Counted from the stretch's first letter, positions 1 through 64,000 are shown. The stretch is DNA of 64,000 nucleotides from Podarcis pityusensis (GCA_964106645.2 OZ067046.1), one strand, 5' to 3'. Translations and numbers: made by a program. Notes: generated by a model not told the origin, from the letters alone.

Positions 1-2425
1 AATTATTCTGCAGTCCACTGATGGATCACAATCTACATCCTGTCCATCAAGCCATGTTTCTGTCCTAAAATCGTATCTCAAATCTCCAGCTCTTGTAATG
101 TCAGATGTTGAACAAAAGAGGATTAACACTATGATAAACTATTTGAATGTGAGGTGTTACTGTCATTGTGATGTACTATTAATTGCAGTTTCTCCAACAT
201 TTTAATATGTGCAGCTGTCAGTAGGGTATTTTGCTAGTATACAGTTGCAGCTAGCAATTGATGGACACTCTCCACCTAAATGTTTCATAATAAAAGAGAG
301 AATAGACTCTCTTACTACCACCCCCCCCACCATAAAATCTCTTCAATCCATGAATATATTGGATTTTAGTGGAGAACTATCACTTTACGTGTCATTGTTT
401 CTAATATTTTCTATCTATAGATGATTACTAGAGTGGTGCTAATTGAAAAAGCTTTAAAATTTGGCAAACAGAATTCATTTTCTCCCTCTCTATGTGTCCA
501 AAACATATGTCGACTAGCAGTTGAGCTCTTTCCATCCCCACTTCTCTTCTCCTCTTCTGAGCACCAAAAATATAGTTGATGAACTCTTTTAATGTTTACC
601 ATGTAATCAGTTGAAATCATCCTCAAACCCAGAGGTTCTCATATTATGGCCTACAGACCACTAGTGGTCGGCAAGCTCCATTTGTGTGGTCTACACAAAG
701 GTTATATTTCAGTAGAGATCGCCTGTACTTGGCCCTGCACCTGATTTTTCCTAATGACTGAGGTCAAGTCTCTTTTGACCAAGGACAGATGTCTCAAAAT
801 AGCAAGGCTCTGGCCTATGACCCATGATCTTCATTTTTTAAAAATGCTGTTTACTTATTTTTCCCTAAAAATTACCAGTTTAAAGGGGTTTTCTCAACCT
901 CAGACACCTCATTTCCACAATACTGCACTGATGGTGCTGAAGAGCTAAAAGGTTGTAGTAAGTAGTCTGCTGAGGCTTCCAGCAATCAAGTTGTCCCTAA
1001 TAATGATAAAATTGAGGACCATTGCTGTAACTGCATCACAGAGAAAATTATGAAACTATTTCCTCTCCTTGCTCACTTGCCCTTTGTCAGAAGAGCACAA
1101 AGAAGTGTGCACAGGCCTGCACACACCCTCCCATAGATCCAGATGCCCTACTTGTCCCCACAACCATACACACCAACTGGTCCAAGCAGGAGTAGCCTGT
1201 ATCATGGAAAGAGAAGAGTGGGCCTATGGGATCTATATATGGCTGGTGCCCATACTGGCTGGGTATTTTTCACTGAGACTTGGCTGAGAGCAAGCCTGGA
1301 AGAGAAAAAGAGAATAAAGAGCTCTGTCAAGCCTCCTGCTCAAGGGTCACTGAATCCTCTTCTCTGCAAGAGTGTTCCTCAGAGTGGCATCCTGACACTG
1401 TGTCACCCCAGCTGTGGCAGCAGGGTTGAAAGGAATGGCAGTTGGCTACCAGCTATCGCAATGAACTCTGTCTCTCTCTTGCTGTGTAGAGAGGGAGGGG
1501 GGAAGGCTAGTGTGAGGTAGATAAAACCCTAGAGAGCTGCTGCCTATCAGTACGGAAAATACCACGGTAGATAGACCAGTGGTCTGATGCTGTATAAGGT
1601 GCCTCCCTTTACCCCTAGAGTTGATTTCAATCATTCCAAGAATTATCTCAAAAGTTTTTTCTTTTCTTTTCAAATGAAGGTTTAATTTTGAGTTTTAATA
1701 ACAAAAACTACATTTTCAGTATTTACTGAAGCAATGGATATCTACCGATGCAATATACGTATGAATCCCAACTCTTCCCGTTCTTACAAAAAGGACCTTT
1801 ATTTTGCCAGAAGGAAACTTCAATCAATATTTAATTTTACAATATGATTCAGCCAATAAGGATATTCAAAATATATGGCTGTGTGTGTTTACAATGATTG
1901 TCTATGATGTGCAATAAGTAGCATCGGAATGCTGTATACTTTCGAAAGACATGTAATTATACATCAAATGCACTATGCAGTTGTATTTAAAATGTTTCTG
2001 CAAAGTTTCCATGTGAAGTGATGATTTTTTTCTTAATGCTTGCACAACCTGAGATTGCCCAGTTGGTGTTAATATTCACTAGTATTTAATAGTACCCCAA
2101 TCTGAGCTGCATTTTTATTTTTTTGACAGCACCACTCTGCTCTAAAAATAAGAATAGCCATGGTTTGGGGAATTCTGGCAATAACATTTGGACCGTTAGT
2201 CATAGGCTTACTAAAGGACAGTAGAGAGAACATAACTCTCATGGATCAAATTCACTTCATGAACTCAGTGATTCAGATCTGTCTTGATGTTTGACATTTA
2301 AGCTCTGGGCATGAACCTGATACAGTTTCACTTTTCAGATATGCTTTCTGCTCTTCTGATTCATGTTATAATGATTTCAGACATTTATGCTCAATGAAAT
2401 AATACCCTATGGCCAGGAGATGTCA

Positions 2426-2427
<2 letters not shown>

Positions 2428-2465
<38 letters not shown>

Positions 2466-2491
2466 ACACACACACACACACACACACACAC
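2428..2491. repeat. (GT)18(AC)14 compound microsatellite forming a perfect palindrome
   Basis: GT run 2428-2463 directly abutting AC run 2464-2491. Confidence 0.95.
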
Positions 2492-2551
2492 CTGAGCCCA
2501 TTGCCTTTTTTCACTTTGTTTTAATTTCTATGCTTTCCCTTATTTCTCAAG

Positions 2552-3364
2552 TTGGATTCCAAAGCATCATCCCCTCCTCTCAGGTACCGATCCTCTCCTT
2601 GTCCAGATTCTAATAAAGGGAATCTTCAGGCTGTCACCGATGAATGGTTGTCACTGACTCTTGCCGTCTCACCTTCAAGCACACCTTCCCCAACTCCTCC
2701 ACCTTTTCCCAAACTCTTTCTTTCTGATTTAGAGGAACTTGGCACTCTAGCTTTGACAGGTCCGCAGAGCGTGCTGGGGCATTCAGATAATATCACTCCT
2801 CAAGTAAAGCATGGCCATTTTGTTCCAATTACCTCACCAAAGACTTCCCACTCCTTCCCTGAATCTCCAACTTCACCTCAGCCATTTTCTTCATCTGCCT
2901 GTAAATCACCTCCTCCAGCAACCTGGTTTCATGACAGCGTGCGTAATAAGCCTGTTACCAATAGTGTAAATCTAAGTGAAATTAAATGTAGCAATTTCAG
3001 AGAGCTGAGAGGAAGCCCCACCACCAAGGAAAGGAAAAATTTCTCACAAACAACTCCGGAAGTTCAAGGAATAGCAGGCCCTGCTCTTGTTCTCTCCAAA
3101 GAAGACCCATTATTCAGAACCCTGACGGAGACTGATGAACCAGAAGAAGAAATCTGTGAAGAGCTGCTAGCGATAATCCAAGGGGGCCGGTCAAAATGTA
3201 AAGATTCAGGTTTCTACAGGCGTGCCCCTGATGTAACAGAACAACTGGCAAGGCTTCATATAGAGGAAGAGCTGAGCCAGGACAATTTAGAGTCACTCAT
3301 ATCAGTTAAGAGAGAACCTATGATACCTTGCGAAGGGGACAGTTCAGCAGATACTAAAAAAGAG
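2552..3364 (+). CDS. SORBS2: Putative large alternative SORBS2 exon (271 aa, Ser/Pro-rich, upstream of SH3-3)
   Basis: Stop-free 813 nt inside the longest ORF of the window; polypyrimidine tract plus aag acceptor at 2549-2551; GAG|gtattt donor; phase 0-0; LQAVTDEWLSLTL...TPPPFP resembles the ponsin insertion motif. Confidence 0.72.
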
Positions 3365-5346
3365 GTATTTAAACTTCTTAAGATAAACTCCTACAGTCTC
3401 ATCATGAATTCAAGTCTTAACTTTCTGTTGTGTGTGTTTCTGCCTGCATGTGCCTTTCTAGTATAAACTGCAATATTTTGAGAACAGTAGCATGCACATT
3501 AACACACAAGCCCTCTCTCCAGTTATTTTCTTTTGGAGATGGGAAAAAATGTCACATTGTAACTTGGTTTACCCTAACTGAATAAAGTCTCTCCTTCCTT
3601 CCTTCTGGGGCTAGCCGCCATTAGTTGTGGCTGTCATCAGGAATGAAAAACCATTGGTTCCTTTGATGGGCACTAAGTAGTTTGGCACAACTCCTGGTCA
3701 AACTAGAAGACATGTCAATGTGATCATACTTTCCTAGGAATTAAGGAGTGTAAAATCTGTCACCCCCATGCAATTTCCCCAATACAAATGCTCCACCACC
3801 AGACCACAGTGGCCAATTTGCCCCAGAAGGGGAGATGCTATTTGTAGCTATACCATCTCTTCTCCTATGGCAAACAGAAACTTCTGGCTTTTAATAGATA
3901 ATTAACACCTCTCCCTCTACACACGGCACTGATTCAAGTCGCACCACCACGGGATGCTATTTATTCACACACCTTTAACATGCCATCTAGTTTTGTCTCG
4001 AAAACTTTACAGTAAGTCATTCAGGAAATGCCCATTTATTTATAGGTCACTATCTTGTTCAGAAGTGACCAACATGTCCTCCGGATGTCATTGGACTAAA
4101 ATTCCTGACAGCCTCAGCAAGCATTGCCAGTAGTCAGGTAACAGTAATCCAACAGCATTTGGAAGGTACTGCATTGGCTACCCTGATCTAGTTAACTTGA
4201 ACAACTCCCCATAGGTTTCTGATATAAAGGAAGCATTACCCAGAATACCCATTAAAGTTAATGCTGCTTTATACTACCTACACATGGTGTGTATAACACT
4301 GAATTCCTTGAAATGTGAGCAAGCCACAAACAACTTCTGCTTACCCCACCACACGAAAGGTGAGGGTAGCCAGTTTACACAATCATTGCGCACAGAGCTT
4401 TGCTTGATAACAAAAAAAGAACCACCTAGCTTTAGAAACTGCCAACTGGCAGCGGTTGAGTCTGGCCCCAGCGCCATTCTAATTAGTCCCTGGTGGTTCT
4501 ACTGAATTTTAATCAAGTTATCATAAAATGTTTCCCACAGTTTTACTCATAAGAAAAGGGGGGAGGATTTTTGGCTTGTAAGATTGTCTTCCATCTAATG
4601 TTACATCTCTCTTAAGAATTTGTATGTAGCATCCCACCTGTGGAACCAGCCATTTATAATGGCCTGCCTAGTGTTTGTTTTCCAGCATCACCACTGTGCA
4701 CACACAGGCAGCAAAAACAGTGTGTCTGTTGTGGTCCCTGGTCACTTGCATTCCGCTTGAAGGGTTAGACTTGCTCCCAACGGTGTTAAAGCCTGAACCT
4801 GCATGGAGTGATCAGTTTGCATGACAAAACATGCTTCAGGCCCTTTTCTGAGAAGCAGAATGTGCCTTCGCCACCTGCAAGAATGCAAGCATTGGCTATC
4901 CTTGTCCAAGAGAGACAAGGGCTGCAATCCAGCAAACATTTTCCAGGCATACTTGTTAACTCTACATGCACAAGCCTTTTCTTTTCCTCCCTGACCTTCA
5001 CTGTACAGTAGACTGCTTTCTAAATGTGGGAGCATTTAAGAAGCAGCTTGCTGCACTGTGAGGTGCAGGAGCAGGGACCCACTATGCCAGGAGCAGGGAG
5101 CTGCTATTCAAGTAAGCAGATAGGAAACAGTCCTGCTGAGCACAGAGATTGATCCATGTATTTCCAATAATTGCATTGTCCTATATGTACTCAATTAACC
5201 CTACTGAACACAACAATGGGTCGGAAGGTTGGGGGTGTCTCATTTCCTTTCACTGGTGGTGGTGCAGTATTCCTCTCTCTGCTTTATTGCTCCCTTTGTA
5301 ATTGCTCTTCTGCTCAATTACTGTTGTCTTTCTTTAAATGTTTAAG

Positions 5347-5541
5347 CCAGCTTCACTTCCCTATGAGACGCAAGCACCTTCCACCTCTCCTTCTTGCCTT
5401 GCTTCCAGTCCTCCATTTCACTCAGCCAAAACATCTTTCTCTGAATGCGTTTCTACATCTTCCAAGCCTGCTGTCACCCACTCACCCCCTCTCCTTTCCA
5501 AACTGTCATACAGACAGGAGAAACATTCTCCAAAATTAAAG
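5347..5541 (+). CDS. SORBS2: Putative alternative SORBS2 exon (65 aa, PASLPYETQ...HSPKLK)
   Basis: Long pyrimidine-rich tract plus tttaag acceptor; AAG|gtaaca donor; 195 nt, phase 0-0, open and Ser/Pro-rich; TGCATG at 5574. Confidence 0.6.
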
Positions 5542-7550
5542 GTAACAACAATATCTGTTAGAATATGAAATGCTGCATGCTTTTTCAAATGCCTGACATT
5601 CAGGAAGCCTGGAGGTTAACCTAATAATTTAAAATCAGATTTGATGGTGACTAACATTTAATGACATAAGCATGCAGTCAGATCAAAACGTTGTAGCACC
5701 AAGTATTTAAATATACACCATTCACCAAATACTCCAACCTTCAATACACTGGTGCAACTGAGCAAAAGTTATGTCACTACTGAAATCAGTGCATCAGAAT
5801 CAGGACATGCCAAACAATAAATATATAAATCAGCAAAGGTAAAATTTTGGCACACAGAATGATTCATAGTCCTTACTTCCTACAATTTTTCTTGTCTAGA
5901 TTTTGATTCCTCCGTAATACTACTAAGACATTTGCTATACAAATTTTTATCAGTAAGGACTTCATCCAAAGCCCTTCATCCAATCTGCTAGAAAATCACT
6001 ATTGACTTTTATGGTGTGGACTTTTATCTACTCGGCTAGTATAAACATAAATAACTCATTAAAATCCTGAAGAAGCTACCTAGCATGCATATGTATTTCT
6101 TACTCTTATAGCAAGCATATTCATTCCTATTCTTGAGAGCCAAATTACACTTGCCTGCCTGGCTTCCCAGTCAGTTCTAGGAGTACACAAAGCCAGGCTA
6201 GAATTGAGACACCAGCATAGCTGGGATCCCCATACACATGACAACTTACTAACTAGGGAGAACCATGGTCTTGGAAGTCCCGATGGAAATGGACAAGTGG
6301 AAGAGGCTATCACAGGCCTCAGGTACCTTGCCATTCCTACCAGCAAACAGATAATTAGACGACTCTCTTTTTGATAACACACCTAGTCTCATAGGAAGGG
6401 ACTCAGGAGGCCCAGGGCTTCTTGCCAGGTTGGTGTTGTGTCTCATCGTAAAGTACCTGGTTAGACTCTGCCTAGGTTGATACCACTTCCATATTGCTCA
6501 ATTATAAAGCATGCATAGCAACCCTTCTGAACTCACATACAGACATTTTAGATCAAAAGCATACCACACATCTGGAATCATGTGAGGGGAAGGTGTAGCC
6601 AATCTGAACTGAAATCTCATTATTCCCTTTCATTGAATTATGCTATTCCTACCAACACTGGTCAGCCACTCACAGTGGCACGGTCTATTCACAGCTATCC
6701 AATCCACCATTGCAGGAATTCCTGCAAGAGAATATTATTCATGCACTGCTTATGGTGCTACGAATCCAGTTAGCATTTTAGCCTGTTCTATCATTAGCAG
6801 GTACTACAACTGAAACAAGAACTAGTGTAATGGCACTGAGAAATAATAAATCATTGCTTTTTGACTCAAAAAAAAAAATCACTTTGTAAGAGTGCTTTTG
6901 AATTTTGCAGAAGGAATGTGTGACCCACACTGTCTGCTTCAACACTTATTGGAATGTGCAAAGGCACTCTTAGAATCCTGTAATTGTTGTTGTTTTTTTC
7001 ACACCCATCTTCTCAGTCAAGCTTTGGAATCTAATTTAAGGAGGCATCAGCTTCATCTCCCTTTCATATATCACTTCCTCTCTACTTACATTCACTCATG
7101 CAAAAGACACATTGAGATGCTTAGAATGCAGGTCAGATTTTCGCAATGAGCTCCTTTTAATCTCTCGAGAGTTATAATGCCTCAGCTACTAATATTTTCC
7201 TCCTGGCTATGAGTGCTGTTTGCTTTTGAGGTTGCTCCATTATTAAACTTGAAAATGTACAGTGCTGCATTTTGTGATAGGATCTTCTGCCCCAGGTAGA
7301 CTGGTAGGCATTGCATTTTTTAAGTGCTTGAGGACAGGGGTGGGGTGGGGGGAGTGTCGCATTAAGGAAAATGATCATCATAGCTTTGCAACACAGTGGA
7401 TTAACAGATGTGCATGTCTTTTTGCACAAGGGCATTTTGGAGATTTGAAAGCTGGTTTGTGCAGCTTGCAAGTGAGAATGATATGACAACAGTAAAATTG
7501 CCCGTCGAGACTTTTAGGTGAATTGACCCCCATGTTTATGGTTTTTCCAG

Positions 7551-7658
7551 GCCGATTTAAAAAGAGAGATATTTGTCATCGGCAAACCTCCTCGTAGCCC
7601 TGTTATGACAAGGAGATCTTGCAGCTCGCCAGTCAGAGGGCACAGCTATTTACATAGG
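7551..7658 (+). CDS. SORBS2: Putative alternative SORBS2 exon (36 aa, ADLKREIFVIGKPPRSPVMTRRSCSSPVRGHSYLHR)
   Basis: gtttttccag acceptor; AGG|gtatgg donor; 108 nt, phase 0-0, open frame; in phase with the next exon at 9883. Confidence 0.68.
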
Positions 7659-9882
7659 GTATGGTACCATATGGCCCTGATATTGCCAGGTTTCCCCTAG
7701 CATAAGGAATTTGGTTTCTCATTGTGAAGTCTGGGGCTCACATGCTTAAGTAAATTCTCTTTAAAATGGAAAAAGCTTAAAATGGAAAATGGAAAAAATT
7801 CTCTTTAAAATGGAAAAAGCTTGAGTGATAAAAGTGTGGAGGCCACAGGAAGCTGTGCTTGATTTGGACTGTTCTGCTGGGGAATTGTAAATTGCAAGTA
7901 TGTGTGAAACAGCCCTAAAAAGAAGCAATTTCTCTAACCAATCTGTGTTTAACTCTCCCTTCCTTCTTAAGTAGTTCCTCTCATTTCTAAGTATCTTACT
8001 TATGAGACCATTTGCAAAGGCTAAATAAGAAGACCGCATTCGTAATGTCTATGTTGCTGTTCCTTGTCGTTTCCAAATGCATGATCGCACACACACACCA
8101 AAATATTTTGCTGCTATGGCAACATATGTTGCACTCACTTGACGCCATGCTTTTTCATCACACTGATTCTCTGAGCTGCCATCTGCATCAGCTTTTTCTT
8201 GCTTATTCACATTAAGCTGCATCCTCTATACAGTTCAATCTCTTATTATAATTGTCCATACTCTGTCTTTGAAAGTAATGTGTGTGATTTCTGCATTTTA
8301 TGTACAAACCAAATGTTATACATATTTGAATCTAATCGTTTTTGTATACATTACAAACTTCATTTATCTGAACTACAAGAGGAGTCAGGGATGATCATGT
8401 TTGCATTAAGATGTTTATGTTTGAAAAAATGTAAGTGTTCTTATAGTGTTACAATCATGTACAGTTCCACGGAAAAACTATTGGATGCTTATTTATGAGG
8501 CTTAATTATTTATGAGGCTTGTAAAAGGCAAGGGCCTTTTACCAAGAAAGCTATATTCCTTTCTCATCAACCATTTGTTGACCATATGATCCCGAGACTT
8601 GATTACTTTACTGTACTCTTGATAGACCCATCTTGAAGACTAGTTAGCGTCTATAATTGGTACAAATAGTCCAGTCCTGCAAGTCCAAGGACTACCTTTC
8701 TCTCGCATTTAAGATGGAATTGGGTTATACTGATCTGAAAAAGCTCAGACTACATTGTTCACTTCATGTCCATCATTTGTGGTCCATTCATAAAATCAGG
8801 ATCCACATAAAATCAAACTATGAGACGGTTACATAAATATACCCTAATAGCTGTTCTTTTGAACTGTGAACTTCAAGTCATGAATCCTAAACCATGGATT
8901 TCCTTTTATATTTTGAAAACTTCCATATTTATTTTGTTACACTAAGTCTGCTGGGTATTTATGTATGTTTACTTACCTTTCTGTTCAATAAAGGCAGTTT
9001 CTTTTATGTTAAAAATATTCAGTTTGTTTTTCAGAACTTTAATTAATGCAAATCTGTGGTGGGAAATGAAAATTGCTTTTCAGCTTTTTTTACTGGCATT
9101 GGTTACCATTTTCCCCTTAAAAGGCTACATGTTGATAATTTATCTGCATTCTTTTAATAATTTGTTTTTCTCTTTTCTCATTCCCTATGGGATAGTTTAT
9201 TTTTGTTTTTTTAAAAAAACCTTCCACAGTCCTCTCAGAACTAGGCAGTATCATTAACAAACATAGCATGTGGTAGTTGCCAAATAGATATCTGAGAGTA
9301 CTTTTGCAAGAATGTGGTATTGAGCAATCATAAGGAATGGCTGCTTGTTCGGTCAGTGTTATTCACACTGATTTGCTTTCTGCTTGTCTGAGGCTGCTTG
9401 TTTGGTTTAAAAATGTATATTCATTTGTGCATTTTATAGACTAGCAGTATATATGACACTTAACAGCTTTCTTTGGCATGGTGATATTTATGCTGATGAT
9501 AATTAAGGTTGCAAAAGGTGTTAAAGAAATCCTAGCATCTCCTCTTTTCTTTTACGCTTTGGGGGTTGGTTTCCTTTGCTTTTAGTTGTTTAATTTATTT
9601 CTGAAGCAGACAGCCAGTAAATGAGGCCTGCATCACAAATATCCTACTTGGCTCTATGTGCTTCTGCATTGTGACCTTTAGCTATTTGTTAAACTGTTTT
9701 TATATGCAGCCTCAGGACCAGTAATATGGGGAGGATTGTTGTTGTTGTTGTTGTTGTTGTTGAGCACTTGGTGAGCTGTGCATGGTGGTCCTAGGGGTGC
9801 AAATTATATAGGACTGTGGAAAGCTATACCTGGATTTGTAACCATTTATACTCTTATTACATTTCAACTCATTTCATTTCAG

Positions 9883-9932
9883 CCACAGCGCCCTGTGTTT
9901 GCTCATGAAAATATACACAGTGGGGGGGAACC
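9883..9932 (+). CDS. SORBS2: SORBS2 exon (PQRPVFAHENIHSGGEP, linker before SH3-3)
   Basis: tttcag acceptor, CC|gtaagt donor; matches remembered human PQRPVFTHENIQGGGEP. Confidence 0.93.
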
Positions 9933-11189
9933 GTAAGTATTTTAATCTACTAAAGTTTTTATCTAAATGACATTGGTAAATTTCTAGTGTGGTTGAGTAG
10001 GGAGTATTTGCCATCCCAGAAGCTGTCTACTGAGGCAGCTTGCATCCCATGGCACAGCAGTGCATGGACAACATATGTGTAATGATATGGGCGGTGTTGG
10101 CTGTCCCTTCAAAACATGCTATCTGCCTCTGACTCTCACCATTGACTCATACATAGACCCATGACCCATACTGCCATTCATTAAACGCTCCTAAAACTCA
10201 AGAGCTCCTGTTCATGCACAAGAGGCATAACATCAGCAGCATCCCTTTCAAAGTGAGTTGAAGTTGGGTTGTGCACTTTGGTCATGAACATATTAGAGAG
10301 TTTTTTCAAAACTATATGTCGAGGAACAACTCTATCTTGTTATCTTCAGTCAAAGTGATATTGGGTATTAGGCAGAAGTGGGGAGATGCACGCTGAGCAT
10401 CGCTGCTGGTTAGAGGCAAAGGGATGAAGTACAGGCTGCTCAGTGCAGTGTGAGCACAATGGCAAAGCCAATCTGCCACTGCATCTACACCACAGTGAGC
10501 TTCCCCTGCCCCTCCCCATCTCAATAACCAGCAGCAACACCTGGCACTGGGAAGCTAGGTGAGCAATGCACCACCTCACTGGTACTGTTAGCAGGGCTGG
10601 AAAAACTCTCTGAATGAGACCTTGGAAAGCTGCTCTGCCAGTCAGGAGAAACTGTACTGGCTAGATGGACCATTGGTCCAGCTAAGTAGAAGGCAACTTC
10701 ATTTTTTGTGAAAATCTAGACAGACTTCATTTGCACATAACAATGCCAGTGGAAGTTGTGCAAGTTGTGTAGCTGGTGTATTGCATCATTTTATTCAGTT
10801 GCCGAAAGCTTTCCTTTTATAGCTCCTTTGGAGTGTTAAAATCTGAACATGTATCACCATTACTGAAAACAACTTAACTGTTGTAGTTGAAATTCAAGCA
10901 CACACAAGTAAATGTCATGCTAATTAAGTTGTTACACTGAATATTCTGGCACCTCTTAGTGGTGACAGGCAACTTACAAATTACTGATCAAATTCACTTT
11001 TGGCACTTAATGCAATTTTAATCTCAGAAATGAGTTCTATTTCCAATTATGATGGGAAGTGAATTAGCTTATGAGATTTATACATAAATACCTCCTTTGT
11101 TGATGTGTTGGACATAGTACTTAAAGTAGGAAAAAGTCAAGAGTTAGCCTGCAAATGGTGTAGAGAGGGGGAGCTTTTGTATACCAACT

Positions 11190-11322
11190 GCTTAGAACCA
11201 CAAATGGGGAGAGTGCTGTTGCACTCAGATGCTTCTTGCAGGCTTCCTATAGGTTTCTGGTTGACCACTGTGAGAACAGAATGAGCCTTTGTTCTGACTT
11301 GGCAGGGCTCTTCTTATATTCT
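11190..11322 (+). mobile_element. CR1-associated 3' tail fragment
   Basis: gggagagtgctgtt...ccactgtgagaacag...tcttcttat, shared with the tail of the element at 21560-21710. Confidence 0.55.
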
Positions 11323-11974
11323 GGAAAGAAGACATGACTGGTTGTTCCTGTTCAACATTCTCGCTAGTCGGTCAATAATTTCTAACAATGAAGCATAAGA
11401 TCTGAACACTCAGTATATTAGATCTATTTTACTTAGTTACTGCACAACCCTGTAACTCTGCTTACAGCATAGTAATAACAGCAGACAATAAAAAGAATGC
11501 CAGTGCACAATCCATCACAGTTGGGCACATTTCAGTCCATTAAAATTTAAATTCTCCAGAATCCCAGGATAGGACTGCCTTACTAGGGCTCCCTCCTATA
11601 TACACATGCACCTTTATCTTTTAAGGACTGCATGAGCTCTCCATCACTTGTGTGATGCAGCAAGAGAGGACTCAGTGGACATAGGTCTGGTGCTGTCACA
11701 GGCACAAACCAATAGGTGCCTTGCCCAGTTCACATTTCATCTGGCATTGGCAGATTGCTGAGATGAACTAAGGAGGAGGTGGTAGGGAGAATACATTTGT
11801 TTTCCCTAAGGAACAAAGCATTACAAGTTTATCTTTAAGAAATGTAGTATCCACACAATAGATACTATGGCTTGGCCCTAAGGAAGTTAATTTAAGTAAC
11901 ATGGAAGGAAACATTCCCTATCCTCATTTTCGCCATGCAGTCAATTATGCCCCCTGAAAGGATGGGCTAGGGAG

Positions 11975-13140
11975 TGTCAGGAGTCAGAATTAAGCGCAGG
12001 TCAGCGATAAAAAACATGGTGTCAGTGCAGTTAAGTCTTTATTCAAAGAAACCAAAACAGTGCAGGCCTAGTGATCCCAGCAACTCTTCCCTAGGCTTGG
12101 GCAATATATCACCCAGGACTGATAAGAGGGTAAGACTGTGATGGTGGTTTCACTCAGCGGTATATTGCTAGTGAAACCACCACAGTTCCTGAGTCCCTCT
12201 GCTACCAGCACAGCAAGGTAGCAGGCAGGACAGCTTGTTCCTCCCTCCTTTTCTTTAAACTGCTTGGCTGAGGAGCACGTGGCTGCCCTCACCTCAGCCA
12301 AGCAGTGTTATGGAGCCCCCAACCTGCCACCAGCTGGCACGAGCCAGTGGTGGGGTGGGGGCTCCGTTAAACTGCTCCTGCTCCCCAGCTGAGGAAGCAT
12401 TCTTCTACTTGCACACAAGTAGGAGGATTAGGGATCTCAGGCTGATGTGTGCAAATAAGACCCAGTCACTCTAGCATGTGCATGCGCTGGATGAACAGAG
12501 ATTCTGCTTCATGCTGTCTGGCTGAAAGGGCCGTGCCAGCAAAGGCAAAGGGAGCCCTGACGACGGAGCCTGTCAGGTTCAGTCTCAGCACTCCTTCCAT
12601 CTTCAGGCAAGGAAGGGGGAGAGCAAGCAGCCTCTTTCTCTGAGGAAAAGGAAGCCGCTTCCCTGCCCCCCCCCCCACTCCTTGCCAGCAAAGCTGAAGG
12701 AGCCCTGCAAACGGAACCTGTCAGGCTGTGTTTGCAGGGCTCACTCCATCTTGGAGAGTTGAGGGCTAGCTCAGCTGGGGGGTGGGAGCCTTCATGCCAA
12801 GCAGCGGGCTGGGGCCAGCTGCATTCACCCCAGCCTGCAAAGCCCTGGGGTAAAAGCACCTTAGCTCCTGCGCAGTGAGAGCTGAAGCGTTTTCACCCAG
12901 GGTCTCACAGGCTGGGGCCAACACAGCTCTTTCAACATAGCGATATATCACCAAACTGTGATGTTTGGCTGGTGATACACTGCAATGTTGAAAATCTAAT
13001 ATTGCCCAGCCCTAGTCTTGCCCCAATCAAACAGCTGTGAGGACTGAAGGTCCCCACCTTCCTACCACTTTCTAAGGCTCCACCTCTGCAGGGTCTTAAC
13101 CAAGCAGTCGCAAACTGTGTCTGCACAAAACCAATCTCCG
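11975..13140 (-). mobile_element. LTR-like interspersed repeat interrupted by a hAT insertion
   Basis: 11975-12091 plus 13015-13135 align with the uninterrupted copy at 63302-63543; TGTCA terminus and minus-strand AATAAA; distal boundary not resolved. Confidence 0.6.
12092..13014. mobile_element. hAT-like non-autonomous DNA transposon (nested)
   Basis: Inverted termini taggcttgggcaatat ... atattgcccagcccta; GC-rich interior; absent from the paralogous host copy at 63.3 kb. Confidence 0.7.
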
Positions 13141-14072
13141 TTCTTTTCATTTCTCTGCATGTTCTAGGATACCAGGGGGAGGGGAGCTGGTCACAAGAGG
13201 AGGGGAGTCTCCCTCAACTCTGCCTCTTGCCCAACCTCCTCTCCAGCCTCATAGTCAGAACGTTTCTCTGCCACAGCCTCTTCCTGCTCACTAAACTCTG
13301 TTTTCTGCTTCGAACACCACCTCCACCCAGTCTGCTCCTCCTCCTCCCTCGGACCACTCATTGTTGTCCCACCACCAATCCCCTGGCTCTGGGGGTTCCC
13401 CAGGTGGTGCCTCCCACCACTCCTCTGCATCCAGCCAGTCTATGAGAGGGAGCTACTGGGGGAGGGGTGGGAAGCATCCCTTCCATGAACTTTCTTATAT
13501 TCAAATCCAAGACTACCGTAGTTTTAGATAACTCTTCCTCCTTTGGTAGGCCTCCCCACACACACATATACAAACTACTCATCCCACATTGTTCAAGAGA
13601 ATCCCCTGATTCTCCAGATAGACTTTGGTGGGTGCAAGTAGTTATAGAGATTAAGGGACAGGGAACTTCTGTGACCTTGGTGAAGTTAACTTACCTTAGG
13701 ATCCAAGCCTCTGTGGAAAGATGTCTAGATTCCCTTGGGAAATTAGTAAACAACTGCCTGGTTATTATATGAAAATACAGTCATGTACAAGAGATATGGG
13801 GGAAGGAAGATATGGGGAAATGATCAGAGCTTAACTGTAGCTGATTGACAAGCTAACCAAATAAATAGTAAGTTAGAATAATTTGCATTTCTATAGAACA
13901 TTCAAGTGCTCAAAGTACTCCATATGCATATTGAGTTGTAGTCTCTACAACAACCTGTAAGCAACCTATTTTTAACTTCAAAGGACTATTATTTAACAAG
14001 CTTTTCCAGCTAAGTAAAAATGAAAGCTGCTCAATTTTTTTTCTTTAAATGCATCCATTTGTCCTGTTTAAG

Positions 14073-14179
14073 GTTTCAGGTTCTGTATAACTATACTCCT
14101 AGGAACGAAGATGAATTGGAGCTCAGAGAGGGAGATGTCATTGATGTGATGGAAAAATGTGATGATGGATGGTTTGTGG
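14073..14179 (+). CDS. SORBS2: SORBS2 exon, first part of third SH3 domain ([36 protein letters not shown])
   Basis: SH3 motifs; tttaag acceptor, G|gtatgt donor; phases 2-1 fit neighbouring exons. Confidence 0.96.
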
Positions 14180-15394
14180 GTATGTTAATTTTAAATTTAG
14201 TAGTGCTCTAGGATATATGTGCTACCTCAGAGACTGCATAGCAGGATACTCTCAGTACTTTGTGGCTGGCAAATCAGACTTCATGAGATACCTGCAGTGA
14301 CACTAAACCTGTTAGAATCTTTTCAAAAACCTTTGGTATGAATTGTATCACACTGTTTAGAAAGAATGTGGCAAGCATTAATTCCTTCACACACACAATG
14401 CATATCATCCCCTTAACCAGAGTTCTGCAGATGCTGTAAAGCATGCATGGAGCTTGCACAAAGGGCCAGCTCCAAAAAATGTTTTGAGCTTCCCAAATCC
14501 CATAATCATTTGTATCTGAGTCACTGATAATGCAGCAGTATGCCCACCAATGTAGGGTGTTTGGGCTCTTGCATCCCAAGCATGAGCTGTTGACTGGCAA
14601 GGTTTACAGATGACCACTATATGAGACCTGGCCAAGTCAGAGGCAGTGTGTATTCATCTTCGTGCTTCTAACTGGTGGGATTGCTTGCTTGACATGAGAG
14701 CACACCCTCAGAATTCTCTTGCACCACTGAGATTGCAATATTCAGAACTCAGTGGCTCCCTCGTGTTACACCTCAGCAAATGCCTGGCATTGACACATGC
14801 TAAGCATTGGTCATAGAAGGCTTCCCCATTAACTTCGATGGAACAAGCATTTGAGTAACACTTGTTCCCTGTTAAGAAAGCACTGTCCAACAAAACTGAA
14901 TATAGGACTTGGGAAGAACCATGGATGATATCAGAGGTTTCTTCGAAGCTTCAACTGCATCTACCTGTACTGCTGAAGAGGCAAGCTGCATTTTAAAAAC
15001 ATCTTGCCTCCTCATCAATGTGAGCTGCTGTAATTAAAACTTCCAAGAGTTCTATGTTTTTCCTGTTTTGCACCTGCAGCTTAGGTGTAGGAAACTTTGA
15101 CTCTCCAAATATTGCTGAACTACAGCCCCCATTATCTCTCACCACTAGCCATGCTGGCTGGGGTTGAAGGGAATTGTAGCTCAGTGACACCTGGAGGGCT
15201 AAAGGTTCCCCAAACCTACCATGGCTTTATTGAATGTGATATTTAATTCCCTTTTGCAATGTATTATTCCATGTTTTCCAAATTACATAGCTGAATATAC
15301 TAATGAAGGATGCTAAAATGAAATGTAACTATCTTCTCTAGAGAGCAATATGTTACCACTACTGCCATGTTTCACTTATTACTTCTACTTTCAG

Positions 15395-15456
15395 GAACCT
15401 CCAGAAGAACAAAATTCTTTGGTACTTTCCCTGGAAACTATGTCAAGAGGCTGTGA
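15395..15456 (+). CDS. SORBS2: SORBS2 last coding exon ([19 protein letters not shown])
   Basis: tttcag acceptor; C-terminus matches ArgBP2 (KFFG...VKRL) rather than SORBS1 (KQFG...VKPLYL); TGA 15454-15456. Confidence 0.97.
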
Positions 15457-17800
15457 AATGTTGCTTATTTTTTTCCTACTTATTTATGCTGCATTTCTGC
15501 AACACATCTGCATATAAAGCTGCTAGAAAACATGCTCCACCAGTCTTCTGTTATGCTGCTTCGCAATTCCAGGTAGAAGTCATCTAGTTCATCCTCACCA
15601 TTCCCATCCTCATCCGCCAGCCAGCAGTATTACCGTTAACAGCTACAATGGGATAACTCAGCTTTTATGAAACAAGAGTTCAACCTTTAGTACATCTCTT
15701 TCTGTGTGCGTTAAATATTTGCCTGCCCCTACCAATCTGAAATCTGCCAAGAAGAAAAAGCTTAATGGAAGGTACTTTGTGACACTCCAAGTGGTTATCC
15801 ATATTATTTGAGGGAAATTGCAGTACTGTCCTTAAGAAAAATGTTTTATCTTCTTTCACCTCATATATAGAACAGGTTGTAGCTTACTACTTTTCAACCA
15901 TTGTTTTGAGTTTTCACATTCTTTTTAAGCTCAGCAGCATATGTTGCTTTTACGTTGCTGTCTCACACATTTGCCTGTTTTTAACTCATTTGCAATATAG
16001 AATAATCACTCAGACATATAGCTTCCATGGCCTTGTATGTTGCAACATATGCAGAGTGGTTATAAAATTTTGAGCAGGAATAATTCAAAAGGGGAATTGC
16101 TCTTAATAGTTGACAAGCCATGACTTCTGGTTGGATCTCAAAGATTTCATGAGGCTTGAGTGAATGGAGGTCATACATTGGTTAAATCCCCCGTTTCCAC
16201 AGCTAAGAGCAGCTTCATGCATGAAGCTATTTGCAAATACATAAGCACAACTTGCACTTCCTGCATCTGTACACATTAATGTCCGGGAGGGCATGCAAAT
16301 GTTCCTAAAGCAGTGTTCTCTCTCCATAGAGAAAATATGTGAGTCATACATTAATGATGTGCACAAAGACAGGAAGCAGATGAAATGCATCTTCTGTATT
16401 TGCATATGTTAATGCCCTAAGTCAGGAGAGAAGTATGCATGTCTTTGCAAGAAGAAGTAGATCTTCCTATTGCAAGTGCAGCATACACCTCTGTCTCTCT
16501 CTACAGGGAAAATGTTCAAAGGCCCCACTTCCAACATCAGCGATATGGGCAAACTTATCCCAAAGGAATCCATGTTTACTGCTTAATATTAAAGAAGTGT
16601 ACTAAACAAAACAAAAATACTGGGAAACAATTAAGCAAACCAATAATGAAATTGTTGATGTCGTATGCTTCTCTACTACATCAAAAATACCCTGAGTTCA
16701 ACAGAATATCTGAAAGTCTAGTACAGTATTCAACATTCATTTATCATACAAAGTTTCTGCAACAAAAAAACCAATATCCAGTGCACAATTTTACTGCAAC
16801 ACCGAGTTGGGGGAATTCTGCAGAAAGTATCACACAATGCTTTTATTTATTTTTTCCTACATATGTATACACATACATTTATAAACCTGAACAATATTTT
16901 CTTCCTGGCCCTCCAGCGTTAAAAGAAAGAAACAGAAAGGCACAAAAATGAACACAGGTACATGTGGGTGGATGTAATGAAATAGTATTACATCTGAATA
17001 TAGTATTTGTTTTCCTTATGCAAAGAGAGGCGTCAATAGTGTATGAGGGAAAACACAGGATTTCCCGCATCTATGGCTTTATGTAAGAGTCCAGATTTGG
17101 TTTTGCTGGCACCATATAGAAGGCAAAAACAAAACAAAACTCTTTTCTGGGTAAAGGACAGATCTTCTCACAAATATTTGTAGTCTTGTAGCATTTTGTA
17201 CATATGTTTGGGTTTTTTGTACAGAGCCATTTTATTGTTGGGGTTTTTTTTGAAGAAGAAGAAAACCTACCCCCTTCCACTAATAAATATCAACATTTCC
17301 TCGTCTTCTTTACCCCGTCCTCCTCCCAATGTATAAGCACATTTGGATAGTGCAATTCTGTAAAATAGCATTTGCTGCAAAAGTTTTATGAAGTATAATA
17401 TGGTTTTACCAGCCAAATCTTTAAAAATGTACATATGTCTTTATTATGGAGAAATGTCAGTAAGACAGACAATAAATCATATTTGTGCAGCATACCTTTA
17501 TTACTGCAAATTTCATGGCAAAAGCTTTATATTTCAAAGGCTTTCCATTATAAACTAGATGTGCATGCAGCTTTGCTGTGAAATCAATACCTATCTTTGA
17601 TGCCATTTATGATGGAAGACTTAAATGTCTGTTGCCTGTGATATTTTAAAAAAGCACTGTTTCTATTCTCTATCTGATTTTAATAGAACATTTTTCATAC
17701 CTGGCTTTCAGGTAATTGACTTTGAATTATTACATGCAAAGGGTCTCTGTGTTTTTTCCCTTGAATAGACTTCTAATAAAATTTGCTTGGAGTACACTGG
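15457..17800 (+). other. SORBS2: SORBS2 3'UTR with candidate polyA signals
   Basis: AT-rich stretch with no repeats I can recognise; AATAAA at 17282, 17471, 17775; Pumilio-type TGTACATA at 17197 and 17428; end is approximate. Confidence 0.65.
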
Positions 17801-17940
17801 TATGCCTTTTTGATTAGCATCCTTACTGGAAAGCATCACACATTTAAGTTGAATATGCTGGAATTAAAATCCTGAACAGCAAGGTTCATTATCCTATAAA
17901 CAACAGAGGCACCAGAGAAAGCAATGACACAGTGCCTTTT

Positions 17941-17963
17941 CTGCTGCTGCTGCTGCTGCTGCT
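17941..17963. repeat. (CTG)n microsatellite
   Basis: Direct reading. Confidence 0.9.
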
Positions 17964-17985
17964 TCTACAACAAATAGGATATCAT

Positions 17986-18349
17986 TTACCCAGTGTGGTT
18001 CCTCTTTATCACATAAACAGGACAATGGCCTATATCCACCAACAGAATACAAATAAATATGGCTAACTTGACCCAACAACCTACCCCACCGCACAAACAT
18101 GCAAACAAGCCACACTGCAACCAACTGAACGAAACCAACTGAATTCTGAACCTTCCAACCTCTCACAATGGCAATATCTAAACAAAGGACCTATCCACGT
18201 GTCACACTAGGCAACAGAATGAAAGAACAACACCCCCATCTTTCTCCTTTCCTCTTTCTCCCCTTCTCATTTCCCCCAACTGTAATTTTCTCTGTTTATT
18301 TGCCTGTTTTGTAACACAAGAAAAACTTTAATTAAAAACTAATTTTAAA
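17986..18349 (+). mobile_element. 5'-truncated L1-like LINE 3' end with target-site duplication
   Basis: AAATAGGATATCAT at 17972-17985 and 18350-18363; A-rich tail; similar to 23555-23998. Confidence 0.75.
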
Positions 18350-19457
18350 AAATAGGATATCATGACCCCAGGCAATGATGTAATCTGGGGAAATAAAGAG
18401 ACTGTAAGAATATAGGCATTATGCTGAAGCTAAGCACGGCACACATGCACAGCTAGCAGGAAAACGGTCACACTTTATGGCTGATCTGTGTGTTCAGGAA
18501 AAACAAAGTATAGTTCTTATACCACACATCAGTCTACAAAGCTCAGAGTATTTTAAATGCAAAGAAAGAAACCTCACAGCAAATGTTTCATCCATTTTTA
18601 TCAGGAATAATCACAGAGAGAAAAATGGGTGGAGATAGTATATGGCATCATTGTGTCATACAAAAGTGTTGAATGGCAAATGCTGATGATAGCCATACTG
18701 TATGCAGCAATTGCTTCCCATCCATTAAACATGACTCATCTTCAAGCATGGGGAATAAGAAAGGGAGTAATAATAAACAACAAAGTGTTAAGCTGCTCTA
18801 CAAATACAGTATATTTTCTTGGCCATAGAATCCTGGACTCTGAAGCACTGCAGCGAATCTGTGTCCCACATTTTAATATTGGCATGTCCCAACAGCCCTG
18901 CATAGCATTCAAAGGAGCATCATGCATACTTTGCTAAAGGGTTTATTCCTAAAATGACCACTTCACAATAATTAATTTTGTGCACAGAGTGCTACTGTCT
19001 GGCTTTTAAAGTGCTAGAAGGTCCCTATAGAAAGTGGAGCTTTAAGTCAGGCCTGCCCACCTGTCAAAATAGTCCTCCACCACTCTAGCCTCTTCTTAAT
19101 TCTTTTGCACATTTTCTGACTTTCCCTATGCTAATCTGTCACAAACAATAGTAGAAGTTAACCACTTCATTATCACCTCTTACCTGCAGAGCAAGTAAGG
19201 TTTGCCAATTACTGTGATGCATCAGCAGGTTTCCTAATTGTTGCTCCTTTAAAAAAGGTCCTGGAGCTGTGCTCCCCTCCATTCTCCCTCCACTATACAG
19301 TCTGTGTTAGTTAGAGCATGGTGCTATTAACACCAAGGTTGCAGGTTAAAGTAAAGTGAATAATTTAAATCCTAGAAATGGCTAGATTCTAAATAAAAAA
19401 TTTCTTCGGGACTCTTAAGTATGATGGCATACAAGGTACAACATTTGAGACCTTCAA

Positions 19458-19582
19458 ATTAGCTCAGTTGGTTAGAGTGTGATGCTGATAAGGGTTTAAT
19501 CCCCATACAGAAGAGCTGCATTGCAGGGGGCTGGACTAGATGAGCTTTGGGGATCTCTTCCAACTCTGTAATTCTATGATTA
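19458..19582 (+). mobile_element. tRNA-derived SINE with CR1-like tail
   Basis: tagctcagttggttagag A-box head; ttccaactct...attctatgatt CR1-type end; related head fragment at ~19305-19348. Confidence 0.7.
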
Positions 19583-19929
19583 AACTATTTTACTTGGTTT
19601 AAAAATCTAATTTTTATTTGACCCCTCAGCTTTTGTTACATGCCAAGCACTGCCTGCAAATAAATACGGTTTAGTTATTTGGTGGGAAATCAGTTATTAT
19701 GGTGTAAGTATTACAATTTAAGCAATAGTGTGGGAAGATGTCAAGGCAAGCAAAGCCTGTATCTCAGCAATGACAATTTAAAAACAATCTGATATTTCAC
19801 AAAAGAGTGGAGGAAAGCACCAGCTGGAGCATTATGCTGTCCTTGTTTGTATGTTTTATCCTTCATTCCACAATCTAGACCCTATCTTACTTTACCTAGA
19901 AATATTTTTTAAATTCATGTATTGTGCCT

Positions 19930-20070
19930 ACACTTCACACATTTAAAGCACCTCATTTGCCCCGAAGAATCCTCATAACTGTAGTTTGCTACAGGTGCTG
20001 GGAATTGTAGCTCTGCGAGGGGTAAGCTCTAGCTCCCAGGATCCTCTGAGACAAATAATGTGTTCTAAAG
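19930..20070. mobile_element. Palindromic MITE (gggaattgtag/ctacaattccc family)
   Basis: Same internal motifs as 29208-29370 and 40942-41254. Confidence 0.6.
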
Positions 20071-20084
20071 TTTGCATTGCTCTC

Positions 20085-20250
20085 TCCTCCACCTGCAATA
20101 TGTTCCTTACTAACAACCTTGTGAGGTAGGTTATGCATGGGGAAAGTGACTACTCCAAGGTCGGCCAGTGAATTTCATGAATGGATGAGGAATTTGAACT
20201 TCAGTCTACCTAATCGCAGTCTAACACATTAACCATTAGACTACACTGGC
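20085..20250 (-). mobile_element. MIR-like/ancient SINE fragment
   Basis: aacaaccttgtgaggtagg...ccaaggtc...gaatttgaac core; related copies at ~37240-37390 (-) and ~30560-30690 (+). Confidence 0.6.
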
Positions 20251-21224
20251 TTCAACAAAGGGAAGGAACTGCAGAGAAATCAGACCAGCCAAGAATACAT
20301 CAATAGGCCAAAGAAATTGGAGTAATAACTCCTTATACTGTATAACCTTTTCTGGCCAAGTTTGTACAGTAAACTCTGCAAATCAGAGACATATCCTTGT
20401 TGGCTATAGATTCCTCCAATAACCCTCAACAGCCTGGCAGTGTGGTTTGACCAAAACTAATCCTCTCCATTCACTACACAGAAGTTGGTGGGAAGTTTCT
20501 ACAGTTCTTATATAATGCAGTAGGAATTCTTTAATGCCTGCAATGGGTTAACAGGAACATGGGGTGCACCTTTAAAAAACAAAATGACCTGTCACCAAAC
20601 ATGAAATAGCACAGAGCTATCTGAAGAAGCATTAAGTAAGCATCTTTCCAACAGGGTTTTAGGTCACTGCTATTTTTATTCCCTTGGAAGAGTTGCAGGT
20701 ATGTTAGTGGGGTAGCCTTGAAACTGGCAGAGTTGTGACAACCGACAAAATATAAGCGTTTAGCTACTGAACTGTCCTTCAGACAATGCCTTATTCTTAA
20801 ATGTGCAAGGCAAAATGTGTTCATTTGGCTATACCCCCGAAAACATCAATTCAAATTCCTTTGTACACTTAAAGCTCATGAAATACTAAGTTTGTTTCAA
20901 GTTCCTGCCAAACTGACAGTCAGCTACATGTGGTTACATTCAAAGTAACACTAAAATGCTGCAAAGGCTCTCAAAGTGAGAACCAGTTCAAATTTATTCT
21001 TGTATTCTTGTATTCTTATAATTCTTATAATAATACAGCTATAAAACTTGTGACAAGCTCATCATTTAATATGAACAAATTAAGTGGACAAAAGGAACTA
21101 AGATGCAAAACACTCCTCTGTACAATTGCCTTAAGGAAAAGTCACCTCTCAAAATCATAATTTAGAGCCAAAAAAAAACAACCAAAAGAATCAAATCACA
21201 TATACAGAAAGAAGCTTTTTGATT

Positions 21225-21710
21225 TTGGAAAAAGGCAAGAAAGGGGAGGGCATGACAGAGGTGTACAAAACTATGCCTCGTGTGCAGAAAGCAGATACAG
21301 TGAAGTTTTGCCTTCCTCTCTCCAAGGTCATCTAACAAAGCTGAATGTTGGAAGACTCAGACCAGATAAAAGGAAGTACTTCTTCACTCAGTGCATAGTT
21401 AATAGTATGGAATTCACCTTCAGAAAATGTAGTGGTCACCAACTTGGGTGGCTTTAAAAGGAGCTTTGACAGATTCGTGGAGGATAAATCTATCAGTGAC
21501 TACTAGTCATGATGGCTGCGTACTACTTCCAGTATCAAATGCATTACATCTGAACACCAGTTGCTGGGGAACACAAGTGGGGAGAGTGCTGTTAAACTCA
21601 TGTCCTGTTTGTGGGCTTCACACCGACACCTGGTTGGCCACTGTGAGAACAGGATGCGGGACTACATGGATCTTTGGTTTGAGCCAACAAAACTAGTCTT
21701 TATGTTCTTA
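21225..21710 (+). mobile_element. CR1 LINE 3' fragment
   Basis: Degenerate CR1 ORF2 end (gaggtgtacaaaactatg...aaaaggaagtacttcttcac...ttaaaaggagctttgacagattc) plus tail ending tttatgttctta. Confidence 0.75.
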
Positions 21711-21922
21711 GGGAGTTTTTTTCACAGCTGCCATAAATTTTTATCTGTTTAAAAATCAAACTCAAGTGGCCTTTGGAATACACTTAGATCAGTTTAAATC
21801 AACAGATAAGCAGATGGTTAGTGAGGTAAACATAGGTCATCTGGAGGCAATTACCCCAAAGCCTGTAATTTGGCCTGTAAGCTACTAGTTGCTGTCCACT
21901 GGCACAATGCACAACCACATTA

Positions 21923-22288
21923 CAGTGGTGCCCCGCAAGACGAATGCCTCGCAAGACGGAAAACCCGCTAGACGAAAGGGTTTTCCGTTTCTGAGTTGCT
22001 TCGCAGGACGAATTTCCCTATGGGCTTGCTTCGCAAGACGAAAATGTCTTGCAAGTCTTGAGATTTTTTTTTCGCTTTTCGCCCCCTTTATCTAATCTGC
22101 TAAGCCTTTAATAGCCTTTAATAGCCTTTTAGCAGCTAATCCGCTAAGCCTTTTAGCCTTTAATAGCCGCTAAACCGCTAATAGCGCTAATCCGTTAAGC
22201 CGCTAATAGGGTTGCTTCGCAAGACGAAAAAACCGCTAGACGAAGACTCTCGCGGAACGGATTAATTTCGTCTTGCGAGGCACCACTG
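21923..22288. mobile_element. Tc1/mariner (Tigger/pogo-like) MITE
   Basis: TA|cagtggtgccccgcaagacgaa ... ttcgtcttgcgaggcaccactg|TA; CpG-rich; internal short tandem repeats. Confidence 0.9.
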
Positions 22289-22479
22289 TATTGGCAACCT
22301 CTTATTTCCACCAAGAGAGAAGATTGTAAGATAATTGGAGGTGTGCATAATTATTTTCAAACATGTGATTTGCCACCCTTCCACAATCCACAAATACATA
22401 CAAAATGAAAACACTGCACCGTGTCAAACAATAAAATCTAAACTGCAGATAAAAGCAGTAAAGTATAAAAGGTACAGTT

Positions 22480-22835
22480 GTTAAAAATGGTTAAAAAGCT
22501 CTAGAAAACAAGATAAAAAGAGTTTTGCCTGGTGCCTACCAAAAGAATGTTTTTTCACTCCCTAATCACTTCAAATGGCAGGGGCACCCAGATAAAAGCC
22601 TCTGATTTTGATCTTTGTGTACAGGCAGGCTAACGTAATCCTTCAGGTATCCAGACATCAATCCATTTGGGGCTTTAAATGCAAGCACCAGCATTTGAAT
22701 TGTTCTTGGAAACATACCAGGAGTCAGCACAGTTGTTTTGGGCATTGGAAAAGCACAGGCTAATAGCTGTATTTTGTATTAACAACAGTTTCTGAATAGT
22801 CTACAAGGGCAGCCCTGCATACAACACATTACAAA
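22480..22835 (-). mobile_element. Degenerate L2-like LINE fragment
   Basis: ggggctttaaatgcaagcaccagcatttgaatt...caagggcagccc is the reverse complement of motifs in the L2 copy at 60790-61275. Confidence 0.5.
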
Positions 22836-23554
22836 AGCCAGCTCTACCATTAGGCAGATTGAGACAGACATCATTAGGTCAAGTGCTGAGGGTCAGGGAA
22901 TGACAGAGCTTTGTGTGCCCCACACAGCCTGCTCTGTGCCACCAAAGCTAGCCTGTTGTATTCAGGTACAATGGAGGATGTTGTCTCATTGCTAGTGCCA
23001 AAAAAATTTGACTACAAGTCTGGCTGGCTTTTCTACATGAAATACGGTGAGGCACCACCATCTTGCGCTTCTCCTGAGTCAGCAAAATGTCTTTGGTCAC
23101 TCCTGCATTGCAGCAGTGAAATCTGGTTGCATGGTTGACAGCCTTCCTCAACCTCAGGTCCCCACATGCTGTTGCACTACAGCCCCATCGTCTCTCATCA
23201 TCTGCCGTGCTGGCTGTGGATAACAGGAGCTGGAGACCCAAGTCTAGGAAAGGCTGCTCTACTGAAAGCACTCTTATCTCACTTTTGTTGTTGTTGTTGT
23301 AGTATGGATGGAGAGTGTCTTCAAAAGGATGACACTTTGCACTAACAAGATACTGTCAGCGCAACAGAAAGCAGTTGCCCATCTTTGCCACTGTATCAGG
23401 AAAGGGGGGAGCTATGTTGAAGCTCTATTTGAGGTATTCACTGGGGGAAAATGGATATCCATTTCAATTATACTATCTCAAGCTAAACACAAGTGTCACT
23501 GCTTAATGCTACCATTTAAGCTAACTCACCTTCAGAGAAATACACACAGCTTCC

Positions 23555-23998
23555 TGGTGTGGCTCCCCTTCATTACATACACAACCCTACAAAACAACAA
23601 GAACCCACCGACAGCATACCCATCAATATGGCTAACTTAACCCAACAACCCTCTGCCTCACACACGCAAACAAAACACACTGCAGTCAACTGAAGGCCCT
23701 CCAACCTCTTTTACCACCAATGAAAACTAATAAATTAATAGAAAGAGAACCTACTCATGTGACGCTGACATAAAAACCTTGCACATACGCTATGTAAAAG
23801 AAAGTTCACTACCCCCCTTCTCTTTCCCCCCTCACTCCCCACCTCTCTTCTCTCCCAACCTTATACTGTCTGTAACATTAGTGTCTCACATTGAATATAA
23901 CTGATCTGTATAAAGGATTATATGAACAGAAAGCAGAGACACTGTATGTACTTTCCTAACCCAATAAAATCTTTAATAAAAACATTTTTTTGAAAAAA
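23555..23998 (+). mobile_element. L1-like LINE 3' end
   Basis: ORF end WLPFITY...IWLT*, same family as 17986-18349; AATAAA/A-rich tail; imperfect flanking duplication ending acagcttc. Confidence 0.65.
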
Positions 23999-24265
23999 GA
24001 AACCTATACAGCTTCTGAGAGTTCACCAAGCATTGCTGTCATGTTTTCAGTCTTCTCAGTCTATCTTTAAAGCCTACAAAACTCTATCCTTAAAGACAAT
24101 AAAACTCACTTTATATCAGTGCAGAAGAAATAAGATAAAGATTTTTACTGGTGGTTAATTGTGTTTGGAAATGATAGTGTTTCCTACTTTGAGTCTTCAA
24201 GAATGAGGTGGGGTAAAAGGTCTAAATACATAAATAAAATACTTTTACAAAATGCAATTGCTGAA

Positions 24266-24299
<34 letters not shown>

Positions 24300-24813
24300 T
24301 GTGTCTGCCCACCCTACATGTCATGCAACATGTTTGAATCCAATAAGAAACTCAAGGAGAGAAAATGAAACTGCAGTGCCAAAGGACATAGGCAGCTCCA
24401 GGAAAGGGCTATTTATGCTCTGCAGTTCTGCACAACTTAGCTCTGTAGCAAGCGCTGATTCCGGGATCTTGTGTACAATGTGGAATTCTGGGAATGTAGT
24501 CTGTGATAATCCATGGTTGGGTGATGTCATATCTAATCTAGGTTCTGGTACACAGAGGTTTCCCCTGGAGCAAAATAGCATTCACTTGCTGAGTGGCACT
24601 GCAGAACTGCTCCTGAGTGACAACGTGGAACGTGTTAAGTTTCTTTTTTGCTCTGCACACTTCGTTGGTCAGCTCAGCAGTACATTTTGTCCCAGAATAG
24701 TTACATGGTGACACAGATGCCAACTATTGGTTCTTTTTCTGGACTCCCAAAAAAAATCTCTTAAAAAAAAATAAAAAAAGAACTACAACAAAAGAGCTGT
24801 TGTGATTGTAGTA

Positions 24814-25038
24814 CAGTAGTACCTCGGGTTACATACACTTCAGGTTACAGACGCTTCAGGTTACAGACTCCACTAACCCAGAAATAGTACCTCAGGTTAA
24901 GAACTTTGGTTCAGGGTGAGAACAGAAATCGGGCTCCAGCGGCACGGCAACAGCAGGAGGCCCCATTAGCTAAAGTGGTGCTTCAGGTTAAGAACAGACC
25001 TCCGGAACGAATTAAGTACTTAACCCAAGATACCAATG
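24814..25038. mobile_element. Tc1/mariner-type MITE (caggttacagac family), copy 1
   Basis: TA|cagtagtacctcgggtta ... taacccaagataccaatg|TA; closely similar to 38593-38834. Confidence 0.85.
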
Positions 25039-25339
25039 TAGTTATGAGACTGAGGTACAAACCAGTAAAGGTCTGCTTTGAATCTCTGTCACAAAATCAC
25101 TAAGTGGTTTAAGTAAAGCAAACCCAATCCTCACCCATTGTCTCCCATCTTAAATAGGGGGCTAATAATACTGACCAGCTTTACAGGATTGGGGAAATAC
25201 AAGACAATCCAAGGATATATCTTCAAACATTTTAGGACAATTCTTAGGGGGAAACCATAACTGTTGAAAGGAATATAATACTGCTTTAAATATATAGTGT
25301 CGATAAGGTCTTTGAAAAGGGCTATCATATAATAATCCA

Positions 25340-25620
25340 AATGTATTTTCTTCTGCTCCAGCAGATACAACCCAAACCAATGGATTCAAATTACAAGAAT
25401 AAGGATTTAGACTAAACTTTAGATAAAACTTACTGATGAGGTGTGAGCTGTTTGACATTGGAACAGACTGACTCAGAAGGTGGAGGACTCTCCATTAGAG
25501 GAGTTTAAGCAGTGGCTTGGGAGCCACCTCTCAGGCATGCTGTAGTGGTAGGTTTGTTGAACTGTCAGGTGATCGGACTAAATGACCTTCACTGACCCAA
25601 ATCCAGGATTCTATGATCTG
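25340..25620 (+). mobile_element. CR1 LINE 3' fragment
   Basis: aatggattcaaattacaagaa...ggactaaatgacc...attctatgat terminus. Confidence 0.7.
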
Positions 25621-27931
25621 ATGAAGTGGACACTAGTGTCTACAAAAGCTTATGCCATCATAAATGTGTTATTATTTAAGGTGCTGCGGGCCTGTTTCTT
25701 GTTAATAAAGCCTAAGTGAATGAAAAATGTTCTGCCCTGGTCTTATTTGAAATCTCAGAGAAGCTAACAGAGGTTGCTATGGGCTTCTAATCCACATCTG
25801 AACAGCTGCTTAGCTTCAAGAATGCTACAGCTTTAGGTGTTCTCAGACCATTTATTAGGCCTAGTTCCTGTGTTAATTTGCTTTTCTGCAAAGCAGATGG
25901 CTTTGAGTACTTTCCTGAGGATGTACCATTATTGCTCATAATAAATCTATAGCCCTGCTTTTAAACTGCACAGATTTCACTGAGACAGATTAATGAAGGT
26001 GGTTATGTGGGTGACTGGACAAATAACAACTGTGGCAATTTCAGGAAGATCACAGGGGGTGCAGCAGTCCTGCTCCATTAAAGTCAGACATTGTTTTTTG
26101 CCAGCTGGTTTTCATTTTTCATTTTCTTGGTTAAAATACGGATTGCCTTCTATGTTAGCTATTAGTCACCTATTTTTGGCTGCCCTTGCCCCAGAATAAT
26201 TTCATATCAGAGATATTGTGGTAAATTAAAATGACAGCAACCAAACACAGTTGCTTATTGGAGCATTGTTTAAAGGGGGGCCAGGGCTAGCATCTGTGGT
26301 GTGCCCTTTGGAGGCTCTGTGGGGCTGCCCAAGAATCAGGGCTGGCCTAAGGCATTTTGGCACCTGAGGCAAACCATAAAATGGTTTCCCACCCCAGGCA
26401 ATAAGGACTGAAGGAACAATGGGAGAATAAAGACCTACTTCAGAAACAAGGGTGGGAGGAGACCAGCAGTGCCTCCTATTTGCCAAGAGCAGCAGCAGCA
26501 GCAGCAGCAGCAATACACTTGTCCCCCTGCAGATCCAGCCACCTGAGGTGGTCACCTCACCTTGCCTCATGGGTGGGTTGGCCCTGTCAAGAATGCTGCA
26601 CATTGATCTACACTTGGTTATGAGCCCAGCCTGGAAGAATCCAGTGGGTCAAAGGTGTGGCCAACAGAATCTGGAGCTTACTTGCTTTTCAGTCAGTTAA
26701 TATGACTCACTAAAAGAATCCAGAGCAAATGCGCCATCATTCAAACTAGAATTTCCTTCCAGGGATAGGCTATGTCCCAAGCACAGGAGGCTGTAATGTG
26801 AAACAGGAAAGAATACATGCAGTGCCCCAAGACGCTTCAGGATTCCAGCTACTACAAGACTTATTAAGGATTTATTTTGCCAGTTTGTTTCATTGACACT
26901 GATTCATTTGTTGTCTTCTTCTTCTGACTTTCAAACTGACAAAGTTTGATATCTTTGAACAGGTAAATTTAGCCTCTTCTCACATTCTCACACCTCTGTT
27001 AAATGCCACAAGACATGAATAACAGCTATTTAAGAACTCAGTAGACTTTGTGCATTTTACATTCTCTCAAAATTCTGACAGTGCAAACAGAGACTGTAGT
27101 TTTGATCCAGGTAGCTTATGGAACTGTACATGATTTTAGTTCTCCAAGGATATGGATAAACTAACCATCTTTAGTACAGTAATGACAGGTGTCTCCAAAA
27201 ACAGTAAAAGATCAGAAAGCAATAAGGTAATTTTGCATTCCTGGAGGGTTTAGCATGCAAAACCCAATAGAATCATGAAAACTGAGCTCTTGCACATCCC
27301 ATTAACTTCATTTGGAGGGTTAAGAAGAAGTGCTTAACTTTGGCCAGAATGTACCATAAGTGTTTGCAAAGGTAATATCACACCGACAAGTTCAAGCACA
27401 GTATGAATTCCTCCTCATATTTTACTGCATTTTTCCTGATGTGGCAACAGCCTTCTCAATTGCTAAAGAGTGAACTTTGAGAGCAACAACTAAAGACACT
27501 AGGCAAGACACATTAGGATATTGTCGTCTTCTTACCATCTCATATTTTTTGAATTGGTCCTGCCTATATTTCTCACGTGTACTTCTCCAAAGTAGTTCAT
27601 CTGTAGAGCCAATCCCTGTTTACTCTATAAACTATTTTATCTGGCAACTCCATCTATGAAACTGAGCTTTTAAAAACACACAGACCCCCTACCCTAAGAT
27701 TCAAGTTACATTCTGCCTTGTGTGAGTGGGCATGTTTGCTTATGATTTCAAGCAACAAGCTGGAGCAGCTCCCTCCATTTACTCACAAGTGGGTGCACCA
27801 GGTGGCCTTTTCAAGGTCCATGTTTGTTTTCCTTGTTTGTCTTTGCCCTGTGACTGCTTCCTACATGTACACAGTAGGCTCAAAATCTCATGAAAGATGG
27901 CGCAGGGACAGACAAGAGGCAATGAAACAAC

Positions 27932-27973
27932 GAGAGGAGAGGAGAGGCGAGGAGAGGAGAGGAGAGGAGAGGA
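27932..27973. repeat. (GAGGA)n microsatellite
   Basis: Direct reading. Confidence 0.9.
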
Positions 27974-28610
27974 AGGACTGATGCAGATCCCTGGTTAGCC
28001 TCATACAACACTATGTTGAAAGAAGAGAGGGGTGGAACCTTATATCTTATCTGCAGCAATCTCTGAATGACTACATATGTCAACTCACTGAAAAGCCTGA
28101 GTATGACTAACTAGATTCTGTATCTGCCAAACTGCTGGCTTGCGTCCCATCCCCAGACTGAAAACATGTCACCATATTTGTCTTGCAGCTGTTGCTGTTT
28201 GTTAAAGGCCAATAAACAAGGCCAATTTTTCTATGGCAACCATGGCTAAAGCATTAGCCATGTCCCCAATCAAAGCTGTGAAAAAATGTCACCAAGACTC
28301 ACCGTTATCAACTGAACTATCCCAGCTGTAAAAATGTAAGAGAACCTACATCCCTACTGACCAGAGTCAGTCCTACTGCCTCAGGTGTCACAAGACTAAG
28401 CTGTCATAGTAGGTTCCAGAACACACAATGGCCCTTCAGCAGGCTGGTGTTTGTTTCAAAAGAATTTTTGTATTTCATACCACTTAACACAAAAACAAAA
28501 AAACAAAAAAAATTTGGCAAATGTCTCCTTAAGATTTTCAGTTACGAAGAAAGCAGATATTAACAAACTGGCTCAACCAATTTCATTCAGGTCATCTCCA
28601 AACTGTCAGT

Positions 28611-28957
28611 AAAAGGTAAAGGTAAAGGGACCCCTGACCATTAGGTCCAGTCACGGATTACTCTGGGGTTGCGGTGCTCATCTCGCTTTATTGGCCGAGG
28701 GAGCCAGCGTACAGCTTCCGGATCATGTGGCCAGCATGACTAAGCTGCTTCTGGTGAACCAGAGCAGTGCATGGAAACGCCATTTACCTTCCCGCTGGAG
28801 CAGTACCTATTTATCTACTTGCACTTGGACATGCTTTCGAACTGCTACGTGGGCAGGAGCTGGAACTGAGCAACGGGAGCTCACCCCGTGGCAGGAATTC
28901 ATACCCTGACATTCTGATCGGCAAGCCCAAGCCTCTGTGGTTTAGACCACCGCGCCA
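28611..28957 (-). mobile_element. Sauria SINE (Squam1-type)
   Basis: (aaaggt)n is the reverse complement of the (ACCTTT)n tail; body gccatttaccttcccg...gtacctatttatctact shared with 45159-45518. Confidence 0.9.
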
Positions 28958-29207
28958 GTACTGGATTCAAATACATACCAGGAATTTTAGATTTGCTCAA
29001 TTAAAGTGGATTAAAGCAGTATGTCACCCCAGCACAACAAAAGCACTTTTGTAAAAGTGGGGGTTTTGTGCTTAGGACAGTGACAGGGAAATGCACTTAA
29101 AATGAGTGGGATGAACGAATGATTAGATTAAATGCTCAGTGTCATAGCAAACAAATCTGAAAAGCGTAAAGCAAACAAAGAATGAATATTCAATAAAGAC
29201 TGGCCTA

Positions 29208-29370
29208 AGGCTGCATACTCACCCTATATTTAAAGCACACTGCTTCTTCCAAAGAATCCTGGGAGCTGCAGTTTACCCCTCAAAGAGCTACAATTCCCAG
29301 CAGCCTTAACAAACCACAGTTCCCAGGATTCTTTGGGGGAAGTCATGTGCCTTAAAGGTGTATACAGCCA
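29208..29370. mobile_element. Palindromic MITE
   Basis: ggctgcatac...gtatacagcc termini; inverted ccaaagaatcctggga/tcccaggattctttgg. Confidence 0.7.
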
Positions 29371-31299
29371 TATTCTAACCTCCATGCAAGTAAATCAGGC
29401 TGAAAGCTCAAAGAGGTAATCTGGAGGAGCCTTGCGACAAACAGCTATGTAAATTTTAAAAATGGATTCAAAATACTTATGAGAAACCAAACTCTGGTCT
29501 GTCTGCACACAGATTCTGATGCTATGTGCTGGGAAGGTAAATTAGAATCAAATCAAACCAAGCAGTCGTTTAGCCCAATAGTTTCTATAGGTACCATCAA
29601 GCCTAATTCCAAAGTCATATGATCATGTCTCACTTCAGGGATTAAACGTGATACCTCCCTCCAAGTAACACAAGTAATTAACTACTAATTTACAGCCCTA
29701 CCCATCATGAACTGTAATTCATTAACTCCCCAAAAGTAACAGATCCTCGTCAAGTGCTTCAGGCAGCTCATCTTGGATGTCATGGAGGGATAGCATATTG
29801 TTAGTTATTTCATCTATTATTCTTGTATTTTTACTTCCATCAAGAGGCACATGTGGGATTTTCTTTTTCAAGTGCCAAAATAACCTGGCCAGCCTTTGAT
29901 ATGCTTTGGGTTGCCCTGGGCAAGATAAAGACACCAACAAATGTAATAAATAATTATATTCTGCACCTTGATTTAGGGTATGTCTGCATCACTACATACT
30001 CCACATCCAGGATGCTCCTACTGCTAGTTTTTGAAGCCACATTCACCTGTTAGCCACAATCCATATCAATCCTGTAGTTTCCTGTCAAATACTGCTGATT
30101 CATGTGTTACTTCTAAGAGACCACCTTCCATCCAAGCAGAAAACTAACAGCATTCACTTAGTACTTCAGAATGGTGCGAACAGCTTCATTAATAGGGAAT
30201 TCAAGCAGGTTGCAAGGGAAAACTTACAAGATTGTGCATGCTTGGTGAAGACATTCCTGCCCCACCTCTGATGCGAACACCATGCAAATATGGCTTGAAA
30301 CACAGTGGGAAAAATATATTTGCTACATTTAAAACTGCTAATGTGAACATACCCTTAGGGAGAGCACTATTTGGTATTCTGCCTTGGGCTGCAAAATGTC
30401 TTGAGCAGGCCATGAGTGCTTCATTGTAAATGCCTTCCTCACCTGCTTTGCGATTTTGTTCTGTGATGGTAACCGTGTTGGCAAAAAAACCTTCATCATG
30501 AAGAGGGGGGGAAATCAAACCTTTACATTACACCAAATCATGTCAACGGCATCCAGAGCATGAATTGGGGACGCCTGAATTCAAATCCTTTTGCAGCTCT
30601 GAAGGACACTGCATGGCCTTGGGCACTCTTGTCATACAATCCACCTCACAGGGTTATTGTGAAAACAGAATATGACACCCTGAGTTCTTTGAAAAAAAAA
30701 CAGAATGCAAATTGTGTGAAATTCAGCCTTTTCTCTTGGCCAAAAGGCAGGACAAACACACTAAGAAATAAAATGAATTCATGAGTAAATCTTATAGTAG
30801 CAATTTTAAATATTAATATGAAGAAAAGAGATGATATGGGAAGTGAACAGCAGGGAAATGAGTGCTTGGCAAACTGCCTCTTTTGCAAACCAATTATTTA
30901 TATAATATAAATATCTTGCCATTTTTAATTATTATAAAGTGCCATCAATATGCATGATGAATTTACAAGGGAACGGGGACTTTTCCTGAATAACTTAACC
31001 AAAATTCAGCACATAGGAATCAAGGGAGAAGAGCGGAGGGGAAACAGAGGCAGAGGCAAACTAAGGAAGACTATGTATTTATTTATTCTGAGGTGCGTAT
31101 TAATTGACTGGCAGGACAGCCAGAGAGTTAGAGAGCACAGATTCGGTGGTCAAGAGATGCACAATTCAATCACCACATCATCAAAAAGGAAGCCGGTCAG
31201 TTTTAAGAGGCCAACAGGAGGCTGTAACCCGAAGCGCCACTGAGTGCAGGCTTGGGAGACTCCTGGGAAACAGCTAATAAGCTGCTTGGGAGTTGTAAA

Positions 31300-31580
31300 G
31301 TCCACAGAGCAGTGTCCAGGTTTTAGTTTACCAAAGTTGGTACTGCTCCCCCCTCTGAGTGGAGGCAGCCTGGGACTGCTGACGTCACTGAGGAGCAGAG
31401 ATAAAGGGGTGATATACAGCAGCTGGAAAGAGAAAACTTCTGAGGCGTGCTGGAGAGAGGCTCTACTGCTCAGTCCAGGGAACCACTGCTAAGCTGACAG
31501 GAACCCTTTCTTACAGAGATCTAGGGAGGAGGAAGAAGAAAAGGGAACCATTAAAGATACCCTCAGAAAATTGCTGAAAA
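31300..31580 (+). promoter_or_regulatory. PDLIM3: PDLIM3 proximal promoter/5'UTR
   Basis: Full CRE TGACGTCA 31380-31387, GATA AGATAA 31399-31404, E-box CAGCTG 31420-31425, CArG-like CCAAAGTTGG 31331-31340, all within 250 nt of the ATG. Confidence 0.6.
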
Positions 31581-31673
31581 ATGCCACAGAACGTTGTCCT
31601 CCCAGGACCGGCGCCTTGGGGCTTCAGGCTGACAGGAGGGATAGACTTTAAGCAGCCGTTAATCATATCCAGG
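31581..31673 (+). CDS. PDLIM3: PDLIM3 exon 1 ([31 protein letters not shown]; PDZ start)
   Basis: ATG in aaaATGc; PWGFRL PDZ motif of ALP/Enigma family; AGG|gtatgt donor; 93 nt. Confidence 0.96.
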
Positions 31674-31688
31674 GTATGTCCTTTTCCC

Positions 31689-31725
31689 TTTTCTTTTCTT
31701 TTCTTTTCTTTTCTTTTCTTTTTCT
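31689..31725. repeat. (TTTTC)n microsatellite just after PDLIM3 exon 1
   Basis: Direct reading. Confidence 0.9.
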
Positions 31726-34700
31726 TACAATGGCATCCTTGAAGTTGTGGAAGTGTGGAGTCTGCAGGAGGTGATGGTGTTTTGCTCATCCTCAGACAAG
31801 ACATGCTTTGCTGAATGCTTTGTATTTTTAAAGAACACAACACAGGTGGTTGTTAATTTTGCACTGTGCAATCAATGGTTGAAGGGTTTCTTTTAATATG
31901 CTTGTCAAGAAGAGTGAGCAGACTTGACACTGCTATTTCTTCCCATGCACCCCTTCCTCTGATGTAGTATTCATCTACTCAACCCACATGAATGGTTACC
32001 AGTGCAATCCTAGATATGTCTCTTAAGAAGAAGAAAACCACTCAATTCAATGGAATCACTCTCAGGTAAGGGGACACAGGATTCACTGGACTGCAGTCCT
32101 ATAATCCGCTTACCTGTGACCCCATTGAATCCAGTGGGATTTGGAATAGGGCCAAATTTGAAACACAATTTTGCAGTGCAGTGCCCTCACCCCCCACCAC
32201 TTAGCTTCAGACAACCTGGAACAGGGCATTTATAGCACTGCTTAGGAGAAGGTGGGAGGACACCTTTTCCACCCCTGCCCCTTCCCCATAAATGCTGCTA
32301 GAGAGCTTAAGCTTGGGTCTGGCTGCCAGCCCCAAACTTGAGCATTTTGTTTCTACATGAAAGTGAGTCAGGGTTTGGAGACTAAGGAACTGGAGAATGT
32401 GTCTTCTTTTCCTTTGCTTCCTCCTGTAACATCTTGATTATTCACCCCTCCACTGCTTTCAGAGCCTTCCTCCCACCTCCCCTGCAGACAGAAATGAGAG
32501 AAACCTGTAGAAAGCAATGGATAAATTCAATTTTTTGCATACTTGAGTTTCCACCTCAAAAAAAGCAAAATGTAGCAGCAAATACAGGAGTTCCTAACCA
32601 TAGCATTAATGTGAACCTAGAACTTCCATCTCTGGTGAAATAAGATGTGTCTGTTCTTGCTTTCTCCATATAGGCTCAACTAGTATCATATTCTGTATGT
32701 CCTGGAAACTCACAGGTTCCTCTTGGACCATTTTGGGGGTTTTCTTTTAATTTACAAACTTGCATACTTCAATCTACCCAGGGCTCCCTCAAGTTTATAG
32801 AAACCACCTCCTTATTTTTGGTTGTACTGTTTTGCTTTCAAACTGAGAGGTACACAGCCACCCACTTCACTTTACCTAACTGGAACTCTAATGTGCATAT
32901 GATAACTTGAAAATTAAAAAGGATGTTGTCTTCCCTGTTCAAGCACAAAGATGGCATATATAAAGAACGGAACATCATGCAAACTCTTCGACTGAAACCC
33001 TTATGCTACTTATTCTAGTGAAAAGAAACTCAAGGAGTCAGAAATTTGAGGTAGAGAAGCAAGGGGGCACAATCCTTTTCTAGCCCACTGCTTTTCCATT
33101 TCATCACCTCCTCAAGCCACTCCAGTTGTGCATCTCCATACAACAACACAGCTGGGTGTCAGTTAACTAGTTTAACTAAGTTGTACAAAAGGAATTTGCA
33201 GGATACCTTCTTGGGGAAAGGAGCTATACATATTCATTTTCACACTTAGGGTAAGTTCACACAAAATCAGCATAATGAAAGTTCACGGGGAGAGTGGGTA
33301 ATGTTGTAATTAGTTGTGCCTAATAAGGGGACAACTGAAGGATCAAATGTAGACATTTCTGAGTGCTATCTTCAGATATTTTTCAAAATGATTACACACT
33401 CACCCTGTTGGTTTGTAACTGGGAACTTGTTGACAAGTGGGATATACTTCCCTAAAGCAAATCAGGTTAGTAATTTTATTGAGTTCATCTAGGAGCAACT
33501 TAACATGTATATTACAATGCTAACTCAGAGAGTCTTCATACTGAATCAGTTGGGGTTACTTTGCTGACCTCAAAAATCAGCAAAGAGGTGATATAGTTTT
33601 AGGATTGATTCATTAGCAACAATTTCAAGGCCACACCATCTGTACACAACGTCCTTTACAGGAGCATAAATCCTTTTTGAGCCATCCAGATTGATATACA
33701 TTTTTGGCCAAACATGCACAGCCACTCCATATCTTTATCCTGAGGCAGCATGCACAAGGATGTGGAATGTTGCCATTGTGGACAAAAACTGTGAGACCTA
33801 ATTTTGGAATTCACATTTCTGCATTTTCCATTACTTTATAATGCTGATCAAATAAAGTCAGTGCCAATGCCTTATGCAAGAACTGTGATTTCAACACCTC
33901 TCTCATTTATTTCATTTTACTGCATGCATTTTACTGCATGCACAAGTAGAATTAATTGGCCACAACCTTGAAGACCTCTACAGACTGAAAGATAGGATAA
34001 ATATTTGAAATAAATAACAAAAATAAAAATGCTCCTGCTAAAACAAAGTAGTTTAAATCTCACTGAGGTCAATTGAAATGACAGGCACATCCTTAACTGA
34101 CATTAATAGATCTTTGAAAAGTGATTAACAGTACAGCCCTTTGTTGGCTTATTCATAATAGATTCCCATTGCATTCAGTGGTGATTACTCACAAATAACT
34201 ATGCACTGGATCGTAGCCTTACAGAGCAGATCGTGCCCTTTAAGTGTTAAAAATTCCATGATATATACTTTCAATATCACTATTTTACAAACAACTTCAG
34301 TTTCACTGGATGCTACAAATACAGCTAGTATTCCTTGCAGAATGAGAATATCTAAACGTATTATCCTCTCAAATTTGTGGTCTGATTGAAAAAGTACAAC
34401 TATACAAATAAAAAATGCCAGTGTAAGGAGTTGAAGAATTATTGCTGACTTAACAGTATTTCAAATGAGAACTCTTGTTAGAGTTAAGGTACTAAATTTA
34501 GGCACTTAAAGAAAAACCAACACAGCTAGCTAGTACCATAAACAAAGAGTAGTTTGTTTCACCAGAACTCCATGCACTCTGAGTGTTTAACCTTCATAAA
34601 ATGCACAAAGCACATGTAAGCTGATGTGGTGCATGCTTATGGCATCTGACATGGCCACACTGGAGAAAGGGAAACAATGTCTGAGCTTAAAAACAATAGA

Positions 34701-37700
34701 AGACACTGTGGAGTTTTTGGACTCCTATTGCCTTTTATGGCATTATAAGAGGGAAGGACTTTCCATTATCTCTCAAGAAAAGTATTTTAGTAATGCTAGG
34801 CTCCTTGCCTGCATTTGTTTACAATAAGCTCAGTCAAGTTTAAAGTTCTATTAACAAAAGAGGAGCTGCATTTATACCTAATTACTGAGAAGTAAATTGT
34901 TTGGTATTATCTGAGTCACTGTGAGACAAGTAGCTTTGGGAGCTGCTGAACAAGACTCATTAACTGTCTGTTTCAAGGCCTACTGCTCCGCACTGCAAGG
35001 CGTGTTTACATAAAAAGACAAATGTGAAGACGGATGCCTTGAGTTTTACTGGTACATCTGTTTGATGTTAACATATGTCAACTACTTTGATTCTTTTTCT
35101 CATTTATATGTAACAGTTCAGTATTTAGAAATGGATCTCTAAAGTGCGGGCCCAAGCCCCAGAATACTTTAAATCAGTTCAATAAAACCTTAACTCCTTG
35201 ATCCAAAAGATATGGATTATCAGAGCAAGTTCTAAAATCAATGGCCCTAAAGGAGCTTAGGTTAACCATTTTTAAGGTAACTGGCTTGAGGGTATCTTGA
35301 ACTACCCATGTGCAAACCGTAAGAAATATACATGGGAGTCAAATTATTTTGTTTGAGAAACAAAACACCAAACCATAGCATTTTATAACAAAGTACAGGA
35401 TACATATGCATTTTTGATAACACTGTGTGAAGACAAATTTAAAACTGAACAGTGGAAACACAGTAAGTGCACAGTAAATGGAAGTGTGAACACAGCCACA
35501 GTTACAGTTTTAAGAATACATTTATCTCAGGTTGAATGTCTGCATGCACTCCAAATACCGGTAAATGAAGTTGAGCTCCTGCATAATCAGACTTTCCCTA
35601 TACATTTCAATGGAAGGAACAAGCTCTGTGTGAGCATCTCTTTGCACATCCAGAACTGAACCCTTATTTGAAGTGAGTGCTGGAACACCTGAAGATTGAG
35701 TGGGATCCATGTATACCATGGACAAGGAACCTGCAGCCCTTCAGAAGATGCAGTTCCTGTCATTCCAGGTCTATGGCTACATGGTGGGGCTGAATGAAGT
35801 TATAGCTCAACAACATCTGGAGGGCTGCGGGTTCCCCATGTTGTACACATTAAAGGAAGCCACACCTTCAAAGAATAATTGCATCAAGGCAATAGTGTCT
35901 ACCATACATTGTATAGTTTTAACTTTTCACTATCGGGAGCTTTTAATGACAACTTATTGGACTTTTCTAAGTAAAGGTATTTACGGATGAGGGACTTATT
36001 TCCTAGTGGCTCAGGCTATCATTTTAAGAGAATTGTACTGAATCCTTAGGAAAATGATACAGGACAGATCTATGTTTTTCAAGATGAAGATGTACATATT
36101 TTTTTAAAAAAAATTCTTTAGCTATGCCAATTTCCCATCAGTTTGTGACAAGACAGCATGATCATTCAAAAATAGCTTTCAAATTAAACAATAAATCTTT
36201 TTGGAATTGATTTTCTAGCAGCGTAGAGTTTTAAACAGACCATAGCAAAACAGAGTAGCCTAGTCAATCAGGTAAAGACTTCACAAGGAAGAGACAGAAG
36301 GGGCTACTACCACCTGTTTATCTAGAGAAGTGATGTCATAATCAAAAAGCTATCTGTGGTTACCCAAACCAAATACAGTAAGACAACCCTCTGGAAGGTT
36401 TCAAGCAAATGTAAAACCTCAGAGCAGATAATCCAGACAAGCTAAGTATAGAAGTGGATTGAACTGCAGCCCAATCGTCAACATACTGCACTGCTTGTTT
36501 GAAGGCCACCAAAATAAATGCAACTAAGGCAAAAAGAGCAGTTTGTGGATTAATCAAAGCATGCTGAGAGACAGTTAAGCACATCAATGCAAGAAGCAAA
36601 ATATTTCCTTATCTAATAACTGTGAGAAGCTGGATTTACAGATTAGGCAATTGACAAGTAGATTACAATACTGTCATGTTTCACAAAAAAGCTTTATCAA
36701 GCAATGATGCTTCCAAGCAATAGCTCTCTCTCTCTTTTGAGAACCAGGATACACACATCAGTAAGAACCACACATTAGTAAGGCAGACAACTTTTATTCC
36801 CTAGTAGGGTTGGTGAGCCTTTACTAATGGCATGACAGGTAGAAATCCAACATGGGTACGCATAAAAAATTTTAGCACATCAAAAGCTTTTTCAGTCACA
36901 CTAGCTTTTCACATACGAGGGGCGAATTATGTAGACAAGGAATCTCCTATCTGAAATCTGAACTGGTACATTCTAGGAAAGGCTGAACCAGATGAGATTT
37001 CTAAATGCCCTGTGCTGTGCAGGGCATTGTACAGAAACTGTAACATACCAGAAATTACCCCTAAGTGTTCTCCATGGCAAAATTATAATTTAAAAAAATA
37101 CATCCCCGAAGTGAGACTATATTCTCTGTTTGGTCACTTTGTGACAATGCCACAAGAGTTTGGAAACAGTTGTCTGAAATCTTTATTTCTTGCTACAATT
37201 AGAATCCCACCTTTCCACCAAGGAGTTCAAGGTGGTGTACATGCTTCTCCTCCTCTCCATTTTATCCTCACAACAGCCCTGTGTGGTAGGTAAGACTGAG
37301 AAATAGTGATTGGTCACCCAGTGGACTCGATGGCTAAGTGGAGATTTAAACCCTGGACTCCCAGCTTCTAGCCTGACACTCTAAACACTGTGGAACACTG
37401 GAATGTGCTGAGGAGGAGATCAGGTCTGGAACTTCCAAAACCCTTAGCATTTGCTCAAGCCAATATATCACTTGCTAAACTCTGTATCAGACATACTTCA
37501 TGTCTGGTATTTTTTGAAGAGAGAAATATTTATGGAATTCTTCAGCCTTCTAGAAAAGGCTTGCACAGTTTAACATTCTCTTTCACAAGGAGAGGTGTAG
37601 AAACCATAGGAAGGAGTGGTTCATGGCAGAAACTAGTCCCAAGGTTGCCAGGCCGCAACCATCACCCACACCAGACTTGAGTGAGCAATGTTTGCTATTT

Positions 37701-38408
37701 CCTCTGTTTTGTAATTATGACAAATTTCAAAAGTATTAAGCCAACCACAAAACCTGTTACATGCATAAAACTGGATAAAGCACAACAAATTATATAACCT
37801 GTGTGCCAACCATCATCACCCCATCCATATGCAAAGCAGATAAAGAAAATATTAGAGAGCAAGTTTCTGTTTTATACATCCATACTGCTAAACAATGGCA
37901 TTATAACTCATATAAAACACTGAGAAATCTGTATTACCATTGCAGACAGACTTGCTGACTCATGGTCCCTTGCTGCACATTCCATGTCATGCAACATAAT
38001 GTAGATGACAGTTGTCTGTCCTCACTGGCAGCACCAAAACTCTTCTGAACATAAGCTTGTTTTAGTATTTTAACTCTTCGCATGTTTTAAACTATTGCCG
38101 TATAATTTTATTGAGGTTTTTTTGTAAACAGCTTTGTTTTTTCTACAATCAACAGTGTATAAATTTTATGAAATAAATAAATAAATGCTAAAATATCAGC
38201 TAGCACCAAAATAATAATAAAAAATAGAAGCTAATGCTTACATGCCTGTCACAATGAGTCACAGACCAACTACAGCTCATACTCGAAATTAAGTGAAGTT
38301 TCACCACCTCCCTTATTTGTGTCAAAATAAGTTGCACTGAAATCAATACTTCTTATGTGGAAACAGGTCTACTTATCATTTAAAAGAAACATCTTGTGTT
38401 TCTTTCAG

Positions 38409-38560
38409 ATCACTCCAGGAAGCAAAGCTTCACAAGCCAATTTGTGCCCTGGTGACATCATTATAGCTATTGATGGCTATGGCACAGAGAACATGACTCA
38501 CAATGATGCACAAGAGAGAATTAAAGCAGCGTCACACCAACTCTGTCTGAAAATTGAGAG
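38409..38560 (+). CDS. PDLIM3: PDLIM3 exon 2 ([16 protein letters not shown]...LKIER; PDZ)
   Basis: tttcag/gtaaga; 152 nt, phase 0-2. Confidence 0.97.
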
Positions 38561-38592
38561 GTAAGATTTTGCCATATGCTTGGAGTACAACA

Positions 38593-38834
38593 CAGTGGTA
38601 CCCCGGGTTACAGACGCTTCAGGTTACAGACACTTCAGCTTACAGACTCCGCTAACCCAGAAATAGTACCTCGGGTTAAGAACTTTGCTTCAGGATGAGA
38701 ACAGAAATCGCACGGTGGTGGTGCAGCGGCAGTGTAAGGACCCATTAGCTAAAGCGGTACCTCAGGTTAAGAACAGTTTCAGGTTAAGAACGGATCTCCA
38801 GAACGAATTAAGTTCTTAACCTGAGGCACCACTG
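38593..38834. mobile_element. Tc1/mariner-type MITE (caggttacagac family), copy 2
   Basis: cagtggtaccccgggtta ... taacctgaggcaccactg|TA. Confidence 0.88.
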
Positions 38835-40503
38835 TAATGGATTCAATATTTCCCATCTAAATTAAAGTTTGCCATTATCTGATGATTACAAACATTCATA
38901 GCCATGGATCCAATAAATTTCTGGGCACAACCTCCTAGATGTTCTTGGCATGATAATGTGGCAAGATTGCCATGACAATTCCTAGCCCTGTTTCCCTTGG
39001 TGTAATATATCTTCTGCAGCTTCTCAGACTATTTTCTACTAAATAGTCCCACTGTTAAACAGCACTGCTCCTTACAGGTTCGAAACAAAATAGTACTCAG
39101 TTTGGCCTTGAAGGGAAGGCACACAATGGAATGAGGCTGTCTCCCAGGCCACCCATCAGTGGGTGATTTGAGAGCAAGAAATGGTAGTCAAGGGGCCAAT
39201 CAGGCAGAAGCAAGCAAAGTAAAGACAGGGAGAAAGCATGAGCACAGAATAACCTGCTGCTCAAGAGTGAGCTGGAATTGGATTGCGCAATGTTTAGTTA
39301 GTCAGGGCCCTGCAGGGCTCAACAAGAGGAGTGTGAGACTGCAGAAACTGGAGACAGTAGCTGGATAAGATAACAAGGAATTCAGCAAGGGAGTATGACT
39401 CTGAGGTATAAGGAAAGTTGTCTCCAGGCCCAAGGCTGCTGGTTCAAATTCCAGTATGCTATTGTCTATGGAAACTTGGGGCATTGCTTCTTCTCACAGA
39501 CACCAAAGCAACCAAATTCTAAATCCTAGCTCAATTTGCAGTAAAGGGCAAAAGTTTGCATTTCGCCTAATTGCATTGTAAGATATAACCCACCCATTCT
39601 ATTCTTGATGTTACCATTGTCCTTACATGCTTCAGCTTTTCCACTGTACACATTCTTACCAAGCACAACCTTTTCTTTTAAAAAAAAAACCCAAAACAGG
39701 TTGATTGTATCCATTTTATGTTTTGTTTAAAAAAACACTCTTTGGATTCAGAAGTGGCTCACCAGTTGGGACGCAGCCACTTTGCTAGCTTCCTGGTAGG
39801 TGTGTTGCTGTTGCTTACTGGGAGGGACAAGGCAGTGGGGAGGTTGGTGTGGTGCAAACACACCAGCAGATTAGTGCCAACATCCCCACTGCCTCTCTCC
39901 TCCTCTCCCTCTGAGTAAGCAACAGCAGCCCATCTGCTAAGAAGCTGGTATAGTGGTTCCACCCCACCCAGCAAGTCACTCCTGCCTGTATTGCTATGGG
40001 ATGCTCCCAGATAGATATTTATTGGGGGATCAGTGCTGCTTAGGCAAAGTTTTTCACAGCATCCATACACATTGATTTCAAAATGCCAGCTTGCATCCCA
40101 CCACATTTAATTTAGATTTACCCTGTCTGAGATAATTCTGTTAAGTTGACATAACTTGTTGCCAATGACCTATTTGCAATATTAAATCCCCATTTGGAAG
40201 CATCCTTAGACTTTCACAATTCCTCTTATCTTTCTTTTGCCACAAGTAAGCTTACAAGCATTATCTGAAATTTTCCCTGCTCAACAAAAACTAAAGGACC
40301 ACTGTCCTATTTTTCTTTAGTTACCAATTCAGTATTGTCTACTTTTCATAAGATTTAATATACAAATAAACAGTTAACTTATTTAAAAGATAAGTTTTCA
40401 TGTTGTGATAAAAGGGAGACAAAAGCTTTTGGGGCTTTAGGACTGCATAACACATTGAATGCAGATGTGCTATATTAAGGATTCTTCATTTTTCACCCTA
40501 CAG

Positions 40504-40588
40504 GGCAGAAACAAGAATGTGGTCTCCGCAAATAACAGAAGATGGTAGTCCACATCCATTCAAAGTAAACTTGGAAGCTGAACCACAG
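40504..40588 (+). CDS. PDLIM3: PDLIM3 exon 3 ([28 protein letters not shown])
   Basis: ctacag/gtagca; 85 nt, phase 2-0. Confidence 0.95.
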
Positions 40589-40941
40589 GTAGCAAATCGC
40601 TTTAAATCAGCAGCATTCCCATTGTATTTTGCAGCAGCTTACTTATATTTTTATTATGTTTCCCAATGTCTAGTTAACCTCCTGTTAAACATAAGATATC
40701 TTAAAGCAGTACATCCCTATACTTTTGTATGAAAAACCATTGGAAGCTGTAAGATTCTTACATCTGTTCTGGACATGATCTTGAGCCATTAAATTCTTAA
40801 TACCTCACATGTTCCAGAGCCGAGTCCTGACACTGAAAACAGCTTCTAGGGAAAGGCCCCAAGGACCCCTGGTTAAATTTACCCATCCTCACTCACCTGA
40901 GTATCACACCTAACCCAAATAAGTCTACTGTCTTAACCCAA

Positions 40942-41254
40942 GCCACATCTGCACCATACATTACTGTATATCACTTGAACAGCCATGGCTTCTCCCAGAG
41001 AATCCTATGAATTGTAGTTTGTTAAGGGAGCTGAGAATTGTTCGGTGACCCCCTGCCCTCACAGGGCTACAATTCCCAGAGTTTCCTGGGAAGAGGGACT
41101 TATTGTTAAACCACACTGGGAATTGTAGCTCTGTGGGGAGAACAGGGGTCTCCTAACAGCAGCCTTAACAAGCTACAATTCCCAGGATTATTTGGGAGAA
41201 GCCATGACTGTTAGTGGTATAATAGTACTTTAAATGTATAATGTGGATGTGTCC
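40942..41254. mobile_element. Long palindromic MITE (possibly PIF/Harbinger-like)
   Basis: gccacatctgcaccatacatt...aatgtataatgtggatgtgtcc; nested inverted arms catggcttctccca/tgggagaagccatg; superfamily is an inference. Confidence 0.75.
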
Positions 41255-43094
41255 CCAAATTGAAATTTTAAAGTCTCAGAATTCTGAGGGAGTCTTATCT
41301 TCCTTGGTCAGGCAGAAACCCTCTACTGTATCCTCAGCCTGGTTGATTTACAGCCATCCTGGATGTAACACTGATGATGTAACTTTCTTAACAATGCATG
41401 CTTATGGTTAGTTAGTGTGTGACACTAAACGGATTACCCATTCGGGTAGTCATTATTCTAGATGAACTGATCTGAAGTAACTTGTGATATCTGTTAGGGG
41501 CACACCACACAGTGAGCTCGAATAGTAATAATATTTGGAAACTAAGGCATGCATAATAGAAATACTGCATTGTTTGAAATCTCAGTAACAAAATAATATG
41601 TCAAAATCAAAAATACTGAATTCATTTTACAATGCTGAAAATGGTCTTTTCAAACCACACATTTTAACCTATACAATGCCATCCTGATAAACAGGCCAAC
41701 TGGTTTGTTTGAGAATACTCTTCTGCTGCTTGTAAAATTCAAACAGTGTCCACCATTTAGAGCTATCTGTGTGATTATGCCCCTAACAGCTTTGTTGGGA
41801 CTTATAAATTATGTGCAGTGATTACTATTTAAATTTGGTCTTGAGTTCTCAGTGAATTTATCAGACAAATCAGCCAAATTTTAGAGGTTTATTCATACAA
41901 TAAATGCAAAAGCTGGACTGCTATTTTTTCTGTTGCTTGCTTTGCCATTTACACTTTGTGGACATGGTGATATTTCTAGAAACTAAAATTAACTCAAACT
42001 CATTGCAGCAATGATATACTTTTACAGGAAGACATTACAAATATGATGTTGTTATAATATGCACTCTTTCTGCACTTCCATCTGTAAACTAATCCCAGTT
42101 AAAAACTAGTTGATGATATATTTATCAAAGTTAATTTACATATAACATGGTTTCTGACTATATAGGATTTACTTGCATTCTTAGAAATGCACCTTGATTC
42201 CACAAGCACATTTACTTGGAAGTAGTCCCCACTGATAGTATAAACCTTTGCATTTATCAACCATCCCATTAGGTTGATATACCAAACAAGTGGAAATCCT
42301 GCTCAACCTGTCTGGCTTTTGAGATATTAACAATTATTTCCCTCATATTTTTAAGAATATTTTCTCAGCTATATGGACGAAGGGTGGGTGTTTGAATAAA
42401 AAAATACAACTGCAGCTTTTATTGTTAGGATGCTGATGTGCTAAATATGGCATGCTATGGGTTTGCTGCATTTGCTTCTAGCTACAGAATGTGCACAGCT
42501 GAAACATGTGGCTGAGTTTACAAGATATTTCAATGCCAGGTGTGCCCACACTATTTAAAGATTAGTTTACTAAATCAACCAAAATGACTCAAGCAAGTGA
42601 ATAGCCTCACTTAAGTAGGCTGTAGATCTAGGCTTTTGGTTTCAGTGGCACATTTGTCCTTTGACTTCAGTGATATTGGAAGCATTCTATTTAGAACTCC
42701 ACACTATGGTGTTTGCTTATATGCTGGGTCTTTTTCAGTTTAGTCTTGTCTACTTTTAGAACACTGATCTAGCGTGCGCGCACACACGCACGCACACATA
42801 TATATACCTATTATGTGTCCATGTCTTTTTTACTGAAGGTTAAGCTGATTTATGGCTGTGAGACTTTTCGAGCAAATATGCCTAGACGTTAATACATGTG
42901 GAAAATAGATGCATTAAAAAAAAATTAAATGGCTATTTAGCCTTTTCATTTCAAAAATTGCTGTGGGCTCTGCCAGACAGCTTCTTTATTTAGCATTAAT
43001 CTTGACTTGCTTGCACAAAGCTTATGCAGAAGTTAAGATTATATCTGGTCTTTATGGAGCATTTGTTCTGATGCGTTTGTGGGAGGATATACAA

Positions 43095-43413
43095 CAGGGG
43101 TCAGCAAATGTTTTCAGCAGGGGGCCGGTTCACTGTCCCTCCGAACTTGTGGGGGGACGGACTATATTTTTTGGGGGGAAATATGAATTCCTATCCCCCA
43201 CAAATATCCCAGAGATGCATTTTAAATAAAAAACACACATTCTACTCATGTAAAAACACCAGGCAGGCCCCACAAATCACCCAGAGATGCATTTTAATTA
43301 AAAGGACACATTCTACTCATGTAAAAACATGCTGATTCCTGGACCGTTTTTGGCCAGATTTAGAAGGCGATTGGGCCGGATCTGGCCCCCGGGCCTAAGT
43401 TTGCCTACCTATG
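43095..43413. mobile_element. hAT (Charlie-like) non-autonomous element with 8-bp TSD
   Basis: ATATACAA at 43087-43094 and 43414-43421; caggggtcagcaaa/tttgcctacctatg termini; internal ~65-bp direct repeat. Confidence 0.9.
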
Positions 43414-44549
43414 ATATACAACAAGGAGCATTCATCTTGATTTGCTTACAGGGTGTTTATACATCTTCCTGTGAATCATTTGCTTATTCCATGCTATTTG
43501 CCTATCACTTTCCAAACTGAAAAAATCAGATTTTTTTTTAATGGCTTTGTTGTGCTAGAGTACTTTGATCCACACTAATTGCACAAACCTAAATTTCCTG
43601 GAATGTGCTTGAATCCCTCCTGCAAAATATTATTAGGATTGTTTCAACAGTAGCCTCTAAGTGGTAAACAATGTTACAAAAAATTCAGTAAGCACAAATC
43701 TGGTTAAAACATAAAATCAGAAAATCTTAGTATTAAAATGCCTGCTAAAATAAGAAGTACCAGAAGTCAAACAGAGAGGGGACTGTTTGATCCCAGCCAG
43801 AAGCATATTCTGCAGAATTGGACCCACAATACTGAATGCATAGTTACGAACTGTGCATGTGAGCTATGGGGGATCACTAACAGTGACTCCCCCAAATACC
43901 TCAGCAATTAGGCAGGGATATAAGAAATTAGTGGTCCTTAAAATATCTGACCCCAATTGTTGTCTTGTAATTGTTGGGATTTGATTAGAGGCTAGGAGAG
44001 GATATATTTATTAGATTTTATCCTTCCTCACATTGTGGAGTTGAGCAGAGTGCCATTCCTTTGCCACTTAAAAGGGAGCTTGTATAAGCTAGTTTTAGCC
44101 TTTTAGTATTAACAAACCAGGGTGCTTTAAGGCAGACTGGATTTTCCTGATATTACCCACCTTTCCCTCCCCCTCAAATAATAACCACACAATAGGTTTT
44201 CTGGCAAAGTGAAAATAACATTTACTCACTCAGTCTACGTCTTCAAGAACAGCAGTTACGGCAGCAAAATGTAGGCAGGCTTAAAATGCTATTTAAGTTA
44301 CTAAGAGACATTAAAATCTAGCTTAGAGATGGAGTCTGAGCTGGAGGTTACAGGTATTGTAAGAAAAAAAGGTGTGCCCAGGAAGGGAGGAGCATACTAA
44401 GTTATACCTCTTCCTGTCAGGACACAAAAGGGAAGTGATCTCACAGACTTCTCTAGTAAGAACCGTAGGAAAACTCTATGAGCTTCAGCCCCTATTATGT
44501 GCCTTGCTAGAAAAACATGAATTTTTGATTTGACGGCTATAAATATCCT

Positions 44550-44800
44550 GCAGTAATTAATACAAGAACCTTGAACCTGGCCCAGTAATATATGGATAGC
44601 CAGCGCAAGCTTTTAAGCACTAGAGTCATGCGCTGGTGGTAGTTTGGCCCTACTGGCAATCCAGCTGCAGCATTTTGCACCAGCTGGAGCTTCCAGACTG
44701 GGCCCAATGTTGACTCCACAGAGAGCACTGCAATAATCGAAGTCTTAAAGTTACCAATGCCTTGTAGCCAGGGCAAGCTATCCATGTCCAAGACTGACTG
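44550..44800 (-). mobile_element. L2 LINE fragment
   Basis: Minus-strand ORF KLQLVQNAAA...LKSLRWLSI..ARFKVLVL. Confidence 0.8.
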
Positions 44801-45158
44801 AAAGTATCCTTTCACAGTTTAATCTGAAACATGTTTACTCTGACATAAATCCTACTGATTTAAATGGGACCTACTCCCAAATTAAATATGCATAGGATTG
44901 CAGGTTTCTGTTATTTAATCTGAGACAGAGAACCCCCTCCCCAATCCCTGATAACGTCTAGCAATCCAAACTATGTCATTACATGTGTAATGCAGAGTTT
45001 TGCCAATCCCATGTCCCTTTATTGGATGCAATTTGCAGGGACAAATAAATTTCAATGACAATGTGAGTTGACTCATATTGGGAATCCTAGAAGTTACTGG
45101 GGAAAACAGAAGGCATGGTGGCTGCTAATTTTGACTGCACCTCTTATGTAATATCTAA

Positions 45159-45518
45159 AGGTGAAGGTACCCCTGCCCGTACAGGCCAGTTGTGTCCGAC
45201 TCTAGGGTTGTGCGCCCATCTCACTTAAGAGGCCGGGGGCCAGCGCTGTCTGGAGACACTTCCGGGTCACGTGGCCAGCGTGATGAAGCTGCTCTGGCGA
45301 GCCAGCACCAGCGCAGCACACAGAAACGCCGTTTACCTTCCCGCTATAAAGCGGTACCTATTTATCTACTTGCACTTAGGGGTGCTTTCGAACTACTAGG
45401 TGGGCAGGAGCTGGGACCGAAAGATGGGAGCTCACCCCGCCGTGGGGATTCGAACCGACCATACGATCGGCAGGTCCTAGGCACTGAGGTTTTACCAACA
45501 GCGCCACCCGCGTCCCTC
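45159..45518 (-). mobile_element. Apparently full-length Sauria SINE with 14-bp TSD
   Basis: TATGTAATATCTAA at 45145-45158 and 45519-45532; minus-strand B-box-like ggttcgaatcc; CpG-rich. Confidence 0.92.
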
Positions 45519-45787
45519 TATGTAATATCTAATTACGGCCATATTTAAGCTACACAGCCAAATTTACAGTTTCTTCTACAAAAATTAGCAATGACATGTT
45601 ATTGTCTATAAGTATATATCCTCCCTATACTCCTCCATATATTTTCTATGGTGAAACACAGGATGCTTGCTTAGTAGTTTGCAGCAAGATGCGTTTCATT
45701 AATAAGTAGCAGCATTGCCAATTGTGCTTGTTATTGGCTTTAATGTGCATTGTAGCTTTGTGTATTTTGTCTGCCTGTTGTGCACAG

Positions 45788-45975
45788 GAATTCAAGCCCA
45801 TTGGTACAGCTCACAACAGAAGGGCCCAGCCTTTTGTTGCAGCAGCAAACCTCGATAACAAAAGACAGGTGGTGAGCTCTGCCTATAACTCTCCCATTGG
45901 GCTGTATTCATCTGGCAATATACATGATGCTCTTCATGGACAGCTACGGGGCCTTATCCCCAATTCACCTGCAAA
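45788..45975 (+). CDS. PDLIM3: PDLIM3 alternative exon 4 ([16 protein letters not shown]...YNSPIGLYS; ZM motif, 316-aa cardiac/smooth-type isoform)
   Basis: gcacag/gtaagt; 188 nt, phase 0-2; spliced CDS 951 nt. Confidence 0.95.
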
Positions 45976-46645
45976 GTAAGTAAGATGCTCTAAGATGGTC
46001 TTTTGCTGCAACATCTGTTTAACTGGCTTCATGGTCTCAAGTCCAGCTCTTGCTATTCTTTTTTCTTTCTTTCCTGATGCTCAAAATATACAAAGTGTTA
46101 TTCAAAAAATTTACCTCTAAAATGAATCTTCAAATAAGCAAGACCAATATTATAGACGTTTCTCTTTCAGAGGGTTGGCTACACAAGACATTATTATTAT
46201 TATTAAGCACATTCCAGCCAAAGCTAAATACTGAAGGCACATCCTATGTGCATGCACACACAAGATGCACACAGGAGCAAGCCCCATTGGTTTGACTTAC
46301 TTCTGAGTAAACATGGATAGGATCAGACTGCAAGTCTTATTGATTGCAACAGGCAATATAGAAAAATGGTGTGCAGCCTCATCCTATGTGTACACTGTGT
46401 TCAATGGGACATATTCCAAAGTACGTGAGTTTAGGCTTGTAGCCTAAAAAGTTAACTTTGGCTTGATTGTTCCTATTGTTCTCTTTTTCTCACAATAACA
46501 TCAGATGTATTAATGTTACTACTATATAACTTACAACTCAATAATTTACAACATGTATGTTAACTAATCTTTTCTGGAAGCAAATATGCTTGCTTAAGTT
46601 AAAAACAACAACAACCCTGTATTTCCTTTTCTTCTTCTTCTCCAG

Positions 46646-46713
46646 GACTTGGGCTACTTTGAACACAAGCATAACATTCGGCCCAAACCTTTCATAGTCT
46701 CAGGCCCAAGCAG
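46646..46713 (+). CDS. PDLIM3: PDLIM3 alternative exon 5 (DLGYFEHKHNIRPKPFIVSGPS; skeletal-type isoform)
   Basis: Strong pyrimidine tract plus ccag; AG|gttata; 68 nt, phase 0-2; not in the ORF track. Confidence 0.94.
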
Positions 46714-49700
46714 GTTATAACTTCTCTGTGTAATCTGTAACTGGGTGCATGGTGTTTTGTTTTTTAATGAAAACAGTAACAATGCTATTTCAGTATGTTG
46801 TAAAGCCTTCTAATGAATAAACGCTTGCTTTGCAGCACCTATAAATCTGAGATCAAATGCCATCAAATGCCAAAAGACACACCTGTTTCATTTGTCATGG
46901 AGAATAGTAGTGAAAAGGCACACTTTTTGTGCAATTATTGATCAAAGTCACAACAATCTACCAAGCAGTAATACGCCTGCAATCAGGTTAATTTCAACTG
47001 AACCTACATCAGAGAATTGTTTGGTGCATTAGAGATCAAAACTGAAATATCACACGTAACATTACTTATAGGGCTTTAAAATATGTAGTAATGTACATAC
47101 AAACAAACTACAACACCACTATAATGTTGAGCTAGAAGGGAGAATGAGAAAAGGAGGGAAGGACCTCATATGGAACCTCCACGGGCTAAGGCTATCCAGT
47201 GTACATCCAAGGACGCCAGTAGATAAGAACAAGATGGCACTCTTATGAAATAGAGCAGGGATAGTTTGATAGGGATGTTTCTGTCCTTTATGGAATGCTT
47301 AATGATCATTCTTATACAATTCTTCAATGCAGGATGTGATTTGAGGGTTGAAAATGGAGTGCTACATATGTTTATGTCCTGCAGGGAGCTGACCATTTTG
47401 CAGTTAATGTGTCATTAACAAATTGCACATCGGTACTCTCATTTTCTATTTCATAGGCAAATGATACTATTTTGTTTATTTGGTTAGATTGTTTTGCACA
47501 TCGCCTTTCATCTGAAAATCTTAGGAGTGGGTAGCAGTTAAATTCAGTAAAATACAGTTCACATCCGTACATACCATTAAAAACACAATAAAAGCAAAAT
47601 AAGTTACTAAATGTCAGTGACCATTCCCCCAAATCTAGATAAAAAAGCTACCTTTTGAGCTTTTTAGAGTAAGTGCCAACTGAATTTCAAGGGACAGGGA
47701 GTTTCAAAGCCAGGGTGCCACCACAGAAGCTGGCATGCACATCACCATGCCTAGTGCTGAAGCACTAATTGCGGGGCAGGGGCTGGTGCACAATTCGACT
47801 GCTGGGCAGAAGTCCAGGAGACCAACATCAGGTGGAGTGAGATATGATGACAGGTGGAACCACCTTCTGACTTTTTGTAGGCAAGAAGGCAGGCAGAGTG
47901 CCTCACTTGTAGTTTTATAAAACATTTAATGCGTCACCACGAATAGAAGTTATTAATATTGCAGTTGCTGTATAAGGGATTATTATTATGACCAGAATGT
48001 AATTGGAATTAATAAGATTTTGGAATGCAAAAATAAAGAAAATCATCAAACCATCAATTCTAGCATGCGGGGGGGGCCACCTTATCTAAATTATATAATT
48101 CAGTATTTAAACGATTGGAATTGGTAATTGTAGTATAAATTGGTATTGTTATAACGAGGCTATTATTGGATTGCAATTGAAAACTAATAAAAATTATTAT
48201 CAAGACAGGCAGGCAGAGAGAGACTGGCTGAGATCAGTGTGAGGTTGTTGGGGCAGTACCCCGTGTGCCCTAGGACCAGCGCCAACAGGCAATAGCTAAG
48301 GCCTCCCTCGCCAATCTCCCGAGTTGTGTTGTAAGAATAAGTTGTGTTGTGTTGCAAAGTATATAGTTCCATGCTGAGCATAATTTTTGAGTTTACATAG
48401 CAACATAAAATATCAGCTGGTGGGCATCTGAAATATTTTGCTAAATGCACTCCTTCTCCTGCAGCACTCGTGGGCAGTGCCCTATTGCTTCTAACAATAC
48501 CTGGCTGTTAACAGTGCACTTCAGCTTCTGGAGTTAACAGCATCATTATTGACAAGCTTTGCTCATGCTTTCCAAACATGGATCCTGGTTTTATTTCTGA
48601 GTAACAGTGTGTGGCTGTATGGCTATCCCCTTGTATGGATATTTAGCTTGAGTGATCTGGCAACTGTAAAGTTTCTTACTTGCTTTGGCACATGTGCAGC
48701 TCTTCTGGAATTCTTTGTCTTGCCTTTGATGGTAAGGAATGCACTTTTCTTAAGGCAGTTGACAACATGGTCCTACTTAAATTCCACATGGCATCCCTGA
48801 GGGAAGTTAGTTCAGTGAAAAAGGATCCATGATGTAGACAAAGCTGCCATTTAGCTGTGGGTGATATTTCCCTTTTTATAATATTTGTGACAATAAACAC
48901 CTGAAATTCAGAGAAAGATGACAAATAATGAATATTGTGAATGTCTGAAAACTCAAAGAGGTATCAGTAAATGCAGCAAATAATCTACATATGATTGCCA
49001 TCAGTCACTAAAAGTGGTGAATCAGAAATCTGGTTTCAATGTTCCCAAAATTTGGCATTGTGAATGTTCACCAAATTCAGGACATTAAGGTTCCAGTCCA
49101 ATAATTTTACACCCTTACAGTCTGGGAGGCAGTAATATGCACTGAAACCAGTGGTCTTACTTTTGAAAAAGGCATAGGATTGTTCTGTAAGGCTGCTGTC
49201 CTTTGCACACATGCAGAGTATAATTTCTTTCTGACGTAGCATGTTTAGTAGGATTATGCTGCTGTAGTATTTACATTAGTCCTACAGCATGTTTATCCAG
49301 AATTAAAACCTTATTATTTCTGTTATATTTCTGCTAAATAAGTCCACATCCTTAGAGTAGTTTCACATATCTTAAGAAATGTTAGTGTTGTCAATAGAGG
49401 ATGTGCAGCTGAACTGTCTGTTCACTCCCCACAGTTCCCGTCTAACAACTAAAAAGGGCACTTACACACCTCTCGTTCCCTGCTATGGGCGCCCCATGGG
49501 CATCTCACCATGGGAGAAATGTACAAGTTGCCCATTTATTTCTTGCCAATTGCCTCCTGCAATATTCAAAGTTACCCCTAAGCTCCCATTTTAAATTAAC
49601 TGTAGGTGATCAAGGGGGTTTCCATCTGTCTTAGTAAACCATGCTTAGGAGGCAAATCATGCCATATAACTATTATAGGGCTTGTTCACAGCTGAGCATT

Positions 49701-50716
49701 ATTTAGCTAGTAATCCACTCCCATCCCATTCGAATTAGACTCAAGTAGTCCACCCCACATATATCTGAATTTGTGCATAAAAATCTATTAAATAATAACA
49801 ATAAATAATAAATACATTAGGAGCAACTTGAGTCTTTCCTGTGTTTTTCCTCAGCTTCTCATTTGTTGATTCTATTGGTAATGTTCCAATGGCTTTTAAA
49901 TAGGTAAAGAAGGCACAGCTTTTCCTACCACAGTGAGATTTGTGTCACATAGCAATTCTGAACCAAGAAAAAAATATGTGGTCAACTGCTAATACATTCC
50001 TAGTCTATGTAGTTTGTGTCTTGGACCATTGAATATTTAAAATTGAGGACTCTAAATTAAAAACTGACAAAGAATGCATGCTTTTGTAATCCAAAACAAA
50101 TGCAAGAAGAAAATCTGACACGTCTGATTATTTCTGTGGCATCAAAGACTAAATAATTAACAGATCTTCAGACCTGCTGTATTAGCATACTGGTGCTTGG
50201 GATGACTTGTGGTGCCATTACCTCAATGTGTTCTTAGGAAACAGATTCCACTAGTGCTGTTGCAATGCTGCGGAAGCATCATAGTTATGCATTGGCACAA
50301 TACTGGAAATATCAGTATTATCTCACGAAGTTGTTATTTTATACATACGATTGGCAAGAGAAGTTTTAACTTCCAAAATTTCTTCTGATTCTGATTTACT
50401 GTTTGAATCTGGCCATTAACCTGTGCCATCCTTGATGTAATTATGTGCTGAAGGAGGTAGTATAAGACAAACAAACATTTGATGAACTATAAAACTTAGA
50501 AGTTTTGCATAATAGTTGTGATCTCTTTAAAATTATGGCAGATTATACTCAGTAGAAAAATACACAAAAGTTGTGTTTCATAAAATGTGTTTTTTCTTGC
50601 ATTTGATTCTTTTGGGCACTTTTGTCACTCTGGAGAATACTTCTGCTCCCTGTTATTCATCTTCTTTTCCTCTCTGGTTTGCATCACGTATTTTTGTGTA
50701 CTGGTTTTTGGCACAG

Positions 50717-50980
50717 TGTTTGCAGTACTCCTTCCGGTATTGACGGCGGCAGCGGACGTAGCACACCCTCTTCAGTTAGCACTGTTAGCACTATCTGTCC
50801 TACCGAATTGAAAGCTGCAGCTAAGATGGCCCCCAACATTCCTTTAGAAATGGAACTGCCTGGTGTCAAGATTGTACATGCTCAGTTTAACACACCTATG
50901 CAATTGTATTCAGATGACAATATTATGGAAACACTGCAGGGGCAGGTTTCTACAGCACTGGGGGAAGCCACCCCGATAAG
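50717..50980 (+). CDS. PDLIM3: PDLIM3 alternative exon 6 (CSTPSGID...QFNTPMQLYSDDNIMETLQGQ; ZM motif, 364-aa isoform)
   Basis: gcacag/gtaatt; 264 nt, phase 2-2; exons 1-3,5-9 sum to 1095 nt. Confidence 0.96.
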
Positions 50981-51290
50981 GTAATTCAAGCCACAATGTA
51001 TGGTTAGCTTATTTCTAAGGCATGAATAGTGCTGCCATTATTGTTGCTTTATTAGTCGTTAAGGCTTTTAAATATATCTAAACCATGCCAATTTGAAAGT
51101 CAATGTGAAATTCTGAAAGTCAATGCCTATTTAGTCATCAATTTCAGTGGGATAAAGACTGCCACCTTGGTGAAAATGTTCTATGGAAGATGTACAGATG
51201 GACAAAATGTAGCCTAAATTGAGAATTATTAGGAAAACTACTGTGTCATGCCAGGGAAATTAAAAATGAAGTTTGGTTAGGTTTCATATA

Positions 51291-52140
51291 CCGTATTCTT
51301 TGCACCATAACACTCACTTTTTTCCTCCTAGAAAGTAAGCGGAAATGTCTGTGCGTGTTATGGAGGGAATGCCTACGGGTGGCGGGGGGGGGATCTGCTG
51401 CAGTCGTGAGCAGAGGATCCATGGTTCCCCTTCCTTCCCTCCTCCGTGGCTCGATTTGAAACAGCAAAGCGGGAGAAGAGCCGCTGAGTGGGGAGGAGAG
51501 AGGGACAGAGACAGAGAGCCTGCTTCTTTAAAGGAGCAAAGCAGGAGAGGAGAGGAGCCGCTTACACAAGTGTAAGCGGCTCCTGTCCGGTTGGTTCCTT
51601 TAAAGCAAGCAGGCTCTCTGTTCCCCTCTCCTCCCCACTCAGCTTGCTACATAGCAGCAAAGTTTTTCAGCTCGCCAAGCCAGGGATGAGCGGGGAGGAG
51701 GAAGAAAAGCAGAGCTTGCTTGCTTTAAAGGAGCAAAGCGGGAGAGGAGAGGAGCCTTCTCCCCTTATACCCCTCTTCTTCATTATTAGCAGCATCCTTC
51801 TCCACCCACCCCACGCGTGCTCCTTCTCCCCTTAAACCCCTCTTCTGCATTATTAGCAGAATCCTTCTCCACCCACCCCACGCGTGCTCCTTATCTCTTG
51901 AGTGCTTTTCCTTCCCTCCCCACTTAAAACGTGTACAAAGCATGGATCCACATGGCTCCTCAAGATTTTTGCATTGGGCTACTCCAAACTCACTGTCAGA
52001 TCACATGTCTGTGGCCACAGCATGAACTACAAAAATCATACATCCACTGTTTCGTTTAGAATATTTTTTTTCTTGTTTTCCTCCTCTAAAAACTATGCGC
52101 GTGTTATGGTCGGGTACGTGTTATAGAGCGAAAAATACGG
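51291..52140. mobile_element. Mariner/pogo-like non-autonomous transposon (850 bp)
   Basis: TA|ccgtattctttgcaccataacac ... gtgttatagagcgaaaaatacgg|TA; internal direct and inverted repeats. Confidence 0.88.
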
Positions 52141-53100
52141 TAAATGTTTTTAGGTTTGTGAAAATTTTATGCATTCTAACTTGTGTTTAAATTAGGGGCA
52201 AATGCTTGAAAGAAAATATTGTGACTTCCTAGGGAAATGAAGAGTTTTAAGTTTGGTTAAGTTTTTATATAACTTTATACAATTTGTGTAAATGTTACTT
52301 TGATATGGGTATGTAGCTCCCCTTATGTGTCCAGCTCCTACTTTGTGTTAGTTTGACAATTAGAGACTTGATAACAAATCTCAATCTATATGCACTCAGC
52401 TTGTAAACAGTCACAAGAGTCCCATAATTGATGTCAACAGGAAATGAGACATTCAGATAAATTGCCCTATATATAAATTACATTTACATTAAAGTATATA
52501 GCAATTGTCCTGCTAATCTGCTGGAAATTGGGCATCTCTAAACTTTTAGAATTTTGTGTGCACTCACAAAGTAGCTACATTTTCTGGACAGTGATTCCCT
52601 GGGGTGTTCATTAAGTGAACTGACTTTACCCATACTGCACTCCTGGACTAAATATTTATTTATCATATTACAAGTAGTGGCAAGCATGCTTTTGGGAACC
52701 ATTCCAGTAAAAAAAAGCTTTGAGTTGTTTTTGTTGATGGGGTTTATTTTCACCAAGTATGAACTTGGAAATGCCATATTATTCCCTAGGGGTATTTTGT
52801 GTGTGGTAACTAATAGAAGCTTTAACCCTTCTTGTAGGATGCTCCAGTTGCCTATAAGATGATTATTAGAAATCAAGAGTTAAATCTAAAGTGATTAAGC
52901 TTTAATTTCCTTTGGAAACTGGTAAACTTCATTTTCTGAGCTTTATATTTGTTCTCTGTGTAGATTTTCTTTTGCACATTGCTAGAATGGAACATTATCT
53001 GACTTCGTTCAGTTCTGTGCCTTCCACTTTTGTTTTAAACAATGCAATTATAGTGAACATTTACTGGTTAACTATCTCATACAGCTCATTGATTTTTCAG

Positions 53101-53231
53101 TGACCCAGTACCAGCTGCAGTGCCCCAGTCTGATGTGTACAGGCTGCTACATGATGATGAGCAAGGATCAAGTAAGCCACGTCAGTCCGGTTCCTTTAAG
53201 ATTCTCCAAGACATGGTCTCTGATGAATCTG
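53101..53231 (+). CDS. PDLIM3: PDLIM3 exon 7 ([17 protein letters not shown]...[10 protein letters not shown]; ALP-family motif)
   Basis: tttcag/gttagt; 131 nt, phase 2-1. Confidence 0.95.
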
Positions 53232-54652
53232 GTTAGTTGCCATTTTTGTACGGCATCTCTCTTCACTTACATTGCATTACATTTCTATGATGCAGCCAGG
53301 CACGCCACCTCCTAGGGGAAGAGGTTTCTTCGGCCCCCTTAATATATGCTGGCAGGGGGGCAGGCCCCCTCGATATTGAGAGGGCGGAGGAGGCTGAGCA
53401 CGACACAGTTTAGTGGCTGCCTCCTCCTGAGCTTGAGAAAGGAAGCTGCACGATGCAACTACCTCTCCTATGCTCAGGAGGAGCCAAGCACTAAACTGTG
53501 CTGCACTTGGCCTCCTCCTGCTGGTGCAACATTGCACATGCATCGTGTGCCAGGCACATGATATCACTCACACATGATGTATGCCAGCCCCCAATCTTGC
53601 ACGCAAGACAGCGCCTCTGGATGCAGCCACTTTGCTGAAGCTAAGCAGGTTTTGGGCTTGTTAATTACTTAACAGGAGGCAACTCAGGACATCACTTACA
53701 CATTGTCAAAAAAGAGGGAAGACATCACCAAAAAAGGGCACAAGCTTGCATAAAATTTGCGTGCCATGATTAACATATACAGATGTGAATTAAGAAAGAA
53801 TTACAATAATTTAGCTAGACGTAAGATACTTCTCATTATTGTGGGGAACACTGTGACCAGGTGACCTGTGTGCCTACTCAACCTGTTGATAGGAAACTTC
53901 AAGGTTGCTGTTCTCTCTTCTTACAGAGATGGGAGACTTGGATTGGAGTGCACTTCAAATAAAATATTCCTTCAAAGAGTGGGCTATCCCCTGATAGCCA
54001 TTCAAATAGAGAACTGTAAACCTTGAGTTCCATAATGGAAGAAAGGCACTAAATAAAGTAAAGCCTAACTGGAACATGCACAGTGATACCAATATCAAAT
54101 GTTAACCAAGAGGGTTAAACATATGCAGACCATGTGTTCACAGTAAAAATGAGAGAGGGAGATAAAAGTAGCAGCATATATCTATTGCTTAATTAAATGG
54201 AATCCCCTAACTTACTGAGCAGTCCCATAACTCAGAAGTAAATCCAATTGTGTTGAATGAGGATTGCCCCCTAGGGTTTATCGGAATGTGCCTAAGGGAG
54301 AGAGGCTATAGACATGGCACCTGCATATAACTAGTGAACTTCTTTTTTAAAAACAGCTTAAAAATTGAGGAAATCACCAATATTATGCCAGAGAATTTGG
54401 ATGGTTAAAATAATAATCAAGCTTCATGTGTTTTGTTAGGCAATCCCTTGTTTTGTTTTGTTTTAATACTAATTAGCAATCTCATCTAGTAACTTTGCAG
54501 ATGAGAATGTAACACTAAGGGAGTACTTTTAATAATTTTTCTCCTACGCCATTTTCTCCGTCTAAATTGCATTTAACCCAAGACACTTAGAAGAAGCCTT
54601 GAGCTCTGTCCTGTCCTGTAAACAAAAGTGGCATCTTTTTCTTTTTCTCCAG

Positions 54653-54764
54653 ATGGTCGGGCCCCTGCTATAAGGAGTGTGAAAGCACCAGTAACGAAGG
54701 TACCTGCTGCTGGGGGAAGTGTGCCAAAGGTGCCCTTGTGTGACAAGTGTGGAAATGGAATTGT
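54653..54764 (+). CDS. PDLIM3: PDLIM3 exon 8 (RSVKAPVTK...[11 protein letters not shown]; LIM start)
   Basis: ctccag/gtaaga; 112 nt, phase 1-2. Confidence 0.95.
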
Positions 54765-55329
54765 GTAAGATACTATATTTTAGTTCTAATTGATTTATGG
54801 CATAGGTCTTTGGAAAAGTTCACATCGATCTAGTGGTGGGTGGGTATCTGTGATTTCTCTTTCATGAAGTTATACAAAATTCAAAGCATTCATACCTCTT
54901 TATAGAGCTATTCTTTATTGCACATTTTTATGCATTTTGTTTTATTTTGTTGGTGCAGCATATATTTTTAAAAGGTTAAATAAGGTTTGGGACAATGCTA
55001 TAAATAAAGTCTGCATAGCCTGTGTTGCTCTAAAAGAAATGTTGGCGAAGCTTCTTGATTTTACATGCTCTTCTTAGCTCCCACTGAAATTCAACCTCAG
55101 CAGGGTGCCTAACAGATGCTGTACAGATTGGCTGTAACAGCATATGATCAGGAGCTGCAGAGGTGAGGGTATCTGAAATTTACTTAGTGGTTTTCATCGG
55201 TCAAATTTTGGCTTGCAGGCATCTAGGTATATTTTATTTTTATTTTTTATTTTTAAGAAACCCGATTTTGTATATTCATAATTGAACTTTAACTTCTTTT
55301 ATTTTTACCCCCCTTTCTTTGATCTACAG

Positions 55330-55519
55330 TGGCACAGTGGTGAAGGCACGTGATAAGTACAGGCATCCTGAATGTTTCGTGTGCTCTGACTGCAACCTCA
55401 ACCTGAAGCAGAAAGGCTACTTCTTTGTGGAGGGGCAATTATACTGTGAAGCTCATGCACGAGCTCGTATGAGGCCCCCAGAGGGATATGAAGCCGTCAC
55501 TGTTTATCCCAAGGCTTAG
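55330..55519 (+). CDS. PDLIM3: PDLIM3 exon 9 (LIM domain, ...[10 protein letters not shown]...YCEAH...VYPKA*)
   Basis: ctacag acceptor; LIM Cys/His pattern; TAG 55517-55519. Confidence 0.97.
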
Positions 55520-57189
55520 CTGTCCGGAGAGACACAAATACCTGCATGCTCACATAAGGCACTATCCGCTTACAGCAGCAATACGACTGAAGGCAATCCA
55601 GCATTCTGCTTTTTAAAACAGGGAGGGAGACAGGATGGAGAAGTTGGGAGAAGGATGATCATTCTTGTAGCCCATGTTGGTATCTATGGGATTATTTCCC
55701 AAAACATTATCACTATGGCTGCCAGTGTAATCCAATGAGTTATAAATCTGACATGCTATATTAAGATCCTTTGCAAATTGAGTTCATGTATAATACTATG
55801 AGTAATCTACAGTGAGAGAACCATACTGTATTTTTAAAATGTTCCTCTGTTTCTCTGTACAAGTGCAATTAAATGGCTTTTTTAAAAAAGACATGTTCTG
55901 CAGCAGCATTTACTCCCCAGGTGTTTGTTACCTTCATATCCAGTGGAAGTGGGAAGACACATTCAGGAATATAATGTCTGAAGAAATATGACTTGTGGTG
56001 GTAGAAGCAGTGGTGGCAAATATCACAAGTTTTTAAAGAGGAGTGAAACAGATGTCTCAAATTAGCAGTTGTTGCATCCGCATAGGGCAAAATACAACCT
56101 CATACATTTTTGGAAGAAAACTCTGTGATAAAACAAATTTAAGCTTGTGTCTAGAGAAGTCAAGTGCAAGACTGTTGACAGGTGATGGCTAGTATAAAAA
56201 TTGTATATATACCTTAATGTTAAGACTGTAGCCTACTTTATCTCCCTAAGGCATTGTTATTGCAATGTTCTGATGTAACCTATATCTTCACCTGAAGGAA
56301 AAACATCAGTCCTCAGACCCTTTCTAAACTTCCTAATCCAGGCCCCCATCTAGCCTCTGGCGCTATCCCCAGGCCACATCCCCCACCTGAAAATATGCCC
56401 TTCTCTGGGAGACACCAAAATGATTTTTGTTGGGGAAAGAGTAGTGGTTGGGAGTACATTGAAAACAAATACATGAGAAGAGATTGCAAAAAGTACTTGT
56501 GAATTGAGTTCTCAGAGGAAAGGAAAGAGCTGGAGAATAAAGCTATCAGAGGGCACGATGCATATCGTTTTCCCAACAGAGACACAAGTAGCATAAGATA
56601 TGTGAACCATGTTTGGTTGTGTGCCAGAAGTTTCTGCCAGCACACGACACTTACTGTGGGGTCATTCAGCAAGTTAAATACAGGCTAGCTGTAGATGTTG
56701 GGGGAGAGATTAACTCTGGTGAGTTACCTTACAAGGACAGGTGTTTGGTCTTCCCAATAATAAAAAATCTACATTGTCAGTGTGGCAATCCTCACAAAGA
56801 GAGCCCAGACAGATGACCAAACTATCCTAGGGTACCTTGGTTATCTGTATCAACCTGCAGTGGAGTTCCAGGGCCCCAAAGGCAACAGCAATGGCTTACT
56901 ATATTTTGAAGTAAGTGAAGTAAAACATTATCATCTGTGGAGGCCTCCCTGCCTGAAATCCAAAGTCTAAAATGACTGAATTGCACAACTGTCAACCTGC
57001 CAATTGCAGTGGTCGACTGAAAAGTTGCTGCTATCTGAGCCAAACTGTGTCCATCAGCTCCCTTATTCTATGTGTGGGGGAAAATAAAAGCACAGTTGCC
57101 ACAGCAACTAATAAATTTCCTAAGACAGGCCCTACCATGTCAAGGTACCATTTCTTCAGCTGGAGGCTTAAGCGGTAGGGAGTGCACAT

Positions 57190-57355
57190 AGAAACATAAG
57201 AAACTGCCTTATATTAAGTCAGCCCATCAATCCATCTAGCTCAGTATTGTCTACACTGACTGGCAGCAGCTCACCAGGGTTTCAACCAGGGACCTTTCCC
57301 AGCCCTATCTGGAGATGGCTTGGGGTTCATCCTGGAACCTTCTGTAAGCAAAGCA
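57190..57355 (-). mobile_element. CR1-tail SINE-like fragment
   Basis: aacataagaaactgccttata...ccatctagctcagtattgtctacactgactggcagcagct; reverse-oriented relative at ~10620-10700. Confidence 0.6.
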
Positions 57356-57984
57356 AGTTATAAAATTTGCTTTCACCCATGGGTTACAGGAAGGATAGGT
57401 CTCACTGTGAACACAGAAAATCTTCCTTCTCCAGTGAAATAGATATTGAGCCTGCAGTCACGAAACACTGACATATAAGACTCAAATCCTGCTATATTAA
57501 AATAAATGAGACAGAATCTTTTTGTTCTCTATAAGAATCTACTGGAATGGAAAGGAGAAGTGTTGCTGCTGCTACCACACGACAATGGTGACATCATGCC
57601 AGGTCTAATTTTATATGCTAGTCAAAACCATTATAACAACCAAAGGTACCAGCAAAATCACAATGCAGAGTAAACTTTTAAATATAGCAGTAACATATAC
57701 GCTGTTGTATAATATTGTTGGGATCGAGCCCAGTTGGTTGGACTTCTCAGCGGCTGTGGAACAGGTGTAGGAAGGGTTTGCTAACCGTGTTCTAAATGCT
57801 AGAACTATTTGGAGACCCTTAATAGTGGGGCTACATTACAATATTTCCTGTAGTTAAGAGACCTGAACTTAAAACAACCAAGAAATAGTGTCCCTAGTTT
57901 TCAGATCTTTATAATTTTAGGAACTCGCTCACCTCCCCCTCAACTTTGGTTTCCTTTTTTTGAAGTTTTCAAACAGATAAAACT

Positions 57985-58147
57985 TTATTATTATTATTAT
58001 TATTATTAATGCTATTTTTCTAGAAAAAAAGGTGCCGGAACTCACCATGAACTTCTCCCTCATTCTCTTATAATGGAAATGGCACCCACCTGAGAGTTCT
58101 GACTAAAAAAAAAAAAGCCATTATTATTATTATTATTATTATTATTA
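57985..58147. mobile_element. Small MITE-like element flanked by (TAT)n microsatellite
   Basis: (tat)n on both sides of gctatttttt...ggtgccggaactc...gagttctg...aaaaaaagcc. Confidence 0.55.
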
Positions 58148-58710
58148 CGTACTGGTTTAATGGCTGGCAGAATTTCAATCTGATTCTGTTCTATGGATTC
58201 TTCTATACTTATTGCATTTATGTTTCAATCTGGGATTTCTTATTTTGCACAGTGCCACCAGCCTTGAGAAGGCTTGGATCTTAAAAGGCAAAATAGAACA
58301 AGAACAAGAACCACCTTTTTGGACTAATGAATCCCACACAATTAACGTACCGTAGAAACGCATAATACGGTGTGTCCCTCACCCCTGGGTGCTCAGGTGC
58401 TTTGCTCTACAACTCCCCAGGTGACAAAATCCGTTTAACGAACATCTAAAATGACGGTTATTCCAACTTTTCGAATCTACCTCAGAATTTACCTCAGAAT
58501 CCTGCAGGGGTAGCGCGCGGCCTCCAGGGGGCGTAGCGAAACGACGCGTGACGTAGAGAACGCTGCACAAGCAACCTTCCCGCGCGCGCGCCCCCCCCGT
58601 CTCTATGGAAACACGTTCCTTAGCAACCCTAGGTAGCCGAGTGGCGGTTAGAAAGCCTGAGAGCCTCAGTTTGAATGGGACGAGGATCGTGCGGGCGCAC
58701 GCGAGGAGGA

Positions 58711-58735
58711 ATGATGAGAGCCGGTGTTGGCTATA
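58711..58735 (+). CDS. CCDC110: CCDC110 putative coding exon 1 (MMRAGVGY)
   Basis: ATGATG followed by A|gtgagt phase-1 donor; start could instead be ATG 58675 or 58714. Confidence 0.5.
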
Positions 58736-58843
58736 GTGAGTCAGGCGGGAGCGGGGAGGGGTTAAAAGTTAGCCGGGCGGGCGGGGAAAGCTTCCGGCAG
58801 GAGACATCTATATTAACAGTATTAACGGCAAACTGCGTTGCAG

Positions 58844-58942
58844 GAACCCAGGAGTGCGGCAGGACGAGCGCCCCCAATTTCGGGAGGCTGAGGGAGGAAG
58901 AGAAAGGCTCTCCCGTGGGGCGCCAAGACGCCTCAGCTGCAG
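58844..58942 (+). CDS. CCDC110: CCDC110 putative exon 2 (TQECGRTSAPNFGRLREEEKGSPVGRQDASAA)
   Basis: ttgcag acceptor, CAG|gtgagc donor; 99 nt, phase 1-1, fits next exon; sequence poorly similar to human. Confidence 0.6.
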
Positions 58943-59397
58943 GTGAGCCGACTCCTCTCACCTGGACGTCGACAGGCCTATGATGACACTTCTATTATTG
59001 TTGTTGAAGATGCTGCCCTGTCCTCCTCCCTGGTTGGTGTAGGGATGCTGCGATGGGCAATGATGTAATTTCCTGCAACAGCACAGCGCCGTGGTGGGTT
59101 ATTGTGCCCACCCTCTGTGAGATGTTTCCCTGCACCCTTCCTCCATCATAATGTGAAAATAACAGTTTTTTAAAAAATCATTACTAACAGACTTCAGCAC
59201 CCGGATGCGCCCTTGCACCTCTCTCCCCAAACTGCTTACTCTAGCAGTAACCAGCGGTAAAGTACTTCACTTCCACAGCTGTCCCCAACCTCCAGAATTA
59301 AGGTGCCACTGAGTGCCAATTTTCTTTTTCCTGTGGTCAGCAAGGCAATGTCACTTATTTATTTATGGGAGTTGTACCCCTGCACTTTAGTTTAAAA

Positions 59398-59537
59398 CAG
59401 TGTCTCCCAAATGTGGGTCTCCAGTGGTTTGGGGACTACAATTCCCATCATCCCTGGCCACAGGTCCTGCTAGCTATAGGGATGATGGGAGTTGTAGTGC
59501 AAAAAACCAGCTGGAGATCCAAGTTTGGGAAACACTG
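59398..59537. mobile_element. Palindromic hAT MITE with 8-bp TSD
   Basis: GTTTAAAA at 59390-59397 and 59538-59545; cagtgtctcccaaa/tttgggaaacactg TIRs. Confidence 0.92.
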
Positions 59538-59837
59538 GTTTAAAAGGCTGTTGGAGAGACTTACCAAAATCAGTACTAAGATGGCCCACAAAGACATGAC
59601 ACATGGGGAGAAATGAATGGGAGGAAGGGAGGGCTGTCGGTTTCACCCTCCATGGGCAAAAGCCAAGTGGGGGAGGAGGGTTTAAGTCAGCCACAGCAAC
59701 AAAGGCTAAACTGGCAGGAGAACACATCTTCTTTGACCCTGTTGAATACTATTACACAAAAGCAACAAGCTGTCCACCATAAATGATTCCTTATGGCTGT
59801 GGAACATTTGACATATAGGCACATGGACTCAGTTGAG

Positions 59838-59960
59838 AGAATCATAGAATTGTAGAGTTACAAGCCCCAGCACAGCAGGAATCTTTTTGCCCAATGTGGG
59901 GCTGGAACCCACAACCCTGAGATTAAGAGTCTCGTGCTCTACTGCCTGAGCTATCCAGTG
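59838..59960 (-). mobile_element. tRNA-Lys(CTT)-headed SINE with CR1-like tail
   Basis: Minus strand tagctcaggcagtagagcacgagactcttaatctcagggttgtgggttccagccccacattgggc, then ...actctacaattctatgattct. Confidence 0.8.
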
Positions 59961-60503
59961 GCAGGTCTGTTCATATATTTTTCTCTATTTCTCAGGAATA
60001 AAATATTCTGGCATATCTTCTAGTATCAACCAGATTATACAATGGCAAATTTACTGCTGGATATAGTGTTTCAAACAGGCTTAGGATCTTTAATATGTAA
60101 ATTTCCAAGCCTTAGAAATTATGACTTTTATGGAGGTAACAAAAAAGTAACTTATATTTGTTACCACTTTGGCATGAATACTGAATATGCTTACTAAGAA
60201 CGAAACAGGCACATAAAAATACAGAATGTCGGAAGGAACAAGTGTAAATATGCATTAAGATGTTCTTGATTTAGGGAACACACTCTTGGTCTCGGTCAGG
60301 GATAGTGATTACGTAGTCTTCCAAAAGCTGTTGAGCTCCTACCATTGCTGACCACTGACCATGCTAGCTGGGGCTGATGGGATTGGAGTCCAATAGCATC
60401 TTAAGAGTCATAGATTCTCCACTCCTGGTCAAAGTACTAAAGTTTAAAGCCTCCAGACGTTCCAACATTATATTCTTCAGGGCTTATTGCACTGATTTTT
60501 CAG

Positions 60504-60556
60504 ATAAATCTGCTTCAGGAAGAGATGGGCAAGTCCAGCCACCATCAGCATTAAAA
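60504..60556 (+). CDS. CCDC110: CCDC110 exon (DKSASGRDGQVQPPSALK)
   Basis: tttcag/gtaagt; 53 nt, phase 1-0; resembles remembered human QIQPQSALK. Confidence 0.82.
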
Positions 60557-60789
60557 GTAAGTTTATCTGTTTGGGGGGGGCGGGCGGGCTGAGGGATAAT
60601 ATCCTGGCTAAAATACATAAATAATGGCTAGAAGAGAAGGTGGTTCAGTATGGATTTTAACGTTACCAAAGTTCTTTAGGCTGTTCCCTTGTTCTTACAT
60701 AATATGTTGTTAGGATTGTCAAGCCTGTGCTCCTGCAGCTGTCTACCAGCTCCATCAGGTGCACCAGCTGGGACCCTACTTGCCTGCAC

Positions 60790-61275
60790 ACTGGATCGCC
60801 ATAATTTTACATGCTCTGGTTACCTCCCGCTTGGACTACTGCAATGCACTCTACATAGGGCTACCTTTGAAGGTGACTCGGAAACTACAACTAATCCAGA
60901 ATGTGGCTGCCACACTGGTGACTGGGAGTGGCCGCCTGGACCATATAACATCAGTCCTAAAAGATCTACATTGGCTCCCAGTACATTTCTGAGCACAATT
61001 AAAAGTATTGGTGCTGACTTTTAAAGCCCTAAATGGCTTTGGCCCTGTATACCTGAAGGAGCGTCTCTACCCCCATTGTTCAGTCTGGACATTGAGCTCC
61101 AAGGGCCTTCTGGGGGTTCCCTCATTGCAAGGTTACAGGGAACCAGGCAGAGGGCCTTCTCAGTAGTGGTGCCCGCCCTGTGGAACACCCTCCCATCAGG
61201 TGTCAAGGAATTAAATATATATCTGACTTTTAGAAGACATCTGAAGGCAGCCCTGTACAGGTAGGTTTTTAATGT
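60790..61275 (+). mobile_element. L2 LINE 3' fragment
   Basis: SRLDYCNALYIGLPLKVTRKLQLIQNVAA...LHWLPV and RAFSVVVPALWNTLP...FRRHLKAALY. Confidence 0.9.
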
Positions 61276-61469
61276 TTGTGTTTCTTTAAGATAAAAAGAG
61301 AACATGGGCTTGCCTCATTATCCTGAAGCATATGGATAACCCAATCCAAAGATATGACTTTTCTTTTGGCAGCAATGTTGTGAACATAGTACAGAATTCA
61401 ACATGCACAATACAGATATCAAATATACCTAGATCAACTGTTTCAAAACTGTACATTAATTAATTTAAT

Positions 61470-61592
61470 TAATTTATTATTTATACCCCACCCATCTGGC
61501 TGGGTTTCCCCAGCCACTCTGAGCAGCTTCCAACAGAGCACTAAACTACAATAACCTATTAAACATTAAAAGCTTCCCTAAACAGGGCTGCC
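61470..61592 (-). mobile_element. L2-type LINE 3' tail fragment
   Basis: ttatttataccccacccatctggctgggtttccccagccactctg...ccctaaacagggctgcct, whose end is the reverse complement of the L2 end at ~61245-61275. Confidence 0.65.
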
Positions 61593-62023
61593 TACATGGC
61601 CTAAAGAGAGATCACTGTCTAACAGAGCAATCAAATTCCTTCTCTGCCCAGTTTAGCCAGCCAGCAAAGAGGAGTCCCACCAGCAGGAGTCAGTGGAAAA
61701 ACTCAAAATGTGTTCTGGGGGCAGAGCTGAGCCGGCATGGGATCCATAGGATCCTGAGCAGGTCTCAGTACTGTTGTGCAGTGGCATGAGACCTGATCTG
61801 GGCCTGGTGGCTGCGCCAGCTTGGAGTCAGATCAGTGATCAGGCCTGGGTTTGGCTCTGCCATTGTGCCCTGCCATACCTTCAACAATTTCCTCTTGCTA
61901 CAATGGTATGCCGTTTATATCTGGGAAGATAATAAATAGCAAGTAAAGATCACAATCTAGGCATAGGAAGAAAAAGTGCAGACTATTGCAGAATATGTCT
62001 AATTAATTAATTTTACAATATAG

Positions 62024-62089
62024 ATCTTACAACAGCAGTTGGATTCATTTCAAGCCCTTCGACAACAAACTTTGCAGAATGTCAGCATG
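62024..62089 (+). CDS. CCDC110: CCDC110 exon (ILQQQLDSFQALRQQTLQNVSM)
   Basis: tatag/gtaaga; 66 nt, phase 0-0; matches remembered human VLQHQLESFQALRMQTLQNVSM. Confidence 0.9.
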
Positions 62090-62945
62090 GTAAGACCAAG
62101 TCCTAAACAAGGTTTAATTCCTCATTCAATGCACAACCTTTCTAAAGGCCTCTAATATTCGCATGTTGCTTTTACATGTCAACTTTTTCTTGTTTTCTCC
62201 TGCTCTGGATCACCTCATCCTCTCAAAATTCCTTGCAATGAACATCTGCCACTTGGTTCCCCAATTCCAGATAGTAGATAAACTGCAGCTGGCTGGCTAT
62301 TGGACACTTTGTCTAAATGCCTGTGGTGAAGAAGGCCGTTTCAAGTGTCAAATCACCTTCCCTTTATTTTTTCCAATGATTCCCATTCCTACAAGATATG
62401 GTTATACGTATATATCAAAGTTCTGATAAACTTTGGGGTTTTCCCATTGTGGAAGCAAGAAGGGACTGACTGGTCATGCTTGCCAACAATATATGCATAT
62501 ATAAATATTATTATTATGTTTTTTTCAGAGGTTCCACAGTAAATAGTATAGTCAGAGATACCATGGTTTGCTATCCAGCATCACATCCAATAATAAGTAA
62601 TACTAAATATTTAAATTCTGCAAATGCTTTAGGGTGGGGTGGTGGTGGTAAGTCCCACTGAACGCAGTGGAACTTACTTCTGAGTAAGTGACATGCATAC
62701 ATTTGTACTCAAGTATTTTTTAGAATAAAAATAAGTTGCTACTAGGCTTAAAACGTGGGTGTGGTTCTCCCAATATTAGCGGGCTAATACAGTTCCCATC
62801 ATCCTTGACTACTGGCCATGCTTCTTGATACAAGCTGGAGTCCAACAATGTCTTGAGGGCCACAGCTTCCCACCTCTGCCTTTAAACCAATATAAAAAGG
62901 ATGAAAGCAGGAGAAGGATAACTATCTCACTTCCTGTTTCTTCAG

Positions 62946-63056
62946 GTTCAGTCTGAAATCAACCATATACTTAATAAAAATATAACTGATATGAAGAGCC
63001 CAGAATTTATTCCAGACAATTTACTTTTGACCAGCTCGTCTATCAACACTACTATG
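62946..63056 (+). CDS. CCDC110: CCDC110 exon (VQSEINHILNKNITDMKSPEFIPDNLLLTSSSINTTM); gene continues beyond window
   Basis: cttcag/gtatgt; 111 nt, phase 0-0; matches remembered human VQSEISEILNKSI. Confidence 0.88.
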
Positions 63057-63301
63057 GTATGTGGGGTTGTTTTGCTTTGTTTTGCTTTGCTGACATTAAT
63101 TATATAATGGCATTTTACGGTTCAAAGGAAGTAATCCCTCGGCTGAATTTACCATCATTTCTGATCCAGAGAGCAGTCCATGTAATATGCACCACAGTGC
63201 TCTATAAAGTAGAGAGCAAGTGTACTGCCACTTAGGATATAATTAATTCTCCTTGACTTTGTGACATTATAATCTTGAACATAAATGCCCCAGTTTCCTG
63301 A

Positions 63302-63543
63302 GGTCAGGAGCTGGAGTCAGGCGTAGGTCAGCAATAAAACAAAAACATGGTGTCAGTGAAGATAGCTCTTTATTCAAAGAAACCAAACTGGCATAGTGAT
63401 CCAAGCAATTCTTCCCAGTAGGTCTTGCCCCAATGAAACAGTTGTAAGGACTGAAGGTCCCCACCTTCCCAACACACTCTATGGCTGCTCCTCTCCAGGG
63501 TCTTTCCCAAGCAGTCGCAGACTGCATCTGTGCACAACCCAAT
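63302..63543 (-). mobile_element. LTR-like repeat, uninterrupted relative of 11975-13140
   Basis: Shared blocks aaaaacatggtgtcagtg, ctttattcaaagaaaccaaa, gtcttgccccaat, aggactgaaggtccccaccttcc, ccaagcagtcgca. Confidence 0.7.
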
Positions 63544-64000
63544 TCCTTGTTGAATTACTCTTTGCTTTTCCCTACTATTAATGATTTTTAAAATGCCTTA
63601 AAAGCTAGATAGTGTACAATGATTATATTCAAACAAACCTACCCTGCCCACAGCCCTACCATCTTAAAAACAAGCACCCACACACAAGAACTAAAGATGG
63701 AAAGGAGAGGAGAAGAGACACAAAAGGAAAGGGAGGCAGTAACTAGAGGTCATAAATTGAGGAGAACTAGCATACTTTCAAATGCTGTTCAGACAGTTGC
63801 AAAAAGAGAAAGGTGCAGATGTCAGGAGGCAGTGATTCTGTGGAATAAAATCTGTATAAAAACCTATATTCCCTTTTGAAAACAGCCACTCTATGCAACT
63901 CATTGGTGGTTCCTAGCTATGTTTCCTCGGTTGTTAAATACTGAAGGCCTTCTGATCTGACTGTTATCCCCTTCTCCCTCTCTCAGCCAAGAGGGCATCA

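What the first reader, a model, noticed from the sequence alone, without database searches (positions are those of the whole stretch)
2552..7658. Hidden three-exon, 372-aa cassette before the third SH3 of SORBS2: a possible counterpart of the ponsin muscle insertion
Seen: three open, phase 0-0 exons with proper splice sites (813, 195 and 108 nt) lie upstream of the phase-0 PQRPVF exon, so any subset can be spliced in frame. Known: the paralog SORBS1/ponsin has a striated-muscle-specific insertion of roughly 270-280 aa between SH3-2 and SH3-3, while human ArgBP2, as I recall it, runs directly ...SSNK|PQRPVF. Inference: the insertion predates the SORBS1/SORBS2 duplication and survives in lizard SORBS2, giving a modular spacer/scaffold isoform set that mammals may have lost. 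It may already exist in automated gene models without functional description.
Basis: partly seen in the sequence, partly recalled or inferred. Interest (0 to 1): 0.8.

Follow-up and report, generated by a model that had tools for sequence, protein, structure and literature searches.

The report
Ancient optional spacer exons in SORBS2
A lizard's SORBS2 gene, which encodes a muscle and cell-adhesion adaptor, has three real optional exons that insert a long flexible spacer before its last binding domain; they are kept from sharks to bats and already appear in automated gene models, but I found no study of them.

Summary
Observation confirmed. Three open, phase 0-0, AG/GT exons (813, 195, 108 nt) lie between SH3-2 and SH3-3 of SORBS2 in a lacertid lizard (95-100% identical to Podarcis and Lacerta models). 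They are not hidden: predicted RefSeq/Ensembl SORBS2 isoforms carry them (A, A+B, A+C, A+B+C) in squamates, turtles, birds, frogs, coelacanth, ray-finned fish and shark. Loss in mammals as a class is refuted: all three exons are open, with splice sites, in dunnart, anteater and bat; human and mouse were not examined. dN/dS is 0.4-0.6. One RNA-like run gives indirect evidence of an exon A to PQRPVF junction; a run with high SORBS2 skips the cassette; B and C junctions were not seen. A TGCATG motif follows exon B in all six amniotes compared. The insert is predicted disordered, with short conserved motifs. Most likely it is a tissue-regulated spacer that uncouples SH3-2 from SH3-3 and adds docking and phosphorylation sites. 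Homology to the ponsin insertion is plausible but untested, since no SORBS1 sequence could be obtained. A fourth, 39-nt candidate exon (1720-1758) is absent from all models fetched. The scan had not found this on other DNA.

The parts
2552..3364 (+). Cassette exon A, 271 aa, phase 0-0, mostly disordered, two conserved motifs
   Evidence: indirect A-to-D junction
2621..2707 (+). Motif 1 of exon A: predicted short helix with the conserved W-L-S-L-T core, followed by a P-T-P-P-P-F-P proline stretch. This is the part recalled as similar to the SORBS1 insertion
   Evidence: the SORBS1 likeness is from memory and was not tested
3143..3271 (+). Motif 2 of exon A: acidic predicted helix (I-C-E-E-L-L) and an L-x-I-E-E element, invariant C, L, I, E, E from shark to mammals
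5347..5541 (+). Cassette exon B, 65 aa, 40% Ser+Pro, phase 0-0
5574..5579 (+). TGCATG (RBFOX-type element) 33 nt after exon B; found at +27 to +35 in all six amniotes, with a second GCATG at 5670 (+110 to +144 in all six)
3445..3450 (+). TGCATG 81 nt after exon A; GCATG aligned in snake, absent in turtle and mammals
7551..7658 (+). Cassette exon C, 36 aa, basic, most conserved part (K-P-P-R-S-P invariant in 28 aligned proteins; a P-x-S-P kinase-type site)
9883..9932 (+). Constitutive PQRPVF exon (D), phase 0 to 2
14073..14179 (+). First exon of SH3-3
15395..15456 (+). Last coding exon of SORBS2 with stop codon
1720..1758 (+). Candidate fourth exon: 39 nt, AG/GT, phase 0-0, 13 codons, conserved in snake and turtle; micro-exon or alternative last exon; in no fetched model

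Best explanation
A, B and C are genuine alternatively spliced coding exons of SORBS2 (ArgBP2), at least as old as jawed vertebrates and kept in reptiles, birds, amphibians, fish and the mammals examined (about 0.95). They are skipped in at least one sample with high SORBS2 and included in some others. How it most likely works (inferred, about 0.55): a tissue-restricted splicing programme, probably RBFOX acting through the conserved elements after exon B in striated muscle and/or neurons, includes A with or without B and C. This lengthens the SH3-2 to SH3-3 linker from about 45 to 315-417 residues. The two SH3 domains can then no longer grip one ligand together, SH3-3 reaches further, and the disordered insert adds short docking motifs (a Trp helix plus proline stretch, an acidic helix, the K-P-P-R-S-P element) and many Ser/Thr-Pro sites for proline-directed kinases. 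Shown: exon structure, conservation, purifying selection, presence in models, predicted disorder. Inferred: regulator, tissue, partners, effect on binding.
For: Open frames and splice sites in six amniotes. dN/dS over A+B+C: 0.49 (CI 0.37-0.66) lizard-snake; 0.38 (0.29-0.51) lizard-turtle and 0.62 (0.45-0.82) anteater-bat. SORBS2 models with the cassette in rattlesnake, Pogona, coelacanth, teleosts, bamboo shark, frogs, birds, turtles and marsupials. Combinations among fetched full-length models ending in SH3-3: A+B+C 102, A+B 28, A+C 25, A alone 20. In run X5 the mixed loose end before 9881 matches 29 of 30 letters of the letterwise minimum of exon A's 3' end and the turtle upstream exon, the best of about 128,000 positions in the window. 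TGCATG after B in 6 of 6 species against a 6-13% background per 250 nt; downstream RBFOX motifs are held to promote inclusion (PMC11216089). AlphaFold2: three confident SH3 domains, insert at pLDDT under 50 apart from short helices. In the paralogue ponsin, l-afadin binding needs SH3-2 and SH3-3 together and falls when they are separated (PMC2148189).
Against: No junction involving B or C was seen in four runs. Run X1 has exon D at depth about 1640 but only one unbroken unspliced contig of depth 29 across the cassette. The A-to-D junction is decoded from a two-contig consensus under an assumed tie rule, in a run whose RNA status is a guess. Gene models are automated and can propagate between species. 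The middle of exon A evolves near neutrality (dN/dS 0.95 lizard-snake). No peptide evidence: the motifs were absent from one mouse myotube phosphoproteome whose files were partly cut, and whose search database may lack them. Tissue labels were not available.
Confidence: 0.7

Rival explanations
1. The exons mainly serve as alternative last exons. Read-through of a donor meets a stop within 8-33 codons and gives SORBS2 forms that lack SH3-3, so the main effect is removal of SH3-3, not spacing.
For: Eleven fetched models end just after A or C without SH3-3 (Pogona, Varanus, pigeon and others). Stops and AATAAA/ATTAAA lie shortly after each donor. X1 shows higher unspliced depth upstream of exon D (29) than downstream (11).
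Against: Donor sites and phase 0 are conserved for all three exons in six amniotes, and the read-through tails differ between the species seen. About 180 models splice on to SH3-3. The X5 loose end points to A spliced to D.
Confidence: 0.12
2. A-B-C form a separate small nested gene or internal-promoter transcript, as NCBI annotates them in a snake, painted turtle, dunnart and anteater.
For: Stand-alone 'uncharacterized' models of 308-389 aa inside the SORBS2 intron in four genomes.
Against: Their start methionines lie at different positions, while the phase-0 acceptor of A is conserved. Many other genomes splice the same exons into SORBS2. They look like orphaned pieces where linking reads were missing.
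Confidence: 0.05
3. The cassette is a rarely used, decaying remnant; only length and frame matter, or it persists at a low level without a specific role.
For: Low or undetectable inclusion in X1; faster divergence in placentals (A about 34% identical lizard-bat; dN/dS 0.67, CI up to 1.0); frogs have lost the first half of A in two models.
Against: Open frames from shark to bat, invariant motif residues, dN/dS below 1 overall, conserved intronic elements.
Confidence: 0.13

Closest known systems
SORBS2/ArgBP2 (sorbin and SH3 domain family), predicted long isoforms such as XP_053258430.1 (Podarcis raffonei X30), XP_039186646.1 (Crotalus tigris X18), XP_020657941.1 (Pogona X8)
   Same: Same gene, same exons, same position; 97-100% identity to the Podarcis model.
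   Different: Nothing in structure. The literature I could read names alpha, beta, gamma, delta and neuronal variants and the neuronal zinc-finger exon (PMC13121097, PMC9333371) but the passages retrieved mention no insert before SH3-3. The 39-nt candidate exon is in none of the fetched models.
Muscle-specific insertion of ponsin/CAP (SORBS1) between SH3-2 and SH3-3 (Gehmlich et al. 2010, PMID 20129698; title seen in a reference list, text not held; details from memory: about 278 aa, binds Nck1/2, phosphorylated)
   Same: Paralogous gene, same position, similar size to exon A, Ser/Pro-rich. From memory only, its first part has an E-W-I-S-L-T-V-G stretch followed by a proline run, and coelacanth and shark SORBS2 exon A carry that same stretch.
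   Different: Here three exons and 372 aa, with acidic motif 2 and basic exon C for which I recall no ponsin equivalent. A profile of exon A returned no recognisable SORBS1 at E up to 0.001; the hits named SORBS1 that I checked are mislabelled SORBS2. Tissue and partners are unknown.
SORBS1 exon 25, MBNL-regulated muscle exon (PMC12624223)
   Same: Muscle-regulated in-frame cassette in the same family.
   Different: About 55 aa, helical and upstream of SH3-1; a different exon.

Membership tests
SORBS2 gene | SH3 domains closer to SORBS2 than to SORBS1 or vinexin | tested here: met
SORBS2 gene | PDLIM3 as downstream neighbour (synteny known from other vertebrates; own knowledge) | tested here: met
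Conserved alternative coding cassette exons | Canonical splice sites, frame-preserving length, no stops in orthologues | tested here: met
Conserved alternative coding cassette exons | Codon-level purifying selection | tested here: met
   weak in the middle of A and in placental A
Conserved alternative coding cassette exons | Both inclusion and skipping junctions seen in RNA | tested here: inconclusive
   skipping and an indirect A-to-D junction in X5; nothing for B or C
Ponsin-type muscle insertion | Position between SH3-2 and SH3-3, about 270-280 aa, Pro/Ser-rich and disordered | tested here: met
   for SORBS2; ponsin's values are from memory
Ponsin-type muscle insertion | Sequence homology to the SORBS1 insertion | tested here: inconclusive
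   no SORBS1 insertion retrieved; likeness recalled only
Ponsin-type muscle insertion | Striated-muscle-specific inclusion | not testable with these tools
   run tissues are not given; conserved RBFOX-type motifs are only suggestive
Ponsin-type muscle insertion | Binds Nck adaptors and is phosphorylated | not testable with these tools
   PxxP and S/T-P sites present; no binding data

The most novel reading that the evidence does not exclude
SORBS1 and SORBS2 inherited one muscle-regulated insertion from their common ancestor. SORBS2 kept it as a three- or four-exon module in all jawed-vertebrate classes, including placental mammals where it is mostly unannotated or split off as an 'uncharacterized' nested gene. 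It switches SH3-2/SH3-3 coupling in a cardiomyopathy-linked adaptor, and studies built on the short isoforms have missed it.
Probability: 0.4. Interest if true: 0.6.

Novelty: new variant of a known kind. Interest (0 to 1): 0.38.

Why it matters
SORBS2 is needed for heart structure in mice and is a candidate cardiomyopathy gene (PMC7660791, PMC9333371). A 270-370 residue conserved insert that I found described in no paper would change which partners its SH3 domains bind in the tissues that use it. If it is intact in mouse and human too, variants in it may be read as intronic. The work also explains four 'uncharacterized' nested genes as orphaned SORBS2 exons. The exons themselves are already in predicted isoforms of many species, so this is a neglected feature more than a discovery.

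Tried and rejected
Pfam: no family for A, B or C. PDB: no solved relative of the cassette. ESM Atlas: no usable hit for motif 1. A motif-1 word search built to pull out SORBS1 fragments gave 12 candidates and no hit. A full-text search for the motif found nothing. The two ponsin papers are not held. Ten paper searches turned up no description of this SORBS2 insert; subscription papers are not covered. The Engraulis protein named SORBS1 has an SH3-1 closer to SORBS2 and the coelacanth one clusters with SORBS2 isoforms, so both were rejected as evidence for SORBS1 homology. Runs X12 and X23 had almost no coverage. A lacertid locus for the upstream exon could not be fetched, so the turtle exon, which encodes the same ten terminal residues, stood in. 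Loss in mammals was considered and rejected. No human contig or human insertion sequence was fetched (human SH3 and PDZ chains appeared only as PDB hits), so the human and mouse state is open. The large protein search was used once because the claim rested on absence of relatives.

Full report
Observation. All are stop-free, phase 0-0 and bounded by AG and GT, and the PQRPVF exon (D) begins in phase 0 at 9883. The third SH3 domain and the stop codon follow at 14073-14179 and 15395-15456. The upstream constitutive exon is outside the window. The animal is a lacertid: a Podarcis raffonei RefSeq isoform matches A, B and C at 97, 100 and 100%, and Lacerta at 95, 97 and 94%. The gene is SORBS2 by SH3-1 similarity and by the PDLIM3 neighbour at 31581.

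Already in models. A word search with exon A found squamate fragments and a snake 'uncharacterized' 389-aa model that joins A, B and C as a nested gene inside the SORBS gene. A profile search of 1.84 billion representatives gave 30 hits, most of the named ones SORBS2 isoforms: rattlesnake (A+B+C), Pogona (A), coelacanth, several teleosts, bamboo shark and two frogs with a shortened A. A region search gave 497 proteins, with many squamates, turtles, birds, sturgeon, paddlefish, bilby and Tasmanian devil among the 120 listed. Among fetched full-length models ending in SH3-3, 102 have A+B+C, 28 A+B, 25 A+C and 20 A alone; none clearly has B or C without some part of A, but the searches were driven by A. 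These are automated predictions, not experimental isoforms.

Not lost in mammals. Genomic loci of dunnart, anteater and flying fox hold all three exons, open, in order between the SH3-2 exon and exon D where the locus reaches it, with matching splice sites. NCBI splits them off as separate uncharacterized genes in anteater, dunnart and painted turtle. Human and mouse were not examined. Presence in shark dates the cassette to the ancestor of jawed vertebrates or earlier.

Selection. Nei-Gojobori dN/dS for A, B, C is 0.61, 0.23, 0.26 against snake and 0.45, 0.25, 0.14 against turtle; anteater against bat gives 0.62 over all three, compared with 0.03 for the flanking constitutive exon. Constraint is real but patchy. 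It concentrates in motif 1 (A residues about 24-52), a short F-[IV]-P-I-T element, motif 2 (about 198-240), the end of B and most of C. The middle of A is near neutral. This is the pattern expected of a disordered linker with short motifs, and AlphaFold2 agrees: three confident SH3 domains, an insert under pLDDT 50, and short low-confidence helices at motifs 1 and 2.

RNA. No holder run is on record as RNA and tissues are not given. I laid four runs on 5200-10100. X1 behaves like RNA with high SORBS2: exon D at depth about 1640, against one 7448-nt unspliced contig of depth 29 that passes B and C and, by its length, A, with no branch. The cassette is therefore skipped or rare there, although contigs drop rare variants. 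X5 has two contigs that leave the sequence just before 9881, reported as one consensus with agreement 0.62. If ties go to the alphabetically first letter, the consensus should be the letterwise minimum of the two. Exon A's 3' end (3333-3362, followed by AG) breaks that rule at no position and ranks first in the window. The letters it forces on the second contig predicted D-R-I-[HQ]-[HQ]-L, which is how the Podarcis upstream exon ends. With the turtle upstream exon as stand-in, the minimum reproduces 29 of 30 letters, the single best of about 128,000 positions. So X5 most likely holds both the skipping junction and an A-to-D junction, the form annotated in Pogona and Lacerta. This is indirect and rests on an assumed tie rule. 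No B or C junction was seen.

Regulation. TGCATG lies 27-35 nt after exon B, with a second GCATG at 110-144 nt, in all six amniotes, against a background of 6-13% per 250 nt; related species are not independent, but the intron around is otherwise divergent. Downstream (U)GCAUG is held to promote inclusion by RBFOX proteins, which have brain and muscle forms (PMC11216089). This suggests muscle and/or neural inclusion but does not show it.

Mechanism. Without the cassette about 45 residues separate SH3-2 and SH3-3; with it, 315-417. [quoted passage not shown] By analogy, inclusion would uncouple the pair, free SH3-3 on a long tether, and add docking motifs and proline-directed kinase sites (13, 4 and 2 S/T-P sites in A, B, C). 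This step is inference. Rivals are use as alternative last exons that drop SH3-3 (11 models end that way), a nested gene, or a decaying remnant; each is weighed in the rival list.

Relation to ponsin. Position, size and composition fit the muscle insertion of SORBS1 as I recall it from Gehmlich et al. 2010 (not readable). No tool returned a SORBS1 insertion; a motif of about 30 residues could easily miss the threshold of so large a search. I put homology at about 0.7, untested, and do not file the cassette as a member of that class.

Extra finding. A conserved block at 1662-1971 contains a 39-nt AG/GT-flanked, phase 0-0 open stretch at 1720-1758, about 800 nt before A in both lizard and turtle. 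Against snake it differs by three synonymous changes only; against turtle by two synonymous codons and one I-to-V codon. It was not found in the three mammals and is in none of the 227 proteins fetched. It may be a fourth micro-exon or, since the donor reads Val-stop, a short last exon.

Verdict. Real, conserved and ancient, already present in predicted isoforms, retained in the mammals examined, and not described in any paper I could find. New variant of a known kind; interest 0.38. The window's exons were searched separately by reference and the joined step was left out; no human locus was examined.

Noticed in passing
window 1720-1758 (+): 39-nt candidate micro-exon or alternative last exon, 13 codons, conserved in snake and turtle with mostly synonymous changes, absent from fetched models and not found in three mammals.
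   Followed up: partly
window 1759-1971, 7968-8205, 9458-9496: Intronic blocks conserved with snake (71-85% identity); the last two contain aligned (T)GCATG motifs; possible splicing elements or a 3' UTR.
   Followed up: partly
window 31581-55500 (+): PDLIM3: PDZ exon at 31581, a middle motif near 45884 and a LIM-type exon near 55364.
   Followed up: partly
L001 10001-16013, L003 10001-16607, L005 10001-12897, L006 10001-12200: NCBI 'uncharacterized' nested genes in a snake, anteater, painted turtle and dunnart are orphaned SORBS2 cassette exons.
   Followed up: yes
window 2427-2490: A TG repeat directly followed by a CA repeat, 60 nt before exon A's acceptor; self-complementary, so it could form a hairpin in the pre-mRNA near the branch point.
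   Followed up: no
window 28613-28900 and 45165-45545: Two copies of a similar repeat sharing translated words, probably a squamate SINE (recognised from memory).
   Followed up: no
window 7751-7822: Short direct duplication of about 44 nt; a contig of run X5 lacks one copy.
   Followed up: no
P0024, P0031 (frogs): Two frog models have a shorter exon A without motif 1 but with motif 2, while Spea keeps the full exon.
   Followed up: no
P0030, P0037, P0028: Database names SORBS1 or vinexin-like are attached to fish and coelacanth proteins that carry the SORBS2 cassette; P0030's SH3-1 is closer to SORBS2.
   Followed up: partly
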